Assembly (NCBI GenBank): GCA_046539845.1
Contig: JBKHGE010000007.1
Location: forward strand, 1-64,000
From: Desulfonatronovibrionaceae bacterium
GTDB taxonomy: Bacteria; Desulfobacterota; Desulfovibrionia; Desulfovibrionales; Desulfonatronovibrionaceae
Direction: 5' to 3'
DNA length: 64,000 nt
Every line of letters starts with the position of its first letter. Position 1 is the first letter of the stretch. A model generated the notes under the pieces. The model saw nothing but the letters and a program-made list of their open reading frames with translations. It was not told the origin of the DNA and did not search any database. Positions 1-64,000 of this stretch are shown here, piece by piece. The translations under genes were made by a program, and so were the position numbers.

Positions 1-196
1 GATGCTGGATATTAATACGACGGGAGTAGGCGCCAGCCAAATCTCCCACAAGCTTTTCATAGAAAGGCGGTGTCTGATAAGGATTGTTTTGCAGGATCTC
101 AATAAGTTTTTCAGTCTTTTCCTTAAGGCCGGAAGCAGACAGTTTTTTCGCGTCTTTTTGTGCTTGTTTTGTAAATACGACCTTATAATTTACCAA
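1..196 (-). CDS. yoeB: Txe/YoeB family toxin (3' end outside window; not in ORF track)
   Basis: Manual translation from TTG at 196: MVNYKVVFTKQAQKDAKKLSASGLKEKTEKLIEILQNNPYQTPPFYEKLVGDLAGAYSRRINIQH; the EKL.GDL.G.YSRRI..QH motif is typical of YoeB; overlaps the antitoxin stop. Confidence 0.9.
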   Translation of the reverse strand, partial: MVNYKVVFTKQAQKDAKKLSASGLKEKTEKLIEILQNNPYQTPPFYEKLVGDLAGAYSRRINIQH

Positions 197-432
197 TCGA
201 GTTCCTCTTTGCAATCCTCAACTGGCGTTGCTAAGCCTTCACGAATTGACTCGCGCATGCCCGGGATATTCAATAGGTACATAGTTTCTTGGATTGCCCG
301 CCAATCGTCCTCGGATAGTAAAACGGCGTTGCCTCTTTTGCTTGTAATTACAATGGGTTCATGAGACGCGGCTGTCTGGTCGATAAGACGATAAAGTTTT
401 GATCTTGCCTCAGTGGCTGATAAAGTCGGCAT
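190..432 (-). CDS. yefM: Phd/YefM family antitoxin
   Basis: ATEARSKLYRLID...EPIVITSKRGNAVLLSEDDW..IQET.YLL, typical Phd/YefM; directly upstream of the toxin. Confidence 0.92.
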   Translation of the reverse strand: MPTLSATEARSKLYRLIDQTAASHEPIVITSKRGNAVLLSEDDWRAIQETMYLLNIPGMRESIREGLATPVEDCKEELDW

Positions 433-457
433 AGTTCACCTCAACGTATTTTTTATT

Positions 458-486
458 AACGTACGGCAATACGTACGTTTGGTCAA
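458..486 (-). promoter_or_regulatory. TA promoter with palindromic operator
   Basis: Minus strand TTGACC-17 bp-TACGTT; overlapped by inverted repeat AACGTACG-N6-CGTACGTT (458-479), consistent with antitoxin autorepression. Confidence 0.65.
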
Positions 487-554
487 GGCCTTTAATAGGC
501 AGAATGAAAAGTTCACTTGCCGGGAACTCAATGCGGACTTGGCTAAAAAATGAG

Positions 555-574
555 TAGGGACAGGCAAACTATGT
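555..574 (+). repeat. Left copy of 20-bp inverted repeat bracketing the RAYT-like gene
   Basis: TAGGGACAGGCAAACTATGT, exact reverse complement of 1765-1784. Confidence 0.9.
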
Positions 575-801
575 AAAAAGGCCCACATATTTGACCTAAC
601 TCCACCCTGCATCCGGGCAACTCCAGGTCATTTAAACTTACTGACACTCCAATTTCATTTGAAGGTGATCTGACTAAGGGCTGGAGAAGGTGTACGTCCC
701 GGATATCATCCCGTGCAGGCGTTATTTAAGCGCTCGTATCCATGGTCGCCTGCGGGCGGATACAAATAAACTATGGTGTGAGGGTAGCTTTACCGGCAGG
801 G

Positions 802-1689
802 TCAGCTCAGGCGTTTTAAGGAATAGACCTGGTCCAGACCCTGAATCTTATGCGGATCACGTTTTCGTTTGGGCTGGATAAGGTCTCGAAAGTATTCAAA
901 GCCCTGGCGGACGAACTCCCGGGAGCCGATTATCCCGGCTTCGGTAAAAAAACGCGTACGCTGGATGAACCGCTCCACATTCTCCGGCCGGGGCGCGCCG
1001 TGCAAGAGTTTTCCCTTCCCGGTGTCCATCCCGCCCCGGGCGTAGACAAACTCCCGGTAATGCCGCAGGCGTTCATTTGCACTTTGCATGTTGTATTCCT
1101 CCAGGCCCAGATTCCAGGACAAAAAATCCTCCCTGCGCCCGGAGCGGAAGCGATAGCCGAGAGAGGACCAGTTATACTCCTCCGGACGGTCCACGATTCC
1201 GGCCCGGACCGGATTTAGATCAATATAGGCCAGGCAGTTGACCAGGGTTTCTCCCTTTTCCACGATCAGACTCTTGAACCGCTCCGCCCAGAAAGTCCCT
1301 TTGCGGCCGCGTTTTTTGTTATACATGCGGGTAAAAGTCTGCTTGATCTCTTTTACGTATTCCGAAAGGGAGGTCCATTTCTGGCGGTAAAAGGGGATCT
1401 GCCCGGACATGAGCTTTTGCCTGCTTCCGTATCTGCGCTTGAAGCTGGCCCGGACGTCTTCGTCAGTTATCTCCTCTTCCGGGAACATGGTCACCAACAG
1501 ATGGAAATGATGGCCCATAATGCAGAACCCGAGCACCTCGCAGAAATAGACCGCGGACATGTCCTTTATGATGCTAAAAAGCAGACCCTTTTCCTGCTCG
1601 CCCAGAGGCAGACCGTCCAGGGCGGTTCTGCTTATAACGTGATAGGTGGCCTGCCGGTCGGAAAGGATAAAACGGGGCATGCGGGCCAT
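802..1689 (-). CDS. REP-associated tyrosine transposase (RAYT)-like / IS200-like Y1 HUH transposase
   Basis: YHVISR, HHFHLLV (HUH), FWAERFKS, YIDLNPVRAG (catalytic Tyr), EEYNWSS; ATG at 1689 preceded by a GGAGG RBS. Confidence 0.88.
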   Translation of the reverse strand: MARMPRFILSDRQATYHVISRTALDGLPLGEQEKGLLFSIIKDMSAVYFCEVLGFCIMGHHFHLLVTMFPEEEITDEDVRASFKRRYGSRQKLMSGQIPFYRQKWTSLSEYVKEIKQTFTRMYNKKRGRKGTFWAERFKSLIVEKGETLVNCLAYIDLNPVRAGIVDRPEEYNWSSLGYRFRSGRREDFLSWNLGLEEYNMQSANERLRHYREFVYARGGMDTGKGKLLHGAPRPENVERFIQRTRFFTEAGIIGSREFVRQGFEYFRDLIQPKRKRDPHKIQGLDQVYSLKRLS

Positions 1690-1764
1690 GGGACACCTCC
1701 AAACTGTTTGCATGGTGATTGATTCGGGATGAGGAACAAATAGCTCGCATGTTCGTGACTGTCA

Positions 1765-1784
1765 ACATAGTTTGCCTGTCCCTA
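1765..1784 (-). repeat. Right copy of 20-bp inverted repeat
   Basis: ACATAGTTTGCCTGTCCCTA; on the minus strand it runs into TTGACA, a possible -35 for the transposase. Confidence 0.9.
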
Positions 1785-1846
1785 ATTTTCCTTCGCAGGT
1801 AGGCCAGGAGGGGGAGGCTCAAAATTGCAGGTCCTTTTTTCCGGAA

Positions 1847-3619
1847 TCAGCCGCTCACGGTTGGACAGATAGTGTCCTTTTCATTGTACAGGCAGATGTT
1901 GAATCTTGTTTCCCGGCTCCGGCTTTCACGCTTGGCCCGGTACATGGTTTGATCGGCCAGTTCCAGGAGCATCTTGGGTCGGGTATGGTCGTTCGGGTAA
2001 AAGGCCGCTCCGGCGGACATATGCACCGGCCAGCTTTGGTTTTTGATCTTTATCGGTGGCTGCATTACCCGGGCGATTTTGTCCGCCACCCGCAGGACAT
2101 CCTCCCGGCTGGAAACCTTGGGCAGAATCAGGGTGAATTCGTCCCCGCCCACCCGGGCCACAGTGTCCGATTTTCTCAAGGTGCTTGCCAGTCTTTTGCC
2201 GATTTCTTTTAAGAACATATCCCCGGCCTGATGCCCTTGGGAGTCGTTGATCTCCTTGAACTGGTTCAGGTCCATGACCACCACGGCCAGCTTGGTCTTG
2301 TACCGTTCCGCATGGGCTATTTCCAGGCACAGGCGTTCCTCAAAGGATATTCTGTTGGGCAGTCCGGTTAGTGTGTCGTGATAGGCGATGTAGCGGATGT
2401 TGTCCTCGGCCAGCTTTTTTTCGGTTACTTCCCATGTGGTGTAGACAAATCCCTCCAGGGCGTTGTCCTGGTTAAATATCGGGGATATCCTGGCTTCGTA
2501 AAAGCGCTTTTTGTCTTCGGTACTGCTTTCATAGATGAAGCTTTGCGGGGCGTCCGCAGCGGTGCTGTAAATTATGGACTCGAATTTTTTCCTTTTCATC
2601 CCCGTGGTCCAGTGCAGATCGGCAAGGTTGCGGCTCAGGATGTCCGCCGTATTCATTGCGAAGGTCTCTTTAGCCTGCGTATTGCAAAAGACAATATCCC
2701 AGTTTTCATCCGTGGCCAGAATGGCCATGTCCATGGAAGTATTCAAAATGGAGTCCAGATAGCTGCATGTTTTGGCCAGCAGCGGTTCTGCTTGTGCTGC
2801 TGTTTGCCCGCCTTTGTCCTCCATGACGTCTTTAAAAGTGCTTATATAATTGGAAACCAGGGACTGGATGATGTCGTATTGCGTGGCCACTCCCTTCGGC
2901 CGCCCTGCGGAGTCCAGGACTACGGTCAAATGGATGTTTTTTTCCCGCATGGTCCAGGCCGCCTGGTATACCGGGGTGTTTTCATCCACTGTAATCAATT
3001 GTTCGTGCATGACCTCGGAAAGACTGGTGTCTTTCAGGGGAGTGCCCCGGGTGGCCAGGCGAAGCAGTTCCCGCTCGGTGAGAATCCCTTTTGTGTGGTT
3101 TTCCGGGGCGTAGATGACGCAGGAAAATTTCTTTCCGGCCAATTCCTTTAAGAGCTCGGCCAAGCTTAAGTCTTTTTCCACATGCACGATGTTTTGGTCC
3201 ATGTGCTTTTTTATCGGGCGCAGCTCCATAAACAGATCCATGTTTACGCCCTCGACCACATTGGTCAGGGTGAGCATGGACGAGGCCCTCCTCCGGGAAT
3301 CCACTGCCACAAGATGGCGGATATTATTTTTATGCAGGGTGTACAGGGATTCATAGGCGGAGGCGTTTTCCGGGATGGTAATCACCGGTGTGCTCATGAT
3401 TTCGCGCAGGGGGCGGTCCCCGAGTATTTGTCCGTGTCCGGCCAGATACTGTACCAGTCCGCGTTCGGTCAGTATCCCCACCGGCCGGTCTTCTTCCAGG
3501 GCCACAATACAACTTATGTTCTTCTCCTGCATAATTTTCAGGGCTTCGGAGACCGGGGCCTCTGGGGAGAGACCGAATATTCCGGGCTGGGCTAGCTGAT
3601 GTACGGGCTGTTTGAGCAT
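1847..3619 (-). CDS. Diguanylate cyclase with CBS-domain pairs and a PAS domain
   Basis: Repeated GILTER CBS motifs; HDTLTGLPNR and ARVGGDEF. Confidence 0.9.
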   Translation of the reverse strand: MLKQPVHQLAQPGIFGLSPEAPVSEALKIMQEKNISCIVALEEDRPVGILTERGLVQYLAGHGQILGDRPLREIMSTPVITIPENASAYESLYTLHKNNIRHLVAVDSRRRASSMLTLTNVVEGVNMDLFMELRPIKKHMDQNIVHVEKDLSLAELLKELAGKKFSCVIYAPENHTKGILTERELLRLATRGTPLKDTSLSEVMHEQLITVDENTPVYQAAWTMREKNIHLTVVLDSAGRPKGVATQYDIIQSLVSNYISTFKDVMEDKGGQTAAQAEPLLAKTCSYLDSILNTSMDMAILATDENWDIVFCNTQAKETFAMNTADILSRNLADLHWTTGMKRKKFESIIYSTAADAPQSFIYESSTEDKKRFYEARISPIFNQDNALEGFVYTTWEVTEKKLAEDNIRYIAYHDTLTGLPNRISFEERLCLEIAHAERYKTKLAVVVMDLNQFKEINDSQGHQAGDMFLKEIGKRLASTLRKSDTVARVGGDEFTLILPKVSSREDVLRVADKIARVMQPPIKIKNQSWPVHMSAGAAFYPNDHTRPKMLLELADQTMYRAKRESRSRETRFNICLYNEKDTICPTVSG

Positions 3620-3867
3620 GTCTACCTCTGGTTCAGGGGGGCGTTAGGCAGTTTTTTTGAGGATAATTTAGGATATCAGAAAAACCGCTTACATTTTTTG
3701 TTTTACTAAAAATAGCAGGCCTTGTGTTGTCTGACAAGGGTGTAAGTCTCCGTTTGTAGGACTTATCCTGCCGCTTAAGGAATAAAAGACTACTGTATGG
3801 GGATGATCCGCAATTGAGGTCCCGGCCGGATGAGGACCCAAAAGTAGGGTCGGCTCGGGTTTAACCG

Positions 3868-4737
3868 CTATGGGGTTTTAGTGATCTGCCGACACAAAGA
3901 GTGCACAGCCTCGGTGTAGGGAGTCTTTTGATCAAGCAGCCCGGATACGTCCGGTTCCATATCCAGGACATCCTCGACAAACGGCAGGTAGGTGATCGAG
4001 GAAAATGGGGTGTCGCCCAGGCGGGAGCTGACTTTTTCCCGGTCGGAATCCGATCGGCATTTATTGACCACAAGATGGACCTCCGGGATATGCAGCTCCC
4101 GGGCCAGACTTGCGGAATGCAGGGCCACCTGGATGGAATTGAAGCTGGGTTCGGTCATGATCACCGCATGCCTGAACCCGTCCGCCAGGGCGCGGCCGAA
4201 GTGTTCCACCCCGGCCTGGGTGTCCATGATGACCATTTCATCCTCCCGGAGGCGAATATAGCGGACAATGCTGTCCAAAAGGGCGTTTTCCGGGCACAGG
4301 CATCCGGTGGCGGCCTGGATGACGCTCCCGATTACCAGCAGGTTGATATTCTCCGAGATCTTCATCCCGAAGCGGCGGACAACATCGGATACGTCCGGGT
4401 TTATCCGGAGCATCGTTCCCCAGCTTTCCCCGGGCCGGGCCCCGGTTTTTTCCTGGATATAGGCGATGTTTTTGGATACCGGAATGAGTTCTGCGGTTTT
4501 TTCCAAGGGGAAACCAAGGGAAAAGGCCAGATTCTGCTGCGGGTCCTCATCCACGGCCAGGACATTGATCTCCCAGCGGGCCATTATTTGGGCCATGAGG
4601 GCGGTGGTGGTGGTTTTGCCCACCCCGCCCTTGCCGGTGACCACTATCCTGCAGCCGTTGTTTGCGGATTGTCCCTGGTTCTGGAGATAATTTGCCGCCG
4701 CGAACAGCCTCTTTCCCCTGGTTTCTTCCCCGCTCAT
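3868..4737 (-). CDS. cooC: CODH nickel-insertion ATPase CooC
   Basis: GKGGVGKTT, GCLC, DTQAGVEHFGR; abuts cooS. Confidence 0.9.
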   Translation of the reverse strand: MSGEETRGKRLFAAANYLQNQGQSANNGCRIVVTGKGGVGKTTTTALMAQIMARWEINVLAVDEDPQQNLAFSLGFPLEKTAELIPVSKNIAYIQEKTGARPGESWGTMLRINPDVSDVVRRFGMKISENINLLVIGSVIQAATGCLCPENALLDSIVRYIRLREDEMVIMDTQAGVEHFGRALADGFRHAVIMTEPSFNSIQVALHSASLARELHIPEVHLVVNKCRSDSDREKVSSRLGDTPFSSITYLPFVEDVLDMEPDVSGLLDQKTPYTEAVHSLCRQITKTP

Positions 4738-6636
4738 TTATATGCCCAATCCTTTGCGTTTGTTATTGATATGTTTTTCGATCATATCCGCCGCTTTGGC
4801 CGGGTCCGGCTCAACCGCGTATGTCGCTCCGACTATATCCTCCAGTCCCCGGGTCATTAAGTCCATGACATTTGCGCTGCCGAATATCTTCGGAGGAATC
4901 CCCAGTACGGTGTATACGCCGGAGGAGACAAAATAGGAGGCAATGGATACCGCTTTCTGGGACATCCATTCCGGGGCGGCCCCGGCAAGCGGGAGCTGAT
5001 CCATGCCCACATCCAGGGCTTTGGCCAGTTCCGCGGCCAGAACCAGTATCCTGGAGCAGTCCACGCACGATCCCATGTGCAGAACCGGCGGAATCCCCAG
5101 GGTCTCGCAGATGCCTCTTAAGTCCTCTCCGGCCTGGGAGGCGGCTTGCGGCAAAAGCAGCCCGGCCTTTCCGGAGGCAATGGCCGCGCATCCGGTCTGG
5201 ACCACAAGGATGTTTCGCTTTATAAGCTCTTTGGACAACTGCACATGGCCGTAATCGTGGGTGATTTTGGGGTTGTTACAGCCGACCATGCCCACGGCCC
5301 CTTTGATTTTTCCTCCGGCAATGGCCTCGATCAAGGGGTTTAGGCTGCCGCCCAGCGCCTTGAGCATGGCCTCCACCGAGAACCCGGCCAGCATCTTTGT
5401 CGGTTCCCCGGGGATAAGGACCCGGTTGGGATCGCGATGGCTATAGTTTTCAATAGCCATCTTTATGATTTTTTCCGCGGTATCCAGGGCGGTATGCGGA
5501 TGGAACTCCATGTGTTCCGCGCCCGGGACCTTGGATTTTTCGCTGGTGGAGACTATCTTGCTGTGAAAACAGGCGGCAGTGTTCGGGATGGACGGGAATA
5601 TGCACTGGTAATCAATGACCATTACCTCCACCGCTCCGGTGGCCAGGGCCAGTTCCTGGTTGAGCATGTTCCCGGCTATGGGCACTCCCTTGCGCATCAA
5701 GAGCTCGTTGCCGGTACAGCACATGCCGGCCAGGTTTATTCCCGCGGCTCCTTTCTCTTCCGCCAGTTTCTTGAGCTCCGGCTTTCTGGAGGCCTCGACC
5801 ACCATTTCCGAGAGGATGGGATTGTGCCCGTGCAGGACTATATTGACCATGTCCTCTTTCAATACGCTTAGATTGGTCCAGGCCTCTTTTATCTCCGGGG
5901 TCCCGAACAGGATGTCCGAGACCTCGGTGGCCATCATTGAGCCGCCCCAGCCGTCGGACAGGGAGGTGCGCAGGCCGTGCAAAAGGATATTGGCCGCATT
6001 AGCCCCTACTCCCATGTGGATGCGGTGCATGCCTTCCACGATCTCCCGGTCCACGCTTCTGGGCATTATGCCCGCCTTTTCCCATATTTGCCGGGTTTTT
6101 TCCGGAGCCCGACCGGTAAACTGGATGTAATTCTTGGTTGTCCCGAATTCTTCGAGCATGGCCAGGGCCAGGGCATGGGCGACTTCATTGTCCGACTTGC
6201 CCTCGGTTTCAAGGCCGTATTCCGCGGCAATGGCGAGCATTTTTTCCCGGTCCAGGATTTCATATCCTTGGGCTTCGCCCTTGGAGGTCTCCAGCAGGGT
6301 CTCTACGACTTCCCGTCCGTGATCCGAATGCGCGGCCGCGCCGGTATTCAGGTCATCCAGTACGTTCCTGGCGACGATAAGGTCCACGCCGGCCCCGCAT
6401 ACTCCGCGATCGGGCGATCCACCGAACGGATCTATACGGCATGGGCCCAATGTGCATCTGTTGCAGCACACACCGGTCTGTCCGAAGCCGCATTGGGGCT
6501 GCTGGGCCTCAAGCCTGTCCCAGGCGGTTTCAATGTTTTCCTGCAGGGTTCTTGTAAGCGCCGGCTTGGCACTTTCGTCTATTGTCCTTTCGTTTACCTT
6601 GTTTTTTAAATCTGGGACATTGTATTCTTCAGACAT
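4738..6636 (-). CDS. cooS: Anaerobic Ni-Fe carbon monoxide dehydrogenase catalytic subunit
   Basis: PQCGFGQTGVCCNRCTLGPC, HSDHGR, HGHNP, MCCTGNE, GCNN, MGSCVD, APEWMSQKA. Confidence 0.96.
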   Translation of the reverse strand: MSEEYNVPDLKNKVNERTIDESAKPALTRTLQENIETAWDRLEAQQPQCGFGQTGVCCNRCTLGPCRIDPFGGSPDRGVCGAGVDLIVARNVLDDLNTGAAAHSDHGREVVETLLETSKGEAQGYEILDREKMLAIAAEYGLETEGKSDNEVAHALALAMLEEFGTTKNYIQFTGRAPEKTRQIWEKAGIMPRSVDREIVEGMHRIHMGVGANAANILLHGLRTSLSDGWGGSMMATEVSDILFGTPEIKEAWTNLSVLKEDMVNIVLHGHNPILSEMVVEASRKPELKKLAEEKGAAGINLAGMCCTGNELLMRKGVPIAGNMLNQELALATGAVEVMVIDYQCIFPSIPNTAACFHSKIVSTSEKSKVPGAEHMEFHPHTALDTAEKIIKMAIENYSHRDPNRVLIPGEPTKMLAGFSVEAMLKALGGSLNPLIEAIAGGKIKGAVGMVGCNNPKITHDYGHVQLSKELIKRNILVVQTGCAAIASGKAGLLLPQAASQAGEDLRGICETLGIPPVLHMGSCVDCSRILVLAAELAKALDVGMDQLPLAGAAPEWMSQKAVSIASYFVSSGVYTVLGIPPKIFGSANVMDLMTRGLEDIVGATYAVEPDPAKAADMIEKHINNKRKGLGI

Positions 6637-6655
6637 GGCTTTTCTCCCTGTTTTT

Positions 6656-7267
6656 TTAGATACTCTTGCGGGATGAGTGCATGGGGCCGATTTTTGCGAG
6701 TTTGGCGCACACGGTATGGAATGCTTCTATGTTTTCCGGTATATTTTCCGGCTCCATCCCCTGAATATCCCGGGTCAGGTCAAAAATAATCCCTTTTCTG
6801 GCCTGGGAAACGAGTTCGTTTGCCTCCCCGTATCTCAAGGCCCCTGTTTTGCAGGCCGCAACGCAGGCCGGCTCGCCGCCGATTTTTATCTTTTCCAGGC
6901 AGTTGTCGCATTTGTAGGCCACATCTTTTTCCAGTTCCGGACTGAAAACAAAGCTTATCGCCCCGAACGGACATTCCTGGGCACAGATCCCGCAGGATAT
7001 GCATTGATCATCCCGGACCAGAACGGTTTCATAAACCGGATCGCGGTAAAGGGCTTCCGTTGGACAGGATTCAATGCACGGAGCGGGATTGCAGTGCCGG
7101 CAGCGGACCGGATAGGTCAAAAAATCCACTCCCGGCTGGATTTTTATCCGCGGTTTGGGGGACTTGGGGCCCACCCCCAGGTCAGTGTCCTGATGGGCTT
7201 TTGCGCATGCAAGTTCGCAATGCCGGCATCCGAGACAATGTTTGGCGTCAATAAAAATCGTGTTCAT
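6656..7267 (-). CDS. cooF: CooF-type polyferredoxin electron-transfer subunit
   Basis: CLGCRHCELAC, CRHCNPAPCIESCPT, CISCGICAQECP, KCDNC...PACVAAC; first gene of the coo operon. Confidence 0.85.
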   Translation of the reverse strand: MNTIFIDAKHCLGCRHCELACAKAHQDTDLGVGPKSPKPRIKIQPGVDFLTYPVRCRHCNPAPCIESCPTEALYRDPVYETVLVRDDQCISCGICAQECPFGAISFVFSPELEKDVAYKCDNCLEKIKIGGEPACVAACKTGALRYGEANELVSQARKGIIFDLTRDIQGMEPENIPENIEAFHTVCAKLAKIGPMHSSRKSI

Positions 7268-7478
7268 TTCAACCCCCTTACCGATTTTTATGCTCGTTTT
7301 AAGAGCCTGTGTTAAGGACAGATAAAAGCGCCAGGGCGGTCTTTTTTGTCTATCCCTCGGAAATAATTTTTCTTATGTATTTATTAACATTTTTTGGTCC
7401 GGCATACAATAATGTCTTTTAAAAAAAGTAAAAAAATATGGTTCATGGACAAATTGTATGTGTTTTTATATGTTATAC

Positions 7479-7597
7479 GCCTGATCCTTTTACCGGCCGG
7501 GCTTTTGGCTCCGGGTTTCTCAATCCCCGTCAATCCAGCACTCAAATCAAAGTTTAAATGCCGGGCTCCCTAGTAAAGGCTTGCAAAAGGATCAGGC
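7479..7597. repeat. 119-bp segment bounded by a 13-bp inverted repeat, with an internal hairpin related to the rnpB element
   Basis: GCCTGATCCTTTT (7479-7491) / AAAAGGATCAGGC (7585-7597); internal CCAGCACTCAAA-N6-TTTAAATGCCGG (7535-7564). Confidence 0.6.
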
Positions 7598-7795
7598 AAA
7601 CAATATCCGTTTCAAACCTCGAGGAGGCAAGAGTATACAAGGAAAACGACTGGTTGGGGATTTATGTATTTGGGAGTCCTAAATCTTGCTCCTTCTTATG
7701 TTGATTGTATGCGGTTGGCCGGGACTTGAAACTTAAGTCCGCATGTTTAAGATTTTTTAGTCAACAAATTGCAGACTTTATTGTGGATGTTAATT

Positions 7796-8521
7796 ATGGG
7801 TGGTAAAGAACTTTTGATCGGGACCTGCGGGTATCAGTACAAGCACTGGAAAGGGGCTTTTTATCCACAGGAGCTGGCGCAAAAGGAATGGTTCGCATAT
7901 TACGCACAGCGGTTTAATTCGGTGGAGATAAACGCTACCTTTTACAATCTGCCCAGGGCAGAAACCATTGAGAAGTGGAGGGATGCTGCCCCGGATCATT
8001 TTTATTATGTCCTTAAATTCAGCCGCTACGGCTCGCACATAAAGCGTTTGAAAGACCCGAAGTCGAGTATCGGCAAATTCTGGGAAGCAGCCGGCCGTCT
8101 GGGGGATAAACTGGCCGCGGTACTGGTCCAGTTGCCCCCGAAATGGAAACCGGCCCCGGAAAGGCTGGATGCCTTTTTGTCCGCAGCCCCGCATAATGTG
8201 CGCTGGGTCCTGGAATTCCGGGATGAGAGATGGCTGACCGAGGAGGTCTATGCTGTCTTGCGTCGGCATAATGCCGCACTATGCATCCACGACCTTCTGG
8301 ATGATCATCCGCGGGTGGTTACCTCGGATGTGGTCTATTTGCGTTTCCATGGCTTGGGGTATGCCGGTTCGTACACCGAAGACGAGCTGCAGAAAATAGC
8401 CTTAGAACTCCAAGGGTATCTAAAGCGGGGCCTGAGCGCCATGTGCTTTTTCAACAACGATGCCGAAGGGATGGCTGTTCTGAATGCATCCCGGCTTAAA
8501 GAGCTTGTTTCCGGGAGCTGA
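7796..8521 (+). CDS. DUF72 (YecE-like) protein
   Basis: IGTCGYQY.HWKG.FYP, VEINATFY, LVQLPP, YLRFHG, FFNND. Confidence 0.88.
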   Translation: MGGKELLIGTCGYQYKHWKGAFYPQELAQKEWFAYYAQRFNSVEINATFYNLPRAETIEKWRDAAPDHFYYVLKFSRYGSHIKRLKDPKSSIGKFWEAAGRLGDKLAAVLVQLPPKWKPAPERLDAFLSAAPHNVRWVLEFRDERWLTEEVYAVLRRHNAALCIHDLLDDHPRVVTSDVVYLRFHGLGYAGSYTEDELQKIALELQGYLKRGLSAMCFFNNDAEGMAVLNASRLKELVSGS

Positions 8522-8584
8522 AAGCCTTTTTGATTTAGAAAGGATGCTTCTGCCGGGGGAGCCGGGTGCTTCACTGCTTGGGTG

Positions 8585-10387
8585 TCAAGCGTGAACCACC
8601 CGGTTGCGGCCTTGATTTTTGGCCTGGTACAGGGCCTCGTCCGCCGCTTTTAGCAGGGCCTCGCCGTTTTTGCGCACTGCATCTAGTTCCGCAATTCCAA
8701 GGCTGATGGTTACGTTCAGCCTTTTATCCGCTTCTAGGGGCAGAAGGCTTTCCCCCACAGCTTTTCGCAGGCGTTCTGCCGCGGGCAAAGCGGCGTTCAG
8801 GCCGGTCTCCGGGAAGACCACGGCGAATTCTTCTCCGCCGATGCGGCCGAAGATATCTGCTTTTCTGAGTTCAGCCAATATAACTCCGGTTATGTCCCGC
8901 AATACCCTGTCCCCCATATCATGGCCGTAAGTGTCGTTTATTGATTTAAATCTGTCGATATCAAATATTATCAAGGATAGTGGTCGGGAATAGCGTAGGC
9001 TGCGGTCTATCTCCCCCTCGAACAGTTCCAGAAAGTATCCGCGGTTGTATATCCCGGTCAGGTTGTCCGTGGTGGCCAAGTGTTTCAGTCTTTGCCGTGA
9101 TTCCTTGGCCTCGGTTATGTCCTGGTTTATACCGATCATGCGCAGTGTCCGGCCGTTTTCCTCCCGATGCGTCCGGGCTGCGGCCTGTATATGACGGACT
9201 ATGCCTCCAGGAAGGAGTATGCGGAATTCCCAGTGCCAATCGGATGCCGCGTGCAGGGCCTTGTTTAGTTCCCGGGCCGCTTCCTCGATGTCTTCCGGAT
9301 GAACCCGGTTTTTCCAGGCCTCGTATAGGCCGCTGAATCTATCCGGGTCCACGGCGTATAGTTCATACATGCGTTTGTCCCACGTGAGTTCTCCAGTGTC
9401 TGCGTTCAGCTCCCAGATGCCGATCCCTCCGGCTTCCGAGGCCAAAGCCAGGCGCTCGGCCTGGGATCTTAGTTCCTGTTCAGCTGCCTTGCGTTTGGTT
9501 ATGTCCCGCAGACTTCCCACAGCAAAAAATTCGCCCTCGCTTTGAAAGGAGGCCACGGATCTCTCTACTGGAAAGATTTCCCCGTTTTTATCCACGGCCG
9601 TAAACTCCAGTATGGCATTCAGGACTGGGCCGGACCCGCTGTGGCCGAATTCCTTTAAACCCAACTGAGCCTGTTGGTGGTATTCTTCCGGGGCGATAAG
9701 GGGATGCAGCTTTTTCCCCAGGGCCTCTTCTCGGGACCATCCGAACATTTTTTCCGCGGCCGGACTCCAGTAAATGATGTGGTCCCGGCAATCGATCATG
9801 ATCAAAGCATCGTAAGAGGCCTCGGCCATGGCCCGCAGCATGGCTTCTTTTGAGGCCAAAGCCTCCTGAGTCCTTTTCAGTTCGCTAATATCCTGAATAG
9901 TCCCGAACAGCCCTTTGGCCTGCCCTTCTTTGTGGTAAAAGACCCGACCGATGGAGCTTACGTGTTTCACTTTACCGCTTTCAGAGATGATGCGGTGCTC
10001 CAGGCGGTATTCGTTTTTTTCCTCCAGAGCCTTGCGAATCGAAATCTGTAAAGCCTCTTTGTCCTCTGGATGCTGGTAGTCCAGGTATTCCGCATTGGAC
10101 GGCGCCCCCTTACCCGAATCCCTCTCATATATGCGATATACTTCATCCGACCAGGATATAATCCCGCTTTCCCAGTTCCAGAACCAGTAGCCCACCCTGG
10201 ACAGCCTTTGGGCTAGCTCCAGAAACTCGGTATTGGTGCGGGAAGATTCGTCTGCCCAGTGCTCCCCGGGTTGGCCAAAGGCGCTTTCCGGATCGAATAC
10301 CTTTTCAAGGGCTGAGATCCTTTCCCGAAGTTCTCGGTTTTCCGTCCGCAGCTTCTGTATTTTTTTATCCGGATTTGATTGTTCCAT
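8585..10387 (-). CDS. Multi-PAS diguanylate cyclase
   Basis: Three PAS/PAC repeats (HPED motifs), TDNLTGIYNR, GRIGGEEF. Confidence 0.9.
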   Translation of the reverse strand: MEQSNPDKKIQKLRTENRELRERISALEKVFDPESAFGQPGEHWADESSRTNTEFLELAQRLSRVGYWFWNWESGIISWSDEVYRIYERDSGKGAPSNAEYLDYQHPEDKEALQISIRKALEEKNEYRLEHRIISESGKVKHVSSIGRVFYHKEGQAKGLFGTIQDISELKRTQEALASKEAMLRAMAEASYDALIMIDCRDHIIYWSPAAEKMFGWSREEALGKKLHPLIAPEEYHQQAQLGLKEFGHSGSGPVLNAILEFTAVDKNGEIFPVERSVASFQSEGEFFAVGSLRDITKRKAAEQELRSQAERLALASEAGGIGIWELNADTGELTWDKRMYELYAVDPDRFSGLYEAWKNRVHPEDIEEAARELNKALHAASDWHWEFRILLPGGIVRHIQAAARTHREENGRTLRMIGINQDITEAKESRQRLKHLATTDNLTGIYNRGYFLELFEGEIDRSLRYSRPLSLIIFDIDRFKSINDTYGHDMGDRVLRDITGVILAELRKADIFGRIGGEEFAVVFPETGLNAALPAAERLRKAVGESLLPLEADKRLNVTISLGIAELDAVRKNGEALLKAADEALYQAKNQGRNRVVHA

Positions 10388-10578
10388 TTTATTAACAGCC
10401 TATCTCCCGAACTCCTGGCCGGGTTGTGACTTACGCGCAAAAAAATGAATCTACGATCTTTTATCTTACTGAGATTTCAGTGTCCAGGAGTGTTTATTCT
10501 TTACTGCTCTTTTGTTTTTCCATAATCTATAAATAGTTTAATCTGTATTTAATTATAGAGCAGAAGGAGGGAGAGACC

Positions 10579-11322
10579 ATGTTAAGCGAGTACCAGCTGC
10601 ATCTTTGCCGCTCGAGCAAATGGAATTTCTCCGGAATCAAGGCCTTATTTTTGAACTGTACTTTGAAAAAATCCCCGGAAATGTCTCATACCCAGGGGCT
10701 GGTGGATATGTCCGTAGCCATCATGCGCGAGCTCGGGGTGGAGGTGGAAGAGTTGCGTCCCGTGGATTATTTTTTGGCCGACGGGGTGTACCCGGACATG
10801 ACCGAAAAGGGATGGGACAGGGACGACTGGCCGGAAATATATGTCAAGGTCAAGGAAGCTGACGTGCTGATTTTGGGCACGCCTATCTGGCTGGGGGAGA
10901 AATCATCGGTATGTTCCAAGGTGATTGAGAGGCTGTATTCCACATCCGGGGACTTGAATGAATATGGTCAATATGCCTATTATAACCGGGTAGGTGGATG
11001 CCTGATCACCGGGAACGAAGATGGAGCCAAGCATTGCGCCATGAACATCCTGTATTCCCTGCAGCACCTGGGATACGTAATCCCCCCGCAGGCGGACGCC
11101 GCCTGGGTCGGGGAGGCTGGGCCCGGGCCATCTTATCTGGATCCGGGATCCGGCGGACCGGAGAACGATTTTACCAATCGGAACACCACGTTTATGACCT
11201 GGAATATTTTGCATCTGACTCGGATGATAAGGGAGTTCGGGGGCATTCCCGCCCACGGCAACCAGCGCTCCGAATGGGAGGCCGGATGCCGCAGGGACCA
11301 TCCCAATCCGGAATACAGATAA
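10579..11322 (+). CDS. Flavodoxin-family / NADPH-dependent FMN reductase-like protein
   Basis: NCTLKKSP, ADVLILGTPIWLGE, GNEDGAKH. Confidence 0.8.
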   Translation: MLSEYQLHLCRSSKWNFSGIKALFLNCTLKKSPEMSHTQGLVDMSVAIMRELGVEVEELRPVDYFLADGVYPDMTEKGWDRDDWPEIYVKVKEADVLILGTPIWLGEKSSVCSKVIERLYSTSGDLNEYGQYAYYNRVGGCLITGNEDGAKHCAMNILYSLQHLGYVIPPQADAAWVGEAGPGPSYLDPGSGGPENDFTNRNTTFMTWNILHLTRMIREFGGIPAHGNQRSEWEAGCRRDHPNPEYR

Positions 11323-11367
11323 GCTTTTTTGAACACCGGGTATGCCCGGAAACAGGGAGGATATGAA

Positions 11368-12294
11368 ATGAAAAGGATTATTTTTGTCCTGTTGGCTGGT
11401 GTTTTTTTGTGTTCAGGACTTTTGACATCTGTCGGTTATTGCGCCGGGGAAAAAGAGATCACTGTGGGCTCCAAGATAGATACTGAGGGTGCACTTCTGG
11501 GCCAGATGATGGTCTTGCTCCTGGAAAAAAACGGATACGAGGTGGAGGACAAGACTGAATTCGGCCCCACCCCGATTGTGCGCAAGGCCATAATCTCCGG
11601 GGAGATAGATATCTATCCGGAGTACACCGGGAACGGGGCCTTCTTTTTTGACCGCGAAGAATCTGAGCTCTGGAAGGATTTTGACCAGGGTTATGCCCGA
11701 GTCAAGGAGCTGGACCAAAAAGAAAACGGCCTGGTCTGGCTCACCCCGGCTCCGGCGGACAATACCTGGGCCTTGGCCGTGCGCGGGGAATTGGCGGAAA
11801 AAGAGGGGCTGGATACCCTCGAGGATTTGGCCGGATACGTAAATTCCGGTGGGGAGACCAAGCTGGCCGCCTGCGAAGAGTTTGTGACCCGCAAGGACGC
11901 TTTGCCCTCGTTTGAAAAGGCCTATGGCTTTAATATCCCGGATGAGGACATGGTTGTTTTTTCCGGGTGTAACACAGCACAGACGGAAAAGGCGGCCGCC
12001 CGGGGCACGAGCGGAGTGAACATAGCCATGGCCTTTGGCACGGACGGAGCGCTCTCCGCTTTGGGGCTCAAGCTCCTCCGGGACACCAAAGGAGTTCAGC
12101 CGGTATATGCCCCGGCCCCGGTGGTCCGGGAAGAAATTTGGGCCGAACACAAAGAGCTGGACGATCTTTTGGCCCCGGTATTCCGGTCCCTGGACCAAAA
12201 GGTCCTGCAGGAGCTAAATTCCCGCATTGCCATAGGCGGGGAGAACGCGGCCCGGGTGGCTGAACACTACCTGCGGCAGAAGGGATTTATTTAA
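11368..12294 (+). CDS. osmF: Osmoprotectant ABC transporter substrate-binding protein (OsmF/YehZ type)
   Basis: Signal peptide; GSKIDTEG, IDIYPEYTGNG, QPVYAPAPVVR. Confidence 0.85.
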   Translation: MKRIIFVLLAGVFLCSGLLTSVGYCAGEKEITVGSKIDTEGALLGQMMVLLLEKNGYEVEDKTEFGPTPIVRKAIISGEIDIYPEYTGNGAFFFDREESELWKDFDQGYARVKELDQKENGLVWLTPAPADNTWALAVRGELAEKEGLDTLEDLAGYVNSGGETKLAACEEFVTRKDALPSFEKAYGFNIPDEDMVVFSGCNTAQTEKAAARGTSGVNIAMAFGTDGALSALGLKLLRDTKGVQPVYAPAPVVREEIWAEHKELDDLLAPVFRSLDQKVLQELNSRIAIGGENAARVAEHYLRQKGFI

Positions 12295-12298
12295 GGTC

Positions 12299-13474
12299 AT
12301 GTTTAGACTGGGGCGGTCCGCGTCCAAGGTGGGGGTCTTGGGCGCGGTCATCGGGGTTTGCGGTTTGCTGGGGGGCGATTTTGTCCTCAACAGGCCGAAT
12401 CGTCTCGCTCCCGGCGAGCCCTTGTCATTATTCGAGGCCTTGAATTTGTGGCAGGCTGGTCTGTTTACGGTCGGTTTTGTGGTTTTGCTGCTCATATCCC
12501 TTTTCCCGGGCAGGCGAACCGCTGTGCCGGGCGCGGTCCTCCCGGTGCTTATGTTTCTGGGGCTTTTATGGGCCCAGGGGTATGCGGCTCTTGAGCTTTC
12601 CCGGGCCGGAGGCGGGTTTACTAGAGTCTCTGTGGGTTCCAGCCTGTGGATATCTGTGCTGGGGCTTTTTTTGGTGTACACGGACATGATCCCCCGGCCG
12701 GGCCGGACGGCACTACTCAAGTTCGGGCTCGCCCTGGCTCTTGCGGCCGGTCTCTTTGCCCTGATTAATTCTGGGGCCCTGGACCGGTTGTCTATTTTTC
12801 TGGAATTCACTGCCAAGCGTGCCCGATTTTTTTCCGAACTCAAGTCCCATCTGTTCATTACCGGACTCTCAGTGGGGTTGGCCTCTGCTGCTGGCGTTCC
12901 GCTGGGCGTGGCTCTTTTCCGGCACAGGCGGCTGCGCGGAGCAGTATTTTCGGTGTTAAACATCGTCCAGACCATCCCCAGTCTGGCCCTGTTCGGGCTT
13001 TTAATCGCTCCGCTGGCTTTTCTGTCCGTGCGTTTCCCGGTGTTAAAGGCTTTGAATATAAGCGGCATCGGATGGGCCCCGGCAGTGATCGCTTTGACTC
13101 TGTACTCCTTTTTGCCCATTGTCCGCAATACCTTTTCCGGATTCTCCACAGTGGACGCATCCGCACTCGAGGCGGGCCAAGGGATGGGTATGGGCCGGGC
13201 TCAGATATTTTTCCGGGTGGAGCTGCCCATTGCTGCTCCGGTCATCTTAAACGGCCTGCGCATCGCCGGAGTGCAGAATATCGGCAATACCGCGGTGGCC
13301 GCGCTTATAGGGGCCGGGGGATTCGGGGTGTTTATTTTCCAGGGTTTGGGCCAGGCCGCGACTGATCTGGTCTTTTTGGGTGCTCTGCCCACCATTTTTC
13401 TGGCCGTCTTGGTGGACCGTGTTTTTCAGACACTTATTCGAGTTTTGACTCCAGTGGGGCAGCAGTGTGATTAA
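12299..13474 (+). CDS. Osmoprotectant ABC transporter permease (YehY-like)
   Basis: QTIPSLALFG, EAGQGMGM EAA loop, IGAGGFG. Confidence 0.85.
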   Translation: MFRLGRSASKVGVLGAVIGVCGLLGGDFVLNRPNRLAPGEPLSLFEALNLWQAGLFTVGFVVLLLISLFPGRRTAVPGAVLPVLMFLGLLWAQGYAALELSRAGGGFTRVSVGSSLWISVLGLFLVYTDMIPRPGRTALLKFGLALALAAGLFALINSGALDRLSIFLEFTAKRARFFSELKSHLFITGLSVGLASAAGVPLGVALFRHRRLRGAVFSVLNIVQTIPSLALFGLLIAPLAFLSVRFPVLKALNISGIGWAPAVIALTLYSFLPIVRNTFSGFSTVDASALEAGQGMGMGRAQIFFRVELPIAAPVILNGLRIAGVQNIGNTAVAALIGAGGFGVFIFQGLGQAATDLVFLGALPTIFLAVLVDRVFQTLIRVLTPVGQQCD

Positions 13475-14567
13475 TCTTGAGAACGTGAGTAAGGTTTACG
13501 GGGATTTTTACGCGGTCCGCGATCTTAGCCTGACCGTGGAAAAGGGTGAGTTCTGCTGTCTTATCGGACCTTCCGGGTGCGGCAAGAGCACCACTTTGAA
13601 AATGATAAATCGTATGGTCGAGCCCAGCCGGGGCCGGGTGATGGTCAACGGAACCGATGTTCGGGAGTTGGCTCCGGAGAAGCTCAGACGCGGTATGGGC
13701 TATGTTATCCAGAGCGTCGGGCTGTTCCCGCATATGGATGTTTTGGAAAATATCCTGGTCGTTCCCCGTCTTCTGCATTGGAGCAGGCAGAAATCCAAAG
13801 ACAGGGCCCGGGAACTTTTGGAGCTTTTGGAGCTTCCCGCGGCGGAATACGCACACAAAAGGCCGGGGGAGCTCTCCGGGGGCGAGGCCCAGAGGGTGGG
13901 CGTGGCCCGGGCCCTGGCCGCGGATCCGGAGATACTGCTCATGGACGAGCCTTTCGGGGCCTTGGATCCCATTAGCCGAGAGAATCTGCAGAACCGGTTT
14001 TTGCGTATCCAAAAAGAGCTCCGAAAGACCATTGTCTTTGTCACTCACGATATTGACGAAGCGGTCCGGCTGGGCTCGAAAGTGGCCATCCTGCGGGATG
14101 GCAGCCTGGTTCAGCATGCCTCTCCGGAGACGGTACTCTCTGCTCCGGCGGATGTATTTGTCAAGAAATTCGTGGGCTTGGATCGGGCGCTGAAAAGGCT
14201 GTCCCGGCTCACGGCCGGAGACTTTGCCGCCTCCGCTCCCAGTGTGGACCGGCGGGCCACCGGTGATGTCCTGGAGGCTGAATTCAGGCGCATGGAAGAT
14301 ATGGACTGCGCCAGATATCTATGGGTCACGAACGGGCAGGGCAGGGTCCTGGGCTGGATAGATGGGCAGCAGATGACCGGCGAGGGTCCGGATATGGAGC
14401 GGGATCTCGTGCCCGTGGATGTCTCGGAGATGTCGGTTCGGGCCGATTACAGTCTAAAACAGGTTTTGTCCATGTTTGTCCAGCAGGGGGTGGTTTGTCT
14501 GCCGCTTGTGGATCGGGAACATAGGCTTGCCGGGGAGATACGGCTAAATGATGTCCTGCAGTCTTGA
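13467..14567 (+). CDS. Osmoprotectant ABC transporter ATPase with CBS domains (YehX-like)
   Basis: GPSGCGKS, LSGGEAQR, LMDEPFGALD. Confidence 0.9.
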   Translation: MINLENVSKVYGDFYAVRDLSLTVEKGEFCCLIGPSGCGKSTTLKMINRMVEPSRGRVMVNGTDVRELAPEKLRRGMGYVIQSVGLFPHMDVLENILVVPRLLHWSRQKSKDRARELLELLELPAAEYAHKRPGELSGGEAQRVGVARALAADPEILLMDEPFGALDPISRENLQNRFLRIQKELRKTIVFVTHDIDEAVRLGSKVAILRDGSLVQHASPETVLSAPADVFVKKFVGLDRALKRLSRLTAGDFAASAPSVDRRATGDVLEAEFRRMEDMDCARYLWVTNGQGRVLGWIDGQQMTGEGPDMERDLVPVDVSEMSVRADYSLKQVLSMFVQQGVVCLPLVDREHRLAGEIRLNDVLQS

Positions 14568-14705
14568 AAAGGGGTCCGGGCCGCTTTTGCCCGGCGTCGC
14601 TTTTAAGGATTTATTCTTAAAAAAGTGGTTGGGGGATAAGGGATCCTTCAATATTCGGACAAAACCAAAAAACAGTAAATGATCCGGAAAATCAAGGTTT
14701 AGCCG

Positions 14706-15449
14706 ATGCATGAAAAGACCAGGGACATTATCTACTTTGCCCTTCCGCTGGCCGGACTGGTGATCCTGGCCTCCTGGAGCGGGGTGTGGGAAAAGAGTCT
14801 TGCCCCTCTTTATCCGGATTTAAGGGATTACCTCTACCCCCGGACCGGGTTGTGGACCCTGATTGCCGAGCATTTGTTCCTGGTGGCTGTGTCCAGTTCT
14901 TTGTCCGTGTGCATTGGTGTGGGGCTGGGCGTTCTGGTGACCCGGACCCAGGGGAGAGATTTCCTGCCCGCGGTCAACAGCTTGGTTTCTATGGGGCAGA
15001 CTTTTCCCCCGGTAGCGGTTTTGGCCTTGGCAGTCCCGGCAGTGGGGTTCGGGGCCGAGCCGACCATTATCGCCCTTTTTTTGTACGGGCTTTTGCCCAT
15101 AGTCCGCAATACCATAAGCGGGCTGGATGCAGTGCCGGCCGAGGTCCGGGAGGCGGCCCGGGGCATGGGCATGACCGAGCTGCAGGCCCTTTTCAAAGCC
15201 GAGCTGCCGCTGGCTTTGTCCGTGATCATGGCCGGGATAAAGATCTCTGTGGTTATTAATATTGGCACGGCCACCATTGGAGCGACCATCGGTGCCGGAG
15301 GCCTGGGTGCACCCATAATCAGCGGATTGGCCTCGGACAATCCGTCCTTTATCCTGCAGGGTTCTGTGCTGGCCGCCTTGTTTGCGATTGTTGCCGATTC
15401 TTTGCTTGGGTTTGCGGAAAGGGGGGCAAGCCGGATTTTTTGGACCTGA
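14706..15449 (+). CDS. Osmoprotectant ABC transporter permease (YehW-like)
   Basis: QTFPPVAVLAL, EAARGMGM. Confidence 0.85.
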   Translation: MHEKTRDIIYFALPLAGLVILASWSGVWEKSLAPLYPDLRDYLYPRTGLWTLIAEHLFLVAVSSSLSVCIGVGLGVLVTRTQGRDFLPAVNSLVSMGQTFPPVAVLALAVPAVGFGAEPTIIALFLYGLLPIVRNTISGLDAVPAEVREAARGMGMTELQALFKAELPLALSVIMAGIKISVVINIGTATIGATIGAGGLGAPIISGLASDNPSFILQGSVLAALFAIVADSLLGFAERGASRIFWT

Positions 15450-15653
15450 GATGACGGTGGCCCACTTTCGGTGACAGGGCTTTTGGGATCAGGGACAAGT
15501 GAGCTTTGTCCTTGGACTTGGGGCAATTTTGTTGACGAATAGCCTTAAGAGGGCAAAAGGCTGCCCCTGGACCGGGATCGGCATTTGGAATATACGTTTA
15601 ACCAGCAGGTGTTGCAAAATATCTAAATTAATCTAGGCAGCTATGAGGTCAGG

Positions 15654-16004
15654 ATGGGTTGGAGTGAATTTGAAGTCTTTAGATATGAGAAACTGATGCA
15701 GGAATTCTGCGCTGGGCACGGTCCTCCGCCGGAACTCGGGGACAAGGTCTGGGGATACAGAATAGATCCGGACAGACAGAGTGTGCAGCTCTTTGAGGTC
15801 CGGCCTGTTCTTGGTGATCCCAAGCACAAGATAGAAAGCCCCATAGCCAAGGCGGTTTATGTAAAATCCAGGGAAATATGGAAGATATACTGGATGAAGA
15901 GGGACAAAAAATGGCACATCTACGAGCCGGAACCGCATGCCGATAGCCTGGGGGATGTTTTGGAGATTATTGCCGGAGATAAGCACTGCTATTTTTGCGG
16001 TTAA
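15654..16004 (+). CDS. DUF3024-like protein
   Basis: IAKA.YVKS..IWKIYWMKRD.KWH.YEP...C.F.G pattern. Confidence 0.7.
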   Translation: MGWSEFEVFRYEKLMQEFCAGHGPPPELGDKVWGYRIDPDRQSVQLFEVRPVLGDPKHKIESPIAKAVYVKSREIWKIYWMKRDKKWHIYEPEPHADSLGDVLEIIAGDKHCYFCG

Positions 16005-16197
16005 AGGCTTGTGCTCGGTACCCTTGTCTGGGTTTAGGAGATCTTTGGTCCAGTAAATAGATTTGAGCCTGTTGGATATTTTGTATTCTGGGCTGCGGAT
16101 TACTTTTTGACCAGCAAATATGCGGCTTAAAAGTTGGGTATCGAATAAAAGTGACGCCGGAACAGCCCCGGCAACGGTGGAAAAAGGAGTTTATATA

Positions 16198-16875
16198 TTG
16201 TCCCGGAAGGATTTGGCCCTGGTCCTGATTGATATCCAGAATGAAAGCCGGTTTGGAATCCAGGGGCTGGAAGAAGTTGTGCATAATTCGAAACAGCTTC
16301 TAAACGCCTGCCGCGAGGCCGGGATCCCGGTGGTATATACCCGGCAGATAAACCGGGCGGACGGGGTCGGGCTTTCCCTTGGCGAGGAACTTTCTGCGGA
16401 CGGTCGCCCGGTTTTTTACTGCAGTGATACTGATGCGGTGGACATAATCGCGGATATCGCCCCGCTTGAAAACGAGCTGGTGGTGGACAAATACCGCTGG
16501 AGTTCCTTTTGCGCCACCAGCCTGGATATTTTCCTTAAGGGCCTGGGGGCGCGGGAGCTTATACTCGGGGGCCTGGTCACGGACGGCTGCCTCATGACCT
16601 CCGCGTTTGACGCCTATTTCCGGGACTATCGACTGCATCTGGTCCGGGACATCTGCGCCACTACCTGCGAGGGCGGGCATATGGCCTCGATAATGATTAT
16701 GGCCAACTGGATTTACGGGCTTAAGGTCTACAAGACCTCGGAGATGATAAAATTTATTCACGGAGAATCGCATTACGTCTGGGAAAGCAAATCCACAGCC
16801 CCTTTTGACTTTACCCCGGAAAACATGCGCGAGCAGTACGCCCGGCTGGACAGCGAGGCAGTTTTGTTCACCTGA
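16198..16875 (+). CDS. Cysteine hydrolase (isochorismatase family)
   Basis: ALVLIDIQN, DKYRWSSF, GLVTDGCL triad motifs; TTG start after AAGGAG. Confidence 0.85.
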   Translation: MSRKDLALVLIDIQNESRFGIQGLEEVVHNSKQLLNACREAGIPVVYTRQINRADGVGLSLGEELSADGRPVFYCSDTDAVDIIADIAPLENELVVDKYRWSSFCATSLDIFLKGLGARELILGGLVTDGCLMTSAFDAYFRDYRLHLVRDICATTCEGGHMASIMIMANWIYGLKVYKTSEMIKFIHGESHYVWESKSTAPFDFTPENMREQYARLDSEAVLFT

Positions 16876-16905
16876 TTCCGACCGGATCCTGGGACCCGTG
16901 CGGAC

Positions 16906-17418
16906 TTATCTCCTGATACCCCCGGAGTGGCGTATTTCTTTTATCGCCCGCAGGGATACCCGCGGATGGGAACCGGCAATTCTTTTCGGAGTCGCTAATT
17001 GTCCTGAATATAGGTAGGCAGGCTGGGAGTCGTAGGGTTTGAGGGACGGGGGCGGGACCAAAACACGTAGCCTGGCCTTGGTTTGTACTGCGTCCAGCTG
17101 GCGGTGCAGGGCGTCTATAATTTCCTTCAGCCCGGCCTCGTCCTGGATTGGCTTCCACCAGTTCAAGCCCTGCTTGAGTTCCCAGATGATCCGTGTATCC
17201 TTGGGAATAAAGATAATAGCCGCCGGAGTGGAGTCCTTGCCTGAATAGTAGATGTTATATTCGACCGCCTTTTCCAGTATGTCTTCTATACCCAGGTCCT
17301 GCCCGATTTTTGACGGCAGAATCGCCTTGCCCCGGTCCTGGCCGGAGGCCACTCGGCGCAGGATAAGGATTAAAAGCAGGAGCCCGGCCCCGATCGTTGC
17401 TATTTGCCAAAGTTCCAT
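16906..17418 (-). CDS. Hypothetical membrane-anchored protein
   Basis: N-terminal hydrophobic helix; GGAG RBS; fills the gap between recognised genes. Confidence 0.55.
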   Translation of the reverse strand: MELWQIATIGAGLLLLILILRRVASGQDRGKAILPSKIGQDLGIEDILEKAVEYNIYYSGKDSTPAAIIFIPKDTRIIWELKQGLNWWKPIQDEAGLKEIIDALHRQLDAVQTKARLRVLVPPPSLKPYDSQPAYLYSGQLATPKRIAGSHPRVSLRAIKEIRHSGGIRR

Positions 17419-17690
17419 TGTCTTCTCCGCATATTGCTCCGGAGCGGGGAGTCTTTTAGAGACTTAACAGGCGTGTTTTTTTGAATTGTCGCGGGTATTC
17501 TTTGGACAGTGACGCGGGGTTAATACCCGTTAATATCCCAGAATAGTTTGTATTCTATATTGCCTGCCCTTGACTTTTGTCCAATTACGTGTCCTTTTAT
17601 TAAGGTAGCCCGGAGCGAAAAGTCAATCCGAATAATTAAATCCAACGCTTACCGGGGAGGTAACATTGCCCCCTACGAACCTGTCCTTAA

Positions 17691-19040
17691 ATGAATAAGC
17701 CTGCCAAAAACCGGGAATTACTGAATTGCCTGCGGCAAGCGTTCGGATTGTCCGCTTGTGCACTAAAGCGGATAAAGGCTGATTTTTGTCTGGAGATGGA
17801 AAGGGGACTCACCGCAAGGACCTCTACGCTCAAGATGCTCCCTTCCTTCCTTGGCCGACCGAGTGGAAGGGAGACAGGGACTTTTTGGGCACTTGATCTG
17901 GGCGGGACCAATTTCCGGGTGTATGAAGTGGAGCTTAAGGGACAAAGGACCCTTTCCCTGAACGCATGCACGCAATTCGCTATCCCCGCGGAATGTATAC
18001 ACGGCACCGGCGAGATGCTGTTCAATTTCATCGCTTCCGAACTCGAATCCTTTTTGCGGCAAAGAGATATTATCTCTGAAGTCGATCTGGGATTTGTCTT
18101 TTCTTTTCCCGTGCAGCAAAGCGGCCCGGTAAAAGGTGTGCTTGTGGAGTGGACAAAGGATTTTACCGCCTCCGGAGTGGTGGGCAATGATGTGGTCGGG
18201 CTTTTGAAGGCCGCTTTCTTAAAAAAAAATATGCCCAAGATAAATGTCCTGGCCCTGGTCAATGATACCGTGGCCACGCTTCTGGGCGAGGCATACACCG
18301 ATGCAGATGCGGATGCCGGGTTGATTCTGGGGACTGGCACCAATGCCTGTTATGCGGAGCAAATAGGGAGTGTACAAGAAGTCCCCGCTCTTTGGCCTCG
18401 GGGCCAAGAGATGATTATAAATACTGAATGGGGCGGTTTCGGCTGCCTTGAGCAAAACGAATACGATGTCACTCTGGATCAAAGGACCAGCAGGCCGCAA
18501 ACCCAGATATTGGAGAAGATGGTCTCCGGATTGTATCTCAGCCGGTTAATAAAACTGGTTCTAAACGATTGTGTAAAAAAGGGACTGATTCTGGACGGCA
18601 GAGACAAGAATGCTTTTTTGCAAATGGATTTTGATGCCGGGCTTGTTTCCGGGATCGAGGGAGACACGAGCAAGAATCTGGCGGGGGTAAACGACCTGCT
18701 CCGGGAAAAGGATATTACCACTCCTTCTTTGGAAGACAGAGAAACAATCAAGGAAGTCTGTCGCATTGTTTCCAACAGGGCGGCCAGGATCAGTTCGGCC
18801 GGTATCGGGGCGATTTTAACCCGTATGGACCCGGAAATAAACAGAAATCATACAGTCGCGGTTGACGGGGCTCTTTTTCGCAGGCATCCATTTTTTAAGC
18901 CCCGGATGGAAAAGGCGCTGCATGAGCTTTTGGGGCCCAGGGCCGGAAATATCCGGCTGAATGACGTCCAAAACGGGTCCGGAATAGGCGGGGCGGTTGC
19001 CGCAGCCGTGGCCGGAGGCGGGGTTAATTGTCCAGCTTGA
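17691..19040 (+). CDS. Hexokinase (eukaryote-type Hexokinase_1/_2 family)
   Basis: LKMLPSF, ALDLGGTNFRV, LGFVFSFP, WTKDF, LVNDTVATL, ILGTGTNACY, INTEWG, EKMVSGLYL, VAVDG, GSGIGGA. Confidence 0.92.
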   Translation: MNKPAKNRELLNCLRQAFGLSACALKRIKADFCLEMERGLTARTSTLKMLPSFLGRPSGRETGTFWALDLGGTNFRVYEVELKGQRTLSLNACTQFAIPAECIHGTGEMLFNFIASELESFLRQRDIISEVDLGFVFSFPVQQSGPVKGVLVEWTKDFTASGVVGNDVVGLLKAAFLKKNMPKINVLALVNDTVATLLGEAYTDADADAGLILGTGTNACYAEQIGSVQEVPALWPRGQEMIINTEWGGFGCLEQNEYDVTLDQRTSRPQTQILEKMVSGLYLSRLIKLVLNDCVKKGLILDGRDKNAFLQMDFDAGLVSGIEGDTSKNLAGVNDLLREKDITTPSLEDRETIKEVCRIVSNRAARISSAGIGAILTRMDPEINRNHTVAVDGALFRRHPFFKPRMEKALHELLGPRAGNIRLNDVQNGSGIGGAVAAAVAGGGVNCPA

Positions 19041-19205
19041 TCTCTCCGGAATACGTCCGCCTGACCGTGTTTAAAGCCTCTGATAGCAATAAAGCGCTAA
19101 TAAGTCCAAACTGTTAGATAGGTGTGTTCCAGGGATTTTTTAGCTGTCCTGCATTACAAGGAATTCTTCAATACCCACCCAGGCTGTCCCGGTTTTGTTT
19201 CCCGC

Positions 19206-20129
19206 TTATCTTTTGGCCTCTTTCATCAGCTTAAACCCACCGCCCAGGGCCTGCTGAGCCACGCCGATAACGGTAAAGGCATAGGGGTCGGTCTGCCCGA
19301 CAATATATTTCAGGTCGGTCACCTGGGAGCGGCTTATGGTGCAGTAGAGCATGGTGTGCGGGCTGTCGGTGTAACCGCCGGTTATGGACCAGTAGGTTAT
19401 CCCCCGGTTAAGCCCGCTCATGAGTGCCCGGCGTAATTCAGCTGGCTTGTCGGTGATGATCAAGGCCGTACGTACGTGGCTAGCCCCTTCCAGAACGAAA
19501 TCGCTGGTAAATCCGCAGAAAAACAAAGTGATGAGGGCCAAAAGCGCCTTTTCCCAACCAAAGACCAGTCCGGCCAAAAATATGATCGCCCCATCCGTAT
19601 ACAAATAGGCCTGACTGAGGGGACAGCCGAGCTTAAGATGCAGGATGCGCCCGGTTATGCTGGTCCCGCCGATGGTCCCTCCGGCCCGGAAAATAATCCC
19701 CACGCCCAGTCCGTACACCAGCCCGGCATAGATGGCGCTCAAGAGGACATCCTCGGTTATGGGATAGGTGCGCAGTACCTCCGGCATGATCCTCCCGAAG
19801 ATATCCGTGGCAGCGGAAAAACAGATAACCGCCAGGGAAGTGGAAAATATAAATCTCCATTTGCCCAGATAGAAATAACCCAGGACCAGAAGGGGGATGT
19901 TCATCACCAAATAGAGCATGCCCACGGGCAGACCGGTGAACTCGTTTATGATAATGCCCAGACCGCTCAGTCCCCCGGCTGCCAGGTCGAACGGGACCTG
20001 GAAAAGGGTGTACCCCAGCCCGGCCAGTATGGCTCCAAAGCCGATTAAAAGCTGATAGAAGAGGGTCTTGCTCAGGGCCCGGAATTTATAGGAGGAAGAA
20101 ATAAATGGGAGTATTCTTTTCTGGGTCAT
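19206..20129 (-). CDS. YitT family membrane protein
   Basis: AAGGLSGL, NIPLL, GGTIGGT, C-terminal GITY..TGGYT...DPYAF (DUF2179-like). Confidence 0.88.
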   Translation of the reverse strand: MTQKRILPFISSSYKFRALSKTLFYQLLIGFGAILAGLGYTLFQVPFDLAAGGLSGLGIIINEFTGLPVGMLYLVMNIPLLVLGYFYLGKWRFIFSTSLAVICFSAATDIFGRIMPEVLRTYPITEDVLLSAIYAGLVYGLGVGIIFRAGGTIGGTSITGRILHLKLGCPLSQAYLYTDGAIIFLAGLVFGWEKALLALITLFFCGFTSDFVLEGASHVRTALIITDKPAELRRALMSGLNRGITYWSITGGYTDSPHTMLYCTISRSQVTDLKYIVGQTDPYAFTVIGVAQQALGGGFKLMKEAKR

Positions 20130-21829
20130 TGTTTTGCCTGTTTGACTTTAAGATTGCGAAAGCGGTTAATTGCGGCCATTATTTCCTGTTTGCGCACCTC
20201 AGCCAGATTGCCCGGGTGCCTGTCGGTATTGCCGGCCAAAATTTCCAGTCCGTGTGTCTGAATATCCCCCAGGATCTGCTCCACGGCCGCCAAAAGGAGA
20301 TTCTCGTTTTTTTTAAGGTAGTTGGGCAATATCCTTAAAATTGCTGCTATACTCCGGGTCTGGCTTTCATGCACCAGCTGCTCCAGGAGATTCAGCTCCA
20401 GGGGTTGTTTTTTAAAACGAATGGTCTGTTTGCCCTTGGCCCCGACCTTGTCCTTGGGCCCCAAGTAAAAGCTCTCCGGACTTATGCGCCGGGGGGAGAC
20501 CGGCTTGAGCGGAGTTTGGATCTCTGCTTTCCTTTCCTGAGGATATTTCTCAACGATCTCCCGGGCGGTTTCGGTTACCAGGCCCGGAGTGTAATTCTTG
20601 AGCATGATCACTGTGTCCGCTTTTCCCAGATAATCCCCGGAGCCGCCCATGACCACTACTGTGGATACATTCAGTTCGGTGTACAGCTCCCTTATCCTGT
20701 CTATAAACGGAGTGATGGGTTCGTTTTCCTTGGCCACCAGGGCCTGCATCCGGCTGTCCCGGATCATGAAATTGGTGGCGCTGGTGTCCTCGTCCACCAG
20801 AATAAGACCGGTCCCGGACTCCAGGGCTTCGACTATGTTCGCTGCCTGGGAGGTACTTCCGCTGGCGTTGGAACTGGTGAAGAACTCCGTGCTCTGGCCA
20901 CCGGGCAGGGAGTTTATAAACGGGCTTATGTCCGCTCCGGTCACAGCCCGCCCGTCCTCGGCCCGGATCTTGACCGCGCTTTTGTCGCTGACCACCCATT
21001 CCCGGCCGTCCCCGGGAATATGGTTGTACACCCCGCGTTCCAGGGCCTTTAAAAGGGTGGATTTGCCGTGATACCCGCCTCCGACAATGACCGTGACTCC
21101 GGCTGGAATACCCATTCCTTTTATTTTACCCTTATTCGGTAGTTCGAATTCGGTTTCCATTTCCGGAGGTGAAGAAAAGGAAACCGCATCTTCATTTTCA
21201 AGAGGCCGGTCGCTCACCCCGCTGGCCCGGGCTAGCATCGCTCCGTTGCCTACAAAGGCTATGAGACCTTTTTCCTGCAGACAGGGGCGCAGGTATTCCT
21301 GGTCCTCGATTGTTTGGACATGTCTTTTTATTTTTTCCGCATCCAGACTGGCGTAAAGCATGGCTCTTTCTGCTAAAAGGGGAAGTTCCCGGGACAAAAG
21401 ATCCGCTGCCTGCCGGCCCATGATCCGTCTGCCCTTGGCCGGAAGGCCTACAGCCAGCCTGGCCTCCACCTGTTCGGAATTCACCCGCATGGAGGTCCGC
21501 TCAAGAACCTCCTGACCGCAGACATCCATCTCGATTCGGAATTTTTTGTCCTTTTCCCGGTTTATCTCTTGGATAAAGGCCCGGGACAGGTAATCCTCCA
21601 GGGCGGTCTTGCGGATCGGGTTCTTAAAAAGCTCTTTCGGAAAAGCGGCCCTTTTCTGGCTTACCCGAATCCGGATTTTGCTCGGCGGGGCATAGGGGTC
21701 GCTTTGCACGTGGTCGATAAACAGCTCGCATCCCCCAAGGTCATAACGACCGCGGATATCCTTGTACGCGCCGTATCCCTTGCCGTCTATCCGGGACAGT
21801 TCCTTTTTCAACGTATTTGTATCCGACAT
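20126..21829 (-). CDS. Predicted ATPase of the ABC class (ABC_ATPase family)
   Basis: DGKGYGAYKD, HVQSDPYAPPS, GGGYHGKST, ASGSTSQAA, DEDTSATNFM. Confidence 0.85.
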   Translation of the reverse strand: MSDTNTLKKELSRIDGKGYGAYKDIRGRYDLGGCELFIDHVQSDPYAPPSKIRIRVSQKRAAFPKELFKNPIRKTALEDYLSRAFIQEINREKDKKFRIEMDVCGQEVLERTSMRVNSEQVEARLAVGLPAKGRRIMGRQAADLLSRELPLLAERAMLYASLDAEKIKRHVQTIEDQEYLRPCLQEKGLIAFVGNGAMLARASGVSDRPLENEDAVSFSSPPEMETEFELPNKGKIKGMGIPAGVTVIVGGGYHGKSTLLKALERGVYNHIPGDGREWVVSDKSAVKIRAEDGRAVTGADISPFINSLPGGQSTEFFTSSNASGSTSQAANIVEALESGTGLILVDEDTSATNFMIRDSRMQALVAKENEPITPFIDRIRELYTELNVSTVVVMGGSGDYLGKADTVIMLKNYTPGLVTETAREIVEKYPQERKAEIQTPLKPVSPRRISPESFYLGPKDKVGAKGKQTIRFKKQPLELNLLEQLVHESQTRSIAAILRILPNYLKKNENLLLAAVEQILGDIQTHGLEILAGNTDRHPGNLAEVRKQEIMAAINRFRNLKVKQAKQ

Positions 21830-22069
21830 CGATTCTCCAAGTTTTGGGCCTATATTTTGTTAAAGAGAGTTTTCACGTACTTGGCCCTCCTAATATTTTC
21901 TTTTGTCATGTCAATGCCCAATTCCGCATATCAGAAAGATGCCTGGAAAGCATTGGAAAATTAATGACGATTTGCTAAAAAAATAAAAAAAAGAGGGTTT
22001 CTCAACGTTGGATGCGGATGAAACATAAAAATCCATACTCTATGTCCAAGAGCCAAAAGGAGGAAGACG

Positions 22070-22882
22070 ATGCACAGCAGAATGCAGGAAATACTCGGCC
22101 CCCCGTTTGAACCGGTGGCTTTTTTGCTTTCCGAGGAAAAACCGGAAAAGGCCCTGCAGTTTAAAGAGGGCCGCTTCGGGTGCGTGATGTTCGCCTTTGC
22201 CAATGCGGCCAAGGGCAGGACCGCGGCTTTTGACCGCAACACTTACGGGTGCTGGGGCGGCGGGGTAGGACTCGGATTCGGAAACACCTACAAGCAGTTC
22301 CCGGGCGGTGAAGAAGGATTCAAATACTTTTTGTCCTCAGGGAACAAGGACTGGAAAGAAGGTAAAAATATTGCCGAAAACATGCGCGAGTCCGGGGCGG
22401 ACGAACATTTCCTGGATGATTTTTTGGAGGGAGAACGCTACTGCAAAGGCCCGGAAGAAGTGGGCGGGTTCATCGAGGAGCTTCCCATTCAGGAGGTCCC
22501 GGCCACATATGTCCTGTTCAAGCCCCTTTCCCAGGTGCAGGAGGGTGAAGACCCCAAGGTGATTACTTTCACGGTTAACGCGGAACAGCTCTCAGCCCTG
22601 GTTGTCCTGGCCAATTTTGCCCGTCCCGGAATAGACAATGTGCGCATTCCCTTTGCCGCAGGCTGCCAGACCATCGGACTTTTGCCCCTGGAAGAGGGCA
22701 AAAATGAAAATCCCCGGGCGGTAGTGGGCCTGACCGACATTTCGGCCCGGGCCAATGTGAAAAAACTTCTGGGCCGGGATGTTTTGAGCTTTTCCATGCC
22801 CTGGTCCCTTTTTCAGGAGATGGAGGATAACGTATCCGAGAGCTTTTTGCACCGCCCTGTATGGCAGGGACTGGTGTCCTAA
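22070..22882 (+). CDS. DUF169-like protein
   Basis: GCWGGGVGLGFG, QLSALVVLANF, PFAAGCQ, AVVGLTDISAR. Confidence 0.7.
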   Translation: MHSRMQEILGPPFEPVAFLLSEEKPEKALQFKEGRFGCVMFAFANAAKGRTAAFDRNTYGCWGGGVGLGFGNTYKQFPGGEEGFKYFLSSGNKDWKEGKNIAENMRESGADEHFLDDFLEGERYCKGPEEVGGFIEELPIQEVPATYVLFKPLSQVQEGEDPKVITFTVNAEQLSALVVLANFARPGIDNVRIPFAAGCQTIGLLPLEEGKNENPRAVVGLTDISARANVKKLLGRDVLSFSMPWSLFQEMEDNVSESFLHRPVWQGLVS

Positions 22883-22948
22883 AGCTTATTTTTGAGAGTG
22901 AACCGTTCGCTCCGTTTAATGCCTCAAAATTTTATAGCGAGGGAAGAG

Positions 22949-23266
22949 ATGTCCGAGAAGAAACTGGTGTACATGACTGCGGAAAACCAGGAGGAGGCGC
23001 AAAGTATCGCCTCAGTTCTTATTGCGGAAAAACTGGCCGCTTGTGTGAATATTTTTGCGGACATGAATTCGGTTTTTATGTGGAAAGGGGAAGTGCAAAA
23101 GGAAAAGGAAACCGCGTTCGTGGCCAAGACCACCGCGGACCGCATTCCTGATTTGATCCGCAGGGTAAAGGAAGTGCACAGTTATGAATGCCCGTGCATA
23201 GTCACCCTGCCCCTTGACGGCGGCAATCCGGAGTTTCTGGATTGGATTCAGAGTGAAACCGGGTGA
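22949..23266 (+). CDS. cutA: Divalent-cation tolerance protein CutA
   Basis: KLAACVNI, SVFMWKGEV, HSYECPCI. Confidence 0.9.
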   Translation: MSEKKLVYMTAENQEEAQSIASVLIAEKLAACVNIFADMNSVFMWKGEVQKEKETAFVAKTTADRIPDLIRRVKEVHSYECPCIVTLPLDGGNPEFLDWIQSETG

Positions 23267-23346
23267 TTAAGTGGTTGAAGGACCGGATGGTTGTGATTCC
23301 GGACTGAGCAGGGTCCGGGTTGTCGATCCTTTATGGATTTTAATAG

Positions 23347-23387
23347 TCCGGCACTCAATTTTATGCATTGAGTGCCGGATTTTTTTT
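23347..23387. terminator. Terminator hairpin between convergent cutA and cysS; shares termini with the rnpB-inserted element
   Basis: TCCGGCACTCAAT-N7-ATTGAGTGCCGGA followed by a T-run. Confidence 0.8.
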
Positions 23388-24843
23388 ATTCAAACTCCCA
23401 CACCGACCCTTCCGGGCCGTCCTTGACCAGGACACCCATGTCCTGGAGTTGATCGCGGATTTCATCCGCCCGGGAAAAGTCCTTGGCCTGCCGGGCCTCA
23501 TTGCGTTCCGAAACCAGGCTGTCTATTTCAGCCGCGTTTAATCCTTTTCTCTTGGCCTGCAAAAGTTTCAGCTCGGTCAGGAAGCTGGAGGCGTCTCCTC
23601 CCAAAATACCCAGAGGTTCGCTCCAGGAATTCAGATTGGAGAGAACGCGCCTGAAAAATTCCCGGGCATCTTCGCTTTTGCGCAGCTTCTTGTCCTCGAC
23701 AACCCGGTTGGCCAAACGGACCAGGTTGAATATCTGACCTATGGCCCCGGCGGTATTCATGTCGTCGTCCATGTCTGAGCGCCATTTGTCCTCTATCTCC
23801 TGCATTTCGTCCGTAATCTCCGAGGGAAACGGGCTCTTTTTCCAGGATTCCTTGTGCATTTCCCGCTCTACTGCCTGCTTAGCGGAATAGATCCTTTTTA
23901 TGCCCTTTTCCGCCTCTTCCATGGCCCCGGTGGAATAGTCCAGGGGACTGCGGTAGTGTTTGGTCAAAAGGAAGAAACGCAGGGTCTCCGGCTGGAAATT
24001 GTCCAGGATGTCCCGAATGGTTATGAAATTGCCCAGGGATTTGGACATCTTTTCCTGGTTCACGCGGACAAACCCGTTGTGTACCCAGTATTTGGCAAAA
24101 CTTTTGTCTTCAGCCGCCTCGCTCTGGGCCCGTTCGTTCTCGTGGTGGGGAAAGGCCAGATCCTGGCCGCCACCGTGGATGTCCAGAGGCAGGCCCAGGT
24201 ACTTCTCGCTCATTACCGAGCACTCCAAATGCCAGCCCGGGCGCCCCGGTCCCCAGGGGCTGTCCCACTTGGGTTCCTCCGGTTTGGCTGACTTCCACAG
24301 GGCAAAATCCAGGGGATCCTCTTTTTTTTCTCCTGGCTCCACCCGGATTCCGGATTGGAGCTCCTCAATATTCCGGCCGGAAAGCCGGCCGTAGTCCCTG
24401 TATTTACGGACCCGGAAATACACGTCTCCGTTGTCGGTTACGTAAGCGTAGCCCTTTTTCTCCAGTTTTTGGGCCAGCTCGATCATATCCTGGATATGCT
24501 CGGTGGCCCGGGGCTCAATGTCTGCCCGTAAAACGCCCAGCTTGTCCATATCCAGATAGTATTCCCGGATGAATTTTTCCGCTATTTTGTCCGGGTCCGC
24601 GTTTTCTTCAGCTGCCCTATTGATAATCTTATCATCTACGTCTGTAAAATTGCGGACAAAACTCAGATCGTATCCCAGCTGGCGCAGGTAGCGGACCAGA
24701 ACGTCAAAGACCACCGCGGATCTGGCGTGCCCGATATGGCAGTAGTCATAAGCGGTAATACCGCAGACATACATGTTTACTTTCTTCCCGGAGCAGGGGA
24801 CGAATTCCTGCTTCTCTCTGGCCAGTGTATTGTACAAGAGCAT
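23386..24843 (-). CDS. cysS: Cysteine--tRNA ligase
   Basis: YVCGIT, HIGH, GWHLECS, KMSKS. Confidence 0.98.
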   Translation of the reverse strand: MLLYNTLAREKQEFVPCSGKKVNMYVCGITAYDYCHIGHARSAVVFDVLVRYLRQLGYDLSFVRNFTDVDDKIINRAAEENADPDKIAEKFIREYYLDMDKLGVLRADIEPRATEHIQDMIELAQKLEKKGYAYVTDNGDVYFRVRKYRDYGRLSGRNIEELQSGIRVEPGEKKEDPLDFALWKSAKPEEPKWDSPWGPGRPGWHLECSVMSEKYLGLPLDIHGGGQDLAFPHHENERAQSEAAEDKSFAKYWVHNGFVRVNQEKMSKSLGNFITIRDILDNFQPETLRFFLLTKHYRSPLDYSTGAMEEAEKGIKRIYSAKQAVEREMHKESWKKSPFPSEITDEMQEIEDKWRSDMDDDMNTAGAIGQIFNLVRLANRVVEDKKLRKSEDAREFFRRVLSNLNSWSEPLGILGGDASSFLTELKLLQAKRKGLNAAEIDSLVSERNEARQAKDFSRADEIRDQLQDMGVLVKDGPEGSVWEFE

Positions 24844-24846
24844 CTC

Positions 24847-26043
24847 TTACCTCTGGTTGCGTTTTTTCCCGGAGACTACAGCCACAGCCTTGATCCCCAG
24901 CTTCTCCCCGGTGAAACCCAGTTTTTCTTCAGTAGTGGCCTTGACGTTTATGTGCTGGCCACTCAGGCCGGTGATCCCGGCCAGGTTCTTTTTTATCAGC
25001 GGCTTGTATTCGGTCAGGCGCGGAGTCTGGGTAATAATGGTCAGATCGACGTGGGTCAAGTTGATCCTGTTTTGTTCGGCCAGATGTAGGGCTTCGGCCA
25101 AAAACACGGAGCTGTTTCTGTCCCTGTTCTCCGGGTCGTGATCCGGGAAATGGTCTCCTATATCCCCCTGCCCGGACAAAGACAGGACCGCGTCAGTCAG
25201 GGCGTGCATAAGCACGTCCCCGTCTGAATGGGCCTCGACCTGAGGTCCGTTGGGTATGGGGATGCCTCCCAAAAGCATTTGTTTTGTCCCCCCGAATTTG
25301 TGCACGTCGTAGCCGAAGCCGGTCAGGTGGCACAGGCTGTCTTTTTCTCCTGCATTCAGGTGTCTGAGGTCGCTGGCCGTGGTTATCTTGATGTTTTTCT
25401 CCTCTCCGGGAATGGTTTTCACCCTTCCCCCGTATCTCTCCACCAAAGAGGCGTCGTCCGTGCCGGTGAATCCTTCCCGGGCCGCTGTTTTATGCGCCTG
25501 GATCAGGTTTTCTCGGCAAAAGAGTTGCGGGGTCTGGACCAGAGAGATTTCCTCCCGGGGCAGGGTGCTGTGAACGATTCCGTTGCGCACCGTCTTTGCC
25601 GTGTCCCGGCAGGGCAGGACCGGAATGATCCCGTCCTCAGAACCGGTTTCCAGGCCCTTAGCCAGATCCCGGACAAGGGCGGGGGAGAAAAAGGGCCGGG
25701 CCGCGTCATGCACCAGGACCAGGTCGCAGTCCTCAGGGATGATTTGCAGAGCATTTTGCACCGATTCCTGACGGAGCGCGCCGCCGGGAACAAACTCCAC
25801 CGGCAGGCCGGGAGCCAGGGAAGGAAGGAGCTCCTTTTGGGCCTGCTCCTTTCTAGACTCGAATTCAGAGGGGGGCAGGGCCACGCAAATCCCGGAGATG
25901 AGGGGGGATGAGCAGAGCTTGTCCACGCTATGCCAGTAGAGGGGGGCGCTGGCATAGCGCAGAAACTGTTTTTTGTCTTTATGCCCCTGCGCGCGCAGTC
26001 TGGTGCTGCTCCCGGCGGCAAGGACGACTGCCCAGATGTTCAT
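24847..26043 (-). CDS. ispDF: Bifunctional IspD/IspF
   Basis: LAAGSSTR, HDAARP, QTPQ, TDDAS; GFGYDVH, HSDGDVL, KATTEEKLGFTG. Confidence 0.95.
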   Translation of the reverse strand: MNIWAVVLAAGSSTRLRAQGHKDKKQFLRYASAPLYWHSVDKLCSSPLISGICVALPPSEFESRKEQAQKELLPSLAPGLPVEFVPGGALRQESVQNALQIIPEDCDLVLVHDAARPFFSPALVRDLAKGLETGSEDGIIPVLPCRDTAKTVRNGIVHSTLPREEISLVQTPQLFCRENLIQAHKTAAREGFTGTDDASLVERYGGRVKTIPGEEKNIKITTASDLRHLNAGEKDSLCHLTGFGYDVHKFGGTKQMLLGGIPIPNGPQVEAHSDGDVLMHALTDAVLSLSGQGDIGDHFPDHDPENRDRNSSVFLAEALHLAEQNRINLTHVDLTIITQTPRLTEYKPLIKKNLAGITGLSGQHINVKATTEEKLGFTGEKLGIKAVAVVSGKKRNQR

Positions 26044-26141
26044 TGTTTGTCTTCTCGGTTGCGGCGGCTGTTTTTTGGGGCGCGGATTTTGGGTTTATGT
26101 GTATATAAATTCGGGAGCCGGACTATAAGCCGGGTTCTGTT

Positions 26142-26255
26142 CCCCGGCACTCAGTTTATAAACATATTCTTGTTTTTTGCGGAGTCAGATATTTAAAAAT
26201 ACTGTCTCCATGTTGGTCAAAAACGTAGAATGCGTAAATAAACTGAGTGCCGGGG
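26142..26255. mobile_element. Palindromic MITE/REPIN-like element, copy 1 (forms P19 of RNase P RNA)
   Basis: 18-bp perfect terminal IR CCCCGGCACTCAGTTTAT/ATAAACTGAGTGCCGGGG; ~90% identical to 26431-26543. Confidence 0.8.
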
Positions 26256-26430
26256 CGGCTACCATTCCTCTAGGACGGGAATTTCTTCCCGCCTCCAGCG
26301 GCCCACCCGGAGACTTTGACCGGGCCGGTCTCGAGCGTCTCCCTATTTGGCCTTGCTTCAGACGGGGTTTGCCTAGCCTGTCGCGTCACCGCGACAGCTG
26401 GTGAGCCCTTACCTCACCTTTTCACCCTTA

Positions 26431-26543
26431 CCCGGCATTCAGTTTATAAACGCATTCTTTGGTTTTTGCGGAGTCAGATATTTAAAAATACTGTCTACAT
26501 GTCGGTCAAAAATTTAGAACGCGTAAATAAACTGAATGCCGGG
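26431..26543. mobile_element. Palindromic MITE/REPIN-like element, copy 2 (forms P12 of RNase P RNA)
   Basis: 17-bp perfect terminal IR CCCGGCATTCAGTTTAT/ATAAACTGAATGCCGGG. Confidence 0.8.
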
Positions 26544-26678
26544 CGGTTTGTTTCTGTGGCACTTTCCCAGGATCGCTCCTGCTGGGCGTTACCCAGCGTC
26601 TCGCCCTATGAAGCCCGGACTTTCCTCCGTTCTTCGCTCGCGAAGACCGGCGGCAGCCCGTCCGGCTCCCGAAATATC

Positions 26679-26707
26679 AGTATAATACCGTGAACCACGG
26701 ATGACAA
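26679..26707 (-). promoter_or_regulatory. Sigma70 promoter of rnpB
   Basis: TTGTCA-17 bp-TATACT about 6 nt upstream of P1. Confidence 0.85.
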
Positions 26708-26727
26708 GTTCCGGAGGTTGACGATTC

Positions 26728-27453
26728 TTATTCGGAGAAGTGCTCGTTCCAGAATATCAGACGCTGGCAATTAGGGCAGCTCAGAATCTGTTCCCCTTTT
26801 TGCAGCTCGATAAAGGATTGCGGGGGGATGCTTATGTTACAGCCCTTGCACACTCCGCCGTTTACCGGGACGATGACCGGGTTATTCAAGCGTTCCCGGA
26901 TAAAATTATATCTGGCCAGAATGGGGTCGGGCACTCTGGAACAGGCCTCTTTTCTCTGGCTTTTTAAGACCTCGAGCCTGTCCTTGATTTCTTTTTCCTC
27001 CTGGGCAAAGCTCTCTTTGTGCTCATTGAGCTCATCCTGCAGTCTGTCCAACTCACTGCTCATCTCCTCCAGCCTGGTCTCCTGGTTCTGCAAATCCTCC
27101 ATCAGTAGTGAGAGTTCCTCTTCGCGCATCCGGTTCGTCTTCTCCAGACTGTCCATCTCCCGAAGCATGGCGTGATATTCCTTGGAATTTTCCACCATCA
27201 TGAGCTTGTTCTTGCTCTTTTTTATTTTGTTGGTGTCCTCTTCGGCATCGGATTCCAGCTTTGCCTTCTGCTTGTGGAGCATGCCTACGGAATCTTCAAG
27301 GTCCTCCTTGGCGGTTTTCATCTTGTTGTACCGGTCCTGCAGCTCTTCCATATACTTCGGGGCTTCCACCAGCCTGTTTTCCAGACGGATCATCTCCGAG
27401 TCGATCTCCTGCAGTTCTACCAATTTTTTTATCTGTTCGACATACATGCTCAA
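26728..27453 (-). CDS. Coiled-coil / C4 zinc-ribbon protein (DUF164-like)
   Basis: LQEIDSE coiled coil; CKGC...CPNCQRL; usual neighbour of nif3 and rnpB. Confidence 0.88.
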   Translation of the reverse strand: MSMYVEQIKKLVELQEIDSEMIRLENRLVEAPKYMEELQDRYNKMKTAKEDLEDSVGMLHKQKAKLESDAEEDTNKIKKSKNKLMMVENSKEYHAMLREMDSLEKTNRMREEELSLLMEDLQNQETRLEEMSSELDRLQDELNEHKESFAQEEKEIKDRLEVLKSQRKEACSRVPDPILARYNFIRERLNNPVIVPVNGGVCKGCNISIPPQSFIELQKGEQILSCPNCQRLIFWNEHFSE

Positions 27454-27480
27454 TTTACGGCCTCCTAAGATAATGCTTAT

Positions 27481-28473
27481 TTAATAGATTCTGGCGCTGA
27501 ACGGATCTTTCCCCTGGATAAAGGAGATCTCCAGTCCAGGCAGTTCTGTCTGCAATTGTTTGTACCAGCAGTGCATCATTTCCTCTTCCAGGATAAAGTG
27601 CCCGGCGTCCAGGGCGAACCCCAGTTTTTCTATCTCCTGGGCCTGGTGGTATTTTATGTCACCGGTTATATAAATGTCCGCTCCCAGTCCGAATGCCTGC
27701 GGAGCAAAGTCCGCTCCAGATCCGGGACAATAGGCTATTTTTTGGATCCGTTCCGGGGGATCGCCCACGAAGCGCGTATTGGTGAGTTCCATTATCCCGC
27801 CCAAGCTGCGCAGGAAAAAATCCGGGGACATCTCCCGCTCCAGGGAGCCGTACACTCCGAATCCGAATTTTTTCACCGGAGTGCGCAGAGCAAAGGTGAT
27901 TGCCGAGTGTCGCGGATAGTTGTCTTGCAGCCAGGAGAAAACGGCCCGTTCCTGGACCGCCCAGATGGTAATTCCGCCCGTCCTTGCCGTGTCCGTTCTT
28001 TCTTCGGCAAGGACGAAGTCTTGTTTTAATTGTTCAAGCGCCTGCACCGGGAGTTCGGGGTAAAATTTTATCCTTACCGCCGGAATCTCCTGTGAGGGGT
28101 AAACGGTTCCTATCTCCTGCAATCCTAGGCTTTGGGCCAGCCACAAAGCCGGTCCATCCGGATTTGCATCCAGGGAGGTGTGCGCGGAATAGAGCCAGAT
28201 TCCTCGGCTGAGCAGGGTTTTTAATATAGTGTGATAAGAATCTATCTCTGCCGGCAGTCCGGGTTTGAGGCTCAAGGGATGGTGGCAGAGCAGAAAATCG
28301 CAATCCATATTTGCTGCCCTGGCCACTGTTTCCTCAGAGGGGTCCAGGGCAACGGCCATCCTGGAGATATCCTGTTTTTCCGAGGCCACCTGCACCCCGG
28401 AGCGGTCCCAGTCCTCGGCCAAAAACAGAGGCGCGGTCCTCTCAATCGTGTGGATTATTTCCTTGTACAGCAT
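27481..28473 (-). CDS. Nif3-like dinuclear metal centre protein
   Basis: APL.LAEDWD.SG, HHP, HTSLD, CPGSG, YITGD, DAGHF. Confidence 0.9.
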   Translation of the reverse strand: MLYKEIIHTIERTAPLFLAEDWDRSGVQVASEKQDISRMAVALDPSEETVARAANMDCDFLLCHHPLSLKPGLPAEIDSYHTILKTLLSRGIWLYSAHTSLDANPDGPALWLAQSLGLQEIGTVYPSQEIPAVRIKFYPELPVQALEQLKQDFVLAEERTDTARTGGITIWAVQERAVFSWLQDNYPRHSAITFALRTPVKKFGFGVYGSLEREMSPDFFLRSLGGIMELTNTRFVGDPPERIQKIAYCPGSGADFAPQAFGLGADIYITGDIKYHQAQEIEKLGFALDAGHFILEEEMMHCWYKQLQTELPGLEISFIQGKDPFSARIY

Positions 28474-28600
28474 AACTGGCAAAAAAAATGCTTCCCCGGT
28501 TTATTCCCCAAGGAAGCACTGTGCTTCGTTTCAGCCCCGCAACAGGCAATTGTTTGGATGACACAGTCTTGGTCAGCAATATTTCTCCTAAAATATTCGG

Positions 28601-28676
28601 TGGTGGGCCAACCAGGATTCGAACCTGGGACCGTCCGGTTATGAGCCGGGGGCTCTGCCAACTGAGCTATTGGCCC
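28601..28676 (-). tRNA. tRNA with CAT anticodon, probably tRNA-Ile2 (lysidine)
   Basis: GGGCCAATAGCTCAGTTGGCAGAGCCCCCGGCTCATAACCGGACGGTCCCAGGTTCGAATCCTGGTTGGCCCACCA; paired G1-C72 and no GGG/CCC anticodon stem, so not initiator. Confidence 0.93.
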
Positions 28677-28772
28677 CTCAACAGAAACGAAGTTTTTAAT
28701 TCTTACGCCTTGTGTTGTCAATGATTTTTTGCGTCCGGGCCGCACTGCGGGTTCGGCCCGGATCAAGGACGA

Positions 28773-29675
28773 TCAATCCGAATCCAGTCCCTTTATATAT
28801 TCTAAGGCCTCTTTTCCAGCAATGGCTCCCTCCCCAGCGGCCACGCTTATTTGTAGGAATCTGCCCACACAATCCCCGGCCGCGAATACCCCGGGGATAT
28901 TCGTTCTTTGCTGCTGGTCAGCCTCGATGAATATCCCGTTCCTGCTGATTCCCAGACTGTAAGCAAAATCCAGGGATGAGGCCTCGCCCATGGCCACGAA
29001 CAGCCCGTCCACCTCCTGGGATGTGCCGTCGTGGAAACGGACGCTCTCCAATCCCTGATCACCTTCCAGGTTCTTGATCTTTTTTTCCAGAATAGGGATA
29101 TCCGCCTTTTGCAGCTTGGATTTAAATTCCGGAGAGATATCCGGTTTTTTGAGCTGGGTGCAGATTTGGACATGCGGGGTGTATTCTTTGAGTTCCAAGG
29201 CCTGATTGGCCGCGAATACGCCTTCACCCACGACCATGACCTTTTTGTCCCGACAGAAGAAGCCGTCGCAGCTTACGCAATAGGACACCCCGCGGCCCTC
29301 GTATTCAGAGAGGTTCTTTATACCCGGTCTGATCCTGGACACACCGGTGGCCAGGATCACAGCCGCAGCCGTATATTCATTTGAATCCGTCTTGAGACCG
29401 AATCTGTTTTCTTTCGTGAAATGAATGCCCAATACTTTTTCACAGCGCAAAGTAGTCCCGAATTTTTCCGCCTGTTTTTTGCCCAGGTTTATGAGTACAT
29501 CTCCGGTTATTGGCTCCGGGAATCCGAAATAGTTGTCTATGCTGTAGTTGCCGGCCACTTTCGGGGTACAGCCGAGGATGATTGTGTTCATCCCGGCCCG
29601 GGATGTATATATGGCTGCGGAGAGACCAGCCGGACCCTGCCCGACAATCGCCACCTCGTAATGTTTCATATCCAC
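28773..29675 (-). CDS. Thioredoxin reductase-like FAD/NAD(P) oxidoreductase
   Basis: GQGPAGLSAA, GVSYCVSCDG, GVFAAGD. Confidence 0.88.
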   Translation of the reverse strand: MDMKHYEVAIVGQGPAGLSAAIYTSRAGMNTIILGCTPKVAGNYSIDNYFGFPEPITGDVLINLGKKQAEKFGTTLRCEKVLGIHFTKENRFGLKTDSNEYTAAAVILATGVSRIRPGIKNLSEYEGRGVSYCVSCDGFFCRDKKVMVVGEGVFAANQALELKEYTPHVQICTQLKKPDISPEFKSKLQKADIPILEKKIKNLEGDQGLESVRFHDGTSQEVDGLFVAMGEASSLDFAYSLGISRNGIFIEADQQQRTNIPGVFAAGDCVGRFLQISVAAGEGAIAGKEALEYIKGLDSD

Positions 29676-29974
29676 CTCGCCTTTTTTCGGGTTAAAAACT
29701 CCCGGTTTCTTGAAGCCTGCAATCCACTATAAGACAGGAGGGAAAAATGTAAATTATTGTGCTTTTTTACACAAAAAACTTGGCTTTGCGTCGGGCACTG
29801 TCTTCCAAGTAGTAAATAGGGACCTTCTTTGCAGCCTGCATGACAAGGAATTTTACTACATGCGGATAAGTGTCAGGGAATCCCTCTGAACAAAGTCGAG
29901 CCGCTGTATATTTCAGGGCGGGGGTCGCAGGCCGGGAGAGATGCCGGATATATCTGTCAGCCTGTGCATTCCCC

Positions 29975-31333
29975 TTAGCCGTTGTAGCGGATGATAAAGG
30001 CGGTAATATCGTCGGATTGGGGTTCGCCGGCAGCGAATTGGTGCACGGAGTCAAACACGGAGTGGACGATCTCTTCCACGTCTGTTTCCCGGTCCATTCC
30101 GCGGATGTCCTGCAATAGCCGTTCGTCGGAGTAAAGTTCCTGCTGCGGATCCATGGCCTCGGTCACCCCATCCGTATATAAAAAAAGGCTGTCTCCGGGT
30201 TCGAGGCGTACACAGGCGGTTGGATAATCCATTTCTTCCACGGCCCCGAGGACCACTCCCCGGGCCGGATTTATGAAATCGGCTCGGTCTTTTTGTATCA
30301 AAATAGGCGGGTTGTGACCGGCATTGGATATTTTTAGCTCTCCGGTGCGGTAATTCAAAACCCCGCAAAACGCGGTTACGAACATGCAGGCATCATTGTT
30401 TTTGGCCAGCTGCCTGTTGATAAAGGACAGGACCGGTCCCGGATCGGTGCGGTTTTCGCTTCCGGCCAGAAAAAGGGTCATGGTGATGGCCATGAACAGG
30501 GAGGCCGGAACGCCTTTTCCGGATACGTCGCCGATAATAAAGACCAGGTGATCATCGTCCACTTTGCTGAAATTGTATAGATCACCGCCTACTTCCTTGG
30601 CTGGTATTATCCCGGCGTACAGATCGAATTCATTTTTGTACGGGAAGGGCGGGAACAGATTGGGGATAATCCCCATCTGGATATCATGGGCTACCTTGAG
30701 CTCACCTTCGAGCAGTTTTCTTTCTGCTTCCGCTTTTTTCTCGCGCAAGACGTTTATGATCATGAAGAAGAAAATGCCTAGACCCAGGGCATTGGCGGCC
30801 ATCATAGGCACGGACACTTCCTTGACGATTTCCACGGCCAGGGAAAAGGGGCGGGTGAAAATAAGGGCCAAGCCCATGTGTCCAGCCTCCACAGCCGCGG
30901 CAAAAAGCATTATTCCCCACAGGGGCAGCATCCGGCCCTTTCTGTATTTAAATATCAACCCGCTGATGAGTCCGGCCAGGATGGTGCTTAGGGTACAGGC
31001 TATCTGGGTGGGGCCGCCCAAAAAAAATCGGTGCACTCCGCCGATGATCCCGGCCCCCACTCCGGCCGCAGGTCCGGCTACCAGCCCGGCTATGCACGGG
31101 CCCAGATCCCGGATATTGGCTATGGCCCCGAATATCTCGATCCCGCTGAGGGTGCCGTAGATGGAGAACAAACCGAAAATGAGAGTGGTTAACAGCTTGT
31201 TTTGGAAGGTGAATTCTTTTTTGATTATCTGGATGAAGAACTCGGTGCGGGTAAGTACATAGGCCAGGACAATGATCACGCTCATATTCCGGAGCAGGTC
31301 CAGGCCCAATGTCAATATTTCCATGTTATCCAA
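29975..31333 (-). CDS. LytS/YhcK-type 5TM sensor fused to SpoIIE/PP2C phosphatase
   Basis: IANIRD...GP...GG.HRFFLGG 5TM-LYT; VGGDLY, GDVSGKG, NAGH, YTDGVTE, DDIT. Confidence 0.9.
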   Translation of the reverse strand: MDNMEILTLGLDLLRNMSVIIVLAYVLTRTEFFIQIIKKEFTFQNKLLTTLIFGLFSIYGTLSGIEIFGAIANIRDLGPCIAGLVAGPAAGVGAGIIGGVHRFFLGGPTQIACTLSTILAGLISGLIFKYRKGRMLPLWGIMLFAAAVEAGHMGLALIFTRPFSLAVEIVKEVSVPMMAANALGLGIFFFMIINVLREKKAEAERKLLEGELKVAHDIQMGIIPNLFPPFPYKNEFDLYAGIIPAKEVGGDLYNFSKVDDDHLVFIIGDVSGKGVPASLFMAITMTLFLAGSENRTDPGPVLSFINRQLAKNNDACMFVTAFCGVLNYRTGELKISNAGHNPPILIQKDRADFINPARGVVLGAVEEMDYPTACVRLEPGDSLFLYTDGVTEAMDPQQELYSDERLLQDIRGMDRETDVEEIVHSVFDSVHQFAAGEPQSDDITAFIIRYNG

Positions 31334-31424
31334 GGCAATTACCCCTTTGTCCTGTGAGATTTAATGTTGCGTGCGCATTAAAACGGTTTGGATTATGAGA
31401 CAAATTTCAGCCCATGTTTCTGAT

Positions 31425-31979
31425 CTACAGGGGTTCGATCCAGTCCGCATCTATATCCATGGCCACGGCCTGCATTATACAGCTGACCCGAAGAATGAGA
31501 CGGTAATTGTTTTTTTTGCTCTCCACTATGCCCTGCAGGTTTTGCATCGGACCTTGGGTTATGCGTACCATCTGGCCTTCCCGGACATAGTCGTAGGGAT
31601 AGACCGGCATTTCTCCTTGCAGGGCCTCTTTTACCTGAACCAATTCGTGGACCAGTCTGGCTTGGTCCTTGATTTCGATTATATTGGCTATCTGGCCGGA
31701 AGTAAGCGCCTGATAGCGCTGGGCGTTATCAGCCATAAAAAAGATGTACCCGGTGAAAATCGGGACCAGGGAATAGCGTTTTCTGGCTTGGCCGGGCTGT
31801 CTTTTTTTTATCAGGGGCAGGAAATAGGGAGTGCTGTGGCCAGCCAGGAAGGCGGCCAGGGCTTTTTCACGCCTGCTCTTGACATGGGCTATGCGCCAGG
31901 GCCTTTCTTCGGACAAAGGCATTTTCAGGACATTTTCCGGGAAGGCCTGTTCCGGATTGCGGTCAAGAGGTATAGTCAT
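31425..31979 (-). CDS. NusG paralogue (RfaH/UpxY/LoaP-like antiterminator)
   Basis: W..AHVKSRREK, PIFTGYIF, KOW motif GQMVRITQGPM..LQG. Confidence 0.82.
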   Translation of the reverse strand: MTIPLDRNPEQAFPENVLKMPLSEERPWRIAHVKSRREKALAAFLAGHSTPYFLPLIKKRQPGQARKRYSLVPIFTGYIFFMADNAQRYQALTSGQIANIIEIKDQARLVHELVQVKEALQGEMPVYPYDYVREGQMVRITQGPMQNLQGIVESKKNNYRLILRVSCIMQAVAMDIDADWIEPL

Positions 31980-32240
31980 AGGCGCTCAAGCGGTTTCCTG
32001 GTTGATCTGATTTCGTCTTGTATATGGGAAAGGCTATCTATTTTAGATTCTATCGATAAACAGGCCATGAATCAAGCATGCTTCACCATCCTGTTTTTGA
32101 AAGCGTTTCAATTTTGATACTCGGCCGGGTCCGGGAAAGGGAAAGTCAGAAGTGCGGGGCAAAAAAAATCTTGGAAACAAACGCGTTATCCGCTATTTGG
32201 TAGCGGACGGCACTTGTTTGGCAGCGTTTGAAAGGCTACC

Positions 32241-33272
32241 TTGACGCGATCCGGGCCGTCTGCACACAATTATATGTCCTTGTACGGAGAAAAAGCGGAC
32301 ATCGGCATGGAAAAGGAAAGAGCGACGCACAAGACCAGGGTTTTGATTATTGAGCCGGATGCGGAACTCGCCGGGGAAATGGAGAGAGAGGTCCGTTCTT
32401 TGGGCTATTCTGTGTCCTTGGCCGGGAATCATTTCAAGGGCCTGACCGAGATGGAGGACCGCAATTTTGATTTTGTCCTGGTCAGCATGGAAAATACCGG
32501 GATAGACGGCCTGGAATTCTGTAAGATCTGCAAACAGCGCTCGAAAAACGGCCGTATCAGTTGCCCATATCTGGTTTTGATCGGTGAAAACCGGCATTTG
32601 GTCCCTATCTGTGAAAGCGATGCCCCGGCCAATGATTTTTTGATCCGGCCTTATTTATCCTGTGAGCTTAAGTGGCGTCTGGGATCCGGACGCTCCCTGC
32701 TGGAGATCCAGGGTCGTTTGCAGGAGATGCTGGATATTGATCCCTTGACCGGTTTGAAAAATGAGCAGGGCATTTATTCCGCCCTGCGTGAAGAGGTCAA
32801 CCGACAGGGCAGAAAGGATTCCCTGCTGGGTGTGGCTGTGATTGTGCCCGCGCAGTTCGAGCTGCTGGAACTTACCCAGGGCAGGTTTTGGGCTGGCTGG
32901 GCCAAGCAGGCTATTTTGCGCTACCTGGGTGAAGTGCTCCGCAATTATGACCATTTGGGGATTTTGCCCGGCGGGAATCTGTGTATTCTATCCGCGGAGA
33001 ACAGCTATGAGGGCATGCGGGTCCTGCTTTCCAGACTAGAGGACGAGGTCAGGCAAATGCAGGAAAAGGATCCGGAGTTTTCCGGAAATCCTGTGGATAT
33101 TAAATTCCGCGGGGTCTTTCTTAGCCTGCGCATTGAGACCAAGCCCGGGGGGATGAAAAAGGCGGTGGATCTTCTGTGGTCCTGGATAGAAAAACAGAAC
33201 AAGGAGCTGCCCCGGGGGTTGACCGGATACAGAGGCAAATACACGGAAGCGGGCTTGGAGATAGGCTGCTGA
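32241..33272 (+). CDS. Degenerate receiver + degenerate GGDEF protein
   Basis: REC-like N-terminus (DGLEFC, DFLIRPY); DPLTGL, LRNYDHLG but no GG[DE]EF; start uncertain. Confidence 0.7.
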   Translation: MTRSGPSAHNYMSLYGEKADIGMEKERATHKTRVLIIEPDAELAGEMEREVRSLGYSVSLAGNHFKGLTEMEDRNFDFVLVSMENTGIDGLEFCKICKQRSKNGRISCPYLVLIGENRHLVPICESDAPANDFLIRPYLSCELKWRLGSGRSLLEIQGRLQEMLDIDPLTGLKNEQGIYSALREEVNRQGRKDSLLGVAVIVPAQFELLELTQGRFWAGWAKQAILRYLGEVLRNYDHLGILPGGNLCILSAENSYEGMRVLLSRLEDEVRQMQEKDPEFSGNPVDIKFRGVFLSLRIETKPGGMKKAVDLLWSWIEKQNKELPRGLTGYRGKYTEAGLEIGC

Positions 33273-33296
33273 CCGCAGATAAATCAGGAGGAAGGC

Positions 33297-34913
33297 TTGA
33301 GAATAAAATTTCTCGGAGCGGCCCGGACTGTGACCGGGTCGTGCTTTGTCATGGAGTTCAATGGGAAGCGTTTTGCCGTGGACTGTGGTATGCACCAAGG
33401 CAATTCGGAGATAGACGCCCGCAACTGGGACCTTGAACATTACGATCCCGGGAATCTGGATTTCATAATCCTGACCCATGCCCATATCGATCATTCCGGG
33501 CTTTTGCCCAAGGCGGTTCAGGGCGGATTTTCCGGGAGTATTTACACCACCCCGCCCACCCGGGATCTTTTGGAGATAATGCTCTTTGATAGTGCCCATA
33601 TCCAGGAGATGGAGGCGCAGTGGAAAAGCAAGAAAAGGGTCAGGCACGGCAAAGAGCCGGTGGATCCCCTTTATTCCCGCCAAGACGTGGAAAAAACCCT
33701 GCCTCTGATCCAAACCCAGGAATACGGGCGTGAATTTTCTCCTGCAGACGGAATACGGGTGGTTCTAAAGGACGCCGGGCACATTCTGGGCTCTGCGTTT
33801 GTGGAGATTTGGGTGCTGGAAAACGGCCGGGAGTATAAGTTGGTCTTTTCCGGGGATCTGGGACGACCGCAGCAGCTTTTGGTCAAGGATCCGAGCAATG
33901 CGGAAAAGGCGGATTTTTTGTTTTTGGAGTCCACCTACGGCAACCGGGATCACAAAAACGAGGACGAGAGCCTGGATGAGTTGGCCGAGGCCATTGAATA
34001 CAGCTATTCCCGCGGGGAAAAGGTGGTCATCCCCGCTTTTGCAGTCGAGCGCACCCAGGAGCTTATTTATTCCTTGTATCTTTTGCGCCGGGGAAAGCGT
34101 TTGCCCGAGGACATGCCGGTGTTTTTGGATAGCCCCCTGGCCATCAGGGCTACCGAGATATTTCGTAGGAACCACAAGTATTTTGACCGCAGTACACGGG
34201 ATTTATTGCAAAACGGTGAAGACCCCCTGGATCTACCCAATCTGGAGTTTTCGGAGACAGCCCAGGACTCGATGCGTATAAACGAGATGCACGGGCCGGC
34301 GGTAATTATTTCCGCCAGCGGCATGGCCAATGCCGGGCGGATAAAGCATCATCTACGGCACAATATCTGGAAAAAGGGGGCCAGCATCGTATTTGTCGGT
34401 TTTCAGGCCCAGGGCACTCCCGGGAGAAAGATAGTGGATGGCGCTCGGGAAATCCGGATTCTGGGTGAGAGCCTTGCGGTCAACGCCCGGGTGTTCACCA
34501 TAAATGGATTTTCCGCCCATGCCGGGCAGTCCCATATCCTGAAATGGCTTTCCTGTTTCGATCTCCCCGGCCCCAAGGTCTTTTTGGTCCACGGCGAGCA
34601 CGAGGGGCAAAAGGTCCTGGCCGAAAGGATCCGTGCGGATTTTGGTTTTGAGGTTCATATCCCGGACTATCTGGAGGAATGCAAACTTTTGCCGGACAAG
34701 GACTACGTCCCTCGCGAATTCACACACGAAGCCCGTCCGGGCATAGATTGGGAGAGTCTGTTTCAGGCGGCTGAAAACAAGTTGGCTTTACTGGAAAACA
34801 GGAAGGAAAAGATAAGTTCCATGCCCTGGACCGACCAGACCGATTTGAGAGATGAATTTTTGGAGATAGATACCGCCCTGAAAAAGATGGTTTCCTCGGT
34901 GGGCGGCGAATAG
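33297..34913 (+). CDS. MBL-fold beta-CASP ribonuclease
   Basis: VTGSC, THAHIDHSG, AGHILGS, ESTYG, FSAHA. Confidence 0.92.
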   Translation: MRIKFLGAARTVTGSCFVMEFNGKRFAVDCGMHQGNSEIDARNWDLEHYDPGNLDFIILTHAHIDHSGLLPKAVQGGFSGSIYTTPPTRDLLEIMLFDSAHIQEMEAQWKSKKRVRHGKEPVDPLYSRQDVEKTLPLIQTQEYGREFSPADGIRVVLKDAGHILGSAFVEIWVLENGREYKLVFSGDLGRPQQLLVKDPSNAEKADFLFLESTYGNRDHKNEDESLDELAEAIEYSYSRGEKVVIPAFAVERTQELIYSLYLLRRGKRLPEDMPVFLDSPLAIRATEIFRRNHKYFDRSTRDLLQNGEDPLDLPNLEFSETAQDSMRINEMHGPAVIISASGMANAGRIKHHLRHNIWKKGASIVFVGFQAQGTPGRKIVDGAREIRILGESLAVNARVFTINGFSAHAGQSHILKWLSCFDLPGPKVFLVHGEHEGQKVLAERIRADFGFEVHIPDYLEECKLLPDKDYVPREFTHEARPGIDWESLFQAAENKLALLENRKEKISSMPWTDQTDLRDEFLEIDTALKKMVSSVGGE

Positions 34914-34916
34914 AAT

Positions 34917-35480
34917 ATGGTGAGTATAATCAGCGGCCGATTCAAGGGCCGGCGACTGCAGACCGCATCCGGACCTGGCTACCGGCCGGCCACCTCCAGG
35001 GTGCGCGAATCCCTTTTTTCCATTTTGCAGTCCCTGGATATAAACTGGCCAAAAACAAGCGTCTTAGACCTTTTTGCCGGGAGCGGGGCGCTGGGCCTGG
35101 AGGCCTTAAGCAGAGGCGCCGGGTATGTGCTTTGGGTGGAAAAAAATAAAAAGGTGGCCCGGGTTATAAGGGAAAATCTACGCCTTTTACATGTCCCTGG
35201 TGAATCCGGCCGAGTCCTGACTCAGGATGTCTTTTATTTTTTGGCCCGGACTCCTCCGCTTTGTTTTCAGCTGGTGTTTATCGACCCCCCATATCAAGGC
35301 GGATACCTGGATCCGGCTTTAAAGGGCCTTGTTCGGGGGGGATGGTTGGCTGACGGGGCCCTGGTTCAGGCCGAGACCGAGGCCGACCTGGAAACGCCCC
35401 GGTTCGAGGGACTGGATATGCTCAGAGAAAAAATATATGGACAGACTAGGGTTTGCATATGGAAAAAGAGATCCATATAG
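34917..35480 (+). CDS. rsmD: 16S rRNA m2G966 methyltransferase
   Basis: RPAT.RVRESLF, DLFAGSG, EALSRGA, DPPY. Confidence 0.92.
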   Translation: MVSIISGRFKGRRLQTASGPGYRPATSRVRESLFSILQSLDINWPKTSVLDLFAGSGALGLEALSRGAGYVLWVEKNKKVARVIRENLRLLHVPGESGRVLTQDVFYFLARTPPLCFQLVFIDPPYQGGYLDPALKGLVRGGWLADGALVQAETEADLETPRFEGLDMLREKIYGQTRVCIWKKRSI

Positions 35481-35965
35481 CCATTTATCCGGGTACGTTT
35501 GATCCCCTGACCAACGGGCATGTCAGTCTGGTCCGCAGGGCATTGGATTTTTTCGGGCGGGTGGTTGTTGCAGTGGCCTACCATTCTCCCAAAGACCCGG
35601 TCTTTTCCCTTGAGGAACGGGTGGAGATGGCCCGGGAGGTCTTTGCCGGGGAAAAGCAAGTGGAAGTGGAGCCGTTTTCCGGTCTGCTTATCGAATATGC
35701 CAGAAGCAAGAACGCATGCGCCATACTGCGCGGCCTTCGAGCGGTGTCTGATTTTGAGTATGAGTTCCAGATGGCGCTTATGAACCGCCGCCTGGAAAGG
35801 GAGATCCAGACAGTGTTTATGATGACCGACTACAAATGGCTGTATATAAGCTCGACCATAATCAAGGACGTGGCCAAGCTCGGCGGGGATATACACGGTC
35901 TGGTCCCGGGAAACGTGGAAAAGAAGCTTTTGGCTAAATATGACCAGGACAAGGGTCCGCAGTGA
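35459..35965 (+). CDS. coaD: Phosphopantetheine adenylyltransferase
   Basis: YPGTFDPLTNGH, RGLRAVSDFEYE. Confidence 0.97.
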   Translation: MEKEIHIAIYPGTFDPLTNGHVSLVRRALDFFGRVVVAVAYHSPKDPVFSLEERVEMAREVFAGEKQVEVEPFSGLLIEYARSKNACAILRGLRAVSDFEYEFQMALMNRRLEREIQTVFMMTDYKWLYISSTIIKDVAKLGGDIHGLVPGNVEKKLLAKYDQDKGPQ

Positions 35966-36039
35966 GCGGTTTATCCCATTGTCTGTGCAATCTGTGTAAC
36001 TCGGCTCCCTGAAAAAAACTGGAAAGGCTTTCTTTTTTT

Positions 36040-36960
36040 ATGTCCCTGCCGCGAATAGTCTGCATTCTGGGGGTGACTGGCACGGGTAAGAGCTCTTTGG
36101 CCCTGGACTTGGCCCGGAAGTTTGAGGTCGTTGTAATCAATTTTGATTCCCGCCAAGTATATCGCGAGTTGCCCATAATCACCGCTCAGCCGGATTTTCG
36201 GGACAAGAAAAGATGCCCGCATCGTCTGTACGGCTTTTTGCCCGCTGATGAACGCATGGACGCGGGCAGTTTTATATCACTGGCCCGGCAGGCGATTTGG
36301 GAAACCATTTCCTCCGCACGCCTGCCGGTCCTGGTAGGTGGGACCGGGCTTTACTTGCGTTCCCTTATCCACGGCCTGGCCCCTATTCCGGATATACCCG
36401 ACGAGGTACGTACCCAGGTTCGTTTGCAGTGTGACGGACTCGGATCCCGTTTCCTTTATTCCCGATTGACCCGCATTGATCCGGACTATGCCGCAAAGAT
36501 CCATCCCCATGATACCCAGCGCATCTGCCGCGCCTTGGAGGTATATTTGAGCACAGGCACTCCCTTGAGCGAATGGCACCGGGTTCAGCTTTCTGGACCG
36601 GAATTTGCGGCCCTGAAGCTCGGTTTGGCCCCGCAGGAGAGGAAGTCATTCCGCGAACGCCTGCGGCGCAGGATTCGGGACATGCTTCAGTCCGGAGCAG
36701 TAGAAGAAGTTAAAGGCGTACTTGAAAGATACGGGGAACAGGCCCCGGGGCTTAGTGGGATAGGCGCTCCGGAGCTTATAGGGTATATTCGGGGGGAAAC
36801 GAGCCTTAAGCGCGCGGAAGAGTTGTGGTTGCAAAATACTGCTGCATATGCCAAAAGGCAGTTAACTTGGTTTAAAAAGGAAAAGGAAGTATGCTGGCTG
36901 CCCCGGCCCGATGCCTCGGATGAAGCGGTGCAGGCGGTTGGCACCTTTTTGAGCCGCTAA
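36040..36960 (+). CDS. miaA: tRNA dimethylallyltransferase
   Basis: GVTGTGKS, DSRQVY, VGGTGLY, YAKRQLTWF. Confidence 0.96.
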   Translation: MSLPRIVCILGVTGTGKSSLALDLARKFEVVVINFDSRQVYRELPIITAQPDFRDKKRCPHRLYGFLPADERMDAGSFISLARQAIWETISSARLPVLVGGTGLYLRSLIHGLAPIPDIPDEVRTQVRLQCDGLGSRFLYSRLTRIDPDYAAKIHPHDTQRICRALEVYLSTGTPLSEWHRVQLSGPEFAALKLGLAPQERKSFRERLRRRIRDMLQSGAVEEVKGVLERYGEQAPGLSGIGAPELIGYIRGETSLKRAEELWLQNTAAYAKRQLTWFKKEKEVCWLPRPDASDEAVQAVGTFLSR

Positions 36961-36972
36961 CCGCAGTTGGGC

Positions 36973-37597
36973 ATGAAAAAAGTATTTTTTTCCGGGACGG
37001 TCCTGTTTTTCCTTGCCTGGGGCCCCCGTTTTTTGCCTGTCCTTTGATTCCTCGCCGCTTATGGACCGAGCTGGAAGCTACCTGGAACAGGGTAGATTTT
37101 TGGAAAGCGTCCAGATTTATCATCAGGTTTATGAATATTCTGCTGAAAATAGGATTAGAAAAAAGGCCCTGATGCGCATGGCCGATGTTTTGGCTATGTT
37201 TTTGGACCGCAAGGAAAAGGCGCTCGAGTATTACGGCCGGGACACAGGTCCGGAAGCGAGGATAAGGAACGTTTCCGGGTTTGAGCTTACTGGGACGGAA
37301 TATGCCGGGGATATACGCCTGAGGAGTTTTGCGGGCAGGGCTTTGTTTTTAAACGAACTCCCCCTGGAAGAGTATCTTCTGGGTGTGGTCCCCAAGGAGA
37401 TGTCTCCGTCCTGGAACCCAGAGGCGCTCAAAGCCCAGGCGGTTGCCGCCCGATCCTATGCCTATTACCTGGTCCTGCGCTCCAGGGACAAACCGTATGA
37501 TGTCGCCGCTACCACCGCCTCCCAGGTCTACGGCGGATCCGGGGCGGGAAACCTTGCCACGGGCCGGGCTGTGAAACAAACCCGGGGTGGTAAATGA
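36973..37597 (+). pseudogene. SpoIID/LytB-like protein with TPR N-terminus; frameshifted and C-terminally truncated
   Basis: ATG 36973 MKKVFFSGTVLFFLAW is out of frame by one base with APVFCLSF...; SpoIID motif LEEYLLGVVPKEM..SW..EALKAQAVAARSYA...SQVY, ending just after TRG. Confidence 0.7.
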
Positions 37598-37908
37598 ATA
37601 GACATAGAAGGATTTTTCTCAAGGCCTTGGCCATGGGTCTGGGAGCGGGTTGCCTGGCCCCGGCCGCTGCCCTGGCAAACAGGAACTCTTTTGATCTGGC
37701 CCTGGAAGGGCAGGACTTACTGTCCCGGGGTAAAACCGACCGGGAGGATGCCGAGGCAGCGCATAACTTGGCCAAGGTATACAACGACATGGCCCACGCC
37801 AGATATGAAAGCGGGGACATGGGCGGGGCAATAGAGCTGTGGCAAAAGACCCTGGAATATGAACCGGGGAACAAGGCGGCCAAGTATTACTTGCGCAAAA
37901 TTGAATAA
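37594..37908 (+). CDS. Tat-signal TPR protein (short, possibly internally deleted)
   Basis: RRIFLK twin-arginine signal, AAALA cleavage site, C-terminal TPR (AIELWQKTLEYEPGN). Confidence 0.6.
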   Translation: MNRHRRIFLKALAMGLGAGCLAPAAALANRNSFDLALEGQDLLSRGKTDREDAEAAHNLAKVYNDMAHARYESGDMGGAIELWQKTLEYEPGNKAAKYYLRKIE

Positions 37909-38074
37909 GGCAATAACAAATAGCAGGCTTATGGGACCGGGAGTAGCAGGGCGGGGTAAGTCTTGCGGCCGGGGTATTATATATCCTTCAGTAAACAGCT
38001 GGATGCATGCCGGGGTTAAGTCCGGCAAACTCTGTGCCTTTCAATTTGTTTACCAATATATCCGGAGGGTAACC

Positions 38075-39001
38075 ATGAAAAAGAATGTTTTTTGCTTTGC
38101 AGCGTGTCTGGGGCTGTTGCTTCTGACCTCGGCTGCGTTTGCCCAGCAGGGCCCGGACACGGGTTTTGAGTCCCAGGGCTATATCCAGAAGATGGACAAA
38201 GGTGAGATCAATTGGCAGAGCGGATTGGCCCGGGCAACGGGTATAGGCGCGCCCCCGGAGAATGCTACCAATATGGCCCAGGCCAGGGCCATGGCCCTGC
38301 GGGCGGCCACAGTGGTGGCCAGGCGTAACCTCCTGGAGGTGGTAAAGGGCGTACACATAGACTCCACCACCACGGTGGAAAATTATATGGTCCGAAATGA
38401 TCTCATTGTCAGTAAGGTACGCGGTTTTCTGCAGAATTCCCAGATCTTAAACACCAGATACATGTCTGACGGATCCGTGGAAGTGGAGGTGGGAATTGGC
38501 CTGCGCGGCGGCTTTGCCAATGTGCTTATCCCGGAAGAAACCCAATTCAGTGAACAGGCCCCGAAACCAAATACAACAGAACCGGAACCAATTCAGGTAA
38601 AACCGGATATGCAGGATCAGGGGCAAGAAGACAGTCAGCTCGGCATAGAGGCCAAGGACACCGCATATACCGGCTTGGTGGTGGATGCCAGCTCCCTGGA
38701 TGCCCGCCCGGCCATGAGCCCCAAGATCTTGGATGAAGACGGGGCTGAGGTGTACGGATCGGCTATGGTCAGCAGGGAATACGCTATTCAGCAGGGTATG
38801 GCCGGATATGCCAAGGACATGGATAAGGCTCGCTCCAATCCGCGGGTAGCCAATAACCCGTATCAGGTCGAGGCCGTGGGTACCGAGGGCAAGGCAAACA
38901 CCAATGTAGTCCTTTCCAATGAGCAGGCCAATCGGCTGCGCAGCATGGCCGACAATGTGAACTTTTTGGAAAAGTGCCGGGTAATGATAGTTTTGGATTA
39001 G
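38075..39001 (+). CDS. Exported LPP20-like protein
   Basis: Signal peptide ending AFA; INW..G...ATGIG, AMALRAA.VVARRNLLE; GGAGG RBS. Confidence 0.7.
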   Translation: MKKNVFCFAACLGLLLLTSAAFAQQGPDTGFESQGYIQKMDKGEINWQSGLARATGIGAPPENATNMAQARAMALRAATVVARRNLLEVVKGVHIDSTTTVENYMVRNDLIVSKVRGFLQNSQILNTRYMSDGSVEVEVGIGLRGGFANVLIPEETQFSEQAPKPNTTEPEPIQVKPDMQDQGQEDSQLGIEAKDTAYTGLVVDASSLDARPAMSPKILDEDGAEVYGSAMVSREYAIQQGMAGYAKDMDKARSNPRVANNPYQVEAVGTEGKANTNVVLSNEQANRLRSMADNVNFLEKCRVMIVLD

Positions 39002-39020
39002 ATTTTTCCTGGAGGGAAAA

Positions 39021-40193
39021 ATGGTTAGATACAAATATCTGTATCTCCCCGTCCTGGCGGGCATGTGTTTGATGTTTCTTGCCTGCGCTCCCAAGACCCG
39101 GGAGGCCAACGGGGTGATGGATAACCCTGAACATCATTATCTGACCGGAGTCAAGCTCATGGACGGAGGCAGTCTTAAAGAGGCGGACCGGGAATTCGCG
39201 CTGGCTTTGGAATTGGATCCCGATTTTGGTCCGGCTTGGTCCGGTCGAGGTCTGGTCCGGGTCATGCAGGGCGATAGGGACGGATTGAAACAAATAACTA
39301 CCGGGATCAGAAAATCCGGGGGCAAACAGGAAAAGCTGTGGTCGTACACCAACGAACTACGCGCTTTTTTGAGCCTGGGGAAATCCGGGGAGTATTCCGA
39401 CTCCGGGATGATCCGCCGGGGCAAGGAAACCCTGGACAAGGTAAAGCTGGTGGATTCCGAGACCGGGGCCCCATATTTCTTCATGGGCGAAATATACCTG
39501 CAGGCCCTGAAATTCAGGCCTGCGGAGACCATGTATGCCAAAGTCGTTGCTTTGGATGACAAGTACACGGCAAAGGCGGACAGGCGCTGGGAATTGGTTC
39601 AGAAAGCGGGACGGGCCGCCCCTCAGAGCACTGTGGGCAAGGAGATTGCTTTGGTGGAGGAGATAAACCGGGGGGACATGGCCGCTCTTATGGTCCGGGA
39701 ACTGGGTGTGCAGCGTTTTTATTCTCGGACCCAGAAGCCGGAAAAATCCGGCTTTAAGGAGCCCAAGGGTCTGCAGATGAAACACGGGGATCTGTATGAA
39801 AAGGTCAAGGTGACCGATGTACAGGACTCTCCTATGCGCAATGATATTTTGGAGGTCGTGGACATGGGGGTCAAGGGGCTTCAGCCTTATCCGGATCATA
39901 CTTTCAGGCCCCGGGAGCCCATGAGCAGGGCGGAGGTAGCCATGCTCTACGAGGACATAATTATCCGGGCCACCGGAGATACCTCCCTGGCCACCCAATA
40001 TATCGGTGACGAAAGCCGCTTCCCGGATGTCCCGTCCTCGCATTATGCATTCAACGCCATAATGCTGTGTACCACCAGGGATCTTTTGGAGACCGATCTG
40101 CGCAAGGCCACCTTTGAGCCGGAGTCCACCATCTCCGGAGTGGACGCCTTATTGTCCATCAAGAAGTTGAGGGAGATGCTCAGCCTGTTCTAA
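39021..40193 (+). CDS. TPR + S-layer homology (SLH) lipoprotein
   Basis: Lipobox FLAC; TPRs; SLH-like YPDHTFRP.EPMSRAE and FPDVPSSHYA. Confidence 0.75.
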   Translation: MVRYKYLYLPVLAGMCLMFLACAPKTREANGVMDNPEHHYLTGVKLMDGGSLKEADREFALALELDPDFGPAWSGRGLVRVMQGDRDGLKQITTGIRKSGGKQEKLWSYTNELRAFLSLGKSGEYSDSGMIRRGKETLDKVKLVDSETGAPYFFMGEIYLQALKFRPAETMYAKVVALDDKYTAKADRRWELVQKAGRAAPQSTVGKEIALVEEINRGDMAALMVRELGVQRFYSRTQKPEKSGFKEPKGLQMKHGDLYEKVKVTDVQDSPMRNDILEVVDMGVKGLQPYPDHTFRPREPMSRAEVAMLYEDIIIRATGDTSLATQYIGDESRFPDVPSSHYAFNAIMLCTTRDLLETDLRKATFEPESTISGVDALLSIKKLREMLSLF

Positions 40194-40206
40194 AAGGCGG
40201 CTGTTT

Positions 40207-40315
40207 ATCCGCGATCAGGAGTACTGTTTGCTTGACTTGACAGCGGGGATGTTTTTTCCTCTGTTCGGTCCGGGCGGGCAGTACCTCAGTTTTTTGTCTG
40301 TTGCGGATTTTTTTT
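40207..40315 (+). terminator. Long G-U-rich hairpin followed by a T-tract
   Basis: ATCCGCGATCAG/CTGTTGCGGAT and GTACTGTTTGCTTG/CGGGCGGGCAGTAC stems, then T8. Confidence 0.55.
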
Positions 40316-40435
40316 GGGGACTTTAAACTTGTTTGCAGCAGGGGGTATAAAAGGCATTAAGGCTTGAAAAGCCTTTTTAAGACACCCTCTGCTTTTTGTG
40401 TTGGAGAATAAAAACAAAGGAACATTCGGACCTGT

Positions 40436-41320
40436 ATGTGTAAAAGGATATTGGTTTTTGTGCTTGTTTCGGTTCTGTACGCCGCCGCCGTTCAGGCGGC
40501 TCAGATCGTCTCTGTCCAGTCCAGCGTGGACCGGGATAAGGGGGTAGGGGATACGGAAAGGGAGCTTGTATCCGAGGCGTTTAAGACCGCGTTGTCTCTG
40601 GAGGCCAAAGAGATACTGGGCGCCACCCCTCCGCCACTGCTCAAAAAAAAGCTTCTTTTGCCCCGCCTGAATGAGCTGGTTATGTCCTACAGCGAGCTGG
40701 ACCGCAATCTTTCCGGAGATTCTCTGGAACTCAAGATGCAGGTCTGGATAGACCGTGATCTGTTGATGGATCTGTTAAAAGAAAGCGGATATTATTACTC
40801 CGCCTACCGTCCGGTTGTCTTTGCCCTTGAGACCAGGGGCTTGACTCCGGAGGAGGAGCAGGAGATTGACCGGCTCAAGGCCATGAGCGGGATGCATTCC
40901 CGTCCTGGATCCGAGCCCAGGCTTTCGGTGTTTAAGTCTGATAACAAACGCTGGAAGGCGCGGATGAAATACAAGGACAAGTCTCTGACCGCAGTGCACC
41001 GCGATCCAGAGGGTCTATGGATGGATATTTGGTCCAAGTATTTTTCCCAGAAAGAAGTGCGCAGCGAATTTATTTATACCCTGCACCTTACGGTCACCGA
41101 CTGGTCCACGGTGGAGGCCATGCGCCTGTTTGACAACCGGATATCCGGTTGGGACAAGGCCTTGGAGAGTAAACGGCTCACGGAGGTGGTCTCCGAACAC
41201 GGTACATTAACCGCTGAATGGGAACTGGAGACCAGGGATGCCCTGCTTCTGCAGAGGCGTCTGGCCCGGTTTTGCGGAAAGAGGGCCCTGGATTTCAGGT
41301 TAACGTCCGTGAATGAATAA
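40436..41320 (+). CDS. Exported hypothetical protein
   Basis: Signal peptide ending VQA; 294-aa ORF in cluster orientation. Confidence 0.65.
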   Translation: MCKRILVFVLVSVLYAAAVQAAQIVSVQSSVDRDKGVGDTERELVSEAFKTALSLEAKEILGATPPPLLKKKLLLPRLNELVMSYSELDRNLSGDSLELKMQVWIDRDLLMDLLKESGYYYSAYRPVVFALETRGLTPEEEQEIDRLKAMSGMHSRPGSEPRLSVFKSDNKRWKARMKYKDKSLTAVHRDPEGLWMDIWSKYFSQKEVRSEFIYTLHLTVTDWSTVEAMRLFDNRISGWDKALESKRLTEVVSEHGTLTAEWELETRDALLLQRRLARFCGKRALDFRLTSVNE

Positions 41321-41403
41321 GCCCGGGTCAATGGGCGGCGCAAGAAGGATTGCGGCGGATATATTAACAGGATCGGAAAACGGATTTATCTGGAGTTTGG
41401 ATT

Positions 41404-42237
41404 ATGCGGATTTTTAGTTTGCTGCTTGTGTTGATGTTTGTCTGTTTGGCCGGTGCCCAGGCGTCTGAGATGCCCCTTTCCGGGGAGGCAGTGGTCTCGT
41501 CCATACAGGGCCGGGTGGAATATACCCGGGAGAACCGCAGGATCAGGCTTCGGGAGGAGAGTCGAATCCAGGCCCCGGGCAGTCTGGAACTGTCTGATGA
41601 GGCCCGCCTGGAGCTGAAGCTTGCAGACGGAAGTGTGCTCCGTTTTTCCGGAGGCACGGAGTGCGAGCTGGTAAGTGCCATGGCCGCGGGCATAGAAAGG
41701 GATGTGCGTGTGGATGTGGCCCTTGGGGACTGTTGGGCCAGCGTGAAAAGATTTCTGGGGCAGAACAGTACCTTTGAAGTCAGTTCGCCCACTGCGGTTG
41801 CCGGAGTGGCCGGTACCAGATACCGAGTGCATGTGGAACAGTCCCGGGCCTCATCCTATCTCGTGTATTCGGGCAAGATAAAGGTCGGATACCGGCCGGT
41901 ATCTCCGAAATACTCCCCGGACCAAAGTTTTTCCGGGGAGCAAGAGGTGAAGGGTCCGGGAGAGGTGAGCGGCCCGGAGGAGGTTTCCGCCCCGGAATGG
42001 ATTATGGTCGTTGAGAGCGGGTACCGTTTTGATGTCAGCGCTGACGGCGCTTTTTACCGCCCGGTCCCCTTCGATCGCCAGGAGGATGTCCAGGATTCGT
42101 GGGTGAGCTGGAATATGAATCGGGACGAGGAAATGGGCTTTGGACCTGCTGCGAACCCAAATGACGATGCGGACGGCTTTTTTTTGATCCCCCGGGACGG
42201 GTCGGCTGTTCTGGATAAAGGTCGCAAAATACGCTAG
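41404..42237 (+). CDS. FecR-domain exported protein
   Basis: LELKLADGSVLRF, FEVSSPTAVAGVAGT. Confidence 0.8.
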   Translation: MRIFSLLLVLMFVCLAGAQASEMPLSGEAVVSSIQGRVEYTRENRRIRLREESRIQAPGSLELSDEARLELKLADGSVLRFSGGTECELVSAMAAGIERDVRVDVALGDCWASVKRFLGQNSTFEVSSPTAVAGVAGTRYRVHVEQSRASSYLVYSGKIKVGYRPVSPKYSPDQSFSGEQEVKGPGEVSGPEEVSAPEWIMVVESGYRFDVSADGAFYRPVPFDRQEDVQDSWVSWNMNRDEEMGFGPAANPNDDADGFFLIPRDGSAVLDKGRKIR

Positions 42238-42251
42238 AGGGGTTTTAGGCC

Positions 42252-42815
42252 GTGAATGTGTGCACAGTCCCCAATGTCCTGACCGCTGCCCGTATCCTGC
42301 TTGTCCCGGCGTTCGTATGTGTTTTTCAGGCCGGGTATTTCCTTTGGGCCGCGGGAATCTTTGTCTTTGCCGGAGTGACTGATGCGGTGGACGGTTTTTT
42401 GGCCAGGGTCCTTAATCAGCGTTCGCGGTTGGGGACGGTGCTGGATCCTCTGGCGGACAAACTTTTGCTAGTGTCCTCTTTTTTCTGTCTGGCTGCGGCG
42501 GATTGGGTCCCGATGTGGCTGGCCCTGGCGGTTTTGGCCCGGGATGTGCTCATAGTCGGGGGGATAGGGGGGCTGTATTTTTTGGGTATGGATATGAGCC
42601 GGGGGATCAGTCCTACAGCAGTAAGCAAGGCCAATACCGCCTTGCAGATCCTGCTGGTCTCCGCCGCCTTTATTCGGCATATATGGGAGATCGGGCTGAT
42701 GTGGACCCTGGAGGTCTTGGTTCCGGTCGTGGCCGTGAGTACGCTTGTTTCCGGAGTGCAATATGTCTGGATCGGATTCGGTTATCTGAACCCGAGTGCG
42801 GACAGTCCGAGTTGA
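42252..42815 (+). CDS. CDP-alcohol phosphatidyltransferase (PgsA-like)
   Basis: PNVLTAAR, TDAVDGFLAR...G.VLDPLADK. Confidence 0.9.
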   Translation: MNVCTVPNVLTAARILLVPAFVCVFQAGYFLWAAGIFVFAGVTDAVDGFLARVLNQRSRLGTVLDPLADKLLLVSSFFCLAAADWVPMWLALAVLARDVLIVGGIGGLYFLGMDMSRGISPTAVSKANTALQILLVSAAFIRHIWEIGLMWTLEVLVPVVAVSTLVSGVQYVWIGFGYLNPSADSPS

Positions 42816-42869
42816 GAGGGCAACTCCCGGACTTTTGGATCGAATTAAAGTGATCCCGGCCGGGATAAC

Positions 42870-43082
42870 CTATTTCTGGGAATCGGATTCCTTTTCCTTG
42901 TCCTTGTCTTTTTTTTCCTCTTCCGGGGTCACGTCGATTTCTTCCGGCTCATTGGTCGCCTTTTTAAAATTTTTGATTGCCCTTCCCATTCCTGAGCCTA
43001 TCTCCGGGAGCTTGTTCGCCCCGAAAATGACAAGAACAATGACCAGGATAATTATGAGTTCGGGTATGCCGATGCCAAACAT
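42870..43082 (-). CDS. tatA: Twin-arginine translocase TatA
   Basis: FGIGIPEL...[21 protein letters not shown]. Confidence 0.95.
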
Positions 43083-43150
43083 GTATTTGCCTCCTGTGGT
43101 ATGTTTAGAGCTTAAGGCGCATGCAGCAGGAATAAGCGCTTATCTTTGAG

Positions 43151-43319
43151 TCCCGCCGCGTTCAGCGATGGTGCTGAGGCGCAATACGGGGTGCAGACGC
43201 AGAAGTTCCCTGTGATTCTAAACTGAGGGACCATATACACCCGGACCTGTCCCGGGTCAAGGAAGAAGCCGGACTGGACCATTATTGTGGCGCCAAGAAA
43301 ATACTGGCCTGCGTCGGGA
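43151..43319 (-). ncRNA. Putative structured RNA (6S-like rod) upstream of tatA
   Basis: Nested complementary segments TCCCG.CGC/GCG.CGGGA, GGCG...CAATA/TATTGCGCC, GGT.CAG/CTG.ACC, TTCCT/GGGAA; ~170 nt; family and strand not confirmed. Confidence 0.4.
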
Positions 43320-43425
43320 ATAATGTATAAAATTCGCCGCCGTTGTCTGGGGGTAAGCAGGGTTTTATCCCGGCAAAGCCAGGTTCGGATAAGACTAAAA
43401 TTCAAATAGCACGGAATGTTAAGGC

Positions 43426-45015
43426 ATGCAAAGAATTATTGTTATCGGAAACGGAATGGTCCCGTACAGGGTCTGCGCCCACTTACGCAGCCTGGATACG
43501 ACTGTGGACATTATCTGGATGGATTTTTATTCCCGGGACAAGTATCCATGGTTTGCAGCTTCACGCCTGCTTTTGTTTGATGTCCATCCCCGGGACTGGT
43601 CCAGGCAGCGGGCAGCGTTTGTGGTCCGGTTCCCCAAAAGGGCGATGCATCTGGGGGTGCAGACTGATTGGGCGGGGCGCATACGTATAAACGCCATAGA
43701 CAGGGAGTTTTCGGTTTTGACCGAGACCGGGGAAACCACATATGAATATGATTCGCTTCTGCTTTTTCCTCCCCTTGTTCCGGCTTTAAGTCCCGGGGAT
43801 CGGTTTTCGTTCCCCTCTTCGCAGTGCATGCATAAGCTGGCGGAGATGCCTAAAAATCCAGAGTCTGCGGTTGTCCTTGGAGACGATCCACTTCTGCTTC
43901 AGTCCTGCTTCCGGGCGGCTGAAGAACTGACCTGGGTCCGGGATACGCATCCGATCTGGGAGCCGGAGATTATCTTCGGCCTGGAACAGATCGCCCGCTT
44001 TAAGGGGGTAAAGATAGTTGCCGGGCAAGATGCCGACAGCTGCCTTTCGGGAGGAACGAATTTTTCCCCGGAGACGCCTGTATTTTTTTCTTCCGCATTG
44101 ACTGCTGATCAAGGCTGGATGGAAAAGACGAAACCCGAAGATCTTTGTCCGCAAAAGGAGGGAATTTTCCTTCAGATCCCGGAAAAGGGTATGCGGCCCG
44201 GGATGTATGATCCCCAGCTGTGGGTGAGCGCGGGGTGTAAGTTGGCTGAAGAGGCCCTGCGCAGGGAGCCGGGCCGGATCTGCGAGGTACCCTGTGCCCC
44301 GGAGAGCGGCCGAGTCTTTGGCCGGGAGATATTCCGGGTGGGAAAGACCGAATTGGAATCGGCCCCGGGCGGGGATTTTGATCTGGGTGTATATTCCAAT
44401 TGCAAAGAGACAAAAGATCGGCAGGAATACATAGTGAAGATGCTGGCCGCAAAAAAGACCGGCCGGCCGGTCGGGTTTCAGGCCCTGGGGGATAGGGCCT
44501 GCGACTGGGGCAATGCCTTTTTCCCGGTTTTAGGCCGGGATAACGGGGTATATGATCTCTTAACCACCCCTTTGGCCTGGAAGGACCCGGGAGGGCATCC
44601 GCTACACGAGGCCGCGTCCATAATCGCCGCCAAGCAAAATTCGTCCGCTATCCTGAATATTACCCCGGCCGAGCTTGTGGCCTCGGTGCGGGAGGGAGCG
44701 GAATTCTTTCTCCTTGACCTGCGGGAGGGATCGGAATGTCGGGAAGGAATGCTCCAGGGGGCGTACAATATCCCTTTTACGGAGCTAAAAAAGAGGGTGA
44801 ATGAAATACCCAGATTCACGCCCCTGGTCCTTTATTCCCGCAGCTTTGGCCGCGCGTTTGAGGCGGCTGTTTTTCTCCGGGCCCGCGGCGCCAAACAGCT
44901 CTATGTACTTGACGGCGGATACGAGCTTTGGCCCTATGAACAATTTCGCCGCCTGGAACCGGAGGCGCAGCCAGTCTTTCCAGGCGGCCCTTCCAGGGGG
45001 AGCTGCTGCCGGTAA
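43426..45015 (+). CDS. Degenerate pyridine nucleotide-disulphide oxidoreductase-like protein with C-terminal rhodanese domain
   Basis: RIIVIGNG, YEYDSLLL, dimerisation-like VKML....TGR.VGFQALG, rhodanese LLDLRE...GAYNIP...VLDGGY..W. Confidence 0.7.
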   Translation: MQRIIVIGNGMVPYRVCAHLRSLDTTVDIIWMDFYSRDKYPWFAASRLLLFDVHPRDWSRQRAAFVVRFPKRAMHLGVQTDWAGRIRINAIDREFSVLTETGETTYEYDSLLLFPPLVPALSPGDRFSFPSSQCMHKLAEMPKNPESAVVLGDDPLLLQSCFRAAEELTWVRDTHPIWEPEIIFGLEQIARFKGVKIVAGQDADSCLSGGTNFSPETPVFFSSALTADQGWMEKTKPEDLCPQKEGIFLQIPEKGMRPGMYDPQLWVSAGCKLAEEALRREPGRICEVPCAPESGRVFGREIFRVGKTELESAPGGDFDLGVYSNCKETKDRQEYIVKMLAAKKTGRPVGFQALGDRACDWGNAFFPVLGRDNGVYDLLTTPLAWKDPGGHPLHEAASIIAAKQNSSAILNITPAELVASVREGAEFFLLDLREGSECREGMLQGAYNIPFTELKKRVNEIPRFTPLVLYSRSFGRAFEAAVFLRARGAKQLYVLDGGYELWPYEQFRRLEPEAQPVFPGGPSRGSCCR

Positions 45016-45035
45016 GCAGCTGCGCCAGCAGAGTA

Positions 45036-45428
45036 ATGTCCATGGTGGATAAGGTGTCGGCTTTGCCCGGCCGGGGATGTGAATACTATCTCTTTGGGCG
45101 CTGTATTTACGAGGAGCTATTGAATCCTGGATATCACACGGAGTGGAGGTGCGGGGTCATTTCCGGGCTGGTCCGTTCTTTTGATTTTTTTTTGGAGCAG
45201 GTTGAGATATTCAGCCTGAGCCGTTCCCGGGCCGATGCGATCTGGAAGCAGAGGATCTCCGCACGGTGCCCGGTCTGGAAGTGCCCGGACTTTTCCCCGG
45301 ATCCAGAAAACAGGGGAGAGTGCCTCTTTTTGTTTCGCACGCAGTGTATCCTGAAAATACCGGCTTGTACCGGCCGCTGCCGTCTGTATACCCCGGCCCG
45401 GGCGGCGGATGGCAAAGCACGGACTTGA
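45036..45428 (+). CDS. Cys-rich hypothetical protein
   Basis: GCEYYLFGRCIYEELLNPG...WRC, C-terminal Cys cluster. Confidence 0.6.
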   Translation: MSMVDKVSALPGRGCEYYLFGRCIYEELLNPGYHTEWRCGVISGLVRSFDFFLEQVEIFSLSRSRADAIWKQRISARCPVWKCPDFSPDPENRGECLFLFRTQCILKIPACTGRCRLYTPARAADGKART

Positions 45429-45724
45429 TAATTCAATTTGTTTAATTTATCAGCCTGTTGGGGGTTATTTTTTATCCTTCCCACTATCGGCGATAGATTC
45501 TCGGCAGATTTTTTGCCCCCTGGGTTCCCTTCCCGTCGTAATCCCCGGGTATGCAACCGGGGACATGATTTTCCAGGAAGGACCCGGGCGATGGGCTCGG
45601 GAAACCCGGGATATTATCCCGCACACCAAGGGTCCGGGGGGGGGTAATTCATTCTGGGCCGGCCCCGGTTTATATTTTTCGGGCCTTCGGCGCAGTTTAC
45701 AATCACTAAAACACAGCGGGGCGC

Positions 45725-46492
45725 ATGGATATGAACCGTTCGGATCTTGTTTTTTTCCCCTATATGCATCCGGAATTTATCCCGGACAGGATCAGGGGAA
45801 AGGCCGTTCTCCTGAATCCGGGGACCGGACAAGGGCTTGCCGATAATTACACCCCAGAGGGCTATCTCCTGGATCCGGACGGGGCTTTGCGCCGGTTGCA
45901 CGAATTTTATGCCTTCGGAGAGCAGTTCAGCAATCCCCGGGATATGGAGTACTACGCGGTGCAGGGATTTGAGGATTTTTATTCTGAGACCACCATGGCC
46001 ATAAAATCCGAACTCACCGGGGGCGGGCCGAGTGCTGAGGACGAAGCCAGGCAACAATGTCTGCAGATGCAGCACATGCTTATTTTGGGTTTCGCTTTGG
46101 AGGAAAGGATCTTGGACATGGGGAAATTCGGGGCCGAGGCCCTTAAGGCCAGAAAAAAATTTGAGGACAGTCTCGGCCTGGACGATGAAGACCGGGATTT
46201 TGAATCCTTTGCTGATCTGGATATGTCCGCCCGTATGCACGGGATCATGCACTGGCAAAGATTGTTCTCTCCGTTTGCCTATTTCCTTTCCCAATCGAAA
46301 GCGGTTGTTGTCTGGGAAGAGGAGGTTGTTCAGGAATTGAAGTCCGCGGCTCAAGACCTGGAGACAGCGGAGAGGGACCTGCCCGGGCTGGATGAGTTCG
46401 GTCCGGAAGTTTTTCAGGTTCCTGTTTCCGCCTTTGCTCCGGAGTTGTCCGACAAAGAGCGGCTTCGATGCGTGTGTCTAAATCATATCTGA
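45725..46492 (+). CDS. Hypothetical protein
   Basis: 255-aa acidic ORF in the local gene orientation. Confidence 0.6.
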   Translation: MDMNRSDLVFFPYMHPEFIPDRIRGKAVLLNPGTGQGLADNYTPEGYLLDPDGALRRLHEFYAFGEQFSNPRDMEYYAVQGFEDFYSETTMAIKSELTGGGPSAEDEARQQCLQMQHMLILGFALEERILDMGKFGAEALKARKKFEDSLGLDDEDRDFESFADLDMSARMHGIMHWQRLFSPFAYFLSQSKAVVVWEEEVVQELKSAAQDLETAERDLPGLDEFGPEVFQVPVSAFAPELSDKERLRCVCLNHI

Positions 46493-46584
46493 TCCTGTTT
46501 TTCGTAAATCGGGCAAAATGATCTGCCCGGAGTCAAATCCAGCGCTTTAATGCCCGGCGGTAAGTCAAATTAAGGAGGTAAGGC

Positions 46585-47154
46585 ATGGGTAAGGACGAGA
46601 TAGGTAGCCGGATCAAAAAGTTCCGGGAAATGGAAGAGATCTCCAGAGAAGAGTTGGCCTCCCGCTCCGGCTTGGACGTGGAGTTCGTCCGGGGATTGGA
46701 GGAGGACAGCGTGTATCCTTCGCTGGGCCCGCTGCTTAAGGTTTCCCGGGCATTGGGCACCCGTCTAGGTACTTTTTTGGACGATACCATCAGTCACGAT
46801 CCCCTGATCGTCCGGCTCCAGGAAAGAGAAGAGGAGTTGAGTATGCTCAAGGGGAATAACAAGCCCGTGGCCCTTAAGTTCTATTCCCTGGGCAAGGGCA
46901 AGAATGATCGCCATATGGAGCCCTTCTATGTGCGCATAAACCCGGAGCCGAACGAGGATAAAAAGCTTTCCTCGCATGAGGGGGAAGAATTCATCGTGGT
47001 TATCTCCGGGGTAGTAAACATTGTCTATGGCCAGGAAGAATACGAACTCAAGCCCGGGGACAGCATTTATTACAATTCCATTGTTCCGCATAACGTTTCC
47101 TGTAAAGGGGAGTCCCCGGCAGAGATTTACGCGGTTCTTTATTTTCCGGAGTAG
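46585..47154 (+). CDS. XRE-family HTH regulator with cupin domain
   Basis: IGSRIKKFRE...ELA, HEGEEF, GDSIYY.S.VPH. Confidence 0.9.
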   Translation: MGKDEIGSRIKKFREMEEISREELASRSGLDVEFVRGLEEDSVYPSLGPLLKVSRALGTRLGTFLDDTISHDPLIVRLQEREEELSMLKGNNKPVALKFYSLGKGKNDRHMEPFYVRINPEPNEDKKLSSHEGEEFIVVISGVVNIVYGQEEYELKPGDSIYYNSIVPHNVSCKGESPAEIYAVLYFPE

Positions 47155-47163
47155 GTTGGATCT

Positions 47164-48852
47164 ATGTATATGAGCGAAAAACGGGACAACACAGAGCGGG
47201 AAGGTATGCGGGATAATAATTTACGGGAAGTGACCTTGGGTCAGCTCCTGGATGAGGCGGTGGAAAAGCATCCGGATAATGACGCGGTAGTTTACGTGGA
47301 CCGCGATTTCCGGCTAACATACCGCGAGTTTGGAGAGCTAGTGGATCAGTTGGCCAAAGGGCTTATGGCCTTAGGTGTGCAGAGAGGAGAGAAAGTGGCT
47401 ATCTGGGCGACGAATGTCCCGCACTGGGTGGCTTTCCAATTCGCCACCGCCAAGATAGGGGCTATTTTGCTCACTGTGAATACATATTATAAAAAGAGCG
47501 AACTGGAATATATTCTGCAGCAGTCTGACTCGGAGAATCTGATAATAATCGACGGGTTTCGGGATACAGACTATGTCCAGACCGTGTATGAGCTGGTCCC
47601 GGAGCTCAAGACCCAGGAACGGGGCAATTTAAGGAGCAAGAGTTTTCCCAGTCTGAAAAGGGTGTTTTTCCTCGGACAGGAAAAGCACCGCGGTATGTAC
47701 TGCCTACCGGAATTGATATCTCTTGGCGCTCTGGTCTCTGATCCGGAATATGTGGCCCGGCAAAAAGAACTCGACCCGCACGACGTGGTCAATATGCAGT
47801 ATACTTCCGGAACCACCGGTTTTCCCAAAGGGGTAATGCTCACCCATTATAACATCGGCAATAACGGTTTTTGGATAGGGGAGCATCAGCTGCTTTCGGC
47901 CTCGGACCGGGTATGCATCCCGGTGCCCCTGTTTCATTGCTTCGGCTGCGTTTTGGGCGTGCTGGCCGCAGTCAGTCATGCCTCAACAATGGTCATTCTG
48001 GAGGGCTTTAATCCCCTTTTGGTCATGACCGCGGTCGAGGCCGAACGCTGCACTGCATTGTACGGTGTGCCGACCATGTTTATAGCTGTTTTGGAACACA
48101 AGCTGTTTTCCAGGTTTGACTTCAGTTCCCTGCGGACCGGGATAATGGCCGGGTCTCCCTGTCCGATCCGGGTCATGCGCCAGGTCATCGACGAGATGCA
48201 CATGAAGGATGTGACCATCTGCTATGGACTGACCGAGACTTCCCCGGTCATGACCCAGACCCGGGTGGATGACGACATATCCAAGAAAGTGGAGACAGTT
48301 GGCCGGGCCATGCCCGAGATCGAGGTCCGGGTGGTGGATCCGGAGACCGGTGATCCCCTGCCTGCGGGAGAGCAGGGCGAGGTCTGCTGCCGAGGCTATA
48401 ATGTCATGAAGGGCTATTACAAGATGCCCGAGGCCACTGCCAAGACCATTGATGAGGACGGGTGGTTGCATTCCGGAGATCTCGGGGTCATGGACGAGGA
48501 CGGTTATCTGAGCATAACCGGCAGGCTCAAGGATATGATTATCCGTGGTGGGGAGAACATCTATCCTCGCGAGCTGGAGGAATTTTTGTATAATATGGAC
48601 GGCGTTCAGGATGTGCAAGTGGTTGGAGTGCCCAGCAGCAAATATGGGGAAGAGGTCGGCGCGTTCGTGATCCTTAAAGAGGGTTACGAATATGCCCCTG
48701 AGGACGTGCGGGACTTCTGCCGGGGAAAGATCGCCAGATATAAGATCCCCAAGCATATCGCTTTTGTTCAGGACTACCCCATGACCGCAAGCGGCAAAGT
48801 CCAGAAATTCAAGCTGCGGGAGATAGCCGCGGAGATGTTTGCCGCCAACTAG
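47164..48852 (+). CDS. AMP-dependent acyl-CoA synthetase
   Basis: [41 protein letters not shown]. Confidence 0.93.
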
Positions 48853-48879
48853 GATATTTAACCAGGCCGGGGTGTTCAA

Positions 48880-49539
48880 TTGTACATCTGCAATCCTTTC
48901 CTCAATCTCCCGGAACTGTCCAGAGTACGCGGGATAGTCTTTGACTGCGACGGGGTGCTCTTTGACTCCAAAGAGGTTAACATAAGATTTTACAACCAGT
49001 TTAAGTCCCTTCTCGGCCTGCCGCCTATGACCAAAGAAGAGGAAAAGTTTGTTCATGTCCATACCGTGCAGGAGTCTTTGCGGCATATCCTGCCTGAGGA
49101 GATGCACCATAGAATCCCTGAGATTCGGGCCGGGATCTCTTACCGCGATCTGATCCCATACATGCGCCCGGCTGAAGGACTTTTCGAATGCCTGTATTTC
49201 TTGTGTTCCAAAGGGATACAGCGGGCGGTGAACACCAACAGGACCAATACCATGGAAATGGTTTTGGACTATTTCTCCCTGTCTGGCTTCTTTTTTCCGG
49301 TGGTCACTGCCGCACATGTGAGCTGGACCAAACCCCATCCGGAGAGTTTGTATCTGATTATGCGCTACTGGAGAATGGGCCGGGATGAACTGGTATTTAT
49401 CGGCGATTCCGAGGTGGATCAAAAAACCGCGGAAGACGCCGGAGTGAGTTTCTGGTCCTTTGCCAATCCGGGTCTGCGCGGCAGGATGTATATTCCGGAC
49501 TTTCTCACTTTGCGCGAGTTTTTGGGGAACAACCTGTAA
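48880..49539 (+). CDS. HAD-superfamily hydrolase
   Basis: FDCDGVL, KPHP, FIGDS..D. Confidence 0.88.
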   Translation: MYICNPFLNLPELSRVRGIVFDCDGVLFDSKEVNIRFYNQFKSLLGLPPMTKEEEKFVHVHTVQESLRHILPEEMHHRIPEIRAGISYRDLIPYMRPAEGLFECLYFLCSKGIQRAVNTNRTNTMEMVLDYFSLSGFFFPVVTAAHVSWTKPHPESLYLIMRYWRMGRDELVFIGDSEVDQKTAEDAGVSFWSFANPGLRGRMYIPDFLTLREFLGNNL

Positions 49540-49642
49540 GGCTGCGGCCGTTTTTTCTTTCGCAAAAGACCGCCGGAAAGGTATATGGGGAGGACAATCT
49601 GCATCTACGCGGTGCGAAACCAAGTAAATTCGGAGGATTGAA

Positions 49643-49954
49643 TTGATGATATTCGCCAATTTCCTGCAGGCGATAGCCAGTGTCTTAAATACGGTGTTGA
49701 CCCTTTATTTTTGGATAGTGATTATCTCCGCTCTTCTCACCTGGGTTAATCCTGATCCCTACAATCCCATTGTGCGTATCCTGCGCAACCTGACCGAGCC
49801 GGTTTTCTACCGGGTCCGCCGCTGGATTCCGTTCACTAATATGGGCGGGATAGACCTTTCCCCTATAGTGGTTCTCCTGGCCATTCAGTTCGTGAAGATA
49901 TTTCTGGTCCAGACCCTATATCAGAGCGCGATGACCATGGGTGCTGGTGGATAG
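49643..49954 (+). CDS. yggT: YggT family protein
   Basis: WVNPDPYNPIV..L..LTEP, GIDLSPI. Confidence 0.92.
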   Translation: MMIFANFLQAIASVLNTVLTLYFWIVIISALLTWVNPDPYNPIVRILRNLTEPVFYRVRRWIPFTNMGGIDLSPIVVLLAIQFVKIFLVQTLYQSAMTMGAGG

Positions 49955-50264
49955 ACTGAAAGCTTGGGTTCCGGAAGCCGGCCTGTAGCCTGATGTCACA
50001 AGAATTAGTCGTTGCATTCTGGGCTGCCTATTGGTTATACTGTCTTCTAGAGTCAGTTTGGATCTTTGGAAAGCGACTTTTTGCCCCGAAAAAGGGGTTT
50101 AACCGGGAATAAAAATGCCCGGCAATCCCGGTTGACCAGCGCCGGGACCTTTCCGGGGCATACGGAAATCAGCCCTTTATCCGGTCGACTCCACGGGGTG
50201 TTTGTTTTAAAATGTTAACAAGAGTCTTTTCGTGGATGAATTAACTGTATCCGGAGGTCGGTGT

Positions 50265-50774
50265 ATGCCCATATCCAAAGTGGATGTCCTGCACGCAAGC
50301 TTTAAGAAAGGGTTTTTCGGGTATAAGAGGCAGGAAGTGGATGTCTTTCTGCAGGAGATAGCCGAGCGGATCGGAGAGCTGGCTGAAGAGAAGGAAAATC
50401 TCGAATCCAGGGTCGAGGACCTGGAGAAAAGCATTGCTGAATATAAGAGCCGGGAGGGAGTGCTGCAGAGCACTTTGGTGACCACGCAGAAAATGGTCGA
50501 CGACGTCAAGGCCAATGCGCACAAGCAGGCCAAGATAATAGTCGAAGAGGCTCAGAACAAGGCGGAAGGGATCATCAACCAGGCTCACAAAAGATTGTCC
50601 GAACTGCATGAGGACATAGCTGAACTCAAGAGGCAGCGCACCCAGTTCGAGATAAATCTGAATTCTCTTTTGGATTCGCACAAAAAACTTTTGGAGCAGA
50701 CCGGGAGAGAAGACCAGGAGATAGACGAGGCGGAGAGCAAACTGAAATTTTTGACCCGGGCCCAGTCCTCCTGA
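50265..50774 (+). CDS. DivIVA domain protein
   Basis: F.KGFFGY...EVDVFL followed by coiled coil. Confidence 0.88.
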   Translation: MPISKVDVLHASFKKGFFGYKRQEVDVFLQEIAERIGELAEEKENLESRVEDLEKSIAEYKSREGVLQSTLVTTQKMVDDVKANAHKQAKIIVEEAQNKAEGIINQAHKRLSELHEDIAELKRQRTQFEINLNSLLDSHKKLLEQTGREDQEIDEAESKLKFLTRAQSS

Positions 50775-50784
50775 TTTTGTACCC

Positions 50785-51087
50785 ATGTCCGAGACCATGG
50801 ATTTTGTAACCCGCAAAGACAAGACCACTTGGTATGTGCATCTCTATGTCCAGCCCGGGGCCAAAAAGACCGAAGTGGCGGGGGAATACAGGGATGCGCT
50901 CAAACTGCGGGTCCAGGCCCCTCCGGTGGGCAACAAGGCCAATACCGCTGTATCCAGGTTCCTGGCCTCCAGGCTGGGGTTGAAAAAAAGTGCGGTCAGC
51001 ATCAGTAGGGGGCGCAGGGCTAGAGAAAAGACATTTATGATCGAATCCGAATATGAGCCGGACTGGTCCGGCCTGTTTTATGATTAA
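50785..51087 (+). CDS. DUF167 (YggU) protein
   Basis: VQPGAKK, APPVGNKAN. Confidence 0.88.
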   Translation: MSETMDFVTRKDKTTWYVHLYVQPGAKKTEVAGEYRDALKLRVQAPPVGNKANTAVSRFLASRLGLKKSAVSISRGRRAREKTFMIESEYEPDWSGLFYD

Positions 51088-51113
51088 AATTAACACCATT
51101 TTTTAAAAGGAGA

Positions 51114-51350
51114 ATGGTCATGGAGCAATACGAACTCGAGTTGCTGGCCAAGTACGGGGAAAAGGACGAGGAACTGAAAAAACTGTGGGATGAACATATT
51201 GTCTATGAAAGGCAGCTGGAGAAACTGGAGAACAAGTCGTTTCTAACCCCGCAGGAAGAGAGTGAGATTAAGAGGATCAAGATACAGAAATTGCACGGAA
51301 AAACACGTATGAATGAGATATTGGAAAAATACAAATCCAAGGAGGAATAG
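51114..51350 (+). CDS. DUF465-like protein
   Basis: LWDEH..YE..LE...LTPQEE..IK..KL.GK. Confidence 0.75.
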   Translation: MVMEQYELELLAKYGEKDEELKKLWDEHIVYERQLEKLENKSFLTPQEESEIKRIKIQKLHGKTRMNEILEKYKSKEE

Positions 51351-51353
51351 AAA

Positions 51354-53039
51354 ATGGAGATAACCGGGGCCCAGATACTCCTGGAATGCCTGAAGCGGGA
51401 AGGTGTGGATCATATCTTCGGCTTTCCGGGAGGAGCGGCGATTGATATCTATAACGAGATTCCCAACTATCCGTTGCGGCATATCCTGGTCAGGCACGAA
51501 CAGGGAGCTGTGCACGCGGCAGACGGCTATGCCCGGGCCACGGGCAAGGTGGGAACCGTGCTGGTAACTTCCGGCCCCGGAGCAACCAATACCGTAACCG
51601 GGATTGCCACCGCTTATATGGATTCCATCCCCCTGGTGGTGTTTACCGGTCAGGTCCCGACCCCGCTGATCGGGAACGATGCCTTTCAGGAAGTGGATAT
51701 TGTGGGGATTACCCGGCCCTGCACCAAGCACAATTACTTGGTTTCGGACGTAAAAGATCTGGCCCGCACTGTGCGGGAGGCGTTTTTCATCGCTTCCACC
51801 GGCAGACCGGGTCCGGTCCTGGTGGATTTGCCCAAGGATGTTATGCAGGCCAAAGCCGAGTTTGAATATCCGGAGGAAATCCACCTGCGCAGCTACAACC
51901 CGAATTACACCCCACACAAAAAGCAGATAATGAAGGCGGCCCGTATCTTGTCCAAAGCAGAGAAGCCGATAATCTACGCCGGAGGCGGGGTGATCTCTTC
52001 GGAGGGAAGCGGGGTGCTTACTGATCTGGCCCGTTCATTTAGTATCCCGGTGACTGCCACCCTCATGGGTTTGGGGGTGTTTCCCGGGGATGATCCCTTG
52101 TGGTTGGGCATGCTGGGTATGCACGGTACCTATGCGGCCAATATGGCCATCAATAATGCGGATGTCGTGGTCGCGGTCGGAGCCCGTTTTGATGATCGGG
52201 TGACAGGGAAAGTAAAGAGCTTTGCACCACGGGCCAAGATCGTGCATATTGATATCGATCCCACGTCCATAAGGAAGAACGTGTCCGTGCATCTGCCAGT
52301 GGTCTCTGACTGCAGGCTCGGTCTCGAGGCCCTGCTCGAGGAGATGAAGGCCTATGAGGTGGACTGGGCCGATAAGCATTCCGACTGGGTGAGGCAGACC
52401 AAGCAGTGGGAGGAGAAGCAGCCCTTGCGCTACGCAGATCCCGGGGAGCAGATAAAGCCTCAGGAGGTCATTGAGAAAATATATGAGATCTCCGGCGGCC
52501 GGGCGATCATTTCCACCGAAGTGGGTCAAAATCAGATGTGGGCGGCCCAGTTTTATCGTTTTCGGCATCCGCGGACGCTTTTGACCTCCGGCGGCCTGGG
52601 GACGATGGGTTACGGGTTTCCGGCTGCAATCGGGGCCCAATTGGCTTTTCCGGACAAGCTGGTCGTGGATGTGGCCGGGGACGGATCCATCCAGATGAAT
52701 ATCCAGGAGCTGGCCACTGCAGTCACCTATGACCTCCCGGTGAAGATCGTTATCCTCAACAACGGATATCTGGGCATGGTCCGGCAGTGGCAGGAGCTTT
52801 TCTACAATCGGAACTACTGTTCCACCGGCCTGGAAAAGAACCCGGATTTTGTCCGGCTGGCCGAGGCCTTTGGGGCCGAGGGATACCGGGTTGTGGACAG
52901 AGGCGATCTGGATTCCACCCTCAAGTCCGCTTTTGCGAGCAAAAGGCCGTGTATCGTGGATGTTTTGGTCGAGCCGGAGGAGAACGTCTATCCCATGGTT
53001 CCGGCCGGTGCTTCGTTAACGGAAATGCTTTTGGTCTAG
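51354..53039 (+). CDS. ilvB: Acetolactate synthase large subunit
   Basis: [23 protein letters not shown]...[12 protein letters not shown]. Confidence 0.97.
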
Positions 53040-53048
53040 GAGTTGTAC

Positions 53049-53531
53049 ATGCGTCATACACTTTCCGTTCTGGTAGAGAATGAGCCCGGAGTCCTTTCCC
53101 GCGTAGCCGGTCTTTTCAGCGGCCGCGGATTCAATATTGAGTCTTTGAATGTCGGACCGACCCTGGAAAAGGGCATCTCCCTGATGACCATTTCCACACG
53201 CGGTGACGATCAGATTATCGAGCAGATAGTCAAGCAGTTGCGCAAGGTGGTCTCGGTGATCAAGGTCGTGGATATGACCAATATGAAGATTGTGGAAAGG
53301 GAAATGGTCCTTATCAAGGTCAACGCCGAAGGCCCCAACCGGGCGGAGGTGCTCAGGATAGTGGACATATTCCGGTGCAAGGTGGTGGATGTCAGCCTGA
53401 ACGAACTCACCCTGGAAGTCACCGGTGATCAGGGAAAGATCCGGGCCATAGTCAATCTGCTACAGAAGTTCGGGATTAAGGAATTCGCCCGTTCGGGCAC
53501 GTCCGCTCTTCGCCGCAGTATTCAGGATTAA
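53049..53531 (+). CDS. ilvN: Acetolactate synthase small subunit
   Basis: [25 protein letters not shown]. Confidence 0.96.
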
Positions 53532-53553
53532 TAAGCAGATCAAAGGAGATTAT

Positions 53554-54543
53554 ATGCAGGTATTTTATGAACAGGATGCAAATATTTCGGTCTTGAAGGA
53601 TTCGGTTATTGCTGTACTTGGATATGGCAGTCAGGGCCACGCCCACGCCCAGAATCTGCGTGATTCCGGCTTTAACGTGGTTGTGGGTCAGCGTCCTGGC
53701 AGCACGAATTATGAATTGGCCAAAAGTCATGGTTTCGATCCGCTGCCGGCGGCAGAAGCCGCGGAAAAAGCGGATATGATTCAGATCCTAGTCCCGGATA
53801 CCGTCCAGGCGGCCGTCTATGAGAAAGATGTCCTTCCGACCCTTAAACCGGGCAAGACTTTGGTTTTCAGCCACGGCTTCAACATCCACTACAGCCAGAT
53901 AGTCCCCCCGCAGGATATAGATGTGATCATGGTTGCCCCCAAATCCCCGGGCCATCTTGTCCGCCGGCAGTATGAGAACGGGGTCGGAGTCCCGGGACTG
54001 GCCGCAGTCTACCAGGACTATTCTGGAAAGGCCTGGGACCGGGCCATGGCCTATGCCTATGGTATTGGATGCGCCCGGGCCGGGGTCATTCGGACCACTT
54101 TTGAGGAAGAGACCGAAACCGATTTGTTCGGGGAACAGGCGGTTCTGTGCGGCGGGGTCAGCGAGATGGTCAAGGCCGGTTTTGAGACCCTGGTCGAGGC
54201 CGGTTATCAGCCGGAGATCGCTTATTTTGAGTGCCTGCACGAATTGAAGCTGATCGTGGATCTGATCTATGAAGGGGGCATGAAGAATATGCGCTACTCC
54301 GTAAGCGATACCGCGGAGTACGGGGACTACACCCGCGGCCCTCGGGTCGTCGGCCAGGAGTCCAAAAAAGAGATGCGCAGGATACTGCAGGAAATCCAGG
54401 ACGGGCGGTTTGCCCGGGAATGGATTCTGGAGAATCAGGCCAAGGCCCCGGCCTTTAAGGCCATGCGCAAAAAGGCGGCCGAGCATCAGATCGAGGAGGT
54501 CGGGGAAAAATTACGCGAGATGATGCCCTGGCTCAAAAAGTAA
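53554..54543 (+). CDS. ilvC: Ketol-acid reductoisomerase
   Basis: [26 protein letters not shown]. Confidence 0.97.
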
Positions 54544-54569
54544 ACAAATCTGGCTTAGGTATTTAACAG

Positions 54570-54632
54570 GGATCATTCGGCAACAGGGTAGCAAATTCCA
54601 ACTGACTGGATTGCCGGATGATCCTTTTGTTT
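54570..54632 (+). terminator. Probable terminator after ilvC
   Basis: GGATCATTCGGCAA/TTGCCGGATGATCC stem (27-nt loop region) followed by TTTTGTTT. Confidence 0.55.
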
Positions 54633-54713
54633 TAAGCTCCGGCCAGCGAAACGCAGCCAAGGACTCAAGCGGCCTGACCCCGAGTCAAAAATCCCTATAA
54701 ACGGAATCAACCG

Positions 54714-56465
54714 GTGAGCAGCGAAGCAAAGAGCAGATATTCCCTTTTATTACGGGACAAGACCATAACCCGTGAGGAGCTGGATGAGGCTTTGAACAGG
54801 GCCAAAAAGGAAAGTCTGGACCCGGACGAGGCCGTACTCAAGCTGCCCCAGGTGGACAAAGAGCTGCTGGGCAAATCCCTGGCAGATTATTTTGACACTG
54901 AATTTGTCCCCTTTGACAAAGGAACGGAGCCGCCTTTTGATATCTTTGAAAAGAGGCGCCTGGATCCGGAGTTTTTGAAGCGCTACGGATGGGTTCCTTT
55001 TCAACAGAAGGGTCGCACAGTAGTTGTGCTTATGATCGATCCCTTTGATCTGGGCCGGCTGGACGAAATTAGGTTTATCTTCGGCACCAGCAGTATAGAG
55101 ACCAAAGTATCCACAGCCGAGGACATAGAAAATTATATAGAGCATTTCTATGCGCAGCTGAACACAGACGAGGATCTGGCCGCACTCGGCGACGAGTTAG
55201 ATGTGGAAAGCGATTTTGACCAGGAGGCCTCCGCTGATGTCGCTGACGGGGAGATAACCGAACACGATAGCGAGGTGGTCCGCCTGGTGAACGCCCTTTT
55301 GGTGGAGGCCTGGCGTAAGAACGCTTCGGATATCCATATTGAGCCCAATGTCCAGGCCAAGTATTGCTCCATCCGTTTCCGCGTGGATGGCACCTGCCAT
55401 GAATTCAGGAAAATAAGACTGGGAATGGCCAAGCCCTTGGTCTCCCGAATCAAGATAATGGCCCATCTGGATATTGCCGAAAGGCGCCTGCCTCAGGACG
55501 GGAAGATGAAGATCAAACTCCCGGAGAGGAACAAGGTGGTTGAATTCCGGGTGGCCACCCTGCCCACGGTAGAGAATCAGGAAGATGTGGTCCTGCGTCT
55601 TTTATCTTCAGGCAAGCCCCTTCCTCTGGAAAAACTGGGGCTTACGGAAGACAACCTGGAAAATTTTAAGCACATGGTTCATCAGCCCTACGGGCTTATC
55701 CTGGTGGTCGGCCCCACGGGTTCGGGAAAGACAACTACTTTGCATTCCGCAGTCAGTTTCATAAATACCCAGGATCGTAAGATATGGACGGCAGAGGACC
55801 CGGTGGAAATCACCCAGAGCGGGCTCCGCCAGGTACAGATAAAGCCCAAGATCGGTCTGACCTTTGCCCATGCCCTGCGTTCCTTTCTGCGGGCTGATCC
55901 GGACGTGATAATGATCGGGGAGATGAGGGACCGGGAGACCGCCCATATCGGGATAGAGGCTTCACTGACCGGTCATCTGGTCTTCTCCACCCTGCACACC
56001 AATACGGCCCCGGAGACCATTACTCGTCTTTTGGATATGGAGCTGGATCCCTTCAACTTTGCGGACTCGCTTTTATGCGTCCTTGGTCAGCGGCTGATCA
56101 AGACCTTGTGCCCGGTGTGCAAGGAGGCATATACTCCGAAAAGGGATGAGGTGCAGGAATTATTATATGAGTTTGGCCCCGGATTTGTAGAATATTTGAA
56201 GCAGGCCGGGGGTAAGGACTTGAAACTTTACCGTCCGGTGGGTTGCAGGCAGTGTATGGGCGGGTACAAGGGCAGAATCGGGATCCATGAGCTTATGCTG
56301 GCCTCGGACGGGATCAAAACCATGATCAAATTCCGCAAGCCGACCGAGGAAATCCGGGCCCAGGCGGTAAAGGACGGGATGTTCTCTCTGAAGCAGGATG
56401 GTATATTAAAAGTACTCCAGGGCATAACCGACATGAAGCAGGTGCGCATGGCCTCCGGGGCGTGA
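54714..56465 (+). CDS. GspE/PilB family assembly ATPase
   Basis: ASDIHIEP, ERRLPQDG, GPTGSGKTT, LRADPDVIMIGEMRD, STLHTN, CPVC...CRQC. Confidence 0.92.
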   Translation: MSSEAKSRYSLLLRDKTITREELDEALNRAKKESLDPDEAVLKLPQVDKELLGKSLADYFDTEFVPFDKGTEPPFDIFEKRRLDPEFLKRYGWVPFQQKGRTVVVLMIDPFDLGRLDEIRFIFGTSSIETKVSTAEDIENYIEHFYAQLNTDEDLAALGDELDVESDFDQEASADVADGEITEHDSEVVRLVNALLVEAWRKNASDIHIEPNVQAKYCSIRFRVDGTCHEFRKIRLGMAKPLVSRIKIMAHLDIAERRLPQDGKMKIKLPERNKVVEFRVATLPTVENQEDVVLRLLSSGKPLPLEKLGLTEDNLENFKHMVHQPYGLILVVGPTGSGKTTTLHSAVSFINTQDRKIWTAEDPVEITQSGLRQVQIKPKIGLTFAHALRSFLRADPDVIMIGEMRDRETAHIGIEASLTGHLVFSTLHTNTAPETITRLLDMELDPFNFADSLLCVLGQRLIKTLCPVCKEAYTPKRDEVQELLYEFGPGFVEYLKQAGGKDLKLYRPVGCRQCMGGYKGRIGIHELMLASDGIKTMIKFRKPTEEIRAQAVKDGMFSLKQDGILKVLQGITDMKQVRMASGA

Positions 56466-56493
56466 GCTAGGGACTGCCCTAGGGTATAAATGG

Positions 56494-56536
56494 ACCGAAA
56501 AAGACCCCTTTTCTAGGGGCCTTTTTCGGTTTTTTT
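56494..56536. terminator. Terminator between the convergent ATPase gene and gap
   Basis: ACCGAAAAAG.CCCCT-TTTCT-AGGGG.CTTTTTCGGT followed by a T-run. Confidence 0.8.
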
Positions 56537-56540
56537 GTCG

Positions 56541-57533
<993 letters not shown>

Positions 57534-57614
57534 AGCTCCTCCCTGGTTAGGGGTCTCCGGAGATGGATCCTCCGGGAATGAATATCCGCAAAGGCGGGGC
57601 CGAAAAAACGTTTA

Positions 57615-58631
<1,017 letters not shown>

Positions 58632-58683
58632 CTATATAGCCAAAATCGTTTGCGACTTCGATAGGCCCTGATCTTCTGCCTGA

Positions 58684-59448
58684 TTATGCGGATCTGTCTT
58701 TGAACATGACTTTGATCTTCCCCAGGGCCTCCTTATTGGTCAAATCGAATTTGAGCGGGGTAAGGGTCGTATAACCGGAAGTCAGCAGGTGTCTGTCTGT
58801 TCCGGCATGGACCCGGTGCATGGGTATATCCCCGCTCAGCCAGTAATACGGCCGGCCGCGGGGGTCGTTTCTCTGGTCGTATACGTCGTTGTAGACCGCG
58901 TCTGTCTGGGGGCAAACGCGGATCCCCAGCGAAGCCGCCGCTCCTCCGGAGGGGAAATTGATATTCAAGACGCAGCGACCGGGCAGGGTCTCCCGGTCCA
59001 GATCGGGAATCAAACCGGCTGTCCACTGCGCTTCCGCGGACATGTCCCGCGGCGTGAACTCGTCTAGGGAGACCGCTAGGGCAGGGATGCCTGCCAGGGC
59101 ACCTTCGGTGGCTGCAGACACGGTCCCGGAATACAGGATATCCACTCCCACGTTGGCCCCGTTGTTGATTCCGGATATAATCAGATCCGGCTTGCTTTGC
59201 AGGTGATGGCTTAGGGCCCATTTGACGCAGTCCACAGGCGTTCCGGAGAGGCCGATCCCGGAGAAGCCGTCTTCGCGTATTTCCCGGACCCGGACCGGAG
59301 AAAAAATGGTCACTGAATGGCCCACTGCGCTCTGTTCAGTGAGAGGAGCGACCACATATACCCTGTATCCGGCCGTGAGCAGGGCCCGGTGCAGGCCCCG
59401 CAGTCCGGGGGCATGTATCCCATCGTCATTGGTTAGAAGGATGTCCAT
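58684..59448 (-). CDS. surE: 5'/3'-nucleotidase SurE
   Basis: LTNDDG, GTPVDCV, SGINNGAN.G.D.LYSGTV. Confidence 0.96.
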   Translation of the reverse strand: MDILLTNDDGIHAPGLRGLHRALLTAGYRVYVVAPLTEQSAVGHSVTIFSPVRVREIREDGFSGIGLSGTPVDCVKWALSHHLQSKPDLIISGINNGANVGVDILYSGTVSAATEGALAGIPALAVSLDEFTPRDMSAEAQWTAGLIPDLDRETLPGRCVLNINFPSGGAAASLGIRVCPQTDAVYNDVYDQRNDPRGRPYYWLSGDIPMHRVHAGTDRHLLTSGYTTLTPLKFDLTNKEALGKIKVMFKDRSA

Positions 59449-60014
59449 GATTGCCCAGCATTCGGGTATTGTTTTTTGGCTTGGTTCAAACCCAGATTAA
59501 ATGCTTTTTCGTTTATTTTCAATATCTTCTCCGGAAGGGTAGCCTTAAGGCTCCTTTTGACTGCAGCGGCCTGCATAAAGGGCAGAAAATGGGTCAATGC
59601 GCCCAGGGTGACAATGTTCGTGGTCTGAACGAGCCCGATTTTGTCCCTGGCCAGTTCGGTAAAGGGGAGTCCCCAATAGCTGTTGGTCGGGGTCTGAGAA
59701 ACCAGGGAGGTGTCTACGACCAGCTTGCCCTCGCTTTTCAGGTTCCGGAAATATTGATTGCAGGCCTCCTGGCTCAAAGCGACCAGGATATCCAGATTGA
59801 TGGTCTTGGGATAGCTTATCCTGGACCCGCTTATGACCAGATCGGAGCGGCTGGCTCCGCCACGGGCTTCCGGGCCGTAGCTCTGGGTCTGGGTCACGTT
59901 CAGGCCGTGTTCAATGGCCAGGGCCTGGCCCATGATCTTGCCCAGGGTGAGTATTCCCTGCCCCCCCAATCCGGAAAGACGGATTTCGAAGCGCTTAATT
60001 TCCTGCTTTTTCAT
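59433..60014 (-). CDS. 2-oxoacid:ferredoxin oxidoreductase gamma subunit
   Basis: GLGGQG, SYGPEARGG. Confidence 0.92.
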   Translation of the reverse strand: MKKQEIKRFEIRLSGLGGQGILTLGKIMGQALAIEHGLNVTQTQSYGPEARGGASRSDLVISGSRISYPKTINLDILVALSQEACNQYFRNLKSEGKLVVDTSLVSQTPTNSYWGLPFTELARDKIGLVQTTNIVTLGALTHFLPFMQAAAVKRSLKATLPEKILKINEKAFNLGLNQAKKQYPNAGQSWTSF

Positions 60015-60847
60015 CCCTTGCCTCCCCCGGCCAGGCTTTGGCGGAGCTCTTCGTAACGCTCCTCCAATCCGGGCTGGTTGTTGTCCGAAAACACGCCGAT
60101 CGGGAAGTACCCTTTGCGCTTGTCTTCGGGGAGTTCCAGGTATTTATCATAATTCAGGGCTGTATTTTTGTACCATTTGTACATGTCCACTATGGTCTTG
60201 AACCCGTTTTTCCGGCCGTACTGCGTATGACAGGGGGTCATAACCTCTACCAGATTAAAGCCGCGCTGGTCTATGGCAGTCATAAGCAGTTTGTCCATCT
60301 GTTTGGCGTGCATGACTGTGGTCCTGGCTACGAAATTGGCCTTGCAGGCCTCGGTCAGCTTGACCAGATCGAAATCATGCTCCATATGCCCGAACGGAGC
60401 AGTGGAGGAGAACGAGTCCCGGGGAGTGGTGCATGAACTCTGCCCCCCGGTCATGCCGTAGATCCCGTTGTTCAGGATAAGAGCGGTTACCCCGATGTTC
60501 CTCCTGGCCGCATGGATGAGGTGGTTCCCGCCTATGGACATGGCGTCTCCGTCGCCCATGACCGCAATCACCTTCAGCTTGGGGTTGGCCAGCTTTATTC
60601 CGGTGGCAAAGGAAAGGGCCCGGCCGTGGGTAGTATGCACTGTGTTGAAGTCCACATACACGGCCATGCGCCCGGAACATCCGATTCCGGCCACCAGGAC
60701 CACATCGTCCTTTTTCAGCTCCAGGGCGTGAATGCTGCGGATGAGCGAGCCCAGAACGATCCCGTGTCCGCATCCCGGGCAGTAGACATGCGGAAATTTT
60801 TTGGAATGTCGCAGGTACTTGTGTATAAGCTTGGTTACTTCGGCCAT
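60011..60847 (-). CDS. 2-oxoacid:ferredoxin oxidoreductase beta subunit
   Basis: CPGCG, GIGCS, GDGD, YGMTGGQ. Confidence 0.94.
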   Translation of the reverse strand: MAEVTKLIHKYLRHSKKFPHVYCPGCGHGIVLGSLIRSIHALELKKDDVVLVAGIGCSGRMAVYVDFNTVHTTHGRALSFATGIKLANPKLKVIAVMGDGDAMSIGGNHLIHAARRNIGVTALILNNGIYGMTGGQSSCTTPRDSFSSTAPFGHMEHDFDLVKLTEACKANFVARTTVMHAKQMDKLLMTAIDQRGFNLVEVMTPCHTQYGRKNGFKTIVDMYKWYKNTALNYDKYLELPEDKRKGYFPIGVFSDNNQPGLEERYEELRQSLAGGGKG

Positions 60848-60851
60848 GGCC

Positions 60852-62012
60852 TTATCCTTTTTGTATCAGCTTGAGTATTTCCGCCGGAGCAATGGTCTTG
60901 CCGTCCACCCGGTTCAGGGTCCTGACCGTGGTTATGCCCTGGTTCACCCTTTTTATTTCTCTGGAGATCTGGCCCATATTCATTTCCGGGACCACCAGGG
61001 CCTTGCATTGCCGGGCCATTTTTTCCACCGCTGGTCGGGGAAAGGGGAAAAGGGTTCCCAGTTTGAGCAGGCCGGCCCGTATTCCGCTTTCCCGGGCTTG
61101 ATGCACTGCTAGTTCTGCGGCCCGGGCCACGCACCCGAAGGCCACAACACAGATTTCAGCGTCTTCGGTATCCACTTCTTCGGTCAGCTGGATGTCGTAG
61201 AAGTACTGATCTATCTTCCGGAAAATCCTTTCCATAAAGTCTTTCACTTCCTTGGGCCGGGAAGTGGGATAACCGTGGTCGTCATGGGTCAGGCCGGTTA
61301 CATGATAGCGGTATCCATACCCCAAGGGAGGCATGGTCGGAACTCCGCGCATGGTCTCCTCATAGGGTATATACCATTCCGGGGGCATGGTTGGCACGAC
61401 CCGAGAAAACACGGTTGTTTCCGAGGCGTCGGGAACGGTTATTTTTTCCCGGGTATGGGCCGTGACCTCATCTAAGAGCAGAATAACCGGGGTGCGGTAT
61501 TTCTCGGCGAAATTAAATGCGGTTACGGTCATGGCCAGACATTCCTGCACGTCTGAGGCGGAGAGAACAATGATCGGATGATCCCCGTGTGTTCCCCATC
61601 TGGCCTGCTGCACATCCCCCTGGGCCGGACTGGTGGGCAGGCCGGTGCTTGGTCCGCCGCGCATGACGTTGACCAGTACCAGCGGGATCTCGGCCATGCA
61701 GGCGTATCCAATATGTTCCTGCATCAGGGAGAATCCGGGGCCGGAGGTGGCGGTCATGGCCTTGCGGCCAGCCAGGGAGGCCCCGATTACCGCGCCCATC
61801 CCGGCAATTTCGTCCTCCATTTGGATAAACACTCCGTTTTCAGTCCGCGGCAACCTTGCGGACATACCTTCAGCTATCTCGGTGGAAGGTGTTATGGGAT
61901 AACCGGCAAAAAAAGTGCATCCGGCGATAAGCGCTCCTTCGACCACCGCCTCGTTGCCTTGGGCAAAAATTTGGGTCTTTTTTTCTTTTCTTTCGCGTGC
62001 GGTCATGATCAT
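60852..62012 (-). CDS. 2-oxoacid:ferredoxin oxidoreductase alpha subunit
   Basis: YPITPS, EDEIA, TSGPG, RGGPSTG. Confidence 0.94.
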   Translation of the reverse strand: MIMTARERKEKKTQIFAQGNEAVVEGALIAGCTFFAGYPITPSTEIAEGMSARLPRTENGVFIQMEDEIAGMGAVIGASLAGRKAMTATSGPGFSLMQEHIGYACMAEIPLVLVNVMRGGPSTGLPTSPAQGDVQQARWGTHGDHPIIVLSASDVQECLAMTVTAFNFAEKYRTPVILLLDEVTAHTREKITVPDASETTVFSRVVPTMPPEWYIPYEETMRGVPTMPPLGYGYRYHVTGLTHDDHGYPTSRPKEVKDFMERIFRKIDQYFYDIQLTEEVDTEDAEICVVAFGCVARAAELAVHQARESGIRAGLLKLGTLFPFPRPAVEKMARQCKALVVPEMNMGQISREIKRVNQGITTVRTLNRVDGKTIAPAEILKLIQKG

Positions 62013-62018
62013 GCCTTT

Positions 62019-62303
62019 TTAATTCTCGTTTGGCTGGTTGTCCTGGATATTGTTCCCGGATCCGTGTCCGTTATAGGCCTCGTAAGGGGTGATTTCCTCC
62101 CTGGGGCGTACGGAGATGGCAAAGTCCGGGCAGTGCAGCTCACAGAATCCGCAGTTGGTACATTCCCCGGGACGGACCACTTTCACCTTGCCTTGGCTGT
62201 TGAGCTCCAGGACCCGGGCCGGACAAAAGGCTACACATATACCGCATCCCTTGCACCAGTCCTTGTACACAGTAACCTGGGTTTGACCCTTTTTTTTGCT
62301 CAT
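62019..62303 (-). CDS. 2-oxoacid:ferredoxin oxidoreductase delta subunit (2x4Fe-4S)
   Basis: CKGCGICVAFCP, CTNCGFCELHCP. Confidence 0.9.
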   Translation of the reverse strand: MSKKKGQTQVTVYKDWCKGCGICVAFCPARVLELNSQGKVKVVRPGECTNCGFCELHCPDFAISVRPREEITPYEAYNGHGSGNNIQDNQPNEN

Positions 62304-62509
62304 ATCTTACTCATATTTTTGACAAAGTTAGCATAGAATAATAAAAGCTTGCCATGATATTTACGCTGAAGTAGTTTTTTTGCGTTTCAATATCTGCACT
62401 CAGGGTGTTTTGTCCCAGCAAAACACCTGCCGACCACCCCCTTTGCGCCGCATGGCGATAGTGTTGGCTAATTCGGGCCCTTAACGCATGCATACGGGAT
62501 TGGCAACAG

Positions 62510-63538
62510 ATGAGAGTCAAAAAAAAGTATATAAGTGAACTTTGCGAAGGTCAGAAACTGGAAGATCTATTTACCCTGGGCAGGGCCAGAAGGGCCCAGG
62601 CCAGAAATGGACCTTATTGGCAGCTGGTTCTGGTGGACAGGACAGGGGAGATGAATGCCCGGATATGGAGCCCGGCCAGTCAGAACTACGCCGTGCTTAA
62701 GGAAGAGAGTATTGTTTTTGTCCGCGGGGTGGTCCAGGCCTTTGGCCAGGAATTGCAGCTGAATATTGAGCATCTGGAGACCGTGGATCCGGCCGAGGCG
62801 GATTGGAAGGAATTTTTGCCGGTCTCCGACCCTCCCCCGGAAGAGCTGTTTGCTCAGCTTTGCGATTTTCTGCATCACAATCTGCAGTACAAGCCCTGGA
62901 GAAATTTATACCGCCGAATCTTCCGGGACGAGGAGATAAAACAGGCCATGCTCAACGCCCCGGGCGGGAAGAGTATCCATCACGCCTATATGGGCGGTCT
63001 TCTGGAGCACACCCTGGCAGTTTGCAGGATCTGCAAACAGTGCGCCGGGATATATCCGGAGCTGGATTCGGATATCCTTCTTTTGGCCGCTGCCGTGCAC
63101 GACCTGGGCAAGGCCTATGAGATAACCCCGGGGCTAAGCCGGACCTATACCGACGCGGGGCAGCTGCTCGGGCATATAATCCTTGGACTGCAGGTTTTGG
63201 AACCGTATCTGGAAAAGAGCAGGGACCTGGATCCGGAACTCATTTTGCATCTCCGGCATATAATCGTCAGTCATCACGGTGAATTTGAATACGGATCACC
63301 GAAGCGGCCCAAAACCAGAGAGGCGTTTGTCCTGCATTATGCGGATAATATGGACGCCAAGCTGAACACTCTGCGCGGCTCATACGCGGATCTGGATTCA
63401 AAGGAGGGCGAAAGATGGACCGGTTTCAACCGCCCCCTGGGCAGGTATCTGTATCACCCGGTCCCCTCTCCGAGCCCGGAGAAAAAACAAGCCAAAAAGA
63501 AAAAGGACGGGCCATGTTTATTACCTTTGAAGGAGTAG
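62510..63538 (+). CDS. YhaM-like OB-fold/HD 3'-5' exoribonuclease
   Basis: LVDRTG, HHAY.GGLLEHT, HDLGK, SHHG. Confidence 0.9.
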
Positions 63539-64000
63539 AGGGCTGCGGCAAGTCCACCCAGGTGGGCCTTCTCCGGGAAAGGCTGGAGAAGAGTGGACAG
63601 GAGGTGGTCACCACCCGGGAACCCGGTGGGAGCCGTCTGGGCAGCAATTTACGCCGCATCCTCCTTTCTGTGGACAGCAGCGACCTGACCAGGGAGGCGG
63701 AACTGTTTTTATATATGGCTGATCGGGCCCAACACGTGCATCAAGTCATTGCCCCTGCTTTGGATAAAGGCAAAACAGTAATTTCCGACCGCTATGCGGA
63801 TTCTACTGTGGTCTACCAGGGCTACGGCCGGGGGTTGGATCCCAGTATACTGCACAGTTTCAATGATGTGGCAGTGCGTGAACTCTGGCCCGGGCTCACT
63901 TTTTTATTGGATTTGAATCCGGAGATGGGCCTTAAACGGGCCTGGGCCAGAAATATAAAGGACAATCTGGCTCGCGAGGAAGGCCGGTTTGAGGCCGAGG
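63514..64000 (+). CDS. tmk: Thymidylate kinase (runs off window end; not in ORF track)
   Basis: Manual translation [16 protein letters not shown]...TREPGG...ADRAQHV...SDRY.DS. Confidence 0.95.

Follow-up and report, generated by a model that had tools for sequence, protein, structure and literature searches.

Two hairpin inserts in an RNase P RNA gene as probable members of a gene-less hairpin family of the Desulfovibrionales

The RNase P RNA gene (rnpB) of a Desulfonatronovibrionaceae bacterium carries two closely similar long hairpins, one at the tip of helix P12 and one at the P19 site, and every conserved part of the gene is intact though about 40% of it is repeat-derived hairpin. We conclude that the inserts are probably long-form members of a REP/MITE-like, gene-less hairpin family of the Desulfovibrionales, characterized by a conserved GC-rich basal stem (CCN-GCACTYA ... 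TRAGTGC-N'GG) and a freely varying, often AT-rich interior. Members of this family form or extend outer helices of structured RNAs, namely P3, P12 and P19 of rnpB, a variable hairpin of cobalamin riboswitches and a helix in one 23S rRNA gene, and they also occur as short stem-loops after genes.

Results

A complete rnpB gene with inserts in P12 and P19

The window analyzed here, a whole stretch of 64,000 nucleotides (positions 1 to 64,000 of contig JBKHGE010000007.1), belongs to a metagenome-assembled genome (GCA_046539845.1, hereafter G000) of 2.34 Mb in 65 contigs that is 98.9% complete. Its rnpB encodes a full-length bacterial type A RNase P RNA of 560 nt on the minus strand (26669..26110), which matched the RNaseP_bact_a model (RF00010) over model positions 1-367 and scored 312.1 bits (gathering score 100; E 2.7e-101). 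The conserved core (P4, J3/4, the P15 region and ACAGAACCCGGCUUA) is present, P1 pairs at 14/14 positions between 26110-26123 and 26660-26673, and posterior probabilities of the alignment were high except in two inserts, without which the gene measures ~333 nt. This was the single rnpB match in the genome, which also encodes rnpA, and the closest named rnpB, from an uncultured Desulfovibrionales metagenome-assembled genome, is 89% identical across 563 nt. A tRNA gene lies on the same strand ~1.9 kb from rnpB (28604-28676, minus strand; Rfam 66.9 bits).

In the Rfam alignment the first insert falls within the terminal loop of P12, flanked by ACCGCCCGGCAU and, on the 3' strand, by ...GGGUAAGGGUGAAA; the second is at the P19 site, where it separates the 3' strand of P2 from the P4 strand ACAGAACCCGGCUUA. 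The P12 insert is a hairpin of 113 nt (26431..26543, minus strand) with the basal stem CCCGGCAUUCAGUUUAU / AUAAACUGAAUGCCGGG and a predicted fold of -50.5 kcal/mol (z -9.4); the P19 insert is a hairpin of 114 nt (26142..26255, minus strand) folding at -53.7 kcal/mol (z -10.0). Each copy forms one long hairpin that none of 200 shuffles matched in stability, and the perfect basal stems of 17 bp (P12 copy) and 18 bp (P19 copy) continue into imperfect pairing. The two copies share 90% identity over 113 nt (E 9.3e-38 in a search of the entire 2.34-Mb genome), and at alignment columns 16 and 113 they differ by a compensatory pair, GCAC/GUGC in the P19 copy versus GCAU/AUGC in the P12 copy.

These results bear out much of a preliminary description of the window, which had proposed a gene of ~564 nt (~340 nt without inserts) with its conserved regions intact, placed the inserts in P12 and P19, counted about 10 substitutions and one indel between the copies, and described each as a single long hairpin with a 17-18 bp terminal stem and a compensatory GCAC/GTGC versus GCAT/ATGC pair. 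A second, normal rnpB, raised there as a possible alternative, was not found in G000 besides the gene at 26110..26669. The promoter had likewise been described as intact. A sigma-70-like site, TTGTCA-17-TATACT, is indeed present on the minus strand at 26679..26707, ending at 26679, ~10 nt upstream of the RNA 5' end, and matches the hexamers at 10/12 positions, but with one such site in the 1-kb region versus 0.7 expected from shuffles it is a weak indication of the rnpB promoter.

Assembly support for the double insert

Two long near-identical hairpins in one gene of a genome in 65 contigs might be the product of misassembly, and contigs from public sequencing runs do break within both copies, at their common core. 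Those breaks are nevertheless located where a repeated word should split such contigs. Contigs of two possible source runs (X1 and X2) cover 26080-26203, 26178-26492 and 26467-26700 with zero differences, so that all four junctions are covered, and they end only inside the core common to both copies; a contig from a third run (X3) extends over 26080-26427, likewise with zero differences, and thereby bridges the entire P19 copy. In addition, two congeneric genomes (G001 and G003) carry both inserts at the corresponding sites. We consider an assembly artefact extremely improbable.

An RNA run (X20) contained 0.05 of the sampled words, and its contigs comprised rnpB of other organisms or relatives only. 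Its joints across P12 carry other letters between the sides and are uninformative on excision in G000, and run contigs of this kind cannot reveal RNA ends. The family stem does occur in contigs of the X20 RNA library, which may also contain DNA. Near window positions 26627-26630, rnpB contigs of other community members (X1-X3 and X20) run from the conserved GGAGGAAAGUCC directly into the family stem, for example CCCCGGCACTCAG, and other organisms in these samples thus appear to carry P3 copies.

Copies of the element within the genome

Searches of the whole G000 genome (blastn with word size 7 and nhmmer --max) returned no third copy of the 113-nt unit, the best other matches being at most 32 nt long with E of at least 0.068. 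Perfect terminal inverted repeats of 17-18 bp, with a stem core common to the whole family, are what would be expected of a MITE; dispersed copies of the same unit are not found, since the unit occurs only twice, both times in rnpB. The preliminary description had proposed a non-autonomous element and had named confinement to rnpB as the outcome that would favour local duplication over mobility, and confinement to rnpB is what we observed. Membership in a repeated family holds for the basal stem, which is dispersed, gene-less and located at hairpin tips, but not for the whole unit. Within G000 the family is recognizable by its basal stem alone, and it came to light only through relatives.

The basal stem recurs in G000 as 14 short forms of 25-32 nt (CGGCACTCA-loop-TGAGTGCCG), identified by a relaxed pattern search for which the control count was 0. 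With ORFs called crudely at a threshold of at least 90 aa, all 14 short forms are intergenic and each lies within 250 nt of some ORF 3' end, which is the placement of REP/REPIN extragenic palindromes; several are followed by a T run and are terminator-like. One member of 29 nt, again CGGCACTCA-loop-TGAGTGCCG followed by a T run, lies in the window at 23349..23377 (no strand assigned) between the 3' ends of two convergent ORFs, 9 nt from that of a 485-aa minus-strand ORF and 83 nt from that of a 124-aa plus-strand ORF. The hairpin is followed by TTTTTTTT and looks like a two-way terminator. A second of the 14 in the window, the intergenic stretch at 7536..7563 (no strand assigned), CAGCACTCAAAT...TTTAAATGCCG, is probably a degenerate short form, a less certain assignment that was recovered by the relaxed pattern only.

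We also considered whether the stems might be DNA-uptake sequences. These typically number thousands per genome, and the ~61 single stems of G000 are far too few, so this reading was rejected. Elsewhere in the genome, a ~290-nt intergenic stretch (G000:C56:1621-1910) closed by the palindrome AACCGCCCG/CGGGCGGTT contains a family short form together with three more strong hairpins (fold -124 kcal/mol). In the equivalent stretch of G001, a single long-form copy of 105 nt takes the place of the entire interior. The G000 stretch may represent a structured RNA that lacks annotation, or else an accumulation of repeats.

The family across the Desulfovibrionales

Excision of the P12 and P19 regions from the rnpB genes of relatives by means of conserved anchors revealed the family to which the stem belongs. 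The rnpB genes range from 345 to 615 nt among 37 of 41 related genomes, and most of the long P12 helices begin and end with CCN-GCACUYASUU ... AASURAGUGC-N'GG around unrelated interiors, giving CCN-GCACUYA...URAGUGC-N'GG as the basal stem of the family. A pattern search for the paired stem with an interior of 20-130 nt found it in 44 of 151 genomes of the order, with the highest counts per genome at 111 (G009), 91, 70, 45 and 41, while the reversed-pattern control gave 0 in all 151. Short forms were present in 14/151 genomes; in this order-wide count G000 had 13, G001 had 36 and G009 had 37, against 0-1 per genome for the control.

An Rfam E-value scan of a long copy from G001 (contig C29) identified no family RNA known for the element alone: its matches, to microRNA precursors and a leucine leader, all fell far below the gathering scores. 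Three candidates for in-frame insertion into protein genes (L042, L043 and L061) were rejected, as none of the three ORFs has a Pfam match; moreover, the reading frame of L042 crosses masked bases, and in L061 the copy sits at the 5' end of the ORF, an end that is itself doubtful. In the copy-rich genome G009, two loci (L176, G009:C2:1-9000, and L177, G009:C5:1-9000) hold near-identical 57-nt family copies with conserved outer flanks (GTGAAAC...GTTTCAC). These copies separate small ORFs of toxin-antitoxin or defence types (Gp49/HTH, AbiEii, PIN, YhgA-like nuclease and integrase fragments) in a layout that resembles a cassette array. The occurrence of some G009 copies in such arrays of toxin-antitoxin-type ORFs, with outer AAC/GTT boxes, prompted a tentative reading as possible integron attC sites.

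Members in other structured RNAs

The family is not confined to rnpB. Each of the two cobalamin riboswitches of G000 has a family-stem insert (86 or 93 nt), which in both lies in the hairpin bounded by CCACUG and CGGGAAGG; together with the copies in P12 and P19 of rnpB, this places every long-form member of the genome in a peripheral helix of a structured RNA. Across the order, 36 distinct long-form loci outside rnpB were scanned with Rfam, of which four lie in known RNAs and 32 in no known RNA family. Cobalamin riboswitch aptamers with a family copy occur in G001, G002 and G020, and the 23S rRNA gene of G010 (L060) holds a copy ~270 nt into the gene.

Within rnpB itself, a count over 32 genes of the order that allowed at most one mismatch in the 10-nt stem core found the stem in P12 of 16, in P19 of four and in P3 of two, with one further P12 case misplaced by the anchors. 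Copies in P3 were seen at loci L005, L007, L019 and L045, and many genomes of the order have a short P12 from which the stem is absent. In the 388-nt rnpB of G027 (L009), P3 and P12 are both short forms with the same stem, AGCACUCAACUCAU (G027:C12:28123-28154 and 28246-28276), which shows that the family can take the place of helices with no gain in RNA length.

History of the two rnpB copies

Both inserts are present in three of the four genomes of the genus (G000, G001 and G003), and the fourth, G002, has the stem in P12 only and an ordinary P19 region of 33 nt. The P19 insert predates the split of G000, G001 and G003; its orthologous copies in G000 and G001 are 93% identical overall and 90% identical in the interior. 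The P12 insert is inherited, given the stem in P12 of half (16/32) of the rnpB genes of the order. The interior of the G000 P12 copy is 94% identical to that of the G000 P19 copy and only 61-64% identical to that of the orthologous P12 insert in G001, the closest relative, pointing to recent replacement of the P12 interior by sequence of the P19 type. The G001 P12 interior is more similar to the P19 type when read on the opposite strand (76%). The near-identity of the two copies is thus best explained by recent homogenization within the gene, in which P12 was converted by the P19 copy in the G000 lineage. This history departs from the preliminary description, which had read the two copies as two hits in one essential gene: one insert is inherited, the other is common to most of the genus, and their interiors are homogenized rather than independently and freshly inserted.

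The same data could also be read as an extended P12 hairpin that was duplicated into the P19 site and kept alike by gene conversion, with no mobile element making the P19 copy. Such a local origin suits the interiors that are 94% alike and the lack of another 113-nt unit in G000, as well as the second-level arms that the copies also share (UUUAUUUACGC.UUCUA / AGAAU.CGUUUAUAAA), which are seen too in P12 of genera g2 and g3. It is harder to reconcile with the long copy at G001 C29, which lies outside rnpB and has the same second-level arms, with the recurrence of the stem in 14 intergenic hairpins and two riboswitches of G000, and with its presence in P19 of genus g10, of G126 and of a Sedimentisphaerales genome. 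Local duplication accounts for the similarity of the copies and not for the family, and we regard it as an unlikely account overall.

Further signs of turnover come from a family copy nested inside the tip of the G009 P12 copy and from one orthologous intergenic site that is occupied by a short form of 29 nt in G000 and by a long form of 105 nt in G001. These signs fit insertion into, or exchange at, hairpin tips. They agree to that extent with the hairpin targeting suggested in the preliminary description, but targeting is not proven by them, since tip insertions are also the only ones that selection by itself would let survive in essential RNAs, and targeting is therefore not separable from survival bias.

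The same stem in other phyla

To place the stem beyond the order, one genome per species was scanned with an 18-mer pattern for the P12 junction plus stem. This returned 88 stretches, a number at or below chance by estimate, from which we kept only stretches matching rnpB with a complementary 3' stem. Outside the Desulfovibrionales, six genuine rnpB P12 helices with a complementary 3' stem remained, one in the Desulfobulbaceae, two in the Desulfobacterales, one in the Nitrospirota, one in a Clostridia metagenome-assembled genome and one in the Thermovirgaceae. The rnpB of a Sedimentisphaerales (planctomycete) metagenome-assembled genome (L166) has this stem as a P19 hairpin. Dispersed copies were looked for in five carrier genomes: the rnpB copy of one genome was all that the long-form pattern recovered, and the short-form pattern gave one match, in another genome. 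Our favoured idea is that the stem reached distant phyla by recombination through the conserved rnpB core.

Candidate mobilizers

No target-site duplication was evident at the three junction pairs that were read (P12, P19 and G001:C29), where no clean pair of filled and empty sites fixes the exact ends of the element; the preliminary description had proposed target duplications as a check on insertion, and these junctions offer no direct repeat. Nor did the loci read contain any longer element that combines these ends with a transposase gene.

We considered a RAYT-like protein of G000 (C41, 360 aa), which scores 58.2 against NF047646 relative to an NCBIfam cut-off of 80 bits, as a possible mobilizer. 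No family stems lie within ~1 kb of its gene, and paired stems were found at 0/6 loci of strong orthologues within 1.5 kb, so that the cognate repeats that would flank a RAYT gene are not seen at C41 or at its orthologues. Strong C41 orthologues are encoded by 20 of the 151 genomes, and long copies are present in 15 of these 20 versus 29 of the 131 without an orthologue; within the repeat-rich families f1 and f2 the corresponding numbers are 13/16 and 25/42. This co-occurrence is confounded by kinship. With its genes unflanked by the repeat, the RAYT is not upheld as the mobilizer, and we retain it as a candidate.

Two other transposase loci were noted. An IS200/IS605-type pair at G000:C23:460-1300 comprises a Y1 transposase of 145 aa (153 bits) together with the beginning of a TnpB-like ORF, with no family stems near it. 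At L194 (1300-2130; G089:C22), a HUH/Y1 (RAYT-like) gene of 204 aa lies between two family copies of 63 nt that share one orientation. This gene sits among GTAG-type REP-like repeats of a second kind and is unrelated to the C41 protein.

Discussion

Membership in a gene-less hairpin family, the reading that we prefer, suggests how the inserts could arise and persist. The element would move or be copied as DNA into the single-stranded tips of hairpins, or would spread via recombination between common stems, and the insert would then be transcribed as part of the host RNA. It would be tolerated because P3, P12 and P19 are peripheral helices with tips away from the catalytic core, so that the insertion simply continues a helix. 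Copies in structured RNAs may outlast intergenic ones, since imprecise deletion would break a needed helix. Against mobility of the family, the absence of other 113-nt copies leaves recent transposition in G000 unsupported. For a stem conserved across families, and in other phyla without dispersed copies, sequence constraint at the level of the RNA would fit at least as well as selfish spread.

Such a constraint could mean that the inserts are a selected RNA module or expansion segment, whose basal stem would serve for recognition or processing, for instance by RNase III or RNase E, and which either is excised to give a fragmented RNase P RNA or acts as a folding aid. The sequence of the stem, beyond its pairing, is kept in P12 across different families of the order and also in six genomes from other taxa, and each copy offers a perfect duplex of 17-18 bp that continues into imperfect pairing. 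A precedent exists in Thermodesulfatator indicus, in which an A/U-rich P12 expansion of RNase P RNA is excised in vivo, as evidenced by northern blot and RACE, and in which its replacement with a short P12 impairs complementation, leading to the proposal of a folding aid (PMC9945441). The T. indicus P12 sequence quoted in that paper is without this stem. Moreover, the interior sequence, length and even orientation of the inserts differ between close relatives, P19 occupancy varies within the genus (the G002 region being ordinary), many genomes of the order carry a short, stemless P12, and the short forms follow unrelated genes in a terminator-like manner. We therefore hold a selected module to be rather improbable.

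In a further reading the hairpin would be no ordinary transposon: it would be a module living mainly in structured RNA genes and spreading without a dedicated transposase, by conversion of stems within genomes and by homologous recombination through the RNA core between distant bacteria, and would then be excised in the manner of an intervening sequence to leave a three-piece RNase P RNA. Conversion between conserved stems would explain the overwrite of P12 by the P19 type, and recombination through the conserved core flanking P12 would explain why the stem is found in rnpB P12 and nowhere else in Nitrospirota, Clostridia, Synergistota and Desulfobacterota. We regard this reading as an improbable alternative to membership in a REP/MITE-like family.

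The rnpB gene described here shows the amount of foreign helix that P12 and P19 can accommodate. A single stem family provides helices at three sites of RNase P RNA, in cobalamin riboswitches and in a 23S rRNA, as well as terminator-like hairpins after genes, and it is a concrete source for the unexplained 'variable insertions' or expansion segments that are an obstacle to annotating bacterial RNAs and to their covariance models. The stem in P12 of unrelated phyla raises the question of whether conserved RNA cores serve as landing pads for horizontal spread, and the system provides a natural test of whether bacterial RNase P RNA works in fragments, beyond the single described case.

Comparison with known systems

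REP, BIME and REPIN sequences of Enterobacteria and Pseudomonas are mobilized by RAYT (HUH Y1) transposases. The present family resembles them in consisting of short GC-rich palindromes in tens to about a hundred copies, which are extragenic near gene 3' ends, form hairpins and fall into subfamilies, in a genome that has a RAYT-like gene. It differs in that members also lie inside structured RNA genes, with an interior between the arms of 5 to ~90 nt, and further in that the RAYT-like genes are unflanked (0/6 loci) and score 58 versus 80 bits, and that no GTAG-type leader was identified. Rickettsia palindromic elements, which have been reported inside protein-coding and stable RNA genes, rnpB among them, are likewise gene-less palindromic repeats tolerated at permissive places of essential genes, stable RNAs included. 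They are of another sequence family and host, and for the present family no in-frame protein-coding insertions were found.

STRR repeats sit in rnpB P12 of heterocyst-forming cyanobacteria and are a parallel in their location, as genome-wide repeats at the P12 tip of a functional RNase P RNA. They are tandem heptamers in one helix, whereas here a single long palindrome occupies up to three helices. Bacterial 23S rRNA intervening sequences, which are removed by RNase III, are also long hairpins, which take the place of a peripheral helix tip in a stable RNA and are distributed sporadically among relatives, and a family copy does occur in the 23S rRNA of L060. To our knowledge, intervening sequences are not part of a repeat family common to rnpB, riboswitches and gene 3' ends.

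Like the G000 insert, the P12 expansion of T. indicus lengthens P12 considerably, is A/U-rich towards its distal end and belongs to the type A RNase P RNA of a sulfate-reducing lineage, and it demonstrates that such an insert can be compatible with function. Its sequence is different, its excision has been demonstrated by northern blot and RACE, and a second copy in P19 or a genomic repeat family is not reported in the accessible part of its description. A literature search that left most subscription journals outside its reach found no description of one hairpin family common to RNase P RNA, riboswitches and 23S rRNA. The kind of element that we describe is known, and what is new is its spread over several RNAs and phyla together with its homogenization within a single gene.
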